From positions 352,001-416,000 of the forward strand of contig JAHPZE010000001.1 in assembly GCA_019058365.1 (NCBI GenBank): DNA of 64,000 nucleotides, read 5' to 3'. The notes beneath the pieces were generated by a model that saw only the letters and a list, made by a program, of their open reading frames with translations, searched no databases and was not told where the DNA came from. Below, piece by piece: positions 1 to 64,000 of the stretch. The DNA comes from Promethearchaeota archaeon (lineage in GTDB: Archaea > Asgardarchaeota > Lokiarchaeia > Sigyniarchaeales > SOKP01). Both the position numbers and the translations under genes were made by a program. Numbering within the stretch: the stretch's first letter is position 1; every line of letters begins with the position of its first letter.

Positions 1-991
1 TATTTTCCATTTCAATTAACTCTACTCCTGGAAGTTGTTTAATTAATTCTCTTGGAACATTATATAACTTATCCGCTAACCGCCCCATCCGACAAGAGTC
101 ATGATATGTCACCTTGATGTCAGAAATAGAAGGGAATCTTACATTTTTGAGAATTTTTTCTTCAAGAAAGAATTCAGAAAAATGCTTCACTTTAAAATCA
201 AAATTGTCTATTATTTTTGGATAATCAAATTTCCAAGTTCTATATCCTTCAGCACATCCAACAATAACAGTTTTTACACCAGCGTTTCTATAAAGCTGAG
301 TGTTATATTCGGCAAACGTTTTAAAAGTTTCAATATCTCCTTTACCCCATAGAACGTCATGTCCACAGCATTTTTCATTTAAAACTACTGGCACAATATC
401 GGCTTCATTAAGTAAACTTATTATTGTAATAGGTATATTAGTATATTTCAAATTTAAATTATAAAATACTTCTTCCATTAAAGGTAAACACCCAATAAAG
501 TAAGCAATCTCTCCAGATTCCGTTGTTTTCAAACCTTCCTCCTTTAAAAATTCTAATTTATTTGGGTTCATCAGATTATCTGCCATTATTCTCCAGATTA
601 GTGGAAAAATTTGATTATGTGTTTCACACTGACTAATTCTATTCATTTGGAGTGGATTATTTCTAGAAATCTTTCTCAATTCTAAAATTAGTTTAGGTAT
701 ATTTATGCCGTCATTTTCTTGACTCATTGGACAATAAATTGTACATTGCCCACAAGTAAGACAATTCCATATGTTATGTTTTTTTACAACTTCTTCCACC
801 GAAGAAAAAATTAAATCCCCTACTAATTTTCGTGGAAAAAACAAGTTTAAGTGCGAAAGTGGACACACATTTACACATCGATTGCAAGCATAACAAAAAT
901 TTGACGTTGCAATGACATTTTTGATGCTTTCGCCTAAAATTTGGCAGTCTGAATTATCAGTTTCAATTTCATGATTAAGATAAGATGACAT
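1..991 (-). CDS. HdrD/GlpC-like Fe-S oxidoreductase (2x[4Fe-4S] plus CCG domains), 3' end runs off the window
   Basis: Not in the ORF track; translated by hand from ATG 991: CYACNRCVNVCP, CLTCGQCTIYCP, YFIGC, EKCCGHD, GCAEG, YHDSCR. Paralog of 59767..61047. Confidence 0.9.
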   Translation of the reverse strand, partial: MSSYLNHEIETDNSDCQILGESIKNVIATSNFCYACNRCVNVCPLSHLNLFFPRKLVGDLIFSSVEEVVKKHNIWNCLTCGQCTIYCPMSQENDGINIPKLILELRKISRNNPLQMNRISQCETHNQIFPLIWRIMADNLMNPNKLEFLKEEGLKTTESGEIAYFIGCLPLMEEVFYNLNLKYTNIPITIISLLNEADIVPVVLNEKCCGHDVLWGKGDIETFKTFAEYNTQLYRNAGVKTVIVGCAEGYRTWKFDYPKIIDNFDFKVKHFSEFFLEEKILKNVRFPSISDIKVTYHDSCRMGRLADKLYNVPRELIKQLPGVELIEMEN

Positions 992-997
992 CGAAAA

Positions 998-1129
998 TTA
1001 TTCCTCGATATACCATTCAAAATACCCGCATTTAGAACATACATATGTTCTAACATTAGGCGCAGTACGTCTGTATACATAATCATTATTTTCCAACATT
1101 GCCCCACATTTATTACAAAATTCTTTCAT
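998..1129 (-). CDS. 43-aa zinc-ribbon microprotein
   Basis: MKEFCNKCGAMLENNDYVYRRTAPNVRTYVCSKCGYFEWYIEE; two CxxCG knuckles; the stop lies a few bases upstream of the HdrD-like ATG. Confidence 0.75.
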   Translation of the reverse strand: MKEFCNKCGAMLENNDYVYRRTAPNVRTYVCSKCGYFEWYIEE

Positions 1130-1652
1130 TTCTCTTTTTTCTACTAAAATGCGTATATCACCTTTTTTTTTAAACAGGATTAATTAAATAATTTTAAAAA
1201 TTTCGTTTCCTCTTAATTTTTATAAATTTTCAAAATGATCTATCTCTAAGATGAAAAAGGTAATCCACATATAAAAATCCTTGCACTGAATTTTTCTCTT
1301 CTAGCATTTCATTGATTGAATATAATATCTCTATGTTAGAGATCTAATCATTTTGATTTCTTTAATAAGAGAATTATTTAATTATAGGAAAAATAATGAT
1401 AAAATTAGATAATTATATTTTTGATTTATAAATATTAATTAACATTATTATAGATAAATATAAAATATTTAGGAAAATTTACAGATTTGTTATATTTTAC
1501 ATTACAGATTTGTCTATATATGCTGATAAAAAATTATAAATTTATCGTAATGAATCGACTTTTTGAGTAAAAAATACCATGTAAGTTGAAATTAACCATT
1601 CTATTCTTGATACTTAAAATCAAAAAACAGTTGAAATGTTGAAATTATTTAT

Positions 1653-1671
1653 TTGTCAAAAAATTTGACAA
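1653..1671. promoter_or_regulatory. Perfect inverted repeat TTGTCAAA-AAA-TTTGACAA, candidate operator in the divergent intergenic region
   Basis: 8-bp arms; related half-sites near 1783; separate direct repeat TTACAGATTTGT at 1479 and 1502. Confidence 0.45.
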
Positions 1672-1952
1672 TTTTTATTTTCAATTTAAATTTAGAAAAA
1701 AGGGTTATTTTAGGAAAAAGTCAAAATAGTCAATATTTCTAATGAAAATAAAAATTATAGAAAATAAGTTTTGAAAAATAAATTTGTCAAAATGATAAAA
1801 ATTTTTCTTATCAAACTATTTAAATTCTAATCAGATTATTATATAATTAGAATTAGTCTCATGCCTCAGAAAGATGGAATGGGTTCATCTTAAGAGGTTA
1901 TGATAGTTATATTAAGAACTATTAATAAAAAAGAAAAAAGAAGGGAATTAAA

Positions 1953-2582
1953 ATGGAAGTATTAGAATTAAAACCAATAAACAACAAAAAAATTACTATA
2001 TATTTAATAGATAAAATGAGAATTAACCCTGAACTTAATGATATTGATCTATTAAAGGATTTGATAAATATTAATGATGTTTCTTTTATTACAGTTGAAA
2101 TAAATAATGAAAACTTTAGAGAGTTTAAAAATTCCAATCTTTCAATTATAATAGGTGCTCTAAACTTAGAATATCACTTATTAGATATACCTGAATATGC
2201 GTATGGATATCTTTTTGAAGAGATAAACAAGAAAGAAGAGCAAATTAGAGAGTTATTAACAGAATATAAAAATATGGATGATAAAAACTCTCTTAAAGGG
2301 CTAAATTTAAAATCTTGGATTGATGTTCTTCAAAAGGAAATCAATCATGATAAAAGCATTCTAGAAACAAAAACAAGACCACAATGGATTGTTAAAAAAA
2401 TTTTGGATTTAGTAAGATTACATCAACATGAAGAATTATGTGTTATTCATTTTTTCCATGAAAGAACTTTAGCAGAATTAACTAAACAATTGAGAGAACT
2501 TCATATAGAAGCAATTGTTTATGAATTGAATAATTTTCACAATATCCCATATATAATTATAAAACAAGAGGGGAATAATTAA
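1953..2582 (+). CDS. Hypothetical protein, paralog of the N-terminal domain of the next gene (possible degenerate TraB/ChaN/EreA-like fold)
   Basis: Same MEVLELKP start; aligned motifs FITVE, LLDIPEYA, coiled coil, TRPQWI; TAATG stop/start overlap with the next gene. Confidence 0.75.
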   Translation: MEVLELKPINNKKITIYLIDKMRINPELNDIDLLKDLININDVSFITVEINNENFREFKNSNLSIIIGALNLEYHLLDIPEYAYGYLFEEINKKEEQIRELLTEYKNMDDKNSLKGLNLKSWIDVLQKEINHDKSILETKTRPQWIVKKILDLVRLHQHEELCVIHFFHERTLAELTKQLRELHIEAIVYELNNFHNIPYIIIKQEGNN

Positions 2583-4261
2583 TGGAAGTTTTAGAATTAA
2601 AACCTTTAAAAAAACAAAGTTTAAAATTGGTATTAATAGAAAGTGAGTTTCCAATAGATTGGTGGTTTGAACCCACAGCACAGAAAAAGCATGATTTAGT
2701 ATGGAATTTGCACCTAATTTCCAGGGAATATCTTAATCTGATTGAAAATCTTATAGTTAAATATGACCCTGATTTCGCAATCGAAGAAAAAGGAAGTCGG
2801 TGGGAAGATACAATATCTAACGAAGATCCATTAGAAAAGCTATTTAGAGAAAATAACGTCCCATATAAAATGGTAGATATTTCAGAAAACGCAGAAAATT
2901 ATCTTTCCTCGAATTTAGAGGACCAAAGAGCGCTTATAAAACAATTAATAAAATCAATTGAAGATACTAAAAAGAATAATGAGAAAAAAATTTTAAAAGA
3001 TGAATTTGAATTTCAACGGATGATTTTATGGAAGGAATATTTACAGCAAGAATATAATTTTCAAGAAAATGAGATAAGATATAATGTTCGGGAAGCTTGG
3101 ATGATGATGGGAATTCTAAAATTTGCGAAAAAGATGATAGAAAAAAAGCTAATAGCATTCTTTATCTGTGATTCAAGACACTTTGAAGGAATAAGAAAAT
3201 TAACAGAAGAATTAGGCATCGAAACGGAAGAAATTAAAATTAAAAGGTCTGCAAAAATAATAAATAATCCTGGTTCTAATTCAATCAAAAATATAATTGG
3301 AAAAAGTATACTCGAATTATCTCCGATTAAAGTCAAAAAGAAAGAGTCGTTAGAAAAGATATGTTATTTTTTTGATACCGATGATAATGCTTCTCCTTTC
3401 GATATAAATATGGCTTATGACGCAAGTTTTGATGTAGTTATACCTATTAGCAAGATGACTGCTGATCAAGTACCAAAACTCGTACAAGATGCTATTTTTT
3501 CCCGTAAACCAAAAGCACCTACAACTTTCTTTATCGGTGGCTCAAATGTAAAAGAAGGTGAAAAAATTGCTAAAAAAGTTATTGAATCTTTAGTACCCCC
3601 ATTTGAATGCCCCGTGATAATAGATCCTCGTGGTTCACACACCACAGCTTCTTCTGTAGTTGCGAAAACAATGGAATTTGCTAGAGAACATGATTTATAT
3701 GATTTAAAAGGTAAAAAAGTGGTTGTTTTAGGAGCAGGTCCAGTTGGAAGAATTGCAGCTATTATTGCGGCAAAATTAAATTGTAAAACGTATTTAGTAG
3801 AAACTTGGGAAAAATCGAATGAAGAATTTATAAAACGACTAGTTAAAGAATTAAACGAAGAAGTTGGAGAAAATGAAATTATTGGTGTTTTTGCACCTAA
3901 TGATGAAAAGAAATTAGAAATAGTAAAGAGTGCAGATATTATATGGTCCTTAGCAGCAGTGGGAGTTCAAGTATTATCAAAAGAACTCATGAGCAAATTG
4001 ACAAATAAAATTGTATTAGATATAAATTTAGTACCTCCTTATGGAATTGAGGGATTAAAACCTAAAGATAATAATAAAGAACTTTATCCAACTATAAATG
4101 GAACGGGAGCATTAGCCGTTGGAAGGCTTAAGTCAGAAGTTGAGGCCTCAATTTTAAAAGAAGCAGCAATTACTAAGGGGAAAAGAATTTTTGATTATAA
4201 TGAAGCATTTGAAAAGGCTAAAAATATACTATTTGGAAGGGAAATAAAAATTTCTCATTAA
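2582..4261 (+). CDS. Fusion of an unknown ~250-aa N-terminal domain with an NAD(P)-dependent methylene-H4MPT/H4F dehydrogenase (MtdA/MtdB family)
   Basis: C-terminal half carries FDTDDNASPFDINMAYD, DPRGSHTTA, GKKVVVLGAGPVG, DINLVPPYGIEG and GALAVGRLK, all matching MtdA/B motifs. Confidence 0.85.
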   Translation: MEVLELKPLKKQSLKLVLIESEFPIDWWFEPTAQKKHDLVWNLHLISREYLNLIENLIVKYDPDFAIEEKGSRWEDTISNEDPLEKLFRENNVPYKMVDISENAENYLSSNLEDQRALIKQLIKSIEDTKKNNEKKILKDEFEFQRMILWKEYLQQEYNFQENEIRYNVREAWMMMGILKFAKKMIEKKLIAFFICDSRHFEGIRKLTEELGIETEEIKIKRSAKIINNPGSNSIKNIIGKSILELSPIKVKKKESLEKICYFFDTDDNASPFDINMAYDASFDVVIPISKMTADQVPKLVQDAIFSRKPKAPTTFFIGGSNVKEGEKIAKKVIESLVPPFECPVIIDPRGSHTTASSVVAKTMEFAREHDLYDLKGKKVVVLGAGPVGRIAAIIAAKLNCKTYLVETWEKSNEEFIKRLVKELNEEVGENEIIGVFAPNDEKKLEIVKSADIIWSLAAVGVQVLSKELMSKLTNKIVLDINLVPPYGIEGLKPKDNNKELYPTINGTGALAVGRLKSEVEASILKEAAITKGKRIFDYNEAFEKAKNILFGREIKISH

Positions 4262-4272
4262 TTTTTTTTTTA
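4262..4272 (+). terminator. Oligo-T archaeal terminator
   Basis: T run directly after the stop codon. Confidence 0.5.
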
Positions 4273-4331
4273 TCTTAAATCTTAAGATTTTGGCAATTAT
4301 TTTTTATTTCTACTATTATAAAATGCTTAGT

Positions 4332-4495
4332 TGAATAGATTTCACTTCTATTAGAATCCTTCGAATACTCTTCGTTTTATTATATATATGATAGGGTTTC
4401 ATTCGACATATTTATAAATGTTAAATGACATATTTAAAATGAAGAGATATCTTCTATTGAATTTAAAAGAAAAACTCAAAACTGAATTTTATTCG
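4332..4495. promoter_or_regulatory. gdhA upstream region with 13-bp YGAA-N5-TTCR boxes (4332, 4362, half-site 4393, 4483)
   Basis: TGAATAGATTTCA, CGAATACTCTTCG, TGAATTTTATTCG; the first sites are spaced 30-31 bp apart; TATA-like TTTATAAA at ~4411. Confidence 0.55.
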
Positions 4496-4497
4496 AA

Positions 4498-5853
4498 ATG
4501 TTAGAAAATAAAAAAAAAGAACAGATGAAATTCATTTATCCAGAAACTTTAATTTCTCCAGATGAAATTGAAATTTATGGAAAGGAAGAGAAAGAATTAA
4601 TCCCAGAAACAAATCCATTCGAAATGGCAAAGAAACAAATTGATATTGTTGCCAAAGAGATGTGTTTAAATGATAATATAAAAAAATTCCTTAAAAGGGT
4701 AGAGCGTTCCTTAATTGTATCGATTCCAATCAAAATGGATGATGGAGATCTTGAGATATTCGAGGGATATAGGGTACAACATTCAACCCTTCGTGGTCCT
4801 GGTAAAGGAGGTATTAGATTTGCTCCAAATGTTAATCTTGATGAAGTTAAAGCATTAGCTACTTGGATGACTTGGAAATGTAGCCTATTATGTTTACCTC
4901 TGGGGGGAGCAAAAGGAGGTATATGTGTTGATCCCAAGAAATTATCAAAAAACGAGTTAGAAAGATTAACTCGGAGATATACAACAGAAATAATAAATGT
5001 TATAGGTCCAGATATAGATATTCCTGCTCCAGATGTAAATACTGACCCTCAAATCATGGCTTGGATTATGGATACTTATTCTATGCATAAAGGGAGGGCT
5101 ATTCCTGGAGTTGTAACAGGGAAACCAATAGAAATAGGGGGTTCAGTAGGGAGAGAAACTGCTACTGGAATGGGGTTATTTTTTGTACTCGAAGCGTTAT
5201 GTACTAAAATGAATATAGATCTAAAAACCCAGAGTATTGTTGTACAGGGATTTGGTAATGTTGGGGGAAATATTGCTCAAATTTTATATGATAAAGGCTG
5301 CAAAATAATTGCTGTGTCAGATATAAGTGGAGGTTTATACTCAAATAGAGGATTAAATATTAAAGAATTATTAGAGTGGAGAGATGGGAAAAATTACTTA
5401 AAGGATTTTCAGAATAAAGATTATAATTATATCAGTAATGAGGATATGCTAATGTTAAGATGTGATATTCTAATTCCCGCAGCAATGGAAAACCAAATAA
5501 CGAAAGTAAATGCTAATAATTTAAAATGTAAAGTTGTATTAGAAGGTGCTAATGGCCCAACTACTCCAGAAGCAGACGATATTTTGAAAAAAAAAGGAAT
5601 AATAGTAGTGCCTGATATTCTTGCTAATGCTGGAGGTGTATGTGTCTCTTATTTTGAATATATTCAAGATATTCATAGCTATTTTTGGAAATTAGAAAGA
5701 ATTAATCATGAATTAAAGAATATCCTTGTTAATACATTTGAGAATGTTTACATATTATCAAAAGAAAAGAATGTTACCTTACGAATAGCCTCTTATATGA
5801 TTGCTATTGCAAGATTAGCTAAAGCAATTGAACTGAGAGGAATTTTCCCTTAG
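4498..5853 (+). CDS. gdhA: Glu/Leu/Phe/Val dehydrogenase, most likely glutamate dehydrogenase
   Basis: GPGKGGIRF, GGAKGG, DIPAPDVNT, VQGFGNVG, EGANGP, PDILANAGGV. Confidence 0.93.
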   Translation: MLENKKKEQMKFIYPETLISPDEIEIYGKEEKELIPETNPFEMAKKQIDIVAKEMCLNDNIKKFLKRVERSLIVSIPIKMDDGDLEIFEGYRVQHSTLRGPGKGGIRFAPNVNLDEVKALATWMTWKCSLLCLPLGGAKGGICVDPKKLSKNELERLTRRYTTEIINVIGPDIDIPAPDVNTDPQIMAWIMDTYSMHKGRAIPGVVTGKPIEIGGSVGRETATGMGLFFVLEALCTKMNIDLKTQSIVVQGFGNVGGNIAQILYDKGCKIIAVSDISGGLYSNRGLNIKELLEWRDGKNYLKDFQNKDYNYISNEDMLMLRCDILIPAAMENQITKVNANNLKCKVVLEGANGPTTPEADDILKKKGIIVVPDILANAGGVCVSYFEYIQDIHSYFWKLERINHELKNILVNTFENVYILSKEKNVTLRIASYMIAIARLAKAIELRGIFP

Positions 5854-6749
5854 GCTTTATTTTTTTTTTCTATATTAAAATTTATTTTATGAGTCATTTT
5901 AAAAATATCTATAAAACTTGAAACATGCATTGGTAATTGTATTCCATTCATAGTTTTAATTTCTTCATTAACAAATCTCCAAAGATTTTTCTCATTTATA
6001 GCAATAATTTTTACTAATAAATTATGATCCCCGGTTGAAGAGGCAACTAATTGAATCTCCTCATAACTGGCTAACTTTTTTGCGACATCATCCAATTTCA
6101 GTGGATCAACAGAGAGACCAAGAATGGCTATAGATTCATATCCAACTTTAAATGGATCTACAAGTGTATCGAATTTTCTTATTATACCCTCTTTTATCAT
6201 ATTTTGCACTCGATTATGTATAGTACTAGCAGCTAGATCTACTTTTTTACTTAAATCTTTATAAGAGATTCTATAATTTTCCTGTAAAGAATTAAGAATT
6301 TCTTTATCTTTTTCATCGAATTGCATTTTTAGAGCTTTTTCTCTAGTCTTTTCACTTTCAATTCTGTGTCTTTCAATAGCATAGATTATTGATCGTATTA
6401 AACTTGGTCCATTAAGCTCACCTTTCACTAAATAATCTTGAGCTCCTTTTTGAAGAGATTGTAATGCAAAATCCTTATCATCTAACCCTGTTAAAACAAT
6501 TATAGGAATCTTATCAGTTACACTCAAGACTTTTTCTAAAGTGGATTCTCTATCACTATCTGGTAAAGTTAAATCTAATAAAATAATATCAAATTGTTTA
6601 GTTTTTAGATTATTTAAACTGTCAGAAAGCCGAGGATGTGATTCTAAATTAAACTTGAAGTCCGCAGACTTTTTTAATAATTCTTCAATAAGACGTACAT
6701 CAACAGAATTATCTTCAATTAGTAGTATATCAAGTTTCTTATTCTCTAT
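5850..6749 (-). CDS. Response regulator: receiver domain fused to an Lrp/AsnC HTH and RAM domain; probable ATA start
   Basis: The frame stays open upstream of the called TTG (6527), adding ILLIEDN...FDIILLDLTLPD (phospho-acceptor Asp); VLTG and AQDYLVK follow, then the Lrp HTH ISYKDLSKKVDLAASTIHNRV. In-frame TGA at 6758; GGTGA lies 6 nt before ATA 6749. Confidence 0.88.
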   Translation of the reverse strand: MENKKLDILLIEDNSVDVRLIEELLKKSADFKFNLESHPRLSDSLNNLKTKQFDIILLDLTLPDSDRESTLEKVLSVTDKIPIIVLTGLDDKDFALQSLQKGAQDYLVKGELNGPSLIRSIIYAIERHRIESEKTREKALKMQFDEKDKEILNSLQENYRISYKDLSKKVDLAASTIHNRVQNMIKEGIIRKFDTLVDPFKVGYESIAILGLSVDPLKLDDVAKKLASYEEIQLVASSTGDHNLLVKIIAINEKNLWRFVNEEIKTMNGIQLPMHVSSFIDIFKMTHKINFNIEKKNKA

Positions 6750-7114
6750 AATTATTCACCCATTTTTTTTTTTGTAAATTATATTAAAATTAAAATCTTT
6801 TTCAATTCTTTTTTCGTCATTCTGAATAATATTCAATTTAATATAAATAATTATTATATTTATAAACCGAACAGGGTAATATAAGTTATAAAATTTTTAA
6901 GGTTACAATGCAATTTATAATTATTTCTATAAATTTTAAACTGAAATCTCATATTCTGTACTAAAAATTATGCTATTTTTATTCGATAAAATTTATTTTG
7001 TTTTGGACAATATTCTAATTAAATAAGAATTTTTCTTAGGATCTTAAAATTTATGATTTTCTATGAATCTTTTTAAAAAACTCAAATTAGCAAATATATA
7101 ATAAAAGATGGGAG

Positions 7115-8182
7115 ATGATTGTAATGAATTTGAAGTTTAAAGAACAGAAAATGAGATTTTTGATTATTTTAATTTTAGTTATTGTTTCATGTTTATTAAT
7201 TTATTATTTCGAGGTAATTCTTAACACATCTATCTTGGTTGCGCATTTTTTTTACTTTCCTTCAATTTTAGCATGTTTATGGTGGAAAAGAAAAGGATTA
7301 ATCATCCCCACATTTTTAGCGACAATATTAATCATTATTCATCTCATTCTGGATGATAATCTTTTTATTTTAGACACTATTAATAACTTTGTAAGAGGAA
7401 TCTCCTTAATAATTGTGGGAATAGTGGTATCATTCCTATCTGAGCATATTTCTAGAAGAGAAATTGAATTCAATAAAATTACGGAGGATCTAAAGCGATC
7501 TAATGAAGATTTACAACAATTTGCTTATGTAGCATCTCATGACTTACAAGAACCTTTACGAGCAATTGTAAGCTTTTCTCAACTTTTAGAAGATAAATAT
7601 AGAGAAAAAATAGATAAGGATGGTAAAGAATTTATACATTTTATTACGGACGGCGCAAAAAAAATGAATACTCTTATAAAAGACTTATTATCATATTCAA
7701 GAATCACAACCCACGCTAAGCCTTCTAAATTAACTAACCTTGAAAATATTCTAAAAGATGCTTTATTTAATCTGCAAGAATCCATAAAAGAAAGTGATGC
7801 CGTTATAACTTATGATAAAATGCCAACATTGAAAGTGGAGAAAACTCAATTTACACAATTATTTCAGAATTTACTTAGCAATGCTATAAAATTCCGAAGA
7901 CAAGAACCGCCTAGAATACATGTTGGGGTAAAGAAGGTCAATGATGAATGGTTATTCTCTGTAAAAGATAATGGTATAGGAATTGAGTCAAAATTTTTTG
8001 ATAAGCTTTTTAATATTTTTTACCGGTTACATACTAAAGAAGAATATCCCGGTACAGGAATAGGATTACCCATATGCAAGAAGATAGTTCAACGATATGG
8101 AGGAAAAATATGGGTAGAATCAAAAATAGGTAAAGGATCAACCTTCTTTTTTACGATTTTTCCAAAAAAAAATAAACAATAA
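7115..8182 (+). CDS. Membrane-bound sensor histidine kinase (HisKA plus HATPase_c)
   Basis: About 4 N-terminal TM helices; H-box FAYVASHDLQEPL; N-box QNLLSNAIKF; G boxes DNGIGI, GTGIGL, GKGSTF. Confidence 0.95.
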   Translation: MIVMNLKFKEQKMRFLIILILVIVSCLLIYYFEVILNTSILVAHFFYFPSILACLWWKRKGLIIPTFLATILIIIHLILDDNLFILDTINNFVRGISLIIVGIVVSFLSEHISRREIEFNKITEDLKRSNEDLQQFAYVASHDLQEPLRAIVSFSQLLEDKYREKIDKDGKEFIHFITDGAKKMNTLIKDLLSYSRITTHAKPSKLTNLENILKDALFNLQESIKESDAVITYDKMPTLKVEKTQFTQLFQNLLSNAIKFRRQEPPRIHVGVKKVNDEWLFSVKDNGIGIESKFFDKLFNIFYRLHTKEEYPGTGIGLPICKKIVQRYGGKIWVESKIGKGSTFFFTIFPKKNKQ

Positions 8183-8194
8183 TTATAGATAATA

Positions 8195-8641
8195 ATGAAT
8201 GAATATAAAAAAATTAAGGCTAAAATCTTACTCGTAGAAGATAATGCCGCAGATATTCGCCTTACGAAAGAAGTCCTTCAAGAAAGGAAAATGGTTAGTA
8301 GCTTAGATGTTGTTCGGGATGGCGTTGAAGTAATAGATTTTCTAAAGAAAAAAGGGAAATATTCTAATGCTAATACCCCTAATTTAATTCTTTTAGATTT
8401 GAATTTGCCAAAGAGAAATGGATTTGAGGTATTAGAAGAAATCAAGCGAGATGAAGAATTAAAGCGAATTCCCGTGGTAATTTTAACTGTATCTGACGCA
8501 AATGAAGATTTAGTAAAAGCTTATAATCTCCATGCTAATTGTTACGTAATTAAACCTTTAGAAATGAAGGAATTCTCTAGAATTATTAATTCAATAGTGA
8601 TTTTTTGGTTTAGAATTGTAAAGCATATTCAGGTAGAATAA
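8195..8641 (+). CDS. Stand-alone receiver protein (Rcp1-like)
   Basis: LLVEDN, LILLDLNLP, VILT, ANCYVIKP. Confidence 0.93.
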   Translation: MNEYKKIKAKILLVEDNAADIRLTKEVLQERKMVSSLDVVRDGVEVIDFLKKKGKYSNANTPNLILLDLNLPKRNGFEVLEEIKRDEELKRIPVVILTVSDANEDLVKAYNLHANCYVIKPLEMKEFSRIINSIVIFWFRIVKHIQVE

Positions 8642-8692
8642 ATTTAAAGTAAAAATAGAATTATATTTATTTTTACTTATATTAAATATCGT

Positions 8693-9286
8693 TTACACGA
8701 TTTTTACTGCTTGTGTTGACTTATATATATCTAAAAAGTTGGATACATGAATTTGAGGTTTTATTCCACTTAGTGTCTTTATTTTTATATTTATAAAGTT
8801 CCAGAGTGATTTTTCATCTTTAGCAATTATCTGAGCTACAATATCGTGATCTCCTGATGAAATTGCTACAAGTTGAGTCTCATCATAGGATGCAATCTTT
8901 TCAGCAATTTCACTCATTTTAAGTGGGTCAACTGAAAGGCCTACCAATGCTATAGTGTTGTAACCAATTTTCCCTGGATCTACTATAGCACCAAATTGTT
9001 TTATTATTTCATCCTCAATCATCTTTGTTACTCTATTATGAATTGTACTTGCAGCCATTTTCAACTTTTCCGCTAATTCGCGATATGAAATTTTATCATT
9101 TTCTTGTAAAATATTTAGAATCTTTTTATCTGTAGCATCTATACAAAGACAATTCCAAGGACGATTTTCACGATCATCATTAAAAATGACTCCGTGTTCT
9201 ATTGAACCTCCTTCACAACAGTGATATATTTTTCTTCCTAATGAGTATTCTTCTCCACATTTAGGACATATTACCATTATCATCAA
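8693..9286 (-). CDS. Lrp/AsnC regulator with an N-terminal Cys-rich (zinc-ribbon-like) extension
   Basis: CPKC...HCC...CLC, then ISYRELAEKLKMAASTIHNRV; close paralog of the Lrp part of 5850..6749. Confidence 0.9.
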   Translation of the reverse strand: MMIMVICPKCGEEYSLGRKIYHCCEGGSIEHGVIFNDDRENRPWNCLCIDATDKKILNILQENDKISYRELAEKLKMAASTIHNRVTKMIEDEIIKQFGAIVDPGKIGYNTIALVGLSVDPLKMSEIAEKIASYDETQLVAISSGDHDIVAQIIAKDEKSLWNFINIKIKTLSGIKPQIHVSNFLDIYKSTQAVKIV

Positions 9287-18129: not shown

Positions 18130-19077
18130 TCAATTCTTATCCTTATTTAAATTTAATTTCCAAAAGATTTGCTTATTATAGAGAGTATCTATAATCTTTT
18201 TTTGAGATTTAAGTTTTTTTAACTGTGAAATAATTTTATCTTCATCAAAATTAGAAGAAGAAAATGTTTCAATAATTTGATCTTGCCTCATTGGATGTCT
18301 CTCTAGTATTGATAAAACTTCTTTTTCGAAATCTGATGAATAAATATTGAATTTTCCTACCTCCGGAAAATTAATATTAGTGTAATCAACGAAGATTTCA
18401 TTTAAGATTGAAAGTATGCTCTTATCAGGAATTTTTACCCATTTTTCTACTGGGGGCCTTATCGGAACATTTATATCAATTCTATCTGGTTTTATCAACT
18501 CTAGTTTTTCTTTAATTTTTAATAATTCTTCTTTTGTGTCATTAATCCCTTTCATTAACATTACTTCTATCCAAAATTTACCCATGAATTTTTTCCTAAA
18601 ATCTATAAATCCTTGAATTAGATTATTAAAGCTAATAGAGGGGTGAGGTCGATTTATTCTTATGAATGAGTTTTCATCCCAAGCATCCAAACTTGGTAGA
18701 ACTACATCTGAAGAAATTAACGCATTCTGAACTTCTTTATCATAAAGCAAACTTCCATTAGTAATCACACAAACAGGTTTTTCAGATAACTCTTTAGCTC
18801 TTATGATCAAATCCTTTAAATCTTTATATAGTGTAGGTTCCCCACTCCCTACAAATGTTATATAATCAAATTTATTTTCATTTAATTTGATTGCTTTTTC
18901 GATTTCAGTTAAAATTTCTTTCTTTGGGAAATAATTTTTCCGGATATTAGTAAAGTTGTTTGTTTTTCCTAATTGACAGTAGATACATTGAAAATTACAC
19001 GTTTTAGAAGGAATTGGATCAATCCCTAAGGATTTCCCTAATCTCCTGCTAGGAACAGGTCCATATACATATTTCAT
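18130..19077 (-). CDS. Radical SAM protein (COG0731-like)
   Basis: YGPVPSRRLGKSLG, CNFQCIYC, GSGEPTL. Confidence 0.92.
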   Translation of the reverse strand: MKYVYGPVPSRRLGKSLGIDPIPSKTCNFQCIYCQLGKTNNFTNIRKNYFPKKEILTEIEKAIKLNENKFDYITFVGSGEPTLYKDLKDLIIRAKELSEKPVCVITNGSLLYDKEVQNALISSDVVLPSLDAWDENSFIRINRPHPSISFNNLIQGFIDFRKKFMGKFWIEVMLMKGINDTKEELLKIKEKLELIKPDRIDINVPIRPPVEKWVKIPDKSILSILNEIFVDYTNINFPEVGKFNIYSSDFEKEVLSILERHPMRQDQIIETFSSSNFDEDKIISQLKKLKSQKKIIDTLYNKQIFWKLNLNKDKN

Positions 19078-19099
19078 GTTTTTTTATTGGGAACCCATA

Positions 19100-19582
19100 T
19101 TAAGAACTTTGAATCTTGTATTTCTCAATCGCGTGTTTTAAAGTAGTTACTGCTAATTCAGCACAATGTTTATGATCATCAGGTAAGCCACCTAAAGCAT
19201 TTTCAACATCAATTGGTTGTAAATTCTCAGCAAATTCTAATGCTTGGCCTTCTACCATCATAGTAGTTTGACTTCCCGCTGCTACTGTAGCACCACAGCC
19301 ATCTGTAATAAAATTTGCTTTTTCAATTATACCTTCCTTAATCCTCAGAAAGAATTGCATTGTATCTCCACATGTTCCTTCATATGCATGCCAAACACTT
19401 ATTTCATCATCCTTTGGTTTTCCCCAATTTTTTGGATTTAGAAGTAAATCAACAATATATTTATTATACCGTTTAATTTCCTCTTCAATAATTTCTTTCT
19501 GAATTTCCTCTACCCATTTATCTAAATTGTCTAGTGGCATTTTATGATTACCTATTAAAGGCTTTTTTGATGTACAATGCAT
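19100..19582 (-). CDS. IscU/NifU-N Fe-S scaffold-like protein (start probably ATG 19540)
   Basis: GTCGDTM, DGCGAT, HCAELA. Confidence 0.88.
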   Translation of the reverse strand: MHCTSKKPLIGNHKMPLDNLDKWVEEIQKEIIEEEIKRYNKYIVDLLLNPKNWGKPKDDEISVWHAYEGTCGDTMQFFLRIKEGIIEKANFITDGCGATVAAGSQTTMMVEGQALEFAENLQPIDVENALGGLPDDHKHCAELAVTTLKHAIEKYKIQSS

Positions 19583-19626
19583 TACTTAGGATTAAGTAAT
19601 TTTTAAAATATAAAAAAATTATTCTT

Positions 19627-20526
19627 TTATTTTTCCAATATTTCTCGAATCTTTTTAACCGTTTCTTTAAAAGCCTTTGTCGATATACTATCAGGATATT
19701 TTAATATAAAAGGCATTCCTTGATCTCCCTGCTGACTTACCTCAATTTCGAAAGGAATTTTACCTAATAGTCGAACATTAAAATCTTTCGCCGCTTTTTC
19801 TACTCCTCCTGGAGGATAGAGATCAATATATTCTCCACAATGGGGACAATTAAAACCAGACATGTTTTCAATAATACCAAGTATTTGTCGTTCCATTATC
19901 TGAGCCATCCTTATTGTTTTTCTAGCATCCATTAAAGCAACTTCCTGCGGGGTTGAAACTACTACAACATTCTCATCGGGAATGAGTTGAAGGATATCTA
20001 GCGTTTCATCGCTGGTGCCGGGTGGTAGATCGCAGATCAAATAGTCTAATTCTCCCCAAATTGCTTCGCCTAAAAATTGCCTCACAGCACTCATCTTCAT
20101 TGGACCTCTCCAAATAACTGGTGAGTCTGAACTTTCAATGAGAAATGCCATACTCATTGCTTTAAGATTTAATGGCCCATTTACAGGATAAAATCTTTTT
20201 TTATCAGGATCAACCCTTGGTTTAAGATTTGGATCTACACCCAACATTTTTAATACATTTGGCCCTGTTATATCTACATCTAAGATTCCAACTCTCAGTC
20301 CAACGCTTACTAAACTCATAGCGAGGTTTACAGCTACTGTTGTTTTGCCCACTCCACCTTTACCAGATATAACAACTATTTTATGTTTAATTTTTTCCAT
20401 GTTTTTTTTTATATTTTCTTCTAATTCATCCATCTTTTCTTTCTTTCCTTGCTCGACTGTTTTCTTCAAATCGATATCTGGAATATCTCTTTCTTGAATA
20501 TTCTTGCACCTCTTATTTGTAATCAA
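19627..20526 (-). CDS. Mrp/NBP35 (ApbC) Fe-S carrier ATPase; start uncertain
   Basis: SGKGGVGKT, WRGP, DLPPGTSD, ENMS, CPHC. Confidence 0.93.
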   Translation of the reverse strand: MITNKRCKNIQERDIPDIDLKKTVEQGKKEKMDELEENIKKNMEKIKHKIVVISGKGGVGKTTVAVNLAMSLVSVGLRVGILDVDITGPNVLKMLGVDPNLKPRVDPDKKRFYPVNGPLNLKAMSMAFLIESSDSPVIWRGPMKMSAVRQFLGEAIWGELDYLICDLPPGTSDETLDILQLIPDENVVVVSTPQEVALMDARKTIRMAQIMERQILGIIENMSGFNCPHCGEYIDLYPPGGVEKAAKDFNVRLLGKIPFEIEVSQQGDQGMPFILKYPDSISTKAFKETVKKIREILEK

Positions 20527-20573
20527 ATTTAATGGTTAAATTTATATATTTTCAAATTTTGTTAATAATTGAT

Positions 20574-20591
20574 AATGAATAATTATTCATT
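20574..20591. promoter_or_regulatory. Perfect palindrome AATGAATAATTATTCATT between the divergent mrp and nifX-like operons
   Basis: Read directly from the sequence. Confidence 0.7.
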
Positions 20592-20639
20592 AAATTAAAA
20601 ACTTATGAATTGAAAATTTAAAAAAAAGGTTAGAAAAAA

Positions 20640-21083
20640 ATGAGTATTATTGCAATTCCTTCATTGGGTAATGGAGGCTTAAATGATCAGATGAGCCCTC
20701 GTTTTGGGAGATGTGCTAGTTTTACATTTGTTGAAGTTGAAAATAACGAGATTAAAGCTGTAAAAACGGTTCCAAATCCCGCAGCAAATGCTATGGGGGG
20801 AGCTGGTGTGCAAGCAACTCAGATTATTGGTAATAATGGTGCTAATGCTATAATAGTAGGATTCCTAGGCCCTAATGCTTCTAGTGGACTTAATGCTTTA
20901 AATATACAAATTTTTCAAGCTCCAAATCAAACAATTACAATAAAAGAAGTCTTGAATCTCTATTTAGAAGGAAAATTACAACCAATTACTACCTCAAATG
21001 TCGCATCACACTATGGAATGGGAGGTGGTGGACGGGGTATGGGCGGCGGTGGCAGAGGCATGGGAAGAGGAAATCTACCCTAG
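20640..21083 (+). CDS. NifB/NifX-family (COG1433) protein with a Gly/Arg/Met tail
   Basis: SPRFGRC, GGAGVQA, GPNA. Confidence 0.88.
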   Translation: MSIIAIPSLGNGGLNDQMSPRFGRCASFTFVEVENNEIKAVKTVPNPAANAMGGAGVQATQIIGNNGANAIIVGFLGPNASSGLNALNIQIFQAPNQTITIKEVLNLYLEGKLQPITTSNVASHYGMGGGGRGMGGGGRGMGRGNLP

Positions 21084-21122
21084 AAAAGCTAGCGATTAAT
21101 TAGAAAATAAAAGATATCTCTA

Positions 21123-22046
21123 ATGAATAGCAAGAAATCCAAAATAATATGTATTACCGGAGGAAAAGGAGGAACAGGTAAAACATTATGTGCTGTAAAT
21201 ATTGCTATAATGTTCAAAAACGAAGGAAAAAAAGTTCTTCTTATAGATGGTGATGTAGAAAATCCTAATACATATTTATTATTAAATGGAAAACTTGAAA
21301 ATAAAAAAGATGTTCCTTTTTTCAAACCTAAAATTAATGAAGATAAATGCTCCAAATGCGGATTATGTGCTAAAAATTGCTTAGCAAATGCGCTTTTACA
21401 TATTAAAGATGCTTTTCCAATTCCAATCTTGACTGTTTGTTCTGGATGTCAGTTATGTTATAAGATCTGTCCTGAAAATGCAATTGAAGCAGATTCAAAA
21501 ACAATAGGGTTTATTTATTCAACAAAAATAAATGGACTCTCACTTTTTCTAGGTGAATTAATGCCTTCAGAAGCTAGATCAGCTGCAATTGTAGAAGCAC
21601 TTCTTGAAAAATTCGAAGAGATTCTTGAAGCTGAACCTGAAAAATTTGATATTATCATTTTAGATACTGCTCCTGGTGCGCATTGTGATGTGGAACTTTT
21701 AATAGCTAATGCAGATATTGTAATTCCCATAACAGAGCCAACTAAGTTCGGTAAATTAGATTTAATTAGGATAATGGAATTGATTATGTTATTAGGCAAA
21801 GAATCTCGAGTGATAGTAAACAGATCTTCATTATTAGGATTTAGAGACCAATTTTTAAAAGAATTAGAAGAAGAAAACATAAAAATTTTAGGTGATATTC
21901 CCTTGGATTCGGATATAGTAGAATCTTACTGCCAAGGAACACCGATTATGGATAGCAACAGTGTGTTCGATAGAGAGGGTGCTGGTTATAGAGCTTTTAA
22001 TAAGATTTATGAAAATTTAAAAAAATGGTTAGGAATAATTAAATGA
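21123..22046 (+). CDS. MinD-superfamily P-loop ATPase with inserted ferredoxin (COG1149)
   Basis: GGKGGTGKT, DGDVENPN, two CxxCxxC clusters, DTAPGAHC, TEPT. Confidence 0.9.
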   Translation: MNSKKSKIICITGGKGGTGKTLCAVNIAIMFKNEGKKVLLIDGDVENPNTYLLLNGKLENKKDVPFFKPKINEDKCSKCGLCAKNCLANALLHIKDAFPIPILTVCSGCQLCYKICPENAIEADSKTIGFIYSTKINGLSLFLGELMPSEARSAAIVEALLEKFEEILEAEPEKFDIIILDTAPGAHCDVELLIANADIVIPITEPTKFGKLDLIRIMELIMLLGKESRVIVNRSSLLGFRDQFLKELEEENIKILGDIPLDSDIVESYCQGTPIMDSNSVFDREGAGYRAFNKIYENLKKWLGIIK

Positions 22047-22056
22047 CCTATAAAAG

Positions 22057-22998
22057 TTGAATGAGTTTATGGACAGAAAAATAGTAGGCATTGTTTCAGG
22101 GAAAGGAGGTGTAGGTAAAACATCAATAACAGCTTCATTAGCAAGTCTTGCAGAAAAAGATCTAGAAATCCAAGTAATTGTAATGGATTGTGATGTTGAT
22201 GCTCCGAATTTAGCTATTATTCTTCCTCCTGAGGATGAATCCACAATAAAAAAAGAAGATACTTTTACTACGAGGAAAGCAGAATTTATAGAAAACCAAT
22301 GTACTAATTGCAAACAATGCATTGATGACCATTTTTGCGAATTTAATGCTTTAAAATGGGATAACCAAAATTCAATTCCTATAATAGATGTTTTAAAATG
22401 TGAAGGGTGTGGAGCTTGTAAAGTTTTATGTCCAGAACATGCTTTTGAAATACATCCGGTAAAAAGTGGAGAAATAATTTCATATAATAGTAAGATGGGT
22501 GTTCCTTTAATTTATGGTAAAACTCAATTAGGGAGCACCACATCTGGAAAATTAGTATCAGATGTGAAGGAATTTTTAAGTAATTCTGAAAATTTTAACA
22601 ATAGCAACTTAATATTAATTGATGGACCCCCTGGAATTGGTTGTCCAGTAATTGCGACTATTTCAAACTTAGATTATGTTATTACAATCTCTGAACCTAC
22701 ACCTTCGGGTTTGCATGATTTATTGCGAGTAATAGAAGTTATTCAACATTTTGCAATTCCATTTGGGTTAGTCATAAATAAATCAGATTTAAAAAGCACT
22801 TTTCAAGAAGATTTTAAAAAATATATTAATGAAACAGGATATACAAAATTAGGAAAAATACCATTTGATTTATCGATCCCAGAAGCAATGTCTTTTGCCC
22901 AACCAGTTGTAGATTTTGCCCCAGATTCTAAAGCAAGTTTATCTATTAATAATATTTATAAAAATTTAAAAGAAGTTTTATGGAATAATATTCAATAA
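22057..22998 (+). CDS. Second COG1149 MinD/ferredoxin ATPase
   Basis: SGKGGVGKT, DCDVDAPN, CEGCGACKVLCP, DGPPGIGCP, EPTPSGLHD. Confidence 0.9.
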   Translation: MNEFMDRKIVGIVSGKGGVGKTSITASLASLAEKDLEIQVIVMDCDVDAPNLAIILPPEDESTIKKEDTFTTRKAEFIENQCTNCKQCIDDHFCEFNALKWDNQNSIPIIDVLKCEGCGACKVLCPEHAFEIHPVKSGEIISYNSKMGVPLIYGKTQLGSTTSGKLVSDVKEFLSNSENFNNSNLILIDGPPGIGCPVIATISNLDYVITISEPTPSGLHDLLRVIEVIQHFAIPFGLVINKSDLKSTFQEDFKKYINETGYTKLGKIPFDLSIPEAMSFAQPVVDFAPDSKASLSINNIYKNLKEVLWNNIQ

Positions 22999-23041
22999 AA
23001 CTAAATGCCTTATATTAAACTATTTCACATAAAATAAGAAT

Positions 23042-23461
23042 TTAAATATATTCTCTAACAAAGAAATAGACATTTTTAGAATTGCATTCTACGCAATTAA
23101 CTTTTCCATCCTTTGATGCAGTGGGATCTTCCCATTCATGATTACAATCTAAACATCCATATCCTTTAAAGCTTAATTTATAATCAAAATTCCCACCATA
23201 GACTTTAATTTCTTTCCCCTCAAGCAAGGCTAAAGTATTTTTCTGATGGGCACTTTCAAGAATTCTTGAAAAAGTAGGTTGACTTATTCCCATTCTTTCA
23301 GCAGCTGCTTTCTGATTCAAGCCTAAATAATGTTTTAATCTCATAGCTTCAAATTCAGCAACAGTTATTATAATTGAATCTTTTATTTTATTAGAAACCC
23401 CAGTGAAATAGGAATTATTAGGTGGCTGATTAACCCATCGTCGATGTCTGTTTCTTCCTAT
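23042..23461 (-). CDS. DUF134-family HTH DNA-binding protein with a C-terminal zinc ribbon; probable ATA start
   Basis: The upstream extension (M)GRNRHRRWVNQPP...EFEAMRL is the typical DUF134 N-terminus; in-frame TGA at 23470; GGTGA lies 6 nt before ATA; CLDC...CVEC. Confidence 0.88.
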   Translation of the reverse strand: MGRNRHRRWVNQPPNNSYFTGVSNKIKDSIIITVAEFEAMRLKHYLGLNQKAAAERMGISQPTFSRILESAHQKNTLALLEGKEIKVYGGNFDYKLSFKGYGCLDCNHEWEDPTASKDGKVNCVECNSKNVYFFVREYI

Positions 23462-23662
23462 ATCGAATCACCAAAAAAATAATTTTAACTATATTTCCAA
23501 TTGATATACTATATAAAAGTATTAATTTAGATTTTTATTATTAATTATTCAAAATTATTAGAAAAATGATTATTAAGAAATTTCTTAGTTCTTTATATCT
23601 TTATACTTAATTAATATACCTCGATTTTTATGTAAAACTAAAGAAAACACATAATATATATT

Positions 23663-23678
23663 ATGAATAATTATTCAT
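23663..23678. promoter_or_regulatory. Perfect palindrome ATGAATAATTATTCAT
   Basis: Between DUF134 and nifX-like 2, directly upstream of the TATA-like TTAAATTTAAA. Confidence 0.7.
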
Positions 23679-23735
23679 TAAATTTAAATTTTATAATTTC
23701 CTATAATATAATATAAAATAAAATTAATTAATAAG

Positions 23736-24155
23736 TTGAAAAGAATGAAAATAGCTATTAGTACAGAATCAGGAAATGTATGCGCTCACTTTGGCCGAGC
23801 GCCAGAGTTTACTTTTGTTACAATCGAAGATAATAAAATAATAAAAAAAGAAATACTTCAAAACCCAGGACATTCCGTAGGCAGTATACCTCAATTTGTA
23901 AATCAACAAGGAGCTAAATATATGATTGCGGGAGGTATGGGGCGCAGAGCTGAAGATTTTTTTAATCAATATGGAATTGAAGTAATTGTAGGAATTACTG
24001 GTAAAGTTGATGATGTTATCAAAAAGATCTTAGACGGAACTTTAAAAGGAGGAGAAAGTCTTTGCTCTCCAGGAGGGGGTAAAGGATTCGGTGTCGAAAA
24101 AATTCATACTGAAGCTGATGATAATCATGAGCACCATCATTTACATGACTTATAG
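23736..24155 (+). CDS. NifB/NifX-family protein with a His-rich tail
   Basis: AHFGRAP, NPGH, GGMGRRA; C-terminal HEHHHLHDL. Confidence 0.88.
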   Translation: MKRMKIAISTESGNVCAHFGRAPEFTFVTIEDNKIIKKEILQNPGHSVGSIPQFVNQQGAKYMIAGGMGRRAEDFFNQYGIEVIVGITGKVDDVIKKILDGTLKGGESLCSPGGGKGFGVEKIHTEADDNHEHHHLHDL

Positions 24156-24245
24156 TTTTTAAAGAGCTTAAAGTTTAATTGAAAAGGAATTTTTTAATCC
24201 AGATTCTTCTTATATTGCGATATTAACATGTTATTGAAAACTAGG

Positions 24246-24455
24246 TTAGTAATAAAGATCTTCTTTAATTTCACCATTAGGTAACATATTATCAGGATGA
24301 TTTTTTCCGCGCTCTTCCAATGCATATCTAATACAATTTTTATTTCCAATTAAACAATAATTTTCAACCCATTTGGGATCAAGTTTACCCTGATCAACAA
24401 AATATTTAATTGGGCAAACGGGATACCATTTACAGGTTTTGCTTTTGGTTTTCAA
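24246..24455 (-). CDS. Conserved small Cys-rich protein
   Basis: CKWYPVCP...ENYC...CIRY...HPDNMLPNG. Confidence 0.7.
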   Translation of the reverse strand: MKTKSKTCKWYPVCPIKYFVDQGKLDPKWVENYCLIGNKNCIRYALEERGKNHPDNMLPNGEIKEDLYY

Positions 24456-24554
24456 TTTTAGATACAGTCTCAGATAAATTTAATTATAAATAGAACATCA
24501 GGAAATAAAATATAAAGTAAAAAATTAAATAAATCTTTTTTGTTGAGAGAAACA

Positions 24555-24992
24555 TCAACCATCATTATAATCGATAATTTCAGGTAATATTGCATTATTA
24601 GGACAATTTTTAAAGCATTTTAAGCATTTAAAACATTGTGTTAGGTTTTTTTTATAAAATTTGATCAATTCCTTGCCTGTTTTTTCATCTTTTTCAAGTT
24701 CAAAGAGGGATTGAAAACAAAAATCCTCATCTAAGCAAATTCTACACAATGTACAGCTTTCTTGATCAATGGAAAAACCTCTCAATTTTCCTTCCTTAAT
24801 CGAGATAACTTCAATGGCACCATGCTCACAAACATCCACGCATTTTAAACATCCTTGACATTTATCATAATTCACATATCGAAGTGAATTTCTAAAAAAG
24901 ATTGCTTTTTTTGGACAACTGTACATACATCGTTGACATAATACGCATAAATTTGGATTTATATATATTGGAAATAGTTTCTCTTTTTCCAT
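24555..24992 (-). CDS. Polyferredoxin (about four [4Fe-4S] motifs)
   Basis: Four CxxCxxC(x3-5)C motifs. Confidence 0.88.
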   Translation of the reverse strand: MEKEKLFPIYINPNLCVLCQRCMYSCPKKAIFFRNSLRYVNYDKCQGCLKCVDVCEHGAIEVISIKEGKLRGFSIDQESCTLCRICLDEDFCFQSLFELEKDEKTGKELIKFYKKNLTQCFKCLKCFKNCPNNAILPEIIDYNDG

Positions 24993-25061
24993 GATAATTT
25001 ATGCTAAATTTTATGTATTAAAGTAAGGAATTCTAAATAAAAAAAAAAAGGAGAAAAATAT

Positions 25062-25571
25062 TTATTTTCTAATCTGAACCTTTGGTGTAATTTTGGAAGC
25101 TCCACCAAAATTTGTAATTACAGGACAATGGGTAAAAACTTTATCCATTAATTCATTGATTTTCTCTTCGGACGCATCTGCTTTAATTCTAATAACGGGT
25201 TCAAGCTTATCATAGCCTGCTATTTTTGAATCGTCAATTCCAAAAAGTGCTCCTAAATTAATATGTCCCCGAGAGAAAACCTTTAATTCTTCGATGTTAA
25301 TATCCATTATTTTAGCCCAGAATTTAGTCACAGCAATGATACAAGCACCAATAGAAGATAAAATCACTAATAATGGTGATGGTCCTTTATTTGTACCATC
25401 TAATCCTCCAGGAGCATCTATTAATAATTCAAAAGGATCCCCACCTGGATTACCCATTATACATTTGACTTGCATACCATCTGATAGCATCTCGCATTCA
25501 ATGTTAAAGTTCTTTTCCCCAGCATTCCAATCTGCCTTAATGGCATTATAAGTTTCTTTAAAACTTGGCAT
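25062..25571 (-). CDS. OsmC-family protein
   Basis: DAPGGLDGTNKGPSP, GAC, HCPV. Confidence 0.88.
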   Translation of the reverse strand: MPSFKETYNAIKADWNAGEKNFNIECEMLSDGMQVKCIMGNPGGDPFELLIDAPGGLDGTNKGPSPLLVILSSIGACIIAVTKFWAKIMDINIEELKVFSRGHINLGALFGIDDSKIAGYDKLEPVIRIKADASEEKINELMDKVFTHCPVITNFGGASKITPKVQIRK

Positions 25572-25615
25572 ATTTATTCAACTCATTTAAGTTAAAATTT
25601 TATTTTTATTTTCAT

Positions 25616-26005
25616 TTAATGAGTGTGAGCATGATCTGAGTTATTTCCACAACTGGCGTCATTTAATGATATTAATTGATGTTCTAATAACATTCTGACA
25701 TTTTTTTCAATGCTTCCATTGATACCTTGAAATAAATTTATGTTAACTTGTTGAAAACCCATAAATGGGCGCATCCCAATACCGGTTAGAATCATATCAG
25801 TAACATTTCTTTGTTTCATATTAATAACAGGTTCCATACAACCAGAATGACCATGATTAGGTAATTCAAAAACCTTCCTGAACTTACCATCATCATAAAT
25901 TTCAATTCCAAGGAAATAATTACAATGTCCAAAATGAGGTGATATATTATCAGAGATTTCAGGACCATCAGAGGGAATTCCAATAATTCTATTCATATCT
26001 CTCAC
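25616..26005 (-). CDS. Third NifB/NifX-family protein
   Basis: SPHFGHC, HSGC, GIGMRP; tail DHAHTH. Confidence 0.88.
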   Translation of the reverse strand: MRDMNRIIGIPSDGPEISDNISPHFGHCNYFLGIEIYDDGKFRKVFELPNHGHSGCMEPVINMKQRNVTDMILTGIGMRPFMGFQQVNINLFQGINGSIEKNVRMLLEHQLISLNDASCGNNSDHAHTH

Positions 26006-26056
26006 ACTTATTCTTCTTTTTTTTTTTTGAAAATATGTAAGAAGAATTATAATTTT

Positions 26057-26209
26057 TGAATAATTATTCCTATGACTTAAATTTAATGTTTTGAAATTAA
26101 TAAGAATGAAATGTGTAATAATTATTAATCTTTTGAATAAGTATTCATAAATCTTAAATTACTATACAAATATCTATTAATTAGTCCTTATATATTGAAT
26201 ATTCATTCA
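26057..26209. promoter_or_regulatory. Three further 14-bp palindrome variants
   Basis: 26057 TGAATAATTATTCC; 26134 TGAATAAGTATTCA; 26196 TGAATATTCATTCA. Confidence 0.6.
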
Positions 26210-26237
26210 AAAATTAAATTCAAAAGTTGTTAACAAA

Positions 26238-26429
26238 TTGAAGAGTTATAAAGAGATAATAAAAAGCGATACTTTTAAAGTAGAAGATGAATATATTGTT
26301 GATACTAAAATATTTAAAATGTGTTGGGGTTGCGAAATAAAACATAAGTCGGGTCATATGGTTTGGGACACAAGTAAAATGCGAAGAATTTTCTTTTGCG
26401 ATGATTGCTTCGCGAAGTTAAAGAAATAA
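26238..26429 (+). CDS. Small CxxC...CxxC protein
   Basis: CWGC and CDDC; TTG start. Confidence 0.6.
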   Translation: MKSYKEIIKSDTFKVEDEYIVDTKIFKMCWGCEIKHKSGHMVWDTSKMRRIFFCDDCFAKLKK

Positions 26430-26508
26430 GCTTCATTTTCTTATTCTATATTTTTTTAAAACTTAATTAAAGGTAAAATTATGTTTTATACATTAGATAA
26501 GATATAAT

Positions 26509-27300
26509 TTATAAAACAAATATTTGTAAAATTAAATATATTCCAATTCCAAACGCATAAGCGGGTATCAAATATTTCCAAAATTTATTTGGCAGAACTC
26601 TTACTAAATAAGGAGCTATAAGAGCTGCAAAAAAACCTCCAGTAAACAATGATGGAAGAAGAACAAGATCTACCATAACACCAGCAAAACTTATCAGAAA
26701 AAATGTGAATATACCCATAATCGAGACAATAGATTCTGCAAAAGACACAATAGCAGTTGCGCTTTTTTCATAAACTCCAGAAAAAATTTGACCCATAGTT
26801 ATGACTGGACCATAACCTCCTCCTCCAATCCCTTTATTGAAACCTGCTAATGCTGAAAAACCTATTAACATTTTTGGTCGCTTTTTAGAAAATTCAATGT
26901 TGTTTAATTTTATTTTGATAAATCCTGAAATCCCCATAAAAAGGATTAAAATCGCTACATAGGTTTTTATTACGATATCAGGGAATTTTATTGCAAAATA
27001 GCCAAGACATACAGATGCGAAAATTGCTAAACATCCAAAAAATGCCATTATTAAAGCCATTTTAGTAGCATCATTTAATGGACGAAAAGAATAACGAACA
27101 TTTTTAAATTCATGATCAAAAAATGTGTCAATTGCTCCAGTAATAGCCTCTGAAATTAAAATAGTTGGAACGACTTGAAGAGGAGTATAACCCATTAAGA
27201 ATAATAACGGCGATAATGCGGTGCCAAAACCCATTCCAGCCATGGAATCCATAGATTCAAATAAAAATGCAAATAAAATTATAATTAAGATTAATTCCAT
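26509..27300 (-). CDS. TauE/SafE (TSUP) sulfite-exporter family membrane protein
   Basis: DSMAGMGFGTALSP, GIGGGGYGP; about 8 TM helices. Confidence 0.88.
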   Translation of the reverse strand: MELILIIILFAFLFESMDSMAGMGFGTALSPLLFLMGYTPLQVVPTILISEAITGAIDTFFDHEFKNVRYSFRPLNDATKMALIMAFFGCLAIFASVCLGYFAIKFPDIVIKTYVAILILFMGISGFIKIKLNNIEFSKKRPKMLIGFSALAGFNKGIGGGGYGPVITMGQIFSGVYEKSATAIVSFAESIVSIMGIFTFFLISFAGVMVDLVLLPSLFTGGFFAALIAPYLVRVLPNKFWKYLIPAYAFGIGIYLILQIFVL

Positions 27301-27312
27301 GATTACTTAACC

Positions 27313-27468
27313 TTAAAATACAAAGTAAAATAAAACCATTGTTACAAAGTAAAAAAGTAAAGCAACACTTATTTTCATAATAGAACGTTTTTCTACTCTC
27401 ATTCTTTCTATAATTGGCTTTTCATCTAATTCACGTGCTTCTTTTCCAATTTCCCAATCCATTTCCAT
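27313..27468 (-). CDS. 51-aa tail-anchored membrane microprotein upstream of tauE
   Basis: Not in the ORF track: MEMDWEIGKEARELDEKPIIERMRVEKRSIMKISVALLFYFVTMVLFYFVF; ends 12 nt before the tauE ATG. Confidence 0.6.
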   Translation of the reverse strand: MEMDWEIGKEARELDEKPIIERMRVEKRSIMKISVALLFYFVTMVLFYFVF

Positions 27469-27859
27469 AACTTTTTTCACACTTTTTTTAATTAATAATT
27501 ATTAGTTATCATTAAATATAATTAAATATAATGATATTTTTCTATTTAAAGATTATTTTTTCCAATACAAATGTTCTTAGTATGAATAATGTTCGGTTTT
27601 TCCCACTTTTTTCCGAACTATCTCCGAAATATTTAAATATTTTTCTTTATAAATATTAGATGGTAAAAGAAGAAAAAAATAATCTAATAAAAAAATTATA
27701 TATTGAAAATTATTCAATAAGAGAGAAAATTTGAGGTGGTATTTTTTAATAAAAAAATTTTTGCTGTAGTAAATAAATCATCATATTCGTTAAGAATGGT
27801 AGGAAACATGATAGAACTTCAAAAAAATTGGAATTTTAATTAAAAGGGATGAGGATGAA

Positions 27860-28048
27860 ATGACAAAAGAAATACAAGATCTTTATCGAATAAATGATAG
27901 GAATATTTTCAATTCTTATCGAGTAAAACAAAAAGAAAAAATAAATAATAATTGTATTACAAAAGAAGATTTTAAAGCCTCTATGAAGCAATGGCAACGT
28001 AAAAAGAAGATAGATAATTTGATTAGAAAGTTGGAGAATAAAATGTGA
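27860..28048 (+). CDS. Small basic hypothetical protein
   Basis: GAGGATG RBS-like sequence; 62 aa. Confidence 0.55.
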   Translation: MTKEIQDLYRINDRNIFNSYRVKQKEKINNNCITKEDFKASMKQWQRKKKIDNLIRKLENKM

Positions 28049-28130
28049 ATCATAATTACTTATTAGATTATTTTATTTAAAATTTGTAAAAAATAAATTC
28101 CAAATAAAAATAAAAGGGGTGATATGAAAA

Positions 28131-28460
28131 ATGTTAATAGCACAACCTGAAGTATTTTTTGAATTACTGCCAAAAAATAAAGTTAATTTATTAAAAGTCA
28201 TAGAAATGACTGAAAATCGAAAAATAAAAACTGAAAAAGTTTTTCAGCATTTATTAAATAGCTTTTTCCCATTTGATGCTATGTGTTGGGCTCTTGCAGA
28301 ACTTAATTTGATATTTGAGAAGGGGCATAAGAAATATTCTGAAAAGGACGTTATTAAAAAAGCTGAGGAGATTTTAGATTCATCATTGGATTATAAGACT
28401 ATCTGCTGGTTCATAGCATTATTTAAAGTTTACCTTGAGGAAATTGGAGATTATCCATAA
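28131..28460 (+). CDS. Hypothetical helical protein with two CW-xxA motifs
   Basis: FDAMCWALAEL and YKTICWFIA; GGGGTGA RBS. Confidence 0.7.
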   Translation: MLIAQPEVFFELLPKNKVNLLKVIEMTENRKIKTEKVFQHLLNSFFPFDAMCWALAELNLIFEKGHKKYSEKDVIKKAEEILDSSLDYKTICWFIALFKVYLEEIGDYP

Positions 28461-28506
28461 TAATATAGTTTAATAGAATTAAAAAAAAAAAAAAATTTTT
28501 TTAAAT

Positions 28507-29442
28507 TTAAAATTTCTGAGACCTAAGGAAAAATGAAAGATTTCTCTTAAGAACAGGAAGAACTCGTTCTGCATCAGGAGGAGAAAACATTTTAAGCTTT
28601 TTAGATAAGGAAGATGCTAATTTATCGTCTTTGGATCCGTCCAATAACAACCTAGTTTCTTCTTCTGTAATAGTCTCAAGCCTTTCTGTTAACCCGATTA
28701 CTTCGCGATTGCTTGGACAAGATTTTTGGCATCTCATACATCCAATTAAAGCGTTATGAGCATCAGAAGGAATCCAGTCTGGAATTATTCCTTTAATTTC
28801 ATTATACACAGAAATACATTTCCCTGCATTAATTACAAAATCATTATCAGTTGGTGCAGGTATTGCGTTTGTCGGGCAGTTATTAAAACAAATTGTGCAA
28901 TTTTCACATTGATCCATCATTTTTATTTCTGTCCAATGATCTTTTTCAAACTGAAAATCTGTAAAATAGGCAAATAAATTTATCATACTCCCCCAACCAT
29001 CAATATAACAAATATTATTCCTTCCATATTTTCCAAGCCCACTTCTAACAGCTAATAATTTCACATGTAGTTTATTAGTAAATTCAACTTTATATCCTGA
29101 TTCCTTTATTATCTCTTTTAATATTAGATTCTCGAAGTCTTCAAATGTTGTTCCATCATCATAATAATTGGGGGGTATCATGATTTCATGGTTCTTGCCA
29201 TCTAAATGAAAATTTACTAATGCTAACTTACTAAATATTGCAAGTATTACTATCGATTTAGCATTAGGAAGATTTTCTGGGATTTCAAACTTTTTACTGT
29301 CAATATAACTCCTATAAACTTCATTATCACTAAGTTTTCCCGCACGACGCAATTTATCGATATCTTCTTGAAGTTCTCCTAAATGTTCCACTGAAATGGT
29401 ACGATATTTATATTCAAAATTTAAATTATTGCGGCTATACGT
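28507..29442 (-). CDS. QueG/reductive-dehalogenase-like double-[4Fe-4S] protein; start GTG 29391 or ACG 29442
   Basis: LAVRSGLGKYGRNN, CENCTICFNNCPT, KCIS, GCMRCQKSCP. Confidence 0.82.
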   Translation of the reverse strand, partial: TYSRNNLNFEYKYRTISVEHLGELQEDIDKLRRAGKLSDNEVYRSYIDSKKFEIPENLPNAKSIVILAIFSKLALVNFHLDGKNHEIMIPPNYYDDGTTFEDFENLILKEIIKESGYKVEFTNKLHVKLLAVRSGLGKYGRNNICYIDGWGSMINLFAYFTDFQFEKDHWTEIKMMDQCENCTICFNNCPTNAIPAPTDNDFVINAGKCISVYNEIKGIIPDWIPSDAHNALIGCMRCQKSCPSNREVIGLTERLETITEEETRLLLDGSKDDKLASSLSKKLKMFSPPDAERVLPVLKRNLSFFLRSQKF

Positions 29443-29712
29443 AAATAATTACCTTTAAAATTTAGTAATTTAATTTCAGAAATTAAAAATATTAATGTTG
29501 TAGTATAATTTTAAATTTTACTGAATTGTCTTCTTCTGTTTAAATTTCTGGTCTTGTTCTAATATTGTTAATGAAATTTAAAACCTTAATTCAATTTAAT
29601 AAATGAAAGTTTGGAAAAACAAATTTGAAAAATATTAAAATTGCATATTAATAAATGGGTTGAATTATTTCATTAGAGGTAAGACATTTAGAGAAAAAGT
29701 TTATTTGATATA

Positions 29713-30567
29713 TTAAGTTGGAAATTTAATTTTATCTAAAGTGATTTCAAAATCTTTCTCTTTCTTTATGAGAACCCCCAAAAACGGAATTTCTTTTTTC
29801 AAATCATCCATTGTTATTCCACTTTTTAATAACACTCCAATCCAATCAAGAAGTTCAGAGGTAGAGGGCATTTTTCGAAGTTTTGTTATAGCTCTTAATG
29901 CATAAAAATGTTGTAAACATTGATCTAAGAGGTTTTGTTTTAAATTAGGGTAATGTAGTCTACAAATTTCTGCCATAAATGTTTTAGAGGGGAATTCAAT
30001 CCAGTGAAATACACATCTTCTTAGAAATGCATCAGGAAGTTCTTTTTCATTATTTGAAGTAATTACTACAATTGGTCTGGTTTTAGCTTTCACAAATTCT
30101 TTGGTCTCTTTAATGTAAAACTCCATAACATCTAATTCTTGAAGTAAGTCATTAGGAAATTCAATATCAGCTTTATCAATCTCATCTAATAAAAGAACAA
30201 CTTGTTCTTCAGAATCAAACGCATCTCCTAAAGGTCCAAGTGTTATATAATCATGTATATTATCAACATCTCGATCTTCGCAACCAAACCTACTATCATT
30301 CAGTCTCTGAACTGTATCATACATATAACATCCGTCAATAGCTTCAGTAGTACTTTTAATGTTCCATACTATTAATTTCTTATTTAAACTTTCAGCTATA
30401 GCATGTGCTAGCATTGTTTTTCCAGTTCCTGGTTCTCCTTTTACTAATAAAGGTCGTCCGAGAGCTATTGCAACGTTCACAATATTTCTAAGTTGAGGAT
30501 CAGCGAGATATTTCACATTCTGAGTTTTTACGTCTCCTTGGAATTTATTAAAACCAGTATTACTCAT
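29713..30567 (-). CDS. MoxR-family AAA+ ATPase (CoxD-like)
   Basis: GEPGTGKT, LLDEIDKAD, TSNNEKELPDAFLRRC. Confidence 0.92.
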   Translation of the reverse strand: MSNTGFNKFQGDVKTQNVKYLADPQLRNIVNVAIALGRPLLVKGEPGTGKTMLAHAIAESLNKKLIVWNIKSTTEAIDGCYMYDTVQRLNDSRFGCEDRDVDNIHDYITLGPLGDAFDSEEQVVLLLDEIDKADIEFPNDLLQELDVMEFYIKETKEFVKAKTRPIVVITSNNEKELPDAFLRRCVFHWIEFPSKTFMAEICRLHYPNLKQNLLDQCLQHFYALRAITKLRKMPSTSELLDWIGVLLKSGITMDDLKKEIPFLGVLIKKEKDFEITLDKIKFPT

Positions 30568-30866
30568 AATTGAAAGAAATTAATTTAAAATTAAATAATT
30601 TTTGAATAATTTTTATTAGATTTAATTAGAAATATAAAAAAATGAATAGCATTAATTTAGTTAAGATTAAAGATTCTTTTCTAAATAAATCTCTTTTTGG
30701 GTTGTAAATCCTTAAAAACTTATATTCTAACGAGTTCTATTCAAAAAATCGAATATTAATTTCTCTTTTGTATAATAAAAAATAAAAATAAATTTTAAAT
30801 AATCCTCATCAAATATAATTAACCATCTATTCCTCTTAAAATGGAATTTATAAAGAAAAGATTTAG

Positions 30867-31271
30867 GTGAAAACTAATTTGTCCAAAGAAAATGAAATGT
30901 TAGAAGAGTTAAAAAAAATTAGAGAATTTCTCACTCCCCCACCGACACCTCCGCCTCCAAAAAATTTACTTCAAGAATTTAAAGATTTTATCAAAACGTA
31001 TAAAGTAATGGGGCTTGCTGTCGCATTCATCATGGCTCTTTATCTTGGTCGACTTGTCCAATCCATAGTAACTGCATTCCTCTCACCACTTCTCAATAAT
31101 CTCTTCATACTAATTGGATTTCTAAATCCAGCGGTAGCTACCGCAGACCCATCATCGTATCCCTTAAACCTCAATCCCACATTATTCATTAGTGAATTAA
31201 TCACCTTTATAATCGTAGCAATCGTTATCTTCATCTTAGTAAAGTTGACAAAACGACTTGGAATTGAATAA
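30867..31271 (+). CDS. mscL: MscL-family mechanosensitive channel
   Basis: EFKDFI...VMGLAVAFIM, FISELITFIIVA; two TM helices. Confidence 0.8.
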   Translation: MKTNLSKENEMLEELKKIREFLTPPPTPPPPKNLLQEFKDFIKTYKVMGLAVAFIMALYLGRLVQSIVTAFLSPLLNNLFILIGFLNPAVATADPSSYPLNLNPTLFISELITFIIVAIVIFILVKLTKRLGIE

Positions 31272-31318
31272 ATAATACTTCAATTCAAAAAATTAAAAAA
31301 AAAAAATTTTTTTTTATT

Positions 31319-32506
31319 TTAATCTCTCTGACCTAAAACAGTTACGGAACAAACAGTAAATGCTCCACCCAAATTGTGGCATAACCCAACTTTTGCATCA
31401 GGAACTTGTCTTCCTTCAGCTCTTCCTTGGAGTTGTTTTGTTATTTCTGTCAACATTCTACATCCTGTACTTCCGATAGGATGCCCAAAACTTTTCAATC
31501 CTCCAGATGGATTAATTGCTATTTCGCCATCCCAATTAAATGTACCGTTTTTTAATTCTTCAGCTGCTTTTCCCCTCTCACAGAATTTTAAATCTTGACA
31601 ATTTAATAATTCAGTTATGGTAAAGCAATCATGAACTTCAGCGCAATCAATTTCTTTTCGCGGATTTGTAATTCCTGCTTCTTTATAAGCATATTCTCCA
31701 GCTTTCTCAGTTGCAGGAAAGTGTGTAAATTCTGCGCCAGGACCTCCCTGAGGAACGTACCAAGGGAAATTAGTTTGACATGAAATAGCATTGGCTTTAA
31801 CTAAGATATAATCATCAGCATGAGCATAACTTTCAGCTAATTCGGGTGTTGTCAATATAAGAGCAGCAGAACCATCACTCATAGCACAACAATCAAAGCG
31901 ACCAAGTGGGTCTGCAATCATCGGTGCTTTCATTACTTGGTCAATTGTTATTCTACTCCTAAAATGAGCTTTTGGATGGTCCGCACCATTATCATGATTT
32001 TTTACTGCTACTCGTGCTAAATCTTCCTTTGTCCAACCATACTCATGAAAACTTCTTGTTGCAGCCATAGAAAACATCGCTGGTGCGGATGGTGTTGGAT
32101 ATAATGGGTGTCCAAACTGCTTAAAACCTGGAAGTCCACTACCTCCCTCATCCATTAGTTTCTCTACTCCACACGCAAGTGCAACATCATATGCTCCAGA
32201 AGCAATAGCAAATGATGCATTTCTAAACGCATCCATTCCGCTCGCGCAATAATTTTCAACTCGAGTAGACGGTTTTCCGTCTAATCTTAGAATATCTTCA
32301 ACCATAGCACCGGAAAGACCAGTAAAGTAATAAAATATTCCGACCCAACTAGCATCAACCTCATCTTTTTTTATTCCAGCATCTTTAATTGCTCCTTGAA
32401 AGGCTTCAAAAAGAAGATCATATTGATTTTTATCCCATAATTCTCCATATTTCGTCATATCGCAGCCAATAATAGCAACTTTATCCTTAATTCCTTTTCT
32501 TCCCAT
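31319..32506 (-). CDS. Archaeal/SCP2-type thiolase (acetyl-CoA acetyltransferase)
   Basis: VENYCASG, EVHDCF, NPSGGL, GHPIGSTG, HNLGG. Confidence 0.92.
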   Translation of the reverse strand: MGRKGIKDKVAIIGCDMTKYGELWDKNQYDLLFEAFQGAIKDAGIKKDEVDASWVGIFYYFTGLSGAMVEDILRLDGKPSTRVENYCASGMDAFRNASFAIASGAYDVALACGVEKLMDEGGSGLPGFKQFGHPLYPTPSAPAMFSMAATRSFHEYGWTKEDLARVAVKNHDNGADHPKAHFRSRITIDQVMKAPMIADPLGRFDCCAMSDGSAALILTTPELAESYAHADDYILVKANAISCQTNFPWYVPQGGPGAEFTHFPATEKAGEYAYKEAGITNPRKEIDCAEVHDCFTITELLNCQDLKFCERGKAAEELKNGTFNWDGEIAINPSGGLKSFGHPIGSTGCRMLTEITKQLQGRAEGRQVPDAKVGLCHNLGGAFTVCSVTVLGQRD

Positions 32507-32521
32507 TTTTAATTACCTCCT

Positions 32522-33961
32522 TTATGGTCTCCCCCTTTCGGGACGACACTTCCAATAATAATTTTTAAATTCTGCACCTTCATGTTCTTTTCTAAAGGTT
32601 AATTCAACTCTCATACCAATTTGAACATTCTCTTCAGGTTTCTCGATTTCAGTCATATTTAATAGAACCCTTCCGCCACCATCTAAATCAACTACACATC
32701 GAGGCACTGGAGTATCAAGATAATTTCCTCCAACCAAATGATCTAAGGTATATGTAAAAATCGTACCTTTTAATCCAAGCTTCACCCGCTCAAGTTGGTC
32801 ATCAGCTCGACAGATATAACAAGATCTAAGCATATCTGGATATTGAATTGCTCCACAACTTTTACATTTTACGCCATACCATTTATATACTGATGCTGTG
32901 TCACGCCATATTAAAACAGCAGAACTTTTCCTGGTATATCTATCTTTTTCAAGAATTTCCTTAAAATCAAGAAATTTATCATAATTTTTTAATGATACCA
33001 TCGATTTTTGATGTCCTAAGACTCCCATTCGAGTTTTTCCAAGATCCCTTAGAGCATCTCTATTCTGAACTTGCAGTAATATCGCATCTGCTCCATCACC
33101 AAATCCTGCCATGATTATTTTTGCATCAGGTTTAGGTCTTCTTAAAGCACCGATAAATAATATAAATGGCATTGGAGTTCCTAAATCACCAAGTTGGAAA
33201 AACACACTGTTTTGAGCAACTCCTCCCGCAAATTTCATTATTTTTGAAACTCTGCCCTGCAATCGAGGATTATTATAATAATATGCTGCAGCACCGATCT
33301 CTTCTGGTTTCAAATTATTTCTCTTTAAAATTTCTGCCATTACTTTTGTGATACTCTCAAAGTAAAATTTTGTGTCCATTTTTACTTCATAAGTTCTTAT
33401 GAATTTATCCTTACCTGCTCTTTTCCAAGGTCCAGTAACATTTGCAGAAACTGAATAGTAGTCTTCTATAGATAACGGTAGATTATCCCCTTCAGCTATG
33501 AGTAAGGCAGCTGCACCATCAGCAAACCCATACTCCCACATTGTTGATGGTTCTGGAGCTCTAGTATCCGAGGCAACTACAAGAATGCTTTTAATATCTT
33601 TATTTGCTTTAATTGTATCAACTGCTCTTGACACTGCAGTTGTCCCTGCTTTTAAAGAATCTGTAAAATCTGCTGTTATTATATCTTCCCTCATATCTAA
33701 TATTGTCGCGATTAACGAAGCAGAATCTTTTTCTGTATATACTTGAGTTGTTGATGCAAAAAACAATCCATCAACTGCTTTAGGGTCAAAACCACTCAAA
33801 GCATCTAAACCAGCTTCAACAGCCATTGTAAGACTATCTTCATCAGCCATAGCTATAGATTTTGTTCCAGGAACGATTGGGAAATCCCACGCTTTTCCAA
33901 TAAGGTCTCGTGGCAATAAATACCTTGGCAAATAAGCTCCATACGATTTTATTCCTATCAA
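32522..33961 (-). CDS. HMG-CoA-synthase-like domain fused to a DUF35 zinc-ribbon/OB-fold
   Basis: GIKSYGAYLP, DEDSLTMAVEA, DGAAA; C-terminal CKSCG...CYIC, TIFTYT, VQIGMRVELTFR. Confidence 0.88.
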   Translation of the reverse strand: MIGIKSYGAYLPRYLLPRDLIGKAWDFPIVPGTKSIAMADEDSLTMAVEAGLDALSGFDPKAVDGLFFASTTQVYTEKDSASLIATILDMREDIITADFTDSLKAGTTAVSRAVDTIKANKDIKSILVVASDTRAPEPSTMWEYGFADGAAALLIAEGDNLPLSIEDYYSVSANVTGPWKRAGKDKFIRTYEVKMDTKFYFESITKVMAEILKRNNLKPEEIGAAAYYYNNPRLQGRVSKIMKFAGGVAQNSVFFQLGDLGTPMPFILFIGALRRPKPDAKIIMAGFGDGADAILLQVQNRDALRDLGKTRMGVLGHQKSMVSLKNYDKFLDFKEILEKDRYTRKSSAVLIWRDTASVYKWYGVKCKSCGAIQYPDMLRSCYICRADDQLERVKLGLKGTIFTYTLDHLVGGNYLDTPVPRCVVDLDGGGRVLLNMTEIEKPEENVQIGMRVELTFRKEHEGAEFKNYYWKCRPERGRP

Positions 33962-34231
33962 TTTTTATTTTCTCCCCTTTATATTTTTTTAATACTCATT
34001 TTAAAATTATTATATATATGATTTTGAATGCATCACGATAAATATATTTCCTCAAATTTGATCGAAAAAAAGAAATGAAAAGTATGACTAATTCTCAAGA
34101 TTTTTACTTTTTTGTACCACTATTTTAACAACAAGCATTTTAAAATTATAATTTAATTCATCAAATATGTTTAAGAATTTCAAAAAAAGGGAAAAACAAA
34201 ACAAATATAAAAAAAAATTGATTTTAGAAAT

Positions 34232-37200
34232 TTACTTTTTAAATTTCTTTTTAATTAGCACTAGAGTTGTAAGAGAGACTAATCCTACTAAAATAAATGG
34301 ATTATAACCTGGGATTCCACCTGATTCAGAAGGAGATAAAATTTCAAAATAGTCGCTATAATCATAAACATTAGGATGTAATATGTCTATAATTTTTATT
34401 CGATATTGATCTGAAGCATTTAGTTCTATTGGAAGTGACCAAGAAAATAAACCATCATTAGTTTCACTTGCACTTATTTCCATTATAAATTGGTTCCCAT
34501 CATATAGCTCTAATTTCACATTCGGAATTGTTCCTATTGAAGTCCAGTTTACATCATAAGATAATCCTATTATCCACTGACTAGCGCTTTCTGGTGCAGT
34601 AACTGTAATTGAAGGAGTGAAGATTTCAAAATATTCACTTGTATCAACATTATCGAAATAATCCATATCAATCAGTTTTATTTGATATTGGGTAGAATCT
34701 GTTAATCCTTCGGGAATTACCCATAGGAAATCACCATCATTAGGGGTACTACCAATAATTTCAGATACAAATACTCCACCTCGATAGAGTTCAATTTTAA
34801 CATTCTTAATATTTGGTGTCGGATCCCATGTTATGTGATAGGAACCATAAACCTCCCATGTGGAAGCTGTATCAGGTGTGATAATATGATTTGTGTAATC
34901 ATAACTAGTCGGACTATACATCACTAAGTTTTCAAGTAATTTTGTATAATTGAAATTTGCATTCCATTCAAGAGTCTGAGTATACATTACTATATACCCA
35001 CTTCCATATTCTAATTCAAGTAACACAGGATTAGAGCTCGCAACATCAAGTAGAATCTCTTTTGCTTGAGCAGGATAGGAATGAAAATATCCATGTGCAG
35101 ACCACCCCCAATCATCGAGCCCATCATCTTCGACTAAGTAAGGATTGAGTAACACAGGATGATAGGGTATATTAATTGAAACATTGTTAAGATAGGATTG
35201 TGTCTTATTAATACCTCCAGGTAATAAATAGGAATCATCCCATACTCCACCACCCCATCCGCTATCACAAGCAGAGAATTGTAAAATTCCACCATTAAAC
35301 GCATAATCTTCAAACCAAGTAACATTTCCAGCAAGTCTATCGTAGAATGCTTGGGTTTGGTCGGAAGAAATTATCACTTTATCATAAGGTGAGAGATCTA
35401 CTGAACCAAAATCTAAAGAGTCATACATATCATATGTGATATTATATTTGACTAATATAGGTTCTGTATCATTATTATTCCATGGATATCTATCTTGAAA
35501 CATTGCAACGGGACCTAAAATTGGGATGTATTTTGAATCAAGATAGATGTATAAGTAATCATCATCCCCATTCCAGTTAATAAAATCATTGTATGATTTT
35601 TCATAGAATCCAGGATAAGTAACATTTACAGTCCACCATCCAATATATAAACCTGTTACATTATAGAACCCAGAGCTATCTGTAAAGCCTTCATTGAATA
35701 ATTCTCCATTTGACATGTTATAACATCTTACATATGCATTTTCAATAGGATTAGTTGTGACACTATCACGTACCCTCACTTCAATATAGCCACTATCGGG
35801 GGGCAAAGGATCCATTCCAAAGTAAAGATAATCGTCATCCCCATTATAATTAATAAATTCCGAGAGCACCTTATCATAGTATCCTACTTTTGATACATAA
35901 ACATCATACCATCCTACATCCAATCCTGTTATATTATAAAACCCACTGCTATCTGTAGATCCAGAAGCTACTATATCATTAGTTGCATTTCTACATGTTA
36001 CGAGAGCAGATTGAATTGGGTTTGTGGTTATACTATCTTCAACCGTTACTTCAATATAACCTGTGGGAGGTGGGATAGGAGGATCGTTCACAGTTATTTG
36101 CGTTGAAATATATGCTATATTATCACTCTCATCAAATTCATCGATATAATCATATCTGTCGATAATCCATCCGACATAATAATTCCCAGCAGGAATGCTA
36201 GATGGAAAAGTGCCAGACCATAATGAATCTCCATAACTAAAAGGAGAAATTGATGACACATAATCAACACCTATTAAATAGTCAGCTGTGGATATAACAG
36301 TATTAGTAGAAGCATAATAATAAACATAGAAGCCTCCCGTATAGGCGGTTCCTACATTTCTTACATCACTCCATACACTAAAACTGGTTTGTCCTCTGGT
36401 TACTGTTCCTGTATTATAACCTGAATAAGTTGAGCCTCTATCTTTCATATCGGGTTTATCGGTAGGTGATGTATCTGCTGCTAACCAGTCAAAAATCCTA
36501 TTGTATTTATCAGTATTAAATCTCGTACCGTAATTCGAGAGTGTACCGCCCCTACCATAGGCATGAATTGTAAGTACATAACGATTCCCCCCAGTATATT
36601 TCCAAATTGGCATTCCACTCTGTCCTCCAGCCGTATCTATCCAGTAATAATGATTATACTCTGTTGCACCATCTCCATAGTCAAAATCAAAATACATGTC
36701 CTCACCACCTGCTAAATCAGCGGGATAACCAGCACTATTTACTCCATCAGTATAAAGAGTATCAGATGAAGCCGCTGTCATCCGTCCCATCCATCCAGTA
36801 TAAGATCCAACATTTCGATCAAGAGTTAGCATAGCCCAATCATGTTCTGGCATCTGTGATGAGGTCCATCCTGAATAAGAACGCATATATGTCATATATG
36901 CATGTCCAAATGGATCCCAACTACCATCTTTGCCAGGAACTACTTCAATTTCAGTTGCCCATCCACCATGACCATGAATATAGGCACAATGACCCGCTGT
37001 TAAAACATGAAAACCATCAACAATAAAGCCGGATCCAATCCAATGAGAAGCATCAGGGGCAGTAATGTATAATTTGCAAATCGTATTCCATGGGAAAGAT
37101 TCTGTATTAGAAATATAGGTACGATCATCAGGAAGTATAACATCCTCTGGTGTAGGGTAGTTTAAAAGACCTCTATATTCCTCTACGATTGAAGGATAGT

Positions 37201-37576
37201 CATTTAGTGAATTTTCAAGGGATTCAATATTTTCTACTCCAGTTTGTAGATCATAACCAACAGTTTCAAGATTATTTACCCCCGTTTCAGTATTTTGTGC
37301 TGAAAATTCTAATGCTTGTTCAATAGGTAACCATTCAAAATCATCTCTATTTTTTATAGGTTCTATTACTTCTTCCTCGAAATCTACATTACTATTCATA
37401 ATAGATAAATCCGGAGCAGTCTTAATTTGAGGTGTTTTAGTAGGTATACCATAACTATTGCTGAAAGATACCATTGAAAAGGAGAAAGATAAGATTAGTC
37501 CTAAAATTCCGAAAAAAATTACTTTATTTTTATGTAATTTCATTGTTCGTCTCCAAATTTTTATTCTTTTTACCAT
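34232..37576 (-). CDS. Secreted trypsin-like (glutamyl-endopeptidase-type) serine protease with CARDB/Ig-like stalk domains and a Loki-CTERM-type anchor
   Basis: Signal helix; catalytic triad LTAGHC, HDWAML, GGQSG; C-terminal IPGY-TM-KKKFKK. Confidence 0.88.
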   Translation of the reverse strand: MVKRIKIWRRTMKLHKNKVIFFGILGLILSFSFSMVSFSNSYGIPTKTPQIKTAPDLSIMNSNVDFEEEVIEPIKNRDDFEWLPIEQALEFSAQNTETGVNNLETVGYDLQTGVENIESLENSLNDYPSIVEEYRGLLNYPTPEDVILPDDRTYISNTESFPWNTICKLYITAPDASHWIGSGFIVDGFHVLTAGHCAYIHGHGGWATEIEVVPGKDGSWDPFGHAYMTYMRSYSGWTSSQMPEHDWAMLTLDRNVGSYTGWMGRMTAASSDTLYTDGVNSAGYPADLAGGEDMYFDFDYGDGATEYNHYYWIDTAGGQSGMPIWKYTGGNRYVLTIHAYGRGGTLSNYGTRFNTDKYNRIFDWLAADTSPTDKPDMKDRGSTYSGYNTGTVTRGQTSFSVWSDVRNVGTAYTGGFYVYYYASTNTVISTADYLIGVDYVSSISPFSYGDSLWSGTFPSSIPAGNYYVGWIIDRYDYIDEFDESDNIAYISTQITVNDPPIPPPTGYIEVTVEDSITTNPIQSALVTCRNATNDIVASGSTDSSGFYNITGLDVGWYDVYVSKVGYYDKVLSEFINYNGDDDYLYFGMDPLPPDSGYIEVRVRDSVTTNPIENAYVRCYNMSNGELFNEGFTDSSGFYNVTGLYIGWWTVNVTYPGFYEKSYNDFINWNGDDDYLYIYLDSKYIPILGPVAMFQDRYPWNNNDTEPILVKYNITYDMYDSLDFGSVDLSPYDKVIISSDQTQAFYDRLAGNVTWFEDYAFNGGILQFSACDSGWGGGVWDDSYLLPGGINKTQSYLNNVSINIPYHPVLLNPYLVEDDGLDDWGWSAHGYFHSYPAQAKEILLDVASSNPVLLELEYGSGYIVMYTQTLEWNANFNYTKLLENLVMYSPTSYDYTNHIITPDTASTWEVYGSYHITWDPTPNIKNVKIELYRGGVFVSEIIGSTPNDGDFLWVIPEGLTDSTQYQIKLIDMDYFDNVDTSEYFEIFTPSITVTAPESASQWIIGLSYDVNWTSIGTIPNVKLELYDGNQFIMEISASETNDGLFSWSLPIELNASDQYRIKIIDILHPNVYDYSDYFEILSPSESGGIPGYNPFILVGLVSLTTLVLIKKKFKK

Positions 37577-37587
37577 TTTTATTTAAA

Positions 37588-37613
37588 TTTAACGTTCAAA
37601 AATAAACGTTAAA
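37588..37613. promoter_or_regulatory. Perfect inverted repeat TTTAACGTT-N8-AACGTTAAA at the protease promoter
   Basis: 9-bp arms between the TATA-like element (~37635) and the start codon. Confidence 0.55.
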
Positions 37614-37816
37614 CTTAATAATACAATTCGCAAATATAAATATTTGTTAATTGCTTCCAATTTTGTACTACGAATTTTAATAGCACTTAATTTTTTGCTT
37701 GATTCTACGTTAAGAGTTTAGAAATTAAAATAAATCAAATTCATATTCTTTTATAAATTTTAAAATTTAAAGAAAAGTAATAAAGTAATTCTAAAAATAT
37801 AAAAAATTAAAGAATA

Positions 37817-38176
37817 ATGGCACTTATATTTTATGATAAAATTGGAACTCCAATGGCTTATACTGATGATAATATACATATTTTTTATTTTACTGGTGAA
37901 ACAATTGCATATATCCATGGAATATCAATATATAATTATGAAGGAAAGCACTTAGGATTTTTTAAAGATGGATGGATTAGAGATAATAATGGAAAGTGTG
38001 TCATCTTCACAAAAGGTGCCATAGATGGTCCAAAGAAAAGAACGCAAGACATTGCCCCCGTTAAAAGCCAAAAATTGAATATTCCAAATAAAAAACCTAA
38101 AGAAAATAAAAATAAGGAGTTCCTAGTTAAGCAAGAATGGTCTGAGTTAGCAGTAAAAGAGTTTTTCGATCAATAA
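37817..38176 (+). CDS. Small beta-repeat (4-fold beta-flower-like) protein
   Basis: Repeats FYDKIGTPMAY, FYFTGETIAY, YNYEGKHLGF, RDNNGKCVIF. Confidence 0.65.
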   Translation: MALIFYDKIGTPMAYTDDNIHIFYFTGETIAYIHGISIYNYEGKHLGFFKDGWIRDNNGKCVIFTKGAIDGPKKRTQDIAPVKSQKLNIPNKKPKENKNKEFLVKQEWSELAVKEFFDQ

Positions 38177-38375
38177 CCTTATTGAATAATATTTAATTTT
38201 GATCTATAATGAAAGAAATATTGTTAATATCCCAATGATCAAATAGAATAGAGAATGGAGTCTTTAGCGAGATTTTATAAAAAGAAATATAAAAAATCAG
38301 ATTTAAAAATAGTTTTTGAGCCCAAGCATTTGCGGTTTTTACAGGTTAGATTTGAGCAAATTACTCTCTAAAAAA

Positions 38376-38864
38376 TTAAAATCTTTTTTCAAGGACAGTT
38401 ATAATTGGTTGAAAACCTACTTTAGCAAAGACATTTATTAATTTATTATCTGCTTCATAAGGCAGATTAATTCTTACTGATTCACAACCCCATGATTGAA
38501 GAATTTGTATAGCCTTATCTGCTAAAAGTTTTCCTACATGTTTACCAATAAAGCCTTTTTTTGTAGCCCAATTATCTAAATATCCAATATATTGTCCTAA
38601 TGTATTTTTTACAGCTTCGATCATTCCCATACTTACAACCTCACCTGTAGGTTTGAACTCAGCAATTAAGGTTATTCTTTTAAGATTAGGTTTAAATTGT
38701 CTTAATCCGGATGATTCTCTCCATTGTTCTTCTCTTAAACCAATATCATATAATTTATGGAGTTCTTTTAATATTTCTAAAGTTGCTTGATAATCTGAAG
38801 TTCTATAATTTCTGATAATAATGTCTTCTTCACTAATTTTATCTTTTAACATTTTAGATTCCAT
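38376..38864 (-). CDS. GNAT-family acetyltransferase
   Basis: IIRNYRTSD; motif A variant FIGKHVGKLL; GCESVRI; VGF. Confidence 0.75.
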   Translation of the reverse strand: MESKMLKDKISEEDIIIRNYRTSDYQATLEILKELHKLYDIGLREEQWRESSGLRQFKPNLKRITLIAEFKPTGEVVSMGMIEAVKNTLGQYIGYLDNWATKKGFIGKHVGKLLADKAIQILQSWGCESVRINLPYEADNKLINVFAKVGFQPIITVLEKRF

Positions 38865-38866
38865 CT

Positions 38867-39916
38867 TTAACTTGTAATTTTATTAATTAATTTTAAATCA
38901 ATTCTTTGGGATAATTTATTTTCAATATTTCCTCTTCCATCTCCCTTCTTTATGGAAAATAAATATTCATCGATATGAGGAACTATAGGTGACACAAACA
39001 AGAGTTCTTCTTGAGGAAACCAAAATTCAACCTCTTGATTCATTACTTCTTTTTCAAAATATTCTTTAACATGAGTTATAGTTATAAATAAATTCTTTAG
39101 CTCTTCATCCGAATTATTTTGAACTGTAATTTCTATTTCTTGGCTATTTTCAATAAAATTAATGCTAGCTATAGAAAATAGAGATTTTGTTCTAATATCC
39201 TCATTCTTTTGTTTTTTAGAATCAAAAAGGTCTACGTCGGCAAAATTTCCCTCTCCTCTCAAATTACTAAGGGGAGAAAACTCAAATCCTTTTAAAGAGA
39301 AATAAGATATTGCTTTTTGAGCTTTAAGAGATGGTGATTCGGATCTTTTTTCAATCACTCTGGAAAAATAATCTCTAATTTCCTTATCGATTAATTCTCT
39401 CATAAAAACTTTAATTTTATTTCCTTTAGATATACGTTCCTGAATTTTTGGTGTCTTTATCACAGCATCAGTAGCAATTCCACACTCTATGACTTCAGCT
39501 AACTGATCTTCAAACTGATCTCTTAATTTTTCTGTTAATTCTTTTATTAGCTCATCACCAAAAATTTCTAACTCTACAGGCAGAGAAACTATTATAACTA
39601 TAGTTTCTGGAGTTTCTTCTTCAAGTCCAGCTCTTCTTTTTGGTCGTTGTGATTTTGCCTTGAATTTCTTACCAAAGAATGCGTAACCCTTATATTCTAA
39701 ATCAATATGGTCGAGTTCTTCAGTTTCTAAGAACCAAACTGGATGAAAATTTATTGGTCGCATGTATCTCTTATCTTTTCTGAATCTATCATCAGGATAC
39801 ATCAATAGAGGGACTTGTCCCTTTTTTTCATCAAAATATAGGACATATACTACACATAAATCTTCATGAGGATTTTTTTCCACTGTCCCATTAAAAATAT
39901 CCGACACTCCAACCAA
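38867..39916 (-). CDS. Hypothetical protein with a uDENN/longin-like N-terminus and an Ig-like C-terminus
   Basis: VYVLYFDEKKGQVPLLMYP motif; C-terminal IEITVQNNSDEELKNLFITIT. Confidence 0.6.
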   Translation of the reverse strand: MVGVSDIFNGTVEKNPHEDLCVVYVLYFDEKKGQVPLLMYPDDRFRKDKRYMRPINFHPVWFLETEELDHIDLEYKGYAFFGKKFKAKSQRPKRRAGLEEETPETIVIIVSLPVELEIFGDELIKELTEKLRDQFEDQLAEVIECGIATDAVIKTPKIQERISKGNKIKVFMRELIDKEIRDYFSRVIEKRSESPSLKAQKAISYFSLKGFEFSPLSNLRGEGNFADVDLFDSKKQKNEDIRTKSLFSIASINFIENSQEIEITVQNNSDEELKNLFITITHVKEYFEKEVMNQEVEFWFPQEELLFVSPIVPHIDEYLFSIKKGDGRGNIENKLSQRIDLKLINKITS

Positions 39917-40040
39917 ACCAAGAATTGTTCTAAAGAATATAATTATTCTTTTTTCAAGAGAAAAAAATTCATCTTATTCTAAAAATTTATCTATAAAAAA
40001 ATGTAAACTATTATTAATTTACTTTAGGGTACATTAAAAA

Positions 40041-41123
40041 ATGAAAATTATAGATGTTCAAACTTATGTATTAGCACTTGATTTTAGATTTAAAATCGGG
40101 GCAATGCCTCCAATACAAGCCAGTGGAGTTTTAATTAACATAAAGACGGATGAGGATATTGATGGGTGGGGATTAGCGCATTTTAATTTGAGTAATAATG
40201 CGCAAAAAGTGTTTATTGATGAAGCATTATCACGAATTTTAATTAATAAAGATCCTTTTATGGTCGAGGAAATTTACCATGAAATTTACCATAGTAGTAA
40301 TAGAATTACTTATGGTATACCTCATGCTACTTCTGGCATACAAGTTGCACTTTGGGACATAATAGGAAAAAAAACTAAACAACCGATTTATCGTTTACTG
40401 GGGGGAATGAAAAAAAAGGTGAGAGCTTATGCTTCAATGCCTAGAGGTTTTAAACCAAAAGCTGCTGTAGGTGCCGTTCAGTCTGCTATTGATCTTGGCG
40501 GTTTTACAGGAGTAAAGTTACGTGTAGGGGGTAGAGGTGGAGAGCCCGGAGCAATAGTGAAAGAAGTAAGAGACGCCTTTCCTAATTTACATATTATGAT
40601 TGATGCTAATTCATACTATTTAACCGTTTCCGAAGCTTTAAAATTTGCTAAAATATGTGGAAAGAATGAAATTGAATGGTTAGAAGAACCAATGCCTTCA
40701 GATAATCTTAATGGTTTAACAAAGTTAAGAAGAGAATCACCAGTAGATATTGCTGGAGGGGAAAATGATCTTGGAATATTTCGTTTTGAAGATATTTTAT
40801 CAAAAGAGTGCTATGATATCGTGCAACCAGACGTGACACGTTGTGGTGGATTTTTACAGGTTAAGAAAATTGATGCAATGGCTGAAGTAAAAGGAGTGCG
40901 CTGTATACCTCATATTTTTGGATTCGGATTATCTCTTGTTGCTAATCTTCATTTAATACTTTCCACGAGATGTGACTGGTTGGAATTTCCGTTTTACCCC
41001 GAAGAATTCCAGATTCTTGAAGAACCAATAAAGGTTGAGAAAGGTTATGTGTATGCTATAGAAAAACCAGGATTAGGTGTAGAGATCAACAAGAAATCAT
41101 TTGAAGAAAATGTAATTAAATAA
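40041..41123 (+). CDS. Mandelate racemase/muconate-lactonising enzyme family
   Basis: ALWDIIGK, KLR, MIDAN, WLEEP, GEN, IVQPD, PH. Confidence 0.92.
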   Translation: MKIIDVQTYVLALDFRFKIGAMPPIQASGVLINIKTDEDIDGWGLAHFNLSNNAQKVFIDEALSRILINKDPFMVEEIYHEIYHSSNRITYGIPHATSGIQVALWDIIGKKTKQPIYRLLGGMKKKVRAYASMPRGFKPKAAVGAVQSAIDLGGFTGVKLRVGGRGGEPGAIVKEVRDAFPNLHIMIDANSYYLTVSEALKFAKICGKNEIEWLEEPMPSDNLNGLTKLRRESPVDIAGGENDLGIFRFEDILSKECYDIVQPDVTRCGGFLQVKKIDAMAEVKGVRCIPHIFGFGLSLVANLHLILSTRCDWLEFPFYPEEFQILEEPIKVEKGYVYAIEKPGLGVEINKKSFEENVIK

Positions 41124-41130
41124 ATAATTC

Positions 41131-41826
41131 ATGATAAATATGGTATCTTTTGAAGAAATAAAGTCTACTTTAAATAGTGACGAGAAAATTTTTTGGAAAA
41201 AACAACACTATACAAATGAATTAAAAGAATTAAGATTCACTTTAAATATTTTAATTTTTACTGTAGGAATTTCAATTTTTAGCTTATTATTTTATTTTTT
41301 AACTTCAACAATAAAGTTTGATGTTTTGCTAAGTCTTTTCATTTCATTAACAATTTTACTCATTTCTGGTTTTCCTTTATATCTCTTTTTTAGGATTTAT
41401 AGTGAATATAAGAAAATTATAAAAAGATTAGAGTTAAAACTCATTAATTTGCGAAGGTATGAAGAATTCTTTATATTAACTAATAAGAGATGGATTCAAA
41501 AATCTTTTTATTTGGCAAAAATAGATGATTTTAATTATGAGAGTGATCTGATGGTAAAAAGAAAAGATATGGCTTTTGCAAACCTAGATAATATAGAAGT
41601 AATCTACATTTCACCCCAAAAGAAGACAGAAATATTTCAAGTGAATTTTTTTAGAGTATGGGATAAAATTTTAGAAGAATCAATTCTTCACGTTTTTTTA
41701 GAGAAGAATGATTTCCAAACATTAATGGAAACTTTTCAAGAATTATTTCATATATCAAAAGAAGAGCATGACGTTATTAAAAATGGAGATTCTGCTTTTT
41801 ATTGCAAAAAGAAAATAGAGTGTTAA
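41131..41826 (+). CDS. Two-TM membrane protein with a soluble C-terminal domain
   Basis: Two hydrophobic helices followed by ILTNKR. Confidence 0.7.
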   Translation: MINMVSFEEIKSTLNSDEKIFWKKQHYTNELKELRFTLNILIFTVGISIFSLLFYFLTSTIKFDVLLSLFISLTILLISGFPLYLFFRIYSEYKKIIKRLELKLINLRRYEEFFILTNKRWIQKSFYLAKIDDFNYESDLMVKRKDMAFANLDNIEVIYISPQKKTEIFQVNFFRVWDKILEESILHVFLEKNDFQTLMETFQELFHISKEEHDVIKNGDSAFYCKKKIEC

Positions 41827-41896
41827 ACATTTAGATAATGTTATTCTAAGATATAGATTTTAATAAAATAAAAAAAAAAGGATTATATTAACTTTA

Positions 41897-44521
41897 TTAT
41901 TTAGGTTTACGTTTCTTTATAACCACTACTACTGTTACGGCAACAGCAACGCCCCCAATAATAACTATAATAATAATTATCATTATAGTATTATCTGGAG
42001 AAGTAGGTCGTCTAATTGCAAAATTATCACTGTAATCATACACTAAGGGATTAGAGGCATCACTAATTTTTATTTGATATTCAGTTGAAGTAGTAAGATT
42101 CGAAGGAATATTCCAAGTAAATTCTCCATCATTTGGTGTATTTGCTTCAATTTCTAATACAAAAGTACCATTTAAGAACAATTCAATTTTCACATCTGGA
42201 AGAGTTCCAGTTGAAGTCCAATTGAGGAAATGTTCTGTCCCTCTTATCCATGAACTTGAACTATCAGGAGATGTTATAGTAATGGTAGGATTGTAGATTT
42301 CAAAATATTCGCTATAATCATAGGTATATGGATTAGATAAGTCTGTAATTTTTATCTGATAATGAGTAGAATCAATGAGGCTTAGAGGAAATGTCCAATA
42401 AAATTCTCCATCAGTAGTCGTATTTGCAGAAATTTCCATTTCAAAAACACCACTTCTAAATAACTCGATTTTTACATTTGAAATATTTCCTGTTGTAGTC
42501 CACTCGATGTAATGGGATGATCCTGTTTGCCATGAACTAAGTGCATTGGGAATCTCAACATTTAAAGTATCAGAGAAATAATGAGCTGAAGGATCATATA
42601 GAAGAATATTTTCATATATAACTGATCCTGGGATATAAGGGCTATCAAATAAATAAGCAAATTCAAGAGTCTGCGAACTAGCTATAATATATCCATTTCC
42701 GAACTCGAATTCTATTAGAATAGGATCAGATGTACTTGTACGTTGCAATATTTCTCTGCTATTGGTTGGGTATACATCAAAATATCCATGAGCAGAAAAA
42801 TCCCAATTATCTACACTTGTATCATTAGCTGGGTGTGGATTTAATATTATTGGATGTTGAATTAAATTAATATCCACGTCGTCGAAACCTGCATCTGTCA
42901 TATCTAAACCTCCAGGCATTAAATACAATCCATTCCAATCTCCTCCGTTCCATCCTCCATCAGCTGCGTGAACTTCGAGAATACCACCGTTCTTAGCATA
43001 GCTTTCAAACCAAGATACATTTCCATCTAATCTATTATAAAAAGCTTGAGGTTGATCTGATGAGATGATGACTTTCTGATAAGGTGTAAGGTCCACTACT
43101 CCAAAATCTGATGAATCATATATAGTATAGGATATGCCATACATCTCTAAAATGATATCTGTTGAATTATAACTCCAAGGATAAGCATCTTGAAAGATTG
43201 CTACTGGCCCCGAAATCGTTCTAAACTCAAAAAAGTGTCCCTTTTGGTCTGGATTTAATACTCCAACAGAACCAGTGCTTGAAACAATCCAATCGGAAGC
43301 TCGATCAGTGTCGATATCATTTGTTCTATACGCAGTATTACTAGCTAAATGTATATAAGTATCATTGATCCATATTGCATCACTTGGATGAGGTAATGTG
43401 TGATTATATGTTTGAAACCAATCAATATTAGCACCTGTATCATCAAAAAGACCAACTGCAATTTCCCTACTAGCCCAAAAAATATTATCTCCAGTGTATA
43501 ACTCAGTATTTGTATCAGTTCCACTATACTCATATAAAACTACTACTTGATGAGAATTAAACATCCATCCATCAGGGAAAGTATAATTAAAATCAAGAAT
43601 ATTATCATCATAGAGTTCGACATACCATCCTGTCATATTTATACTAGAACCGTAATTATAGAATTCGATGTAATCGGGAGTTCCAGCATTTACTTCATTA
43701 ATAACTATAGTTTGAGGTACATCTACGAATTTTTCTCTAATCCAATTGATACTGTTTAGAATCATTTGTCGATTAGTTGTAGTATTCCAATTTAAATTAT
43801 CCCAAATGTGGACTACTCTTCCGCAATAAGGGGCGTCCAATGCAACTACAACATCATAATTACTCCCAAGATCCGCTTTAACTAAAGGAGTATAATATGG
43901 TCCCGCAGAAGATTTCATGATCGCATCTGATAAATATCGAGAATCACCAGCAGTTCCATTTACAATCTCTCCATACGTATAACCATTCATAACTGGATGC
44001 TCATCATTAACTACTTTACCTTGATCTGAGGATGCATAATTCCAATAAGTAATAATCCCATTTGTTCCGTCTGCCTCTGGTGGTATGATTCCCGCCCAAT
44101 TCAATAGACAAATACTACTATCGAAAGAAAGTATGCCACCTCCCTTAAGAACCCAATCTCTAACTGTTGCTGAAGCTGCATCACTTGGCAAATTATCGAT
44201 TAAGACTAAAACATCCACGGTTAATAATATATCCGCGAGAATATCAGCATTTGTGATAACAATTGTATCAAATCCATTAGCCACTAGTGCATTATAGATG
44301 GTTAAGTAATCATTAGTAAATCCACCATTAGCATAACTAGGAAGAACACCAGAATTTAAAACTGCAACTTTTAAATTTGTAGCAGCGGTTTTAGGTTGAG
44401 GAGTATCTTTTTCTATCTCTAAAGTTGTAAAATTTGAAGAAATATTTATAAAACTAAATCCTCCTAAAGTTAAAAAGCAAATCAAAACTAAAATTAAAAG
44501 ATTTTTATTATTTATTCTCAT
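41897..44521 (-). CDS. Surface protein: GATase1-like domain, lamin-tail-like domain, shared stalk and TM anchor
   Basis: Signal helix; IVINEV...DYIEFYN (LTD-like); two Ig-like repeats; C-terminal TM plus KKRKPK. Confidence 0.8.
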   Translation of the reverse strand: MRINNKNLLILVLICFLTLGGFSFINISSNFTTLEIEKDTPQPKTAATNLKVAVLNSGVLPSYANGGFTNDYLTIYNALVANGFDTIVITNADILADILLTVDVLVLIDNLPSDAASATVRDWVLKGGGILSFDSSICLLNWAGIIPPEADGTNGIITYWNYASSDQGKVVNDEHPVMNGYTYGEIVNGTAGDSRYLSDAIMKSSAGPYYTPLVKADLGSNYDVVVALDAPYCGRVVHIWDNLNWNTTTNRQMILNSINWIREKFVDVPQTIVINEVNAGTPDYIEFYNYGSSINMTGWYVELYDDNILDFNYTFPDGWMFNSHQVVVLYEYSGTDTNTELYTGDNIFWASREIAVGLFDDTGANIDWFQTYNHTLPHPSDAIWINDTYIHLASNTAYRTNDIDTDRASDWIVSSTGSVGVLNPDQKGHFFEFRTISGPVAIFQDAYPWSYNSTDIILEMYGISYTIYDSSDFGVVDLTPYQKVIISSDQPQAFYNRLDGNVSWFESYAKNGGILEVHAADGGWNGGDWNGLYLMPGGLDMTDAGFDDVDINLIQHPIILNPHPANDTSVDNWDFSAHGYFDVYPTNSREILQRTSTSDPILIEFEFGNGYIIASSQTLEFAYLFDSPYIPGSVIYENILLYDPSAHYFSDTLNVEIPNALSSWQTGSSHYIEWTTTGNISNVKIELFRSGVFEMEISANTTTDGEFYWTFPLSLIDSTHYQIKITDLSNPYTYDYSEYFEIYNPTITITSPDSSSSWIRGTEHFLNWTSTGTLPDVKIELFLNGTFVLEIEANTPNDGEFTWNIPSNLTTSTEYQIKISDASNPLVYDYSDNFAIRRPTSPDNTIMIIIIIVIIGGVAVAVTVVVVIKKRKPK

Positions 44522-44594
44522 TAGTTTTCACAATTGTTTTGTTATTAGATATTCTTAAATAAAACTTGTAAGTAATAAGTTGTTTTCTACTTAT

Positions 44595-45965
44595 TTAAGA
44601 TTTTTTATATTCTAATTCTTTTCTTCTTTCTGATAAGATATCACTACAATTTTTTGATTCTTTAGGATAGTAGAAATATGAGATTATCCATAGAAGTGTT
44701 CCCCCTAACCAAATGAATAAAACTAATGAAATAGCAAATGGTAACCATGACAAATTATTCTCAATTAAAGAGGATAATAAAAGGTTACCAATGATACCAC
44801 CAATATTTACCATTAAACCATTCATTGCGTTCGCAGAACTTCTTAGTTCCGGAAGACAAACCTCCGAATAAATTGCAAATTGATTTCCCACTGAGAAAGT
44901 TGAAAACATATATCCTAAAAAACCAAAACTGATAAAAAAGATCCAAGAAAAGATAATTTGAATAGTAGTAGCTGCAAAAAAGGGAGTTAAATAGAAGATT
45001 AATGTAAAGATAACGCCAAGAATAACTCCAATGAGGGATATAATTGCTCGACCTCTAGTTTTTCCTTTACTCAAATAAATGTCTCCTAATTTACCGCCTA
45101 TAATTGTTCCTGGAAGGGCTCCCGCTCCCGCGATAAGATAAATTGTAGTAGCTGATAATTCTGCATTAACCCCACCAATTTTCGAAGTTATATAAAAAAT
45201 TCCCCATGTTCCAAGAGTAGAAGTTGCTAATCCAGAACAGAGCACATAAACCAGAATAGAACCTATTGATTTTTTCCGAAAAAGTCCTTTAATGCTGTTA
45301 AAAGTAATTTTATAATTATAATTTATCTCACCTTTAAAACTTTCAAACTCAGGTTCAGCGCGACCTCGCTCAGGCTCAATTCCTTTAAAGATGTAAGGGA
45401 ATATTGCACATATTCCCAATATAAAACCAAAAATATAAGTTATCCTCCAGCCTAATGATCCTGCCACATAACTTCCCAATAACCCTCCAGCAATAATTCC
45501 CATTCCACTACCTAATATTAGAGAAAAATTCATAACCCCAAATTTTTTTCCTCTTTCTTTTGGAGGGTAAAAATCTCCTATCATGGAAAAACCTATAGGT
45601 AGAAAAGCACCCGTCCCTATGGCGCTTATTGTAAGAAATATCAGATAATAAAAATAATCAGGAGATAAACTAGCAAGTCCATATGAAATAATCCATATAA
45701 AATTAGTTAAAATAAATATTTTTTTTTTTGAATACTTTTCAGCTATTTTATCTTCATAATAACCAAAAAATAAAATACTAATTATACCTACGATTAAAGT
45801 GGATGCTATTAAAAATCCGACTCCAAATTTTGTTGTTTTTGGAAGATAGAGTAATATATTATCAATATTTACTGGCATAATTCCAGTAAAAAAATATATC
45901 ATAAAGTAGAGGTGGAAGAAGGAACGAAAAGTTTTTTGTCTTCTTTGTTTGAAATTCTCATCCAT
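44595..45965 (-). CDS. MFS transporter
   Basis: About 12 TM helices; GDFYPPKERG, GWR, GGKLGD, PELRSSA. Confidence 0.9.
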   Translation of the reverse strand: MDENFKQRRQKTFRSFFHLYFMIYFFTGIMPVNIDNILLYLPKTTKFGVGFLIASTLIVGIISILFFGYYEDKIAEKYSKKKIFILTNFIWIISYGLASLSPDYFYYLIFLTISAIGTGAFLPIGFSMIGDFYPPKERGKKFGVMNFSLILGSGMGIIAGGLLGSYVAGSLGWRITYIFGFILGICAIFPYIFKGIEPERGRAEPEFESFKGEINYNYKITFNSIKGLFRKKSIGSILVYVLCSGLATSTLGTWGIFYITSKIGGVNAELSATTIYLIAGAGALPGTIIGGKLGDIYLSKGKTRGRAIISLIGVILGVIFTLIFYLTPFFAATTIQIIFSWIFFISFGFLGYMFSTFSVGNQFAIYSEVCLPELRSSANAMNGLMVNIGGIIGNLLLSSLIENNLSWLPFAISLVLFIWLGGTLLWIISYFYYPKESKNCSDILSERRKELEYKKS

Positions 45966-46319
45966 AAGCGAAATCTACTTCCTTATTAATAATTAATATT
46001 TTTTTTTGGATTGGGAAATAATATTATTTGAATTTTGTAGTATAATAAGTTTTATTTTCAACAAAAATGTGTAATCCGAAAGCTTTTTTTCGAATAAAGT
46101 TTATAAAAAAAAACTTTAGCTTTCTTAAGAGAAAATGACCGACGCGAGTCATGTTTTTCTACTATCTCTAACGATATGGTTACAAACTTAACAATCATAA
46201 TCTCATTCATTTTGGTGTGGATTGTGATTCTACTTTTAGATTTGGGTAGATTCAAAATTTATGTTTTTTTAATACACTTATCCTGTAAAATTTAAATCAA
46301 AAAAAAGTGAAATAATGAA

Positions 46320-46649
46320 ATGATTAAAGGACCAATTAATAAAGAAAATGTAGAAAAAGTTAAAGCTCTTGAAGGTATTTATAGAAAGACATTAGTTTAT
46401 GATAATAATGTTATGTTATGTTTTTTTGTCTTAGAAAAAGATGCAGTAGTGCCACTTCATGAACATGAAGCTCATCAAATAGGGTATGTGTTAAAAGGAA
46501 AAATAAAGTTTATGACAGAAACAAGGGAATTCATTGCTAAAGAAGGAGATAGTTACCTTTTTGATTCTAATGAAAAGCACAGTGCGGAATTACTCGAATA
46601 TACTGAGATTATTGAGGTTTTTAACCCAACAAGAGACGATTACAAATAA
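46320..46649 (+). CDS. Cupin-domain protein
   Basis: PLHEHEAHQIGYV, GDS, H, EVFNPTRDDY. Confidence 0.9.
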   Translation: MIKGPINKENVEKVKALEGIYRKTLVYDNNVMLCFFVLEKDAVVPLHEHEAHQIGYVLKGKIKFMTETREFIAKEGDSYLFDSNEKHSAELLEYTEIIEVFNPTRDDYK

Positions 46650-46745
46650 TAGTCTTATACTTTAATTAATATAAGCTGTTTGAAATCTTGTTAAAATAAA
46701 GCTATTTTTTATCAATATTTTAAAAAAAAAAAAAATGTTATGAAT

Positions 46746-49700
46746 TTATTCTGATTCTCCTACCCCTTCTCCTACCTTTCGTTTTCTAAGTAGTAAAACT
46801 ATAACAACAGAGACAACAGCAGCTCCGCTAACTATAGAAATAACGATAATGATTATAATGAAATTATCTCCTGTAGTTGGAGTGACTTTTTCTATATTCA
46901 CACTTTCTGATGCGAGATTTCCAGCTGTATCATTAGCATAGAACGTGATGGTAACAGAACCTAAGGACAATGCAGCCCATGCTGTTTGATCGATGGTACC
47001 ATTAGTAATGAAAGTGAAAGTGGTTAATCCACCATCAAGTGAGTACCACATTGAATCTAGATTATCATCTGAGATTTCAACTATGAAACTCGGAGCTCCA
47101 GCAAATCTATCATCTATATTTGGAGAAATAATTGCGATAATAGGTGTTTGACTATCTTTTTCTATATTAACTGAAGCTGATCCTATATTTCCGGGATAAT
47201 CTGAAGCATAGAATGTCAATATGATTATTCCATCAGGTGCGTTATCCCACGCAGATTGATCAATAGTTCCAGTAGATCCCGTAAATGTATAATTATGCAA
47301 TCCTCCATCAATCGTATACCATGTTTCATTAAGTAAATTATCTGTAATTATAACACTAAAACTTGGAGCATTGGTACCAAAAACATCTGCTGGGTGAGGA
47401 GTATTAACTACTACAGAGGGAGGCCCATCTTCAGCTATTGGTAAATAGTCTATACTTCCCGCCCCACCACCAATATAGGTATATGGAACATCTACAATTC
47501 CGTCATTAGGACTTGTATCTGGACCAGTGTGATTGTCCCAATAATTACCAATAACTGTATTGTTCCAATCATTACCTGCTCCATCGTCATATGCATGTCT
47601 TGCATTTCCTAGAAATACATTGCCATATAATAAATTATTGGCAGATCCTGTAGCAATATTGATTCCATACATAACATTATCAATTAAAATATTATCATGG
47701 ATCGTAGTATCATCTCCATTTGTTAGATATATACCATTTTGCTGATTCTCCTTTGCTAGTGTTCCTTCAATAGTATTATCATTACTGTTATCAATAATAA
47801 TTCCACTCAAAGTATTGTTAAATACAATATTTCCTGAAATGAAATTATTGTCGGCAGCTGATGTAAGAACAATACCATAATTAAGGTTTTTTAAAACAGT
47901 ATTATCTGAAATGGTATTATTATCAGAAGCGAATAAAAATATTCCCTGCCAACAATTTTCTACTGTATTTCCATCAATTAAATTGTCATGATAACCACTA
48001 CTAAATTGAATTATAATTCCTGATCCTAAGCCATCTCCATATATTTCGTTATCAATAACTTCGTTGTAGGAACCTTCAAGATATATTCCATGTCGGTTAT
48101 TAGTAAGTAAATTGCCTGAAATTAAGTTATAATCACTTAAGAATAGATAAATGCCTGCATTTCTATTATTGTCAAATTGGTTATCGATAATATTTCCATT
48201 AGTAACATTATTTAGATATACACCTGCTTCAGAACTAGAAACTATAGAGTTATTAAGTTCACATCCTCGAATTATAAAATGTGCCTCCGAATTTAATATC
48301 TTAATACAACTATCTGTAAAATTAGCATCGATATTCAACCCCTCTATTATATAAGGATCTAATTCAGTTCCAGAACCACTACACCACGCTTGATTTACTG
48401 CCCACGTCCAATTATTTAAACTACTTGGAAGATCGTCAATTACAATTGGAGCTTGCTTATTGCATATGGGTAAATAATCTATACTCCCCGCAGAACCAGT
48501 TATGAAAGTATATGGAGTATCTCCAATGCCATCTAAATCCATGTCATATCCAAGATAATCATTCCAATAATTTCCAATAATAGTATTATTCCAATTATTA
48601 TTAGCACCATTATCAATAGCATTATTTGAATTATTTACAAAATAATTACCATATAATAAATTTCCATCAGATCCTGTCGATATAGAAACACCATAAAAAT
48701 CATTTTCTCTTATTTTATTATTGTAGATATTGTTATTATCACCATTGTCTAAATATATGCCATTTTGCATGTTATCAATAAGATAGTTATTTTCAATCAT
48801 ACTATCAAAACTCCAAACTATCCGAATTCCATCCAATACGTTATTTACTACTATATTCCCCGAAGCAAATGTATAATAACTGTATTGTAGAATAATGATT
48901 CCATTTTGTAAATTATTGGAAACTTCATTCCCTAAAAGTGTTGTATTTTGAGCACCATAATTCCAAATTCCTTGCCAACAGTCTTCTATTGTATTTTCAG
49001 AAATTATGTTGTAATCAACATCCCATATTACAATTCCCGTCCCAGATCCATCTCCATATATTTCATTATCAATAACTTCGTTGTAAGAACCTTCAAGATA
49101 TATTCCATGTTGGTTATTAGTAAGTGAATTGCCTGAAATTGTGTTATGATCACTTAAGGATAGATAGATGCCTGCGTTTCTATTATTATCAAAAGTGTTA
49201 TCGATTATATTTCCATTAGTAACATTATTTAGGTAAACACCTGCTTCAGAAACAGAAACTGTCGAGTTATTAAGTGTACAACCTCGAATTATAAAATGTG
49301 CCTCTGAATTTAGTATTGCAATACAACTATCGGTAAAATTTGCGTCTATTTTTAAATCCTCTATTATATAGGGATTTAACTCAGTCCCAGAACCACTACA
49401 CCAATTCTGACTCACTGCCCAGTTCCAGTTATTTAAACTACTAGGAAGATCATTAATCTCAAGTGGACCCATAATATCCCATATAGGTAAGTAGTCGAAA
49501 TTTCCAGCGCTCCCGAATATACTATAAGGATCATCGCCTATTCCATCAAAATTCATATCGTATCCTACATAATCATCCCAATAATTCCCAATCACAGTAT
49601 TGTTCCAATCATTATTAGCACCATTATCAATAGCATTGTTGAATGCATGATTAGTTACGTAATTATCATAAACTAGATTATTATCAGAGGTAACATCTAG

Positions 49701-50291
49701 TTCTATGCCATAATCTCCACCATTTCCATTTATGATATTTCCAGTAATGACATTATTATCACTATTAGTTAACAACCATATACCATAATCGGAATAAATG
49801 GAGATATTATTATTTGAGATAATCGTATTGCTACCATCTATGTATACTATGCCGTAACCATTGTTTATTATAGTATTATCGAGAATTTCTCCATTAGTAA
49901 CATTGTTTAAATGAATACCTGCCCAGGCAGGATGTGAATTTGTAATTGTACAATTTCTAACAATAAAATGTTTTATTGAATTTAAAATTCTAAGGCATTC
50001 ACCAACCCCTGTACTATACATAAAAGTCTCATCTTCAATTCTATAAGGATCCATGGCTGTACCAGAGCCCCCTTTAAACCAAGGTTGAGTAATAGCCCAA
50101 GACCAATTATTCAAGCTACCTGGAAGATCATTAATATCAATATCATAATATATTCCAGAACTCTTTATTTCTTTGAATTCACTAATACTTTTGCTTTTTG
50201 GTGTTGAAGGAATAAAAGCGAAATTCAGCGTTATTAACAGAATTAACCCGAAAATGAATTTAATTTTCTTATTTTTTAAATTCTTATACAT
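46746..50291 (-). CDS. Large surface protein with three NosD/right-handed beta-helix modules, Ig-like domains and a TM anchor
   Basis: Three modules each running IND-LP-SLNNW...GSGT..DPY to GNYW.DY.G.D...DGIGD.PY; C-terminal TM plus RKRK. Confidence 0.88.
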   Translation of the reverse strand: MYKNLKNKKIKFIFGLILLITLNFAFIPSTPKSKSISEFKEIKSSGIYYDIDINDLPGSLNNWSWAITQPWFKGGSGTAMDPYRIEDETFMYSTGVGECLRILNSIKHFIVRNCTITNSHPAWAGIHLNNVTNGEILDNTIINNGYGIVYIDGSNTIISNNNISIYSDYGIWLLTNSDNNVITGNIINGNGGDYGIELDVTSDNNLVYDNYVTNHAFNNAIDNGANNDWNNTVIGNYWDDYVGYDMNFDGIGDDPYSIFGSAGNFDYLPIWDIMGPLEINDLPSSLNNWNWAVSQNWCSGSGTELNPYIIEDLKIDANFTDSCIAILNSEAHFIIRGCTLNNSTVSVSEAGVYLNNVTNGNIIDNTFDNNRNAGIYLSLSDHNTISGNSLTNNQHGIYLEGSYNEVIDNEIYGDGSGTGIVIWDVDYNIISENTIEDCWQGIWNYGAQNTTLLGNEVSNNLQNGIIILQYSYYTFASGNIVVNNVLDGIRIVWSFDSMIENNYLIDNMQNGIYLDNGDNNNIYNNKIRENDFYGVSISTGSDGNLLYGNYFVNNSNNAIDNGANNNWNNTIIGNYWNDYLGYDMDLDGIGDTPYTFITGSAGSIDYLPICNKQAPIVIDDLPSSLNNWTWAVNQAWCSGSGTELDPYIIEGLNIDANFTDSCIKILNSEAHFIIRGCELNNSIVSSSEAGVYLNNVTNGNIIDNQFDNNRNAGIYLFLSDYNLISGNLLTNNRHGIYLEGSYNEVIDNEIYGDGLGSGIIIQFSSGYHDNLIDGNTVENCWQGIFLFASDNNTISDNTVLKNLNYGIVLTSAADNNFISGNIVFNNTLSGIIIDNSNDNTIEGTLAKENQQNGIYLTNGDDTTIHDNILIDNVMYGINIATGSANNLLYGNVFLGNARHAYDDGAGNDWNNTVIGNYWDNHTGPDTSPNDGIVDVPYTYIGGGAGSIDYLPIAEDGPPSVVVNTPHPADVFGTNAPSFSVIITDNLLNETWYTIDGGLHNYTFTGSTGTIDQSAWDNAPDGIIILTFYASDYPGNIGSASVNIEKDSQTPIIAIISPNIDDRFAGAPSFIVEISDDNLDSMWYSLDGGLTTFTFITNGTIDQTAWAALSLGSVTITFYANDTAGNLASESVNIEKVTPTTGDNFIIIIIVISIVSGAAVVSVVIVLLLRKRKVGEGVGESE
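47980..49700. repeat. Internal ~1-kb-period duplication within the beta-helix gene
   Basis: The 48035-48440 and 49052-49460 segments are nearly identical in DNA by eye. Confidence 0.8.
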
Positions 50292-50388
50292 ATAATTTTC
50301 ACCAAAAAAAAGGTGTTAAAACTCAAGATTATTTGATCTTATTTAAAGTTAATTCTCAATATGAATAAACTTGAAAATCTTAAAAGAA

Positions 50389-51672
50389 TTAGGATGTTCT
50401 TTTTAATATTTGACTAAGATCAATAAAAAGATTAAATTCTTCTTTTCCTTTATTATATTCATCCTTAGACTTACGAATTAAAGATTCTATCATTTCATCG
50501 TCTATCATTCTAATAAATGATTTATCTATTTTTGACCAGTGAGGCATTCCTTCTAAAAACACATTCCATATGGATTTATCCTTATCTTCAGATCTTAATT
50601 TAACTTCTTTTGAAAGAAGCAACCAAAATAAAATTAATTTATATGAAACACCCGATTCAATTTTTAATCCCATACGTTGAAAATTCCCAAATGCTAGAAT
50701 CATTAATAGAGCTAAAGAATATCTCATTTGAATTTTATAAGAATGGACTAAATATTGATTCTTTAAAGAATCCCAATGAAGATCTCGAAGTAAATTATTA
50801 TCAGACTTTTTTATACTATCTCTTAATTTATTATAATAAAATTCTTTGGTTAAATGTGGTTTTGTTTCAACAAATTGGAATATTCTAAGGGCACCAGCAA
50901 TCCTCCATTCCAACCATTCTAGTGAATATTCTTTCGCTTTTTTTAGGGCTAACTCTTTATTTGGCCAAATATTCAAAATAATTTTTAATTTTGAATTGAT
51001 TTCATCATAATACTTGATATAATGGTCAAAGATTTTAGTGTAGTAGTAGCCAAGAATATCAATATATGTAAAAACTTCTAATAGATCGATGAATCTATCA
51101 ATGGTATTTTCATTTTCAATTAATTTATTGAATTCTGGATCATTAATTAATGAATAAATTCCATAAAATGTAGATTCTCCAGTATATATTGTTGCAATAA
51201 GTAAGTGATAGTGAATTAGTTGTCTGATAAGTAATTTCTCGATATCTGAAAGCTCAAACGGGTCAAGCAAATCCATGCGTGATATAAGATGATAACTATG
51301 ATACGGATGTTCTTTATTATCAATATATCTGCCAATATCATGATACATTAGAAGTATTGGGATGATTAATGGATTTTGAGAGTGCTGATTCAAAACTTTT
51401 TCTTGGATTTTAGTTACAGCATCTTTTGAAAGAGTTTCATGAAAAAATTCTCCACTTTTTATCAAAAAGAATATTTTATATGATCTAAATATGTGTCTTA
51501 TAGTTCTTTGAAGTTCATCTCTGTTTTTCTCTCGAGCGTCTTGAAAAATTCTCTTTAAATTAGGAAATATTGATATTAGATCATAAAACTCATCAGAGGT
51601 ATCAATATCAGTTACAGAATCAATCCAAGAAAGTTCGATGTTGTTAAATAATATACTTAGCAAATCTATCAT
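50389..51672 (-). CDS. HD-domain protein
   Basis: RH...MYHDIGR...HPYHS...HYHL...YIDILG pattern. Confidence 0.65.
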   Translation of the reverse strand: MIDLLSILFNNIELSWIDSVTDIDTSDEFYDLISIFPNLKRIFQDAREKNRDELQRTIRHIFRSYKIFFLIKSGEFFHETLSKDAVTKIQEKVLNQHSQNPLIIPILLMYHDIGRYIDNKEHPYHSYHLISRMDLLDPFELSDIEKLLIRQLIHYHLLIATIYTGESTFYGIYSLINDPEFNKLIENENTIDRFIDLLEVFTYIDILGYYYTKIFDHYIKYYDEINSKLKIILNIWPNKELALKKAKEYSLEWLEWRIAGALRIFQFVETKPHLTKEFYYNKLRDSIKKSDNNLLRDLHWDSLKNQYLVHSYKIQMRYSLALLMILAFGNFQRMGLKIESGVSYKLILFWLLLSKEVKLRSEDKDKSIWNVFLEGMPHWSKIDKSFIRMIDDEMIESLIRKSKDEYNKGKEEFNLFIDLSQILKRTS

Positions 51673-51679
51673 AACTTAT

Positions 51680-52633
51680 TCAACTTTTTTTTTCTAATAA
51701 TTGAAAAAAAGGTTCTACATCAACATTTCCACCACTTAATATTACCCCAACCTTTTCATTCTCTACTGAAACTTTTTTTGATAATATAGCTGCTAAAGGA
51801 ACTGCACCAGAAGGTTCTACGATTATCTTCATACGTTCCCAGAGAAATTTCATGGCTTCTATAATTTCGATTTCAGAAACAGTTATTACATCATCAACAT
51901 ATTTGCGAATAATATTAAAGGTTCTCTCACAAAGAGAAGTACGTAAACCATCTGCTATAGTATCTGGATAAGTACTTGGTATGATATAACCTGCTTTAAG
52001 TGATTTTAAAGCATCATCCGCTAATATAGGTTCAACTCCAATAACCTTGGTATTCGAATGTAATCCTTTAGAAGCTAAAGCAGTTCCACTTAATAAACCT
52101 CCACCCCCAAGTGGAGCAATAACAACGTCTAGCACTCCCATTTCTTTAATTAACTCATAAGCAGCAGTTCCTTGCCCATTAATTATATTTTCGTTATCAT
52201 AAGGATGGATTAGAACAGCTTTATGCTTTTTAATTAAATCTTCAGTTGTTTTAATTCTCGCTTCGAGTGTATTGTCACAAAATACGACTTGAGCACCATA
52301 ACTTTTTGTAGCATTAATTTTATTTATTGGTGCTCCCTTTGGCATAACAATTGTTGCATTAATTCCCCATAATGATGCTGCAAGAGCGACAGCTTGAGCA
52401 TGATTACCACTTGAGTGAGTGATGACTCCCATTTTCTTTTGCCTATCTGAAAGCAAACATAAAGCATTGTATGCCCCTCGAAATTTAAAAGCGCCTACTC
52501 TTTGGAAATTTTCACATTTAAAAAAAATATTTGCTTTCACAAGGAGATTTAATGTCCTTGAAGTTATAACCGGAGTCTTATTAACTACTTTAGCAATTCT
52601 ATTATAAGCTTCTTCTATTCCTTGAAATGACAT
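51680..52633 (-). CDS. PLP-dependent threonine/serine dehydratase (serine racemase-like)
   Basis: FKCENFQRVGAFKFRG, SSGNHAQ, GGGGLLSG, EPSGA, SGGN. Confidence 0.92.
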   Translation of the reverse strand: MSFQGIEEAYNRIAKVVNKTPVITSRTLNLLVKANIFFKCENFQRVGAFKFRGAYNALCLLSDRQKKMGVITHSSGNHAQAVALAASLWGINATIVMPKGAPINKINATKSYGAQVVFCDNTLEARIKTTEDLIKKHKAVLIHPYDNENIINGQGTAAYELIKEMGVLDVVIAPLGGGGLLSGTALASKGLHSNTKVIGVEPILADDALKSLKAGYIIPSTYPDTIADGLRTSLCERTFNIIRKYVDDVITVSEIEIIEAMKFLWERMKIIVEPSGAVPLAAILSKKVSVENEKVGVILSGGNVDVEPFFQLLEKKS

Positions 52634-52703
52634 TAAAAGTTAAATTATTAATTGTGTTGTTATATCTTTAAAATTATTATAGAATTAAAAACATATAGAA
52701 TAT

Positions 52704-54005
52704 TTAAAACCGAATTGGTGGTTCTTGCCGGAGATCTTTAATTTTTCCTTTAAGTAGAGGGTCGTCTGTACGTTTCATCCATTCATACAACTTTTCTTTT
52801 AATTCTGTAACAACAACTTTATAGTTAAAGTCATCAATTATATTATGTGTTTCGTTGGGATTCTTTTTAAGATCATAAAGTTCTTCATTAGGTCGAGGCT
52901 TATTAATAAGTTTTAACATATATTTACCTAAAGCATCTTGCTGTATATCCATCCCTATTTGATATAGATTTTCTGATTTCTCAAAATTAATTATGAACTT
53001 AAATTCTTCTGTTCTAATACTTCGAATAGGGTCATAAAATTCATGAAAAGATTTCTCTGAATATATCTCTTTTCTGAATATATTAGTTTCACCCTTTAAA
53101 AGAGGTGTAAAACTCCTGCCTTCAATGTTTTTTGGTATTTTAGCTCCAATTAAATCTAATAATGTTGGTAATAAATCAATATTACTAATCATTTGGGTAT
53201 ACACCTTATTCTGTTGGAGAATGTCTGAACCGGGCCAAGACAGTAATAGTAGGGTTTTTAAACCAGGATCATATAACGTGCATTTTGCTCTAGGATACGC
53301 TTCTCCATGGTCAGTTGTATAAATAAATAAAGTATTTTCCCTTAAGCCAAGGTCTTCTAATTGTTTAAGTATTTTTCCAATACAAGTATCAACTCCCTGT
53401 ATTGCTCCATAAAATTGAGATAAATCTTCTCTTACAATCTCTTTATCTGGTAAATAAGGAGGGATTATAACTCCGCTTGGATCTACAGGATCTCCCCATA
53501 CTCCAAAGGGTCGATGCACTTGAGTAACCCCAATACTTACATAGAAAGGATTTTCTTCATTTTGATGCGTTTCAAAAAACTTTTGGTAATTTTTTTTCAT
53601 TTTCTGGCAATTATATAAGGGTTCTGACCTTCGCTTACTAATTGTATCATACCCTAAAGTAAAAGCATCAAAAGCTTCATGCTGAAACCCCATTAAATGA
53701 GTTGTATATCCCTGTTCTTTTAAATACATCGGAAGAGTTTCATTTCTTTCTGGTAAAGTCCATCCTCTATCCACAAGTCCCATAAGACCATTTTGATGAG
53801 GATATAATGATGTTTGAATTCCACCTCGACTTGGACTACATTGAGGTGCAGTACAAAAATGGTTTGTAAATCGTACTCCATTTTCGGCAAGTTTATCTAA
53901 ATTAGGAGTGTAGAGGGAATTGGGAGTTTGTGGTGAACTATAACATCCAAGAAACTGCCCTTGGTCATGAGTTATAAATAATATGATGTTTGGTTTTTCT
54001 TTCAT
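52704..54005 (-). CDS. Cys-type sulfatase (cytoplasmic)
   Basis: KPNIILF, CSPSRG signature, TTDHG, ELYDL; no signal peptide. Confidence 0.92.
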   Translation of the reverse strand: MKEKPNIILFITHDQGQFLGCYSSPQTPNSLYTPNLDKLAENGVRFTNHFCTAPQCSPSRGGIQTSLYPHQNGLMGLVDRGWTLPERNETLPMYLKEQGYTTHLMGFQHEAFDAFTLGYDTISKRRSEPLYNCQKMKKNYQKFFETHQNEENPFYVSIGVTQVHRPFGVWGDPVDPSGVIIPPYLPDKEIVREDLSQFYGAIQGVDTCIGKILKQLEDLGLRENTLFIYTTDHGEAYPRAKCTLYDPGLKTLLLLSWPGSDILQQNKVYTQMISNIDLLPTLLDLIGAKIPKNIEGRSFTPLLKGETNIFRKEIYSEKSFHEFYDPIRSIRTEEFKFIINFEKSENLYQIGMDIQQDALGKYMLKLINKPRPNEELYDLKKNPNETHNIIDDFNYKVVVTELKEKLYEWMKRTDDPLLKGKIKDLRQEPPIRF

Positions 54006-54052
54006 AAAAATTCCACAAAATCATTAAAAAGAATAGATAAAAGTAGATAAGC

Positions 54053-55033
54053 TTAGATCTCAACTATGATTTTAACAAAATTTCTTTCTTTAGGATCTAT
54101 ATATCTCTCGAAAGTTTTCTGCGTATCCTCCAATCGAATCGCTTCAGAAATAAATTCATTAGTTTCTACCTTATTCTTAGCAAACAAATCAATTGCCTTC
54201 AAGATATCATCCCTATCATGACCTAAACTTCCTTTTAAAGTTACTTCTTTTGAATTCAACATGAACAACGGGAATGTTATACTTCCTTTATGAATTCCTT
54301 CTAATAAGATAGTACCACCTTTTTTGATAAAGTTAACTGCATTGGATATAGTTTCTTCATTTCCAACGCAATCAAAAATAAAAGTAGGAACTCCAAGTTT
54401 TTTAGTAACTTTTTTAACTTGAGCTCTGCTTGTACCAGTAGCATCTGTTGCTCCCATCGCAATTGCTTTATTTCTTAAAAATTCATTTGGTTCAACTACA
54501 ACCACATAATTAGGTTCTCTTTCAATTAATAAAGATTTCAATGTGACTAATCCCACATTACCCCCTCCAATAATGAGAATATTCTCGTTATTTTCAATTC
54601 TCGACAATTTAAAAGCACGCATTATTAACGCAAAAGTTTCAATCATAACAGCATCTTTCGTTGAAACATTTTCAGGAAGGGGAAATAGTGATATTTTAGG
54701 TACTTTAACATATTCAGCAAACCCTCCATCTTGAAACATTCCCATACCTATTAGTTGTCCTTGGCTAACATCAAGTGATACATTTACACAAAGAACTCTA
54801 TCTCCCACTTTTACTTCAGAAATATTTTCACCTATTTCTACTACTTCCCCTGTTATTTCATGTCCCATTATTAAAGGCATATTGTAGGTTTTATATCTAA
54901 AATTTGTTATATCACTTCCACATATTCCACAATAATGAACTTTAACCAATGCATCATCGGCACCGAAAGTTGGTTTAGGATAATCATCCCTATAAGTAAT
55001 TTTTTTGATGTCTTCTATAACAGCAGCTTTAAT
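54053..55033 (-). CDS. Zn-dependent MDR alcohol/sugar dehydrogenase; probable ATT start
   Basis: (M)KAAVIEDIKKI...VKVHYCGICGSD, GHE, GGGNVG; lacks the structural-Zn loop. Confidence 0.88.
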   Translation of the reverse strand: MKAAVIEDIKKITYRDDYPKPTFGADDALVKVHYCGICGSDITNFRYKTYNMPLIMGHEITGEVVEIGENISEVKVGDRVLCVNVSLDVSQGQLIGMGMFQDGGFAEYVKVPKISLFPLPENVSTKDAVMIETFALIMRAFKLSRIENNENILIIGGGNVGLVTLKSLLIEREPNYVVVVEPNEFLRNKAIAMGATDATGTSRAQVKKVTKKLGVPTFIFDCVGNEETISNAVNFIKKGGTILLEGIHKGSITFPLFMLNSKEVTLKGSLGHDRDDILKAIDLFAKNKVETNEFISEAIRLEDTQKTFERYIDPKERNFVKIIVEI

Positions 55034-55132
55034 AGAAATTTCATCTCCTATTATTTTTACTTTTATTTCATTTATTTAATTTACATAATATACTTTATGG
55101 AATTTTAAGAAAAAAATGTAAAAAATAGGATT

Positions 55133-55885
55133 TTAGAGCCCTAATAAAGTGCTCATGCTTTTTAGGATTGCATCTATTTCAGTATCAAAAGTTTTAACTT
55201 GATCGAAGAAGATATTGTTTACTTGAAGTAATTGCTTTACTACATATTCAGGTGATTGAGTAATTTGTTTTGCCAGGTTTATTGCCTCATTCAATACTTC
55301 CCCTTTCTCAGCTAATTTATTAATAATATTCAACCGGTATGCTTCCTCAGCCGTGAGAAAAGTATCTCGGGTTCCTGTATTTAATGTAATTTCAAGAGCC
55401 TTTCCACGCCCCACAAGAGTCATATAGGGAAAGAAAAGTGGGCACGCACCGAATCTTATCTCCGGGTGACCAAAAAGAGATCCCTTTGAAGCAACTCGAA
55501 GGTGACAAATAACAGTAAGGTCGAATGCTCCTGCAAGAGCATATCCATTCACAGCAGCAATTAACAATTTAGGAAATTCAAATATTGTCTTATGAAAAAG
55601 GTGATTAGAATCGATAAATTGCTTAGAGTCTCCTTTTCCTTGTACTACTGCTTGGACTTCATCTCTATCAAATCCCGCTGAAAAAAGTTCTTCTCCTCCA
55701 TAGAATATTACAGCTTTTACTCTTTTTTCTTCTTTAATAGAATTTAAAGCGTCAATAATTTCTGCTCTCATTGCTTCACTCAAAGCATTTTTCTTTTCAA
55801 GACGATCAAACTTAATTATGGAGATTTTGCCTTTCTTCTCAACTTTAATACATTGATATTGTTTTTCCATTTTTTCTAACTCCAT
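55133..55885 (-). CDS. Enoyl-CoA hydratase/isomerase
   Basis: FSAGFD, AAVNGYALAG, HPEIRFG. Confidence 0.9.
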   Translation of the reverse strand: MELEKMEKQYQCIKVEKKGKISIIKFDRLEKKNALSEAMRAEIIDALNSIKEEKRVKAVIFYGGEELFSAGFDRDEVQAVVQGKGDSKQFIDSNHLFHKTIFEFPKLLIAAVNGYALAGAFDLTVICHLRVASKGSLFGHPEIRFGACPLFFPYMTLVGRGKALEITLNTGTRDTFLTAEEAYRLNIINKLAEKGEVLNEAINLAKQITQSPEYVVKQLLQVNNIFFDQVKTFDTEIDAILKSMSTLLGL

Positions 55886-55993
55886 GAAAATTTTATATAA
55901 ATTATTTAAGATTTAGATATATTACCTTAAATTTCTTTGATCAATAATAATTAGCATAACAAATATTTTAGAGATTAACTTAAAATTATAATT

Positions 55994-56236
55994 ATGAGAC
56001 CCCCTATTTGTAGAATATGCGATAAGAATCTAGTAGATAAGGATGATGGAGGTTTGATATATTTTAGAAAACGCCCTTCTGATAAAGAATGGGAAAAGAG
56101 GATGGAAGGAATTGGAGGTGTAGGACATCCACCCTATGCAGAATGGTTCTGTAAAAAGCATTATGATAGAGCAAAGGAGCTAAAACATTTACCTATCAAT
56201 GAAGCATTAAAAATTTTAAGATCTGAGGGGACCTAG
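55994..56236 (+). CDS. Small zinc-binding hypothetical protein
   Basis: MRPPICRIC...GHP...WFCKKH; convergent 21-bp overlap with mvhD. Confidence 0.7.
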   Translation: MRPPICRICDKNLVDKDDGGLIYFRKRPSDKEWEKRMEGIGGVGHPPYAEWFCKKHYDRAKELKHLPINEALKILRSEGT

Positions 56237-56659
56237 TTCCTTAATCTGGTGAGTAAATTCTGTAATTACCTCAGCAAACCGTTTTCCTTCAGATGCGCTA
56301 ACCCATTCTAACCGTACCCGCTTAGGATCCACTCCCAATTGTTTAATTAATATAGAATGTAACCTTTCGAATCTTTCTTGAGTGTATTCATTTCCGGTAA
56401 TATAATGACAATCACCTATATGACATCCACTTATAAGGACACCATCAGCACCATTCTTCAATGCCTTTAATACAAATGCAGGGTCTACTCTTCCAGAGCA
56501 CATTACCCTTATAATTCTAATATTTGGGGGATATTGAAACCGAGAAACTCCTGCTAGATCTGCTCCTGCATAGCTACACCAATTGCAACAAAAGACTAAA
56601 ATGTGGGGTTCAAATTCTTCTTTTTCTGCTTTTTTCTTCGACTTTGACATGATTATCAC
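56216..56659 (-). CDS. mvhD: [2Fe-2S] hydrogenase/Hdr-associated subunit D (Cys form; start probably ATG 56650)
   Basis: FCCNWCSYAGAD, RVMCSGRV, GCHIGDCHY, WVSASEG. Confidence 0.95.
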   Translation of the reverse strand: MIIMSKSKKKAEKEEFEPHILVFCCNWCSYAGADLAGVSRFQYPPNIRIIRVMCSGRVDPAFVLKALKNGADGVLISGCHIGDCHYITGNEYTQERFERLHSILIKQLGVDPKRVRLEWVSASEGKRFAEVITEFTHQIKELGPLRS

Positions 56660-59600
56660 CTACAAACCGTTCTTAACTTCCTCTTTTTCTAATAAATAAG
56701 AATCAATCATTGTAGAGATCTGGTCAAAATCATAATGTTTAACCATTATAGCTCCAACAGGGCAAGTAGCTGCACATGTTCCACAACCTTTGCAGACTGC
56801 AGCGTTGATATTAGATTTTCTGACTTTGATACTTACATCCTCAAATTCTTTGGTTATTTCTATAAGTTCTATTGCTTTATACGGACACACGTCTTCACAT
56901 TTCCCACATCCTATACATTTTTCTTCTGAAACCTCTGCTACCAATCCAGAAGTAGTAATTTTATCCGCACTTAAGAATCTACTTGCTCTTCCTGCAGCAC
57001 CATTAGCTTGCGAAATTGAATCCTGTATATTTTTTGGCCATTGAGCACAGCCACATAAGAAAATTCCATCTGTAGCAAAATCTAAGGGTCTCAATTTAAC
57101 ATGTGCTTCTAAAAAGAATCCATTCTTGTCTAATGGAACTTTCAACATCATTGCTAATTCTTTTAAGTTATCTGCTGGAATCATAGGTGTCGAAAGTATT
57201 ATCAAATCTGTTTCAAATTCGACGGTATCTTTTAAATTAGTATCAAATACTTTTATCTGATATTTTTCAGGACTTCCTTTTTTCTTTTGCACTTCTGGTA
57301 AATTATCTAAGTCATATCTCAAAAAAATTGCGTCTTTTCTGCGTTCACGATAATATTCTTCGAATTGTTTTTTGGCCATTTGTAAATCTCTATAAATAAC
57401 TACAAGTTCTAAATCAGGCTTCAATTCTTTTAATATTCTAACATTTTTGACGGAATTAGCACAACAAATATTGGAACAGTAAGTTATTCCCTCATTTTGT
57501 CTTGCATTTACACATAAAATTAATGTTATTCGAGTAATTTGATCTAACCAAGATTTATCTTTATTTTGTAATTTCTGCTCTAACTCCAATTGAGTCATTA
57601 CATTTTTATTTTTATCGTGGTATTCAAAAAGTCCTGATGGCTTAAATTCTTGGCCGCCAGTAGCAACTATTATCGTCCCAATTTTTAACTCATGGGTTTT
57701 GTTATTTGAATCGTTTATCACTACATCATAATTTCCGACATAACCTTTAATATTCTTAATTCCACCATTTAAGAATACCTGAATGTTACTACTTTTCTCT
57801 ATCTTTTCTTTTGTTTCATTTAATAATTCTAATGCATTTTTATGAACTGGATATAATACATTTAGAAATCTTAAGTTTCCACCTAACTCATTTTTTTTTT
57901 CTATAAGAAAAGTTTTAAATCCTTGATTAGCTATATTTAAAGCTGCAGTCATACCTGAAATACCTCCTCCAATAATTAAAGCTGTATGGGTAATATCTAT
58001 TTTATCTTCTTTCTGGGGCTTTAGTAATTTAGACTTTGCGACATGCATTCTAATTAAATCTATGGCTTTATGAGTAGCAGCATCTTTTTCTTTCATATGA
58101 ACCCATGAACATTGATCTCGAATATTAACAAGCTCAAAAAGATATTTATTTAACCCGGCTTCTTGACATGTTTCTTGAAATAAGCTTTCATGTGTTCTAG
58201 GAGTACAAGATGCCACAATAAATCTATTTAAATCATGTTCAGCAATTAATTCTTTAATCCTAATTTGAGAGTCAGATGAACATGAATATAAATTTGCTTC
58301 ACATACCACTACGTTTGGGAGGTTTTTAACATATTCTACAACTCGAGGAACATCTACATAATTTCCAATATTGATTCCACAATGACAAACCATTACCCCT
58401 ATTCTTGGTTTATCTGTAATTTTAACCACTTTTTCTGCTATATCGAATGTTTTTTCTTTCACTTGGGTAAATTTAACAGAGTTTAATAAATCAGCGATTT
58501 GTGCTGCTACTCCACTAGCGTCAGCAACCGTCTCTGGAATATCCATTGGTCCTTGACAGAATCCACATAAGAAAATCCCATTTCTAGTAGATTTTAATTT
58601 ATCAAAATACGATTTTTCTTTGAAAAAGTTGTATGTATCTAATTCAATTCCTAAAGTTTTTCCTATTTCTTTAACTCCTTTTGATGGAACTAAAGGGGAT
58701 GCCAGAACAACCAAATTAGCACGAAAATCCTTGAATTCACCAGTCTTCAAATCCTCATAATGTATAATTAAATCTTTAGTTTCGGGATCTTCTTCAATTG
58801 TACTTATTTTTGATTGAAAATATTTTACTCCATATTCTTTTTGAGCTCTTTGTGTGAATTCATAAAAATTTTTACCATATGCGCGAATATCATGCCGAAA
58901 TACATAACATTCTGAATTGTCCGAATGTTCTTGGGTAATTATTGCTTGTTTTGCTGTATAAGTGCAGCAAACACTAGAGCAAAAAGGGACATTTTCATGA
59001 AGATCTCTTGAACCTGCACATTGAATAAAAGCAATAACTTCAGGTTCTTCATCATCACTTAATCGCTTGACATGTCCACCAAATGGTCCAGATGCGCATA
59101 ATATCCTTTCATATTCAAGAGCACTAACAACATTTTCGTATCTATACCCCCATCTTGAAGTTAATTTTTCAGCAGGCATTTCAAAACCTGTTGCTACCAC
59201 TACAGCTCCAACTTTAATTTCAAATTCTTCAGGTTTCTGTTCAAAATCTATTGCCTCAGCAGGACAAGCCTTTTTACATATTTGGCATACTCCCTTCGTT
59301 AAATATAAACACATCTCGGAATCAATTAAATAAATAGGAGGTACTGCTTGTGGAAAAGGAATAAATACTGATTTTCTTTTACCAATGTTCATTTCAAAAG
59401 GATTTGGAGCCATTATTTTGGGGCATTTAGCAGCACATTCTCCACATCCCTTACATTTAGTTTCATCAATATATCGAGGTTTTTTCAGGATTTTCGCAGT
59501 AAAATTACCAGGTTCACCGTCTACTTGAAGAACTTCATGATATGTCATTAATTCAACATTAGGATTACGAAATACTTCAACCATTTTTGGAGCTAATATA

Positions 59601-59767
59601 CATAAGGAACAATCTAATGTTGGAAAAGTCTTGTCCAGTTGAGACATTCTACCTCCAATTGAAGGTGATTTCTCAACTAGGTATACTTTAAATCCTAATT
59701 CTGTGAGATCAAGAGAAATTTGTATTCCCGCTATACCTCCTCCAATTACTAACACAGAACCCTCCAT
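56660..59767 (-). CDS. hdrA: Large heterodisulfide reductase A-like flavoprotein with two FAD modules
   Basis: VIGGGIAG, DKTFPTLDCSLC, FIQCAGSRD, CHCG...CSSDSQ...ASCTP, second IIGGGISG, C-terminal ferredoxin. Confidence 0.93.
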   Translation of the reverse strand: MEGSVLVIGGGIAGIQISLDLTELGFKVYLVEKSPSIGGRMSQLDKTFPTLDCSLCILAPKMVEVFRNPNVELMTYHEVLQVDGEPGNFTAKILKKPRYIDETKCKGCGECAAKCPKIMAPNPFEMNIGKRKSVFIPFPQAVPPIYLIDSEMCLYLTKGVCQICKKACPAEAIDFEQKPEEFEIKVGAVVVATGFEMPAEKLTSRWGYRYENVVSALEYERILCASGPFGGHVKRLSDDEEPEVIAFIQCAGSRDLHENVPFCSSVCCTYTAKQAIITQEHSDNSECYVFRHDIRAYGKNFYEFTQRAQKEYGVKYFQSKISTIEEDPETKDLIIHYEDLKTGEFKDFRANLVVLASPLVPSKGVKEIGKTLGIELDTYNFFKEKSYFDKLKSTRNGIFLCGFCQGPMDIPETVADASGVAAQIADLLNSVKFTQVKEKTFDIAEKVVKITDKPRIGVMVCHCGINIGNYVDVPRVVEYVKNLPNVVVCEANLYSCSSDSQIRIKELIAEHDLNRFIVASCTPRTHESLFQETCQEAGLNKYLFELVNIRDQCSWVHMKEKDAATHKAIDLIRMHVAKSKLLKPQKEDKIDITHTALIIGGGISGMTAALNIANQGFKTFLIEKKNELGGNLRFLNVLYPVHKNALELLNETKEKIEKSSNIQVFLNGGIKNIKGYVGNYDVVINDSNNKTHELKIGTIIVATGGQEFKPSGLFEYHDKNKNVMTQLELEQKLQNKDKSWLDQITRITLILCVNARQNEGITYCSNICCANSVKNVRILKELKPDLELVVIYRDLQMAKKQFEEYYRERRKDAIFLRYDLDNLPEVQKKKGSPEKYQIKVFDTNLKDTVEFETDLIILSTPMIPADNLKELAMMLKVPLDKNGFFLEAHVKLRPLDFATDGIFLCGCAQWPKNIQDSISQANGAAGRASRFLSADKITTSGLVAEVSEEKCIGCGKCEDVCPYKAIELIEITKEFEDVSIKVRKSNINAAVCKGCGTCAATCPVGAIMVKHYDFDQISTMIDSYLLEKEEVKNGL

Positions 59768-61047
59768 TATTTTTCTTCCTCCGCCGTTGGATTAGAATCA
59801 ACGACATAAATTAAATTTACTAAGAATTCAGAAAAATCGACTATTTCTATTGAGGAAATATCTTCATAATCATTTTGCAAGCACGAAAAATGCATTTTGC
59901 ACTTAGGACAAGACGTAACCATTATTTTTCCCACGTCTTTTGCTTCTAAGAGCCTTTTATATCGCAATGCTTTTGATCGATCATTACAATTCATCCAAGA
60001 ACTTACTCCACAACACAGAGCATCTTTCTTGTTATGTGCCATTTCATTAAACTTATATCCTAATTTTTTCAATTGAGAAAAAATTTCACGTACATTTTCT
60101 ATTATCTGACTATCTTTAGGTAAAAATCGACTTAGACGACATGGATCATGATAAGTAAATGGGATAGGTTCTTCTTTTTGAGAAGGATTCTTAAACTCAA
60201 TCTTATTTGCTTTCCAATTTTCATAAATATACTCTATTAAATGTTTAACAATGAATTTTTTATTAAAATCGTCAAAAAGATTTTGATAATCTACTTTAAA
60301 TGTCCTATAACATTCAGCACAGGCAGTTATAATTGTTTTAACTCCCGTTTCTTCAATTCTTTTAATATTCTTCTTTGCTAAATTGATAAATTCTTTGAGT
60401 TTTCCTTGACCCCAATAGAGATCATGGCCACAACAGATTTCATCTTGAAGAACTACTACAGGTTCTTTTTCAATCTGGCATAATATTTTTAAAGTGCTTT
60501 CTGCTATAGAATTGGAATTTTCAAACTCAAAATTAAAAAAGGGTAAACACCCAACATAATACATAATATTTCCATGTTCTGAAATTTCACATCCCTTAGG
60601 AACCCATTCAAGAGATCTTTCTGGCTTTATATCGGAAGCACTCATTATTTCTGAGATAGTTGTATATACCCCCTTATGAGCAATATACTCATCCGGGTTT
60701 TGATTATATGATTCTCGCATTTTATATTTAGCCATTCTTACGATGTCTGCGAAATTTATTCCCTCAGGACAGTTTTGAAGACAAGCATTGCAAGTTAAAC
60801 AATCCCATAAAATTCCACTCTCAATAACTTTATCCTCAAAACCCTCTAGAATCATTTCGATTATTCTGCTCGGTTCAAAAGTTTGAACTTTACTAAGTTG
60901 ACAAACACCACTGCATCGAACACATTGATAACATCGATATAATAATTTTCTTATATCTGGTTCATAAATTTTTTCAAGATATGAATCAATATTATCCTTA
61001 GGTTCTTCTGGATCTTCCGCTTTTGAAGTCTCTGTAATATTATTCAC
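59767..61047 (-). CDS. HdrD-like (HdrC plus HdrB fusion) Fe-S oxidoreductase
   Basis: CYQCVRCSGVC, CLTCNACLQNCP, CCG...TACAEC, YHDPC...CCG...TSCPKC. Confidence 0.9.
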   Translation of the reverse strand: MNNITETSKAEDPEEPKDNIDSYLEKIYEPDIRKLLYRCYQCVRCSGVCQLSKVQTFEPSRIIEMILEGFEDKVIESGILWDCLTCNACLQNCPEGINFADIVRMAKYKMRESYNQNPDEYIAHKGVYTTISEIMSASDIKPERSLEWVPKGCEISEHGNIMYYVGCLPFFNFEFENSNSIAESTLKILCQIEKEPVVVLQDEICCGHDLYWGQGKLKEFINLAKKNIKRIEETGVKTIITACAECYRTFKVDYQNLFDDFNKKFIVKHLIEYIYENWKANKIEFKNPSQKEEPIPFTYHDPCRLSRFLPKDSQIIENVREIFSQLKKLGYKFNEMAHNKKDALCCGVSSWMNCNDRSKALRYKRLLEAKDVGKIMVTSCPKCKMHFSCLQNDYEDISSIEIVDFSEFLVNLIYVVDSNPTAEEEK

Positions 61048-61198
61048 TTTCTCTGGTTATTTCAAATTTTAATAATTTGAACCAATAATGATTAGAAAAA
61101 AAATAGAAAGAATTTATTTTTTCTGATTAGGTTTCATAACTCTCTTGTCAAATGAGGAATTGCATTGATGATAAAGCAAGATTCTTCTTTATTTGAAT

Positions 61199-64000
61199 TT
61201 ACATAGCAAGTGTCCTAATCATTGCATTAATTTGCTCAAAATCGTAATGTTTTATTGAAATTGCCCCAACTGGACAATTAACAGCACAAGTTCCACAGCC
61301 TTTACATAATCCTGAATTAACAGTAGACTTCTTTATCGGAAGGCTCACTTCTTCAAACTTCTTCAGCACTTCTACAATTTCTATTGCGTTATATGAACAT
61401 ACTTCCTCGCATGTCCCACAACCGATACATATCTCTTTTTCTACTTCCGCAATTAATCCAGATGTGGTAATTTCTTCTGCGCTTAAAAATCTGCATGCTC
61501 TTCCTGCTGCGCCATTTGCCTGTGATATTGAGTCTTGGATGTTTTTAGGCCAATGAGCACATCCACATAAGAAAATTCCATCAGTAGCAAAATCTAATGG
61601 TCTTAATTTAACATGAGCCTCCAAAAAAAAACCATTTTTGTCTAATGGAACTTTTAGTTTCTGTGCTAATTCATCTAAGTTATCAGCTGGAACCATTGGT
61701 GTTGATAGTACTATTAAATCCGTGTTAAAATTAATATTTTCTTGTAGATTTGTGTCAAAGACTTTTATTTCAAATTTCTCTCTTCCTCCATTTATATCTC
61801 TAATGACAGGGGGATTGTCTAAATCATATCTCAAAAATATAGCATCCTTTCTTCTTTCACGATAATATCTTTCAAATTCTTTCTTTGCCATTTGAAGATC
61901 TCTATAAAGCACTATTAGCTTTAGATCCTGCTTTATTTCCTTAAGGATATTAATATTTTTTATAGCAGTTTCACAACAAATATTTGAGCAGTAAGTTATC
62001 CCTTTTTCTTGTCTTGCATTAACGCATAATAATGTTGTAATATGATTAAGTTTATCTAACCATGATTGATCTTCATCCTTTAATTTCTGTTCTAATTGTA
62101 ATTGTGTAATTACATTATGGTTCGTATAAGTATATTCAAAAAATTCATTAGGTTTTAACTCTTTTCCACCAGTGGCGACAATAATAGTGCCAATTTTTAA
62201 TTCATGAACATTGCTATCTGAATCGATAACTGAAGCATTATAGTTGCCAAGATATCCATAAATATCTTTCAATTCAGAATTTAAAAAGACTTGAATGTTC
62301 TTATTTTGTGTAACTTTTTCTATAGTTTCATTTAATAAGATTGAAGCATCCTCCTGGGTAGGATATAACATATTCAAATACTTTAAATTGCCACCTAAGT
62401 ATCTGTCTTTTTCTACGAGATAAACTTTAAATCCTTGATTAGCTATACTCAATGCGGCTGTCATTCCAGATATACCTCCACCAATTATCAATGCAGTTTG
62501 AGTAATTTTTAATTTCTCTTCTTTTTGCGATTTTAATAATCTTGATTTAGCAACTCCCATTCTTATTAAATCAATTGCTTTTTTCGTAGCAAGCTCCTTC
62601 TCTTTCATATGTACCCATGAACATTGATCACGGATATTTACCATGTCAAAAAGATACTTGTTTAGACCTGCTTCTTGACATGTCTCTTGGAATAATGATT
62701 CATGGGTTCGTGGGGTACAAGACGCGACAATAAATCGATTTAAATTATATTCACCTATTACTTCTTTAATTCGTTCTTGCGAATCAGAACTACAAGAATA
62801 AAGATTATCTTCACAAAAAACTACATTAGGCAATGTTTTTATGTGTTCTATAACTTGAGGAATCTCAATATATTTTCCAATATTAATACCACAATGACAG
62901 ATGAGGACCCCAATTCTAGGTATATCTGTTTCTTTAACTGCCTTTTCTGGTATCCCTACAATTTTTTCTTGTGTCTCAGTAAACTTAAAAGAATTAAGTA
63001 AAGTTGCTACTTGTGAAGCTACCCCACTGGAATCAGCTACCGTTTCTGGTATATCCATTGGACCTTGGCAAAAACCAGCTAAAAAAATGCCTTCTTTAGA
63101 GGATAAAGATTTACTGTAATATGATTTCTCCTGAAAAAAATTATATTCATCCAACTCGATATTTAAAACTTGAGCTAATTCTCTAGTTCCAGCCGAAGGG
63201 ACTAGGGGTGTGGCCAATACTACTAAATTTGCCTTAAAATCCTTAAATTTACCAATTTTTAGATCTTCATAATGAATTACTAAATCATTTGTTTCTGGAT
63301 CTTCTATTATTCTGCTAATTTTAGTTTGGAAATATTTTACCCCATATTCTGACTGAGCTCGCTGGGTAAACTCGTAGAAGTTTTTTCCATAAGCCCTAAC
63401 ATCATGCCTAAATACAAAACACTGTGAGTTTTCAGAATGTTCCTTAGTTATGATTGCTTCTTTAGCTGTATACATGCAACAAACTGAAGAACAATACGGA
63501 ACACCTTCACGTAAATCCCTTGAACCCGCGCATTGAATAAATGCTATTTTTTCTGGCTCTTTCGCATCGCTAGGTCTTACAATATGCCCCTGAAATGGTC
63601 CAGAAGCTGATAATATTCGCTCATATTCCAAAGCACTTACCACATTTTTATAATTATAACCCCATCTTGAGGTTAACTCTTCTCCTAACACATCATATCC
63701 AGTAGCAACAACAATAGCACCAACGTTCAATTTGATTTCTTGAGGTTTCTGTTCATAATCTATGGCTTCTGCCTTACAAACTTTCTCACAGACCCCGCAT
63801 ACTCCTTTAGTTAATTTTAAACACAATTCAGAGTCAATTAAGTATACCGGAGGTACTGCTTGAGGAAATGGAATGTAGATTGACTTTCTTTTACCAAGAT
63901 TCATATCAAAGATGTTAGGGGTTTCAATCTTTGGACATTTAGCAGCACAGTCACCACAGCCTTTACATTTAGTCTCATCAATATAACGAGGTTTCTTAAG
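61199..64000 (-). CDS. hdrA: Second large HdrA paralog, 5' end beyond the window
   Basis: The frame is open to position 64000 (LKKPRYIDETKCKGCGDC); colinear and highly similar to 56660..59767. Confidence 0.93.
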   Translation of the reverse strand, partial: LKKPRYIDETKCKGCGDCAAKCPKIETPNIFDMNLGKRKSIYIPFPQAVPPVYLIDSELCLKLTKGVCGVCEKVCKAEAIDYEQKPQEIKLNVGAIVVATGYDVLGEELTSRWGYNYKNVVSALEYERILSASGPFQGHIVRPSDAKEPEKIAFIQCAGSRDLREGVPYCSSVCCMYTAKEAIITKEHSENSQCFVFRHDVRAYGKNFYEFTQRAQSEYGVKYFQTKISRIIEDPETNDLVIHYEDLKIGKFKDFKANLVVLATPLVPSAGTRELAQVLNIELDEYNFFQEKSYYSKSLSSKEGIFLAGFCQGPMDIPETVADSSGVASQVATLLNSFKFTETQEKIVGIPEKAVKETDIPRIGVLICHCGINIGKYIEIPQVIEHIKTLPNVVFCEDNLYSCSSDSQERIKEVIGEYNLNRFIVASCTPRTHESLFQETCQEAGLNKYLFDMVNIRDQCSWVHMKEKELATKKAIDLIRMGVAKSRLLKSQKEEKLKITQTALIIGGGISGMTAALSIANQGFKVYLVEKDRYLGGNLKYLNMLYPTQEDASILLNETIEKVTQNKNIQVFLNSELKDIYGYLGNYNASVIDSDSNVHELKIGTIIVATGGKELKPNEFFEYTYTNHNVITQLQLEQKLKDEDQSWLDKLNHITTLLCVNARQEKGITYCSNICCETAIKNINILKEIKQDLKLIVLYRDLQMAKKEFERYYRERRKDAIFLRYDLDNPPVIRDINGGREKFEIKVFDTNLQENINFNTDLIVLSTPMVPADNLDELAQKLKVPLDKNGFFLEAHVKLRPLDFATDGIFLCGCAHWPKNIQDSISQANGAAGRACRFLSAEEITTSGLIAEVEKEICIGCGTCEEVCSYNAIEIVEVLKKFEEVSLPIKKSTVNSGLCKGCGTCAVNCPVGAISIKHYDFEQINAMIRTLAM

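What the first reader, a model, noticed from the sequence alone, without database searches (positions are those of the whole stretch)
1953..3340. MEVLELKP peptide repeated in front of three domains of one operon
Seen: both coupled genes begin MEVLELKP, and 22 of their first 23 nt are identical although the rest of the paralogous domains are very diverged. A third variant (SILELSPIKVKK, ~3305-3340) sits exactly before the Mtd domain. Inference: a short conserved docking, assembly or targeting peptide (for example beta-strand addition into a shared scaffold), or a nucleotide-level element over the start codons.
Basis: partly seen in the sequence, partly recalled or inferred. Interest (0 to 1): 0.72.

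Follow-up and report, generated by a model that had tools for sequence, protein, structure and literature searches.

The report
Conserved leader peptide on Mtd-operon modules
A short peptide (MEVLELKP, then a lysine-rich turn) precedes all three protein modules of a two-gene Lokiarchaeial C1-metabolism operon; selection keeps it at the protein level, not the DNA level, and it is probably a contact arm between modules, though what it binds is not shown.

Summary
ORF1 (1953-2582) and ORF2 (2582-4261, TAATG overlap) both begin MEVLELKP, with 22 of the first 23 nt identical. SILELSPIKVKK (3305-3340) lies 4 residues before the stretch that aligns with bacterial MtdA.

All three copies are conserved in over 100 Lokiarchaeia-type orthologs.

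The constraint is on the peptide:
- Synonymous sites vary freely.
- The two start copies keep different Pro codons across species.
- Codon identity within a genome equals that between genomes.
- Nothing suggests an RNA structure or an Rfam family.

Copies A and B come from duplication of an unnamed alpha/beta domain, weakly TraB/ChaN-like (hhalign E 2e-23, aligned from residue 1). In the AlphaFold2 models the motif lies outside the core, before beta1 (residues 13-20). A third paralog family outside this operon is closer to ORF1, yet has a different leader.

Copy C shares no domain homology with A and B. It stays with Mtd where the fusion is split into two genes, and 105 stand-alone Mtd representatives lack it.

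The motif is operon-specific, so it is not a general tag. The best reading is an inter-module or subunit contact arm, which is inferred, not shown.

First readers of this scan noted the same motif on other genomes. Interest is moderate.

The parts
1953..2582 (+). ORF1, 209 aa. Stand-alone alpha/beta domain with a long helical hairpin. It is a paralog of the ORF2 N-domain and has no Pfam family.
   Evidence: ORF list. No Pfam or NCBIfam hit. 72 orthologous clusters, all Lokiarchaeia-type MAGs. AF2 pLDDT 85. hhalign to the ORF2 N-domain E 2e-23.
1953..1991 (+). Motif copy A: MEVLELKPINNKK, the N-terminal leader of ORF1. It precedes core strand beta1 (residues 13-20).
   Evidence: Near-invariant in 69 orthologs: M68 E69 V67 L68 E65 [LI]66 K67 P63. 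Non-regular in the AF2 model, block pLDDT 74 against 93 for the next block.
2568..2573 (+). Shine-Dalgarno-like GAGGGG for ORF2, embedded in the last codons of ORF1 (..KQEGNN).
   Evidence: Read from the sequence. GGAGG-like strings sit upstream of the ORF2 start in the orthologs, whichever junction type they have.
2580..2584 (+). TAATG stop/start overlap of ORF1 and ORF2.
   Evidence: The junction is not conserved among orthologs: 1-nt overlap (TAATG), 13-nt overlap, or gaps of 4 to 29 nt.
2582..4261 (+). ORF2, 559 aa. Unnamed N-domain (residues 1-235), a linker, then an MtdA/MtdB-type NAD(P)-dependent methylene-H4MPT dehydrogenase (residues 258-559).
   Evidence: Pfam Mpt_N 85.5 bits. Foldseek to MtdA 6TLK/1LU9, TM 0.91. 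phmmer to MtdA E 9e-30. 127 orthologous clusters.
2582..2620 (+). Motif copy B: MEVLELKPLKKQS, the N-terminal leader of ORF2. It precedes beta1 (13-20) and the invariant ESEFP loop.
   Evidence: L4 and E5 invariant; V3, L6, P8, L9, K10 at least 95% in 113 orthologs. Kept as [TV]LE[LI].P even in distant fused homologs. Non-regular in AF2.
3305..3340 (+). Motif copy C: SILELSPIKVKK (ORF2 residues 242-253), in the linker just before the Mtd domain.
   Evidence: Consensus S-[IVL]-[LI]-E-[LI]-[TSM]-P-I-K-[VI]-K-K-K in 113 orthologs. Residues 244-250 are a beta-strand in the AF2 model. It lies outside the region that aligns with MtdA. It goes with Mtd in split-gene orthologs.
3353..4258 (+). Mtd catalytic region (ORF2 residues 258-559), equivalent to full-length bacterial MtdA.
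   Evidence: MtdA residues 3-288 align to ORF2 residues 258-550.

Best explanation
The repeat is a peptide kept by selection on the protein. It has the form strand-like h-L-E-[LI]-x-P, then a Lys-rich turn (h-K-x-K), then the first core strand of an alpha/beta module.

Shown:
1. Copies A and B are homologous. They were inherited when the unnamed N-domain was duplicated to give ORF1.
2. They stayed near-invariant while the rest of the domains drifted to 23% identity.
3. The motif lies outside the predicted core fold.
4. Copy C belongs to the Mtd module, not to the preceding domain.
5. The motif is specific to this operon.

Inferred: the arms are contact strands (beta-addition or arm exchange) that hold the modules or subunits of an Mtd-centred assembly together. 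In the ORF2 model, copy C forms a strand next to an unusually long last strand of the N-domain (214-224). By analogy, copy B could pair in trans with the end of ORF1, or with a neighbouring protomer. Which surface each arm binds is unknown.
For: Selection acts on the peptide:
- The residues are near-invariant in 69 and 113 orthologs. Synonymous codons vary at every position.
- The Pro codon is CCA in copy A and CCT/CCG/CCC in copy B in all 13 genomes where both read MEVLELKP. Within-genome codon identity is 70.3% against 70.1% between genomes (permutation P 0.74).

The motif is outside the core:
- Residues 1-12 are non-regular, with block pLDDT 74 and 65 against 93 for the next block. Beta1 is at 13-20 in both models.
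- High conservation with lower model confidence is typical of segments that order on binding. This is general knowledge and an inference here.

Conservation tracks the operon, not the fold:
- A third paralog family beside an lpdA-like gene is closer to ORF1 (hhalign E 3e-32) than the ORF2 N-domain is (E 2e-23). Its leader reads MNSIMFETLxDNNF.

Copy C is a leader of Mtd:
- Where ORF2 is split into two genes, the Mtd gene keeps ..ILGKKSIIELTPIKIKKKD..KICYFFDTD.
- In one MAG, two tandem stand-alone Mtd genes start MEILKLKS and MELLEIKP.
- 105 stand-alone Mtd representatives have fewer than 13 residues before beta1 and no motif. MtdA aligns only from ORF2 residue 258.

Copy C is modelled as strand 244-250. 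The preceding N-domain strand is 11 residues long, against 5 for its ORF1 equivalent.

Operon-specific.
Against: - No tool output shows what any of the arms touches. The strand partner of 244-250 is my inference from strand lengths, and pLDDT there is only about 50-63.
- Distant fused homologs keep copy B although no ORF1-like gene lies next to them. So B cannot exist solely to dock onto ORF1.
- In those homologs copy C is degenerate: strand-like and Lys-rich, but under 8 bits. Three matching copies are therefore a feature of the Lokiarchaeia-type clade only.
- One 3.1-Mb MAG has Mtd genes that carry the motif but no detectable N-domain (the MAG may be incomplete).
- The motif hardly varies, so covariation cannot identify a partner.
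Confidence: 0.5

Rival explanations
1. Ordinary cis structural element. Each leader packs on its own domain as an N-terminal cap before beta1. Copy C resembles A and B only because a strand-Pro-Lys-rich lead-in suits any Rossmann-like beta1.
For: - A and B are explained by duplication.
- Similar K-P-x-K-x-K-K lead-ins occur before the beta1 of unrelated Rossmann domains in this genome, for example ELKPLKEKKKVMIIGAGPGG at 15 bits.
- Copy C is degenerate in distant fused homologs.
- Copy B persists without an adjacent ORF1.
Against: - The AF2 monomer models do not place residues 1-12 in a regular, confident packing although the residues are near-invariant.
- The closest paralog of ORF1 has the same fold family but a different leader.
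- Bacterial and other stand-alone Mtd enzymes fold without any such lead-in.
- The three copies are 5 bits or more above anything else in the genome.
Confidence: 0.3
2. Shared ligand-binding arm. The Lys-rich leader (KP-h-K-x-KK) contacts the anionic tail of H4MPT or the 2'-phosphate of NADP. It recurs because all three modules handle the same cofactor.
For: - The Lys run directly after the Pro is conserved in all copies.
- The motif sits next to beta1 and, in ORF2, next to the invariant ESEFP loop, where Rossmann-like folds usually bind ligands (general knowledge).
- All modules sit in one Mtd operon.
Against: - MtdA and 105 other stand-alone Mtd representatives lack the arm, and MtdA is a characterised methylene-H4MPT dehydrogenase (PDB titles).
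- ORF1 has lost the ESEFP loop and other invariant residues of the ORF2 N-domain, yet keeps the arm.
- The best-conserved part is the hydrophobic/acidic VLEL, not the lysines.
Confidence: 0.1
3. Nucleotide-level element: an RNA or DNA signal over the start codons, or recent gene conversion between the two 5' ends.
For: - 22 of 24 nt are identical in this genome.
- Across 57 genomes, identical codons between A and B exceed the expectation from bulk codon usage (200 against 162, z 4.4).
Against: - That excess is matched by a start-proximal preference for A/T-rich codons (GAA 98%, TTA 88-93% in B).
- It disappears when within-genome pairs are compared with between-genome pairs (70.3% against 70.1%).
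- Val and Pro third positions differ systematically between A and B.
- Copy C uses CTT/CTC where A and B use TTA.
- The ORF1/ORF2 junction varies from a 13-nt overlap to a 29-nt gap.
- RNA folding z-scores are 0.65, -0.06 and -0.26, and there is no Rfam match over the motifs.
Confidence: 0.02
4. General sorting or targeting tag recognised by a cellular machine, for example for a compartment, a protease or a chaperone.
For: - It is a short, N-terminal, near-invariant peptide on separate polypeptides.
- In the split-gene clade a CDC48-like AAA ATPase gene lies immediately downstream.
Against: - No other ORF in this genome scores near the three copies.
- The exact start pattern occurs at most twice per genome in 41 genomes, and then 629 nt apart.
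- Copy C is internal in the fused protein, and in the split-clade Mtd genes it lies 12-21 residues from the start.
Confidence: 0.04

Closest known systems
MtdA/MtdB, NAD(P)-dependent methylene-tetrahydromethanopterin dehydrogenase (Pfam PF09176 Mpt_N plus a Rossmann domain; PDB 1LU9, 6TLK)
   Same: ORF2 residues 258-559 align with MtdA end to end (28% identity, TM 0.91, E 9e-30). They keep FDTD, SPFD and the GAGPVG nucleotide loop.
   Different: MtdA and 105 other stand-alone representatives start directly at beta1. They have neither copy C nor the 235-residue N-domain. The motif is not part of this family.
N-terminal arm exchange, beta-strand addition and short docking peptides (donor-strand complementation in chaperone-usher pili; docking domains of PKS/NRPS subunits). 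Analogy from general knowledge.
   Same: A short, highly conserved, strand-like peptide at module boundaries, outside the core fold, on polypeptides encoded in one operon.
   Different: No partner surface or inter-chain pairing has been shown here. The peptide is not related in sequence to any described docking element. One copy is internal and covalently linked.
TraB/GumN/ChaN (EreA-like) alpha/beta domains, as the possible fold class of the domain that carries copies A and B
   Same: A three-layer alpha/beta core with an inserted helical hairpin. ChaN matches at Z 8.0 over 146 residues. The nearest named ESM Atlas cluster is TraB/GumN at 0.82. The ORF2 N-domain has an invariant R-E-x-W-M, which from memory resembles the R-[DE]-x-x-M of that superfamily.
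   Different: No Pfam hit to PF01963 at E <= 1. Tetrapyrrole-methylase N-domains score as high (Z 8.8). Both scores are in the range the tools call non-specific.
Third paralog family of the same domain (about 199 aa, next to a dihydrolipoyl-dehydrogenase-like gene, Lokiarchaeia MAGs)
   Same: Same domain, and closest to ORF1 (hhalign E 3e-32, 25% identity over residues 8-187).
   Different: Its leader is MNSIMFETLxDNNF instead of MEVLELKP.K.K. It is not in the Mtd operon and is absent from this genome.

Membership tests
MtdA/MtdB (PF09176 Mpt_N + NAD(P) Rossmann) | Mpt_N profile match above Pfam's gathering score | tested here: met
   85.5 bits against a cut-off of 27, ORF2 residues 272-349
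MtdA/MtdB (PF09176 Mpt_N + NAD(P) Rossmann) | Full-length fold and sequence match to solved MtdA | tested here: met
   Foldseek 6TLK_A E 1.5e-22, TM (target) 0.91. phmmer E 8.7e-30, MtdA residues 3-288 to ORF2 residues 258-550.
MtdA/MtdB (PF09176 Mpt_N + NAD(P) Rossmann) | The LELxP motif is part of the family's domain | tested here: not met
   The motif (242-253) lies before the first aligned residue. None of 105 stand-alone representatives carries it.
MtdA/MtdB (PF09176 Mpt_N + NAD(P) Rossmann) | Methylene-H4MPT dehydrogenase activity with NAD(P) | not testable with these tools
   Needs an enzyme assay
TraB/GumN/ChaN (EreA-like) superfamily, for the ORF1 and ORF2 N-domain | Profile match to PF01963 or a related family | tested here: not met
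   No such hit at E <= 1 in Pfam or NCBIfam
TraB/GumN/ChaN (EreA-like) superfamily, for the ORF1 and ORF2 N-domain | Structural match standing clear of unrelated folds | tested here: inconclusive
   ChaN 2G5G Z 8.0 (146 aligned, rmsd 4.0), against CbiL-type methylases at Z 8.8. Foldseek E 0.075. Atlas 0.82.
Inter-subunit docking or arm-exchange peptides (functional class) | A short conserved peptide lying outside the core fold at a module boundary | tested here: met
   AF2 places beta1 at 13-20 and leaves 1-12 non-regular. Near-invariant residues.
Inter-subunit docking or arm-exchange peptides (functional class) | Demonstrated pairing of the peptide with another chain or module | not testable with these tools
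   The tools give no coordinates or contacts. See Tried and rejected.
Nucleotide-level element or gene-conversion tract | Synonymous-site conservation beyond codon bias; homogenisation within genomes | tested here: not met
   Within-genome identity equals between-genome identity, and the Pro codons are fixed differently in A and B.
Nucleotide-level element or gene-conversion tract | Stable or known RNA structure over the motif | tested here: not met
   Folding z-scores 0.65, -0.06 and -0.26. No Rfam match over the motifs.

The most novel reading that the evidence does not exclude
The LELxP-Lys arm is a portable assembly tag peculiar to Lokiarchaeia-type Asgard archaea. Each of three modules presents the same strand: the stand-alone domain, the Mtd-fused domain and Mtd itself. 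Together the strands stitch the modules into a defined complex for the methylene-H4MPT step of the archaeal Wood-Ljungdahl pathway. This would explain why the tag survives gene fission, gene duplication and changes of gene junction.
Probability: 0.25. Interest if true: 0.6.

Novelty: new variant of a known kind. Interest (0 to 1): 0.4.

Why it matters
Lokiarchaeia are thought to run an H4MPT-dependent Wood-Ljungdahl pathway. Their Mtd is a bacterial-type NAD(P) enzyme fused to an uncharacterised domain that also exists as a free paralog. The conserved leader is the one feature shared by all three modules. It therefore gives a direct experimental handle: delete or mutate 6-8 residues, then ask whether the proteins still assemble and whether Mtd still works. 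If the arms do mediate assembly, this would be a compact natural example of a repeated strand tag that keeps partners together across gene fusion and fission. If they do not, the finding reduces to a well-conserved N-terminal segment inherited by duplication.

Tried and rejected
- Complex prediction of ORF2 with ORF1, each as an alignment: no verdict. The score was below the mark, no controls were run and no contacts were given. It is not used as evidence either way.
- Foldseek of the ORF1 model against the PDB: nothing at E <= 0.001.
- VIA-align wide: only generic alpha/beta matches and helical-hairpin matches at Z 8-9.
- hhalign of the N-domain against Mtd or Mpt_N: no homology apart from the 10-residue motif (E 0.06-0.09). 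The three modules are therefore not three copies of one domain.
- Covariation between the motif and possible partner strands: not feasible, because the motif is almost invariant.
- An apparent likeness between the ORF1 tail (..IIKQEE) and the segment before copy C (..NIIGKS): set aside. The KQEE/KQEG codons coincide with the Shine-Dalgarno sequence of ORF2, and the tail differs between clades.
- Test of whether copy B depends on ORF1: five species without an adjacent ORF1 were searched. The matches turned out to be the third paralog family, not ORF1, so ORF1 was not found in those MAGs. Their completeness is not known.
- Literature searches: no paper on the fused domain or the motif turned up. 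I read only titles and abstracts.
- Taxon names for the distant fused homologs: none on record.
Full report
OBSERVATION. ORF1 (1953-2582, 209 aa) and ORF2 (2582-4261, 559 aa) lie on the + strand, and the ORF1 stop overlaps the ORF2 start (TAATG). Both begin MEVLELKP. Their first 24 nt differ only at the third positions of Val (GTA/GTT) and Pro (CCA/CCT). The proteins are otherwise distant paralogs: BLASTP gives 23% identity over 124 residues (E 4e-6), and the family profiles align from residue 1 (1-194 against 1-222, hhalign E 2e-23). ORF2 residues 242-253 read SILELSPIKVKK (nt 3305-3340). ORF2 carries Pfam Mpt_N (85.5 bits). Its residues 258-550 align with bacterial MtdA residues 3-288 (E 9e-30; Foldseek TM 0.91 to 6TLK/1LU9), and Pfam's own Mpt_N match begins at residue 272. 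The third copy therefore ends 4 residues before the first residue that aligns with MtdA.

NOT CHANCE, AND SPECIFIC TO THIS OPERON. In the six-frame translation of the 4.74-Mb, 29.5% GC genome, [VI]LEL[KS]P occurs five times, three of them here. A 10-position PSSM built from orthologs scores the three copies at 24.7-26.8 bits, and the next ORF in the genome scores 19.4. In 41 related genomes the degenerate DNA pattern for MEVLELKP occurs at most twice per genome. Where it occurs twice, the two sites are 629 nt apart. The reversed control pattern never occurs.

CONSERVED IN ORTHOLOGS. ORF1 has 72 and ORF2 127 clusters of relatives, all from Lokiarchaeia-type (Promethearchaeota) MAGs.
- ORF1 family: M-E-V-L-E-[LI]-K-P-[IV]-x-N-K, at least 90% conserved at seven positions.
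- ORF2 family: L4 and E5 invariant, and V3, L6, P8, L9, K10 at least 95%.
- Linker: S-[IVL]-[LI]-E-[LI]-[TSM]-P-I-K-[VI]-K-K-K, followed by KICYFFDTD.
The same three copies are seen in 52 of 80 loci analysed (79 fetched from species-representative genomes, plus this window); most others have two because of contig ends or divergent spacing.

PEPTIDE-LEVEL, NOT DNA-LEVEL. Synonymous codons vary at every motif position among orthologs: GTT/GTA/GTG, TTA/TTG/CTA, GAA/GAG, AAA/AAG and all four Pro codons. Identical codons between A and B do exceed the expectation from bulk codon usage (200 against 162). That excess is matched by a start-proximal preference for A/T-rich codons (GAA 98% at codon 2, TTA 88-93% in B against 52% overall). 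In the 13 genomes where both copies read MEVLELKP, within-genome codon identity (70.3%) equals between-genome identity (70.1%, permutation P 0.74). The Pro codon is always CCA in A and never CCA in B. So the copies are old and are not being homogenised. Copy C uses CTT/CTC where A and B use TTA. The ORF1/ORF2 junction varies between a 1-nt overlap, a 13-nt overlap and gaps of 4 to 29 nt. What is conserved upstream of ORF2 is a GGAGG-like Shine-Dalgarno sequence inside the ORF1 tail. RNA folding of the three sites is no better than shuffles, and Rfam gives nothing over them.

WHERE THE MOTIF SITS. AlphaFold2 models built on family alignments have mean pLDDT 85 for both proteins. They place the first core strand at residues 13-20 and leave residues 1-12 without regular structure. 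Block confidence is 74 (ORF1) and 65 (ORF2), against 93 for the next block. The motif is therefore a leader before beta1, not the first core strand. In ORF2, copy C is modelled as strand 244-250, at low to moderate confidence, between the N-domain and beta1 of Mpt_N (260-265). The last N-domain strand is 11 residues long (214-224), against 5 (186-190) in ORF1. I take this to mean that copy C pairs with that extension, but no coordinates were available to check. The domain carrying A and B is an alpha/beta sandwich with a long helical hairpin. Its best structural matches are generic: CbiL-type methylase N-domains at Z 8.8 and ChaN at Z 8.0. The nearest named Atlas cluster is TraB/GumN at 0.82. 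These are leads only.

NATURAL EXPERIMENTS.
(1) Gene fission. In one subclade (for example L029, L031-L035, L072-L079), ORF2 is split into an N-domain gene starting M-P-EVLELKPLK and a roughly 330-aa Mtd gene. The N-terminus of that Mtd gene reads ..ILGKKSIIELTPIKIKKKD.SDKICYFFDTD. Copy C therefore belongs to Mtd, and there three separate proteins each carry a copy.
(2) Tandem Mtd genes. One MAG has two tandem stand-alone Mtd genes starting MEILKLKS and MELLEIKP, plus a third starting MDIPNKKPSKKICYF. No N-domain was detected in its 3.1 Mb. The MAG may be incomplete.
(3) Other Mtd homologs. Among 132 representatives at the 50% clustering level whose alignments reach the N-terminal part of the query, 105 are stand-alone proteins with fewer than 13 residues before beta1, and none has the motif. 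The strict copy C is confined to the Lokiarchaeia-type fused and split forms.
(4) A third paralog. A family of about 199 aa, next to a dihydrolipoyl-dehydrogenase-like gene, is closer to ORF1 (E 3e-32) than the ORF2 N-domain is. Its leader is MNSIMFETLxDNNF and it aligns only from residue 8. This genome lacks it. The identity of the leader thus follows membership of the Mtd operon rather than relatedness of the domain.
(5) Distant fusions. Fused homologs at 35-46% identity in the Mtd part keep copy B, for example MEVLELEPLEGKK, METLELEPLEGKK and LKTLELEPLNEKK. The three whose neighbourhoods I fetched have no ORF1-like gene upstream, and their copy C is only strand-like and Lys-rich. B is therefore the oldest copy, A arose by duplication, and C matches the consensus only in the Lokiarchaeia-type clade.

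MECHANISM. Four things are shown: protein-level selection, position outside the core, association with the Mtd operon, and linkage of copy C to Mtd. The rest is inferred: the arms are contact strands between modules or subunits. MtdA is described as a homotrimer (my recollection of the structure literature, not checked here), so arm exchange within an oligomer is plausible. The strongest rival is a cis cap whose resemblance in copy C is convergent. A Lys-rich arm that binds the cofactor tail is a weaker rival. DNA/RNA-level and general-tag readings are essentially excluded. Points against a simple 'B docks onto ORF1' model are listed in the Against line.

COMPARISON AND NOVELTY. The Mtd part is a clear member of the MtdA/MtdB family, but the motif is not part of that family. 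The carrier domain is unnamed, and membership of the TraB/ChaN superfamily is not established. Repeated leader strands resemble known arm-exchange or docking principles only by analogy. I found no description of this peptide in two literature searches. First readers of this scan noted the same motif on other genomes, with no follow-up.

VERDICT. This is a real, lineage-specific, protein-level feature with an untested assembly role. Interest is moderate.

Noticed in passing
L029, L031-L035, L043-L048, L057, L066, L072-L079 (e.g. L031:2489-4300): In one Lokiarchaeia subclade the N-domain-Mtd fusion is split into two genes, giving three genes with ORF1. A CDC48-like AAA ATPase gene (..KVRIKDAFKEDAGRGIVRIDP..) follows immediately downstream.
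   Followed up: partly
L080:1486-2082, L081, L082 (other genomes); not present in this genome: A third paralog family of the unnamed domain (about 199 aa, 112 clusters) lies directly upstream of a dihydrolipoyl-dehydrogenase-like gene. It has its own conserved leader, MNSIMFETLxDNNFSVYL.
   Followed up: partly
L090:931-3123 and L093:1546-2460 (one 3.1-Mb MAG): Three stand-alone Mtd paralogs occur in one genome. Two are in tandem and carry the motif at the very N-terminus. One lacks it and lies next to an indolepyruvate-oxidoreductase-like gene. No N-domain was detected in this MAG.
   Followed up: partly
window 2555-2581: The conserved ORF1 C-terminal residues (..IIKQEGNN, or KQEE in orthologs) coincide with the GGAGG-like Shine-Dalgarno sequence of ORF2. 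Part of that conservation is probably at the nucleotide level.
   Followed up: partly
window 2639-2656 and 3089-3109 (ORF2 residues 20-25 and 170-176): The ORF2 N-domain has the nearly invariant E20-S21-E22-F23-P24 right after beta1 and the invariant R170-E171-x-W173-M-M-M. ORF1 has lost both (IDK.. and R-P-Q-W). ORF1 therefore looks like a non-catalytic paralog of a possibly enzymatic domain.
   Followed up: no
L042:5937-6660, L046:5638-6376: Some genomes carry an extra stand-alone copy of the ORF2-type N-domain (233-238 aa, starting MQVLELERLKNK / MQTLELEPLKNK, with ESEFP intact). It lies directly upstream of a second ORF2-like gene.
   Followed up: no
window 2-991 (-) and 4498-5853 (+): The operon is flanked by a Cys-rich ORF on the minus strand upstream, which by eye looks like an HdrD/GlcF-type protein (family not searched), and by an ORF downstream that by eye and by an earlier first-reader note is a glutamate dehydrogenase (gdhA; family not searched here). 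Neither neighbour is conserved next to the operon in the orthologous loci I looked at.
   Followed up: no
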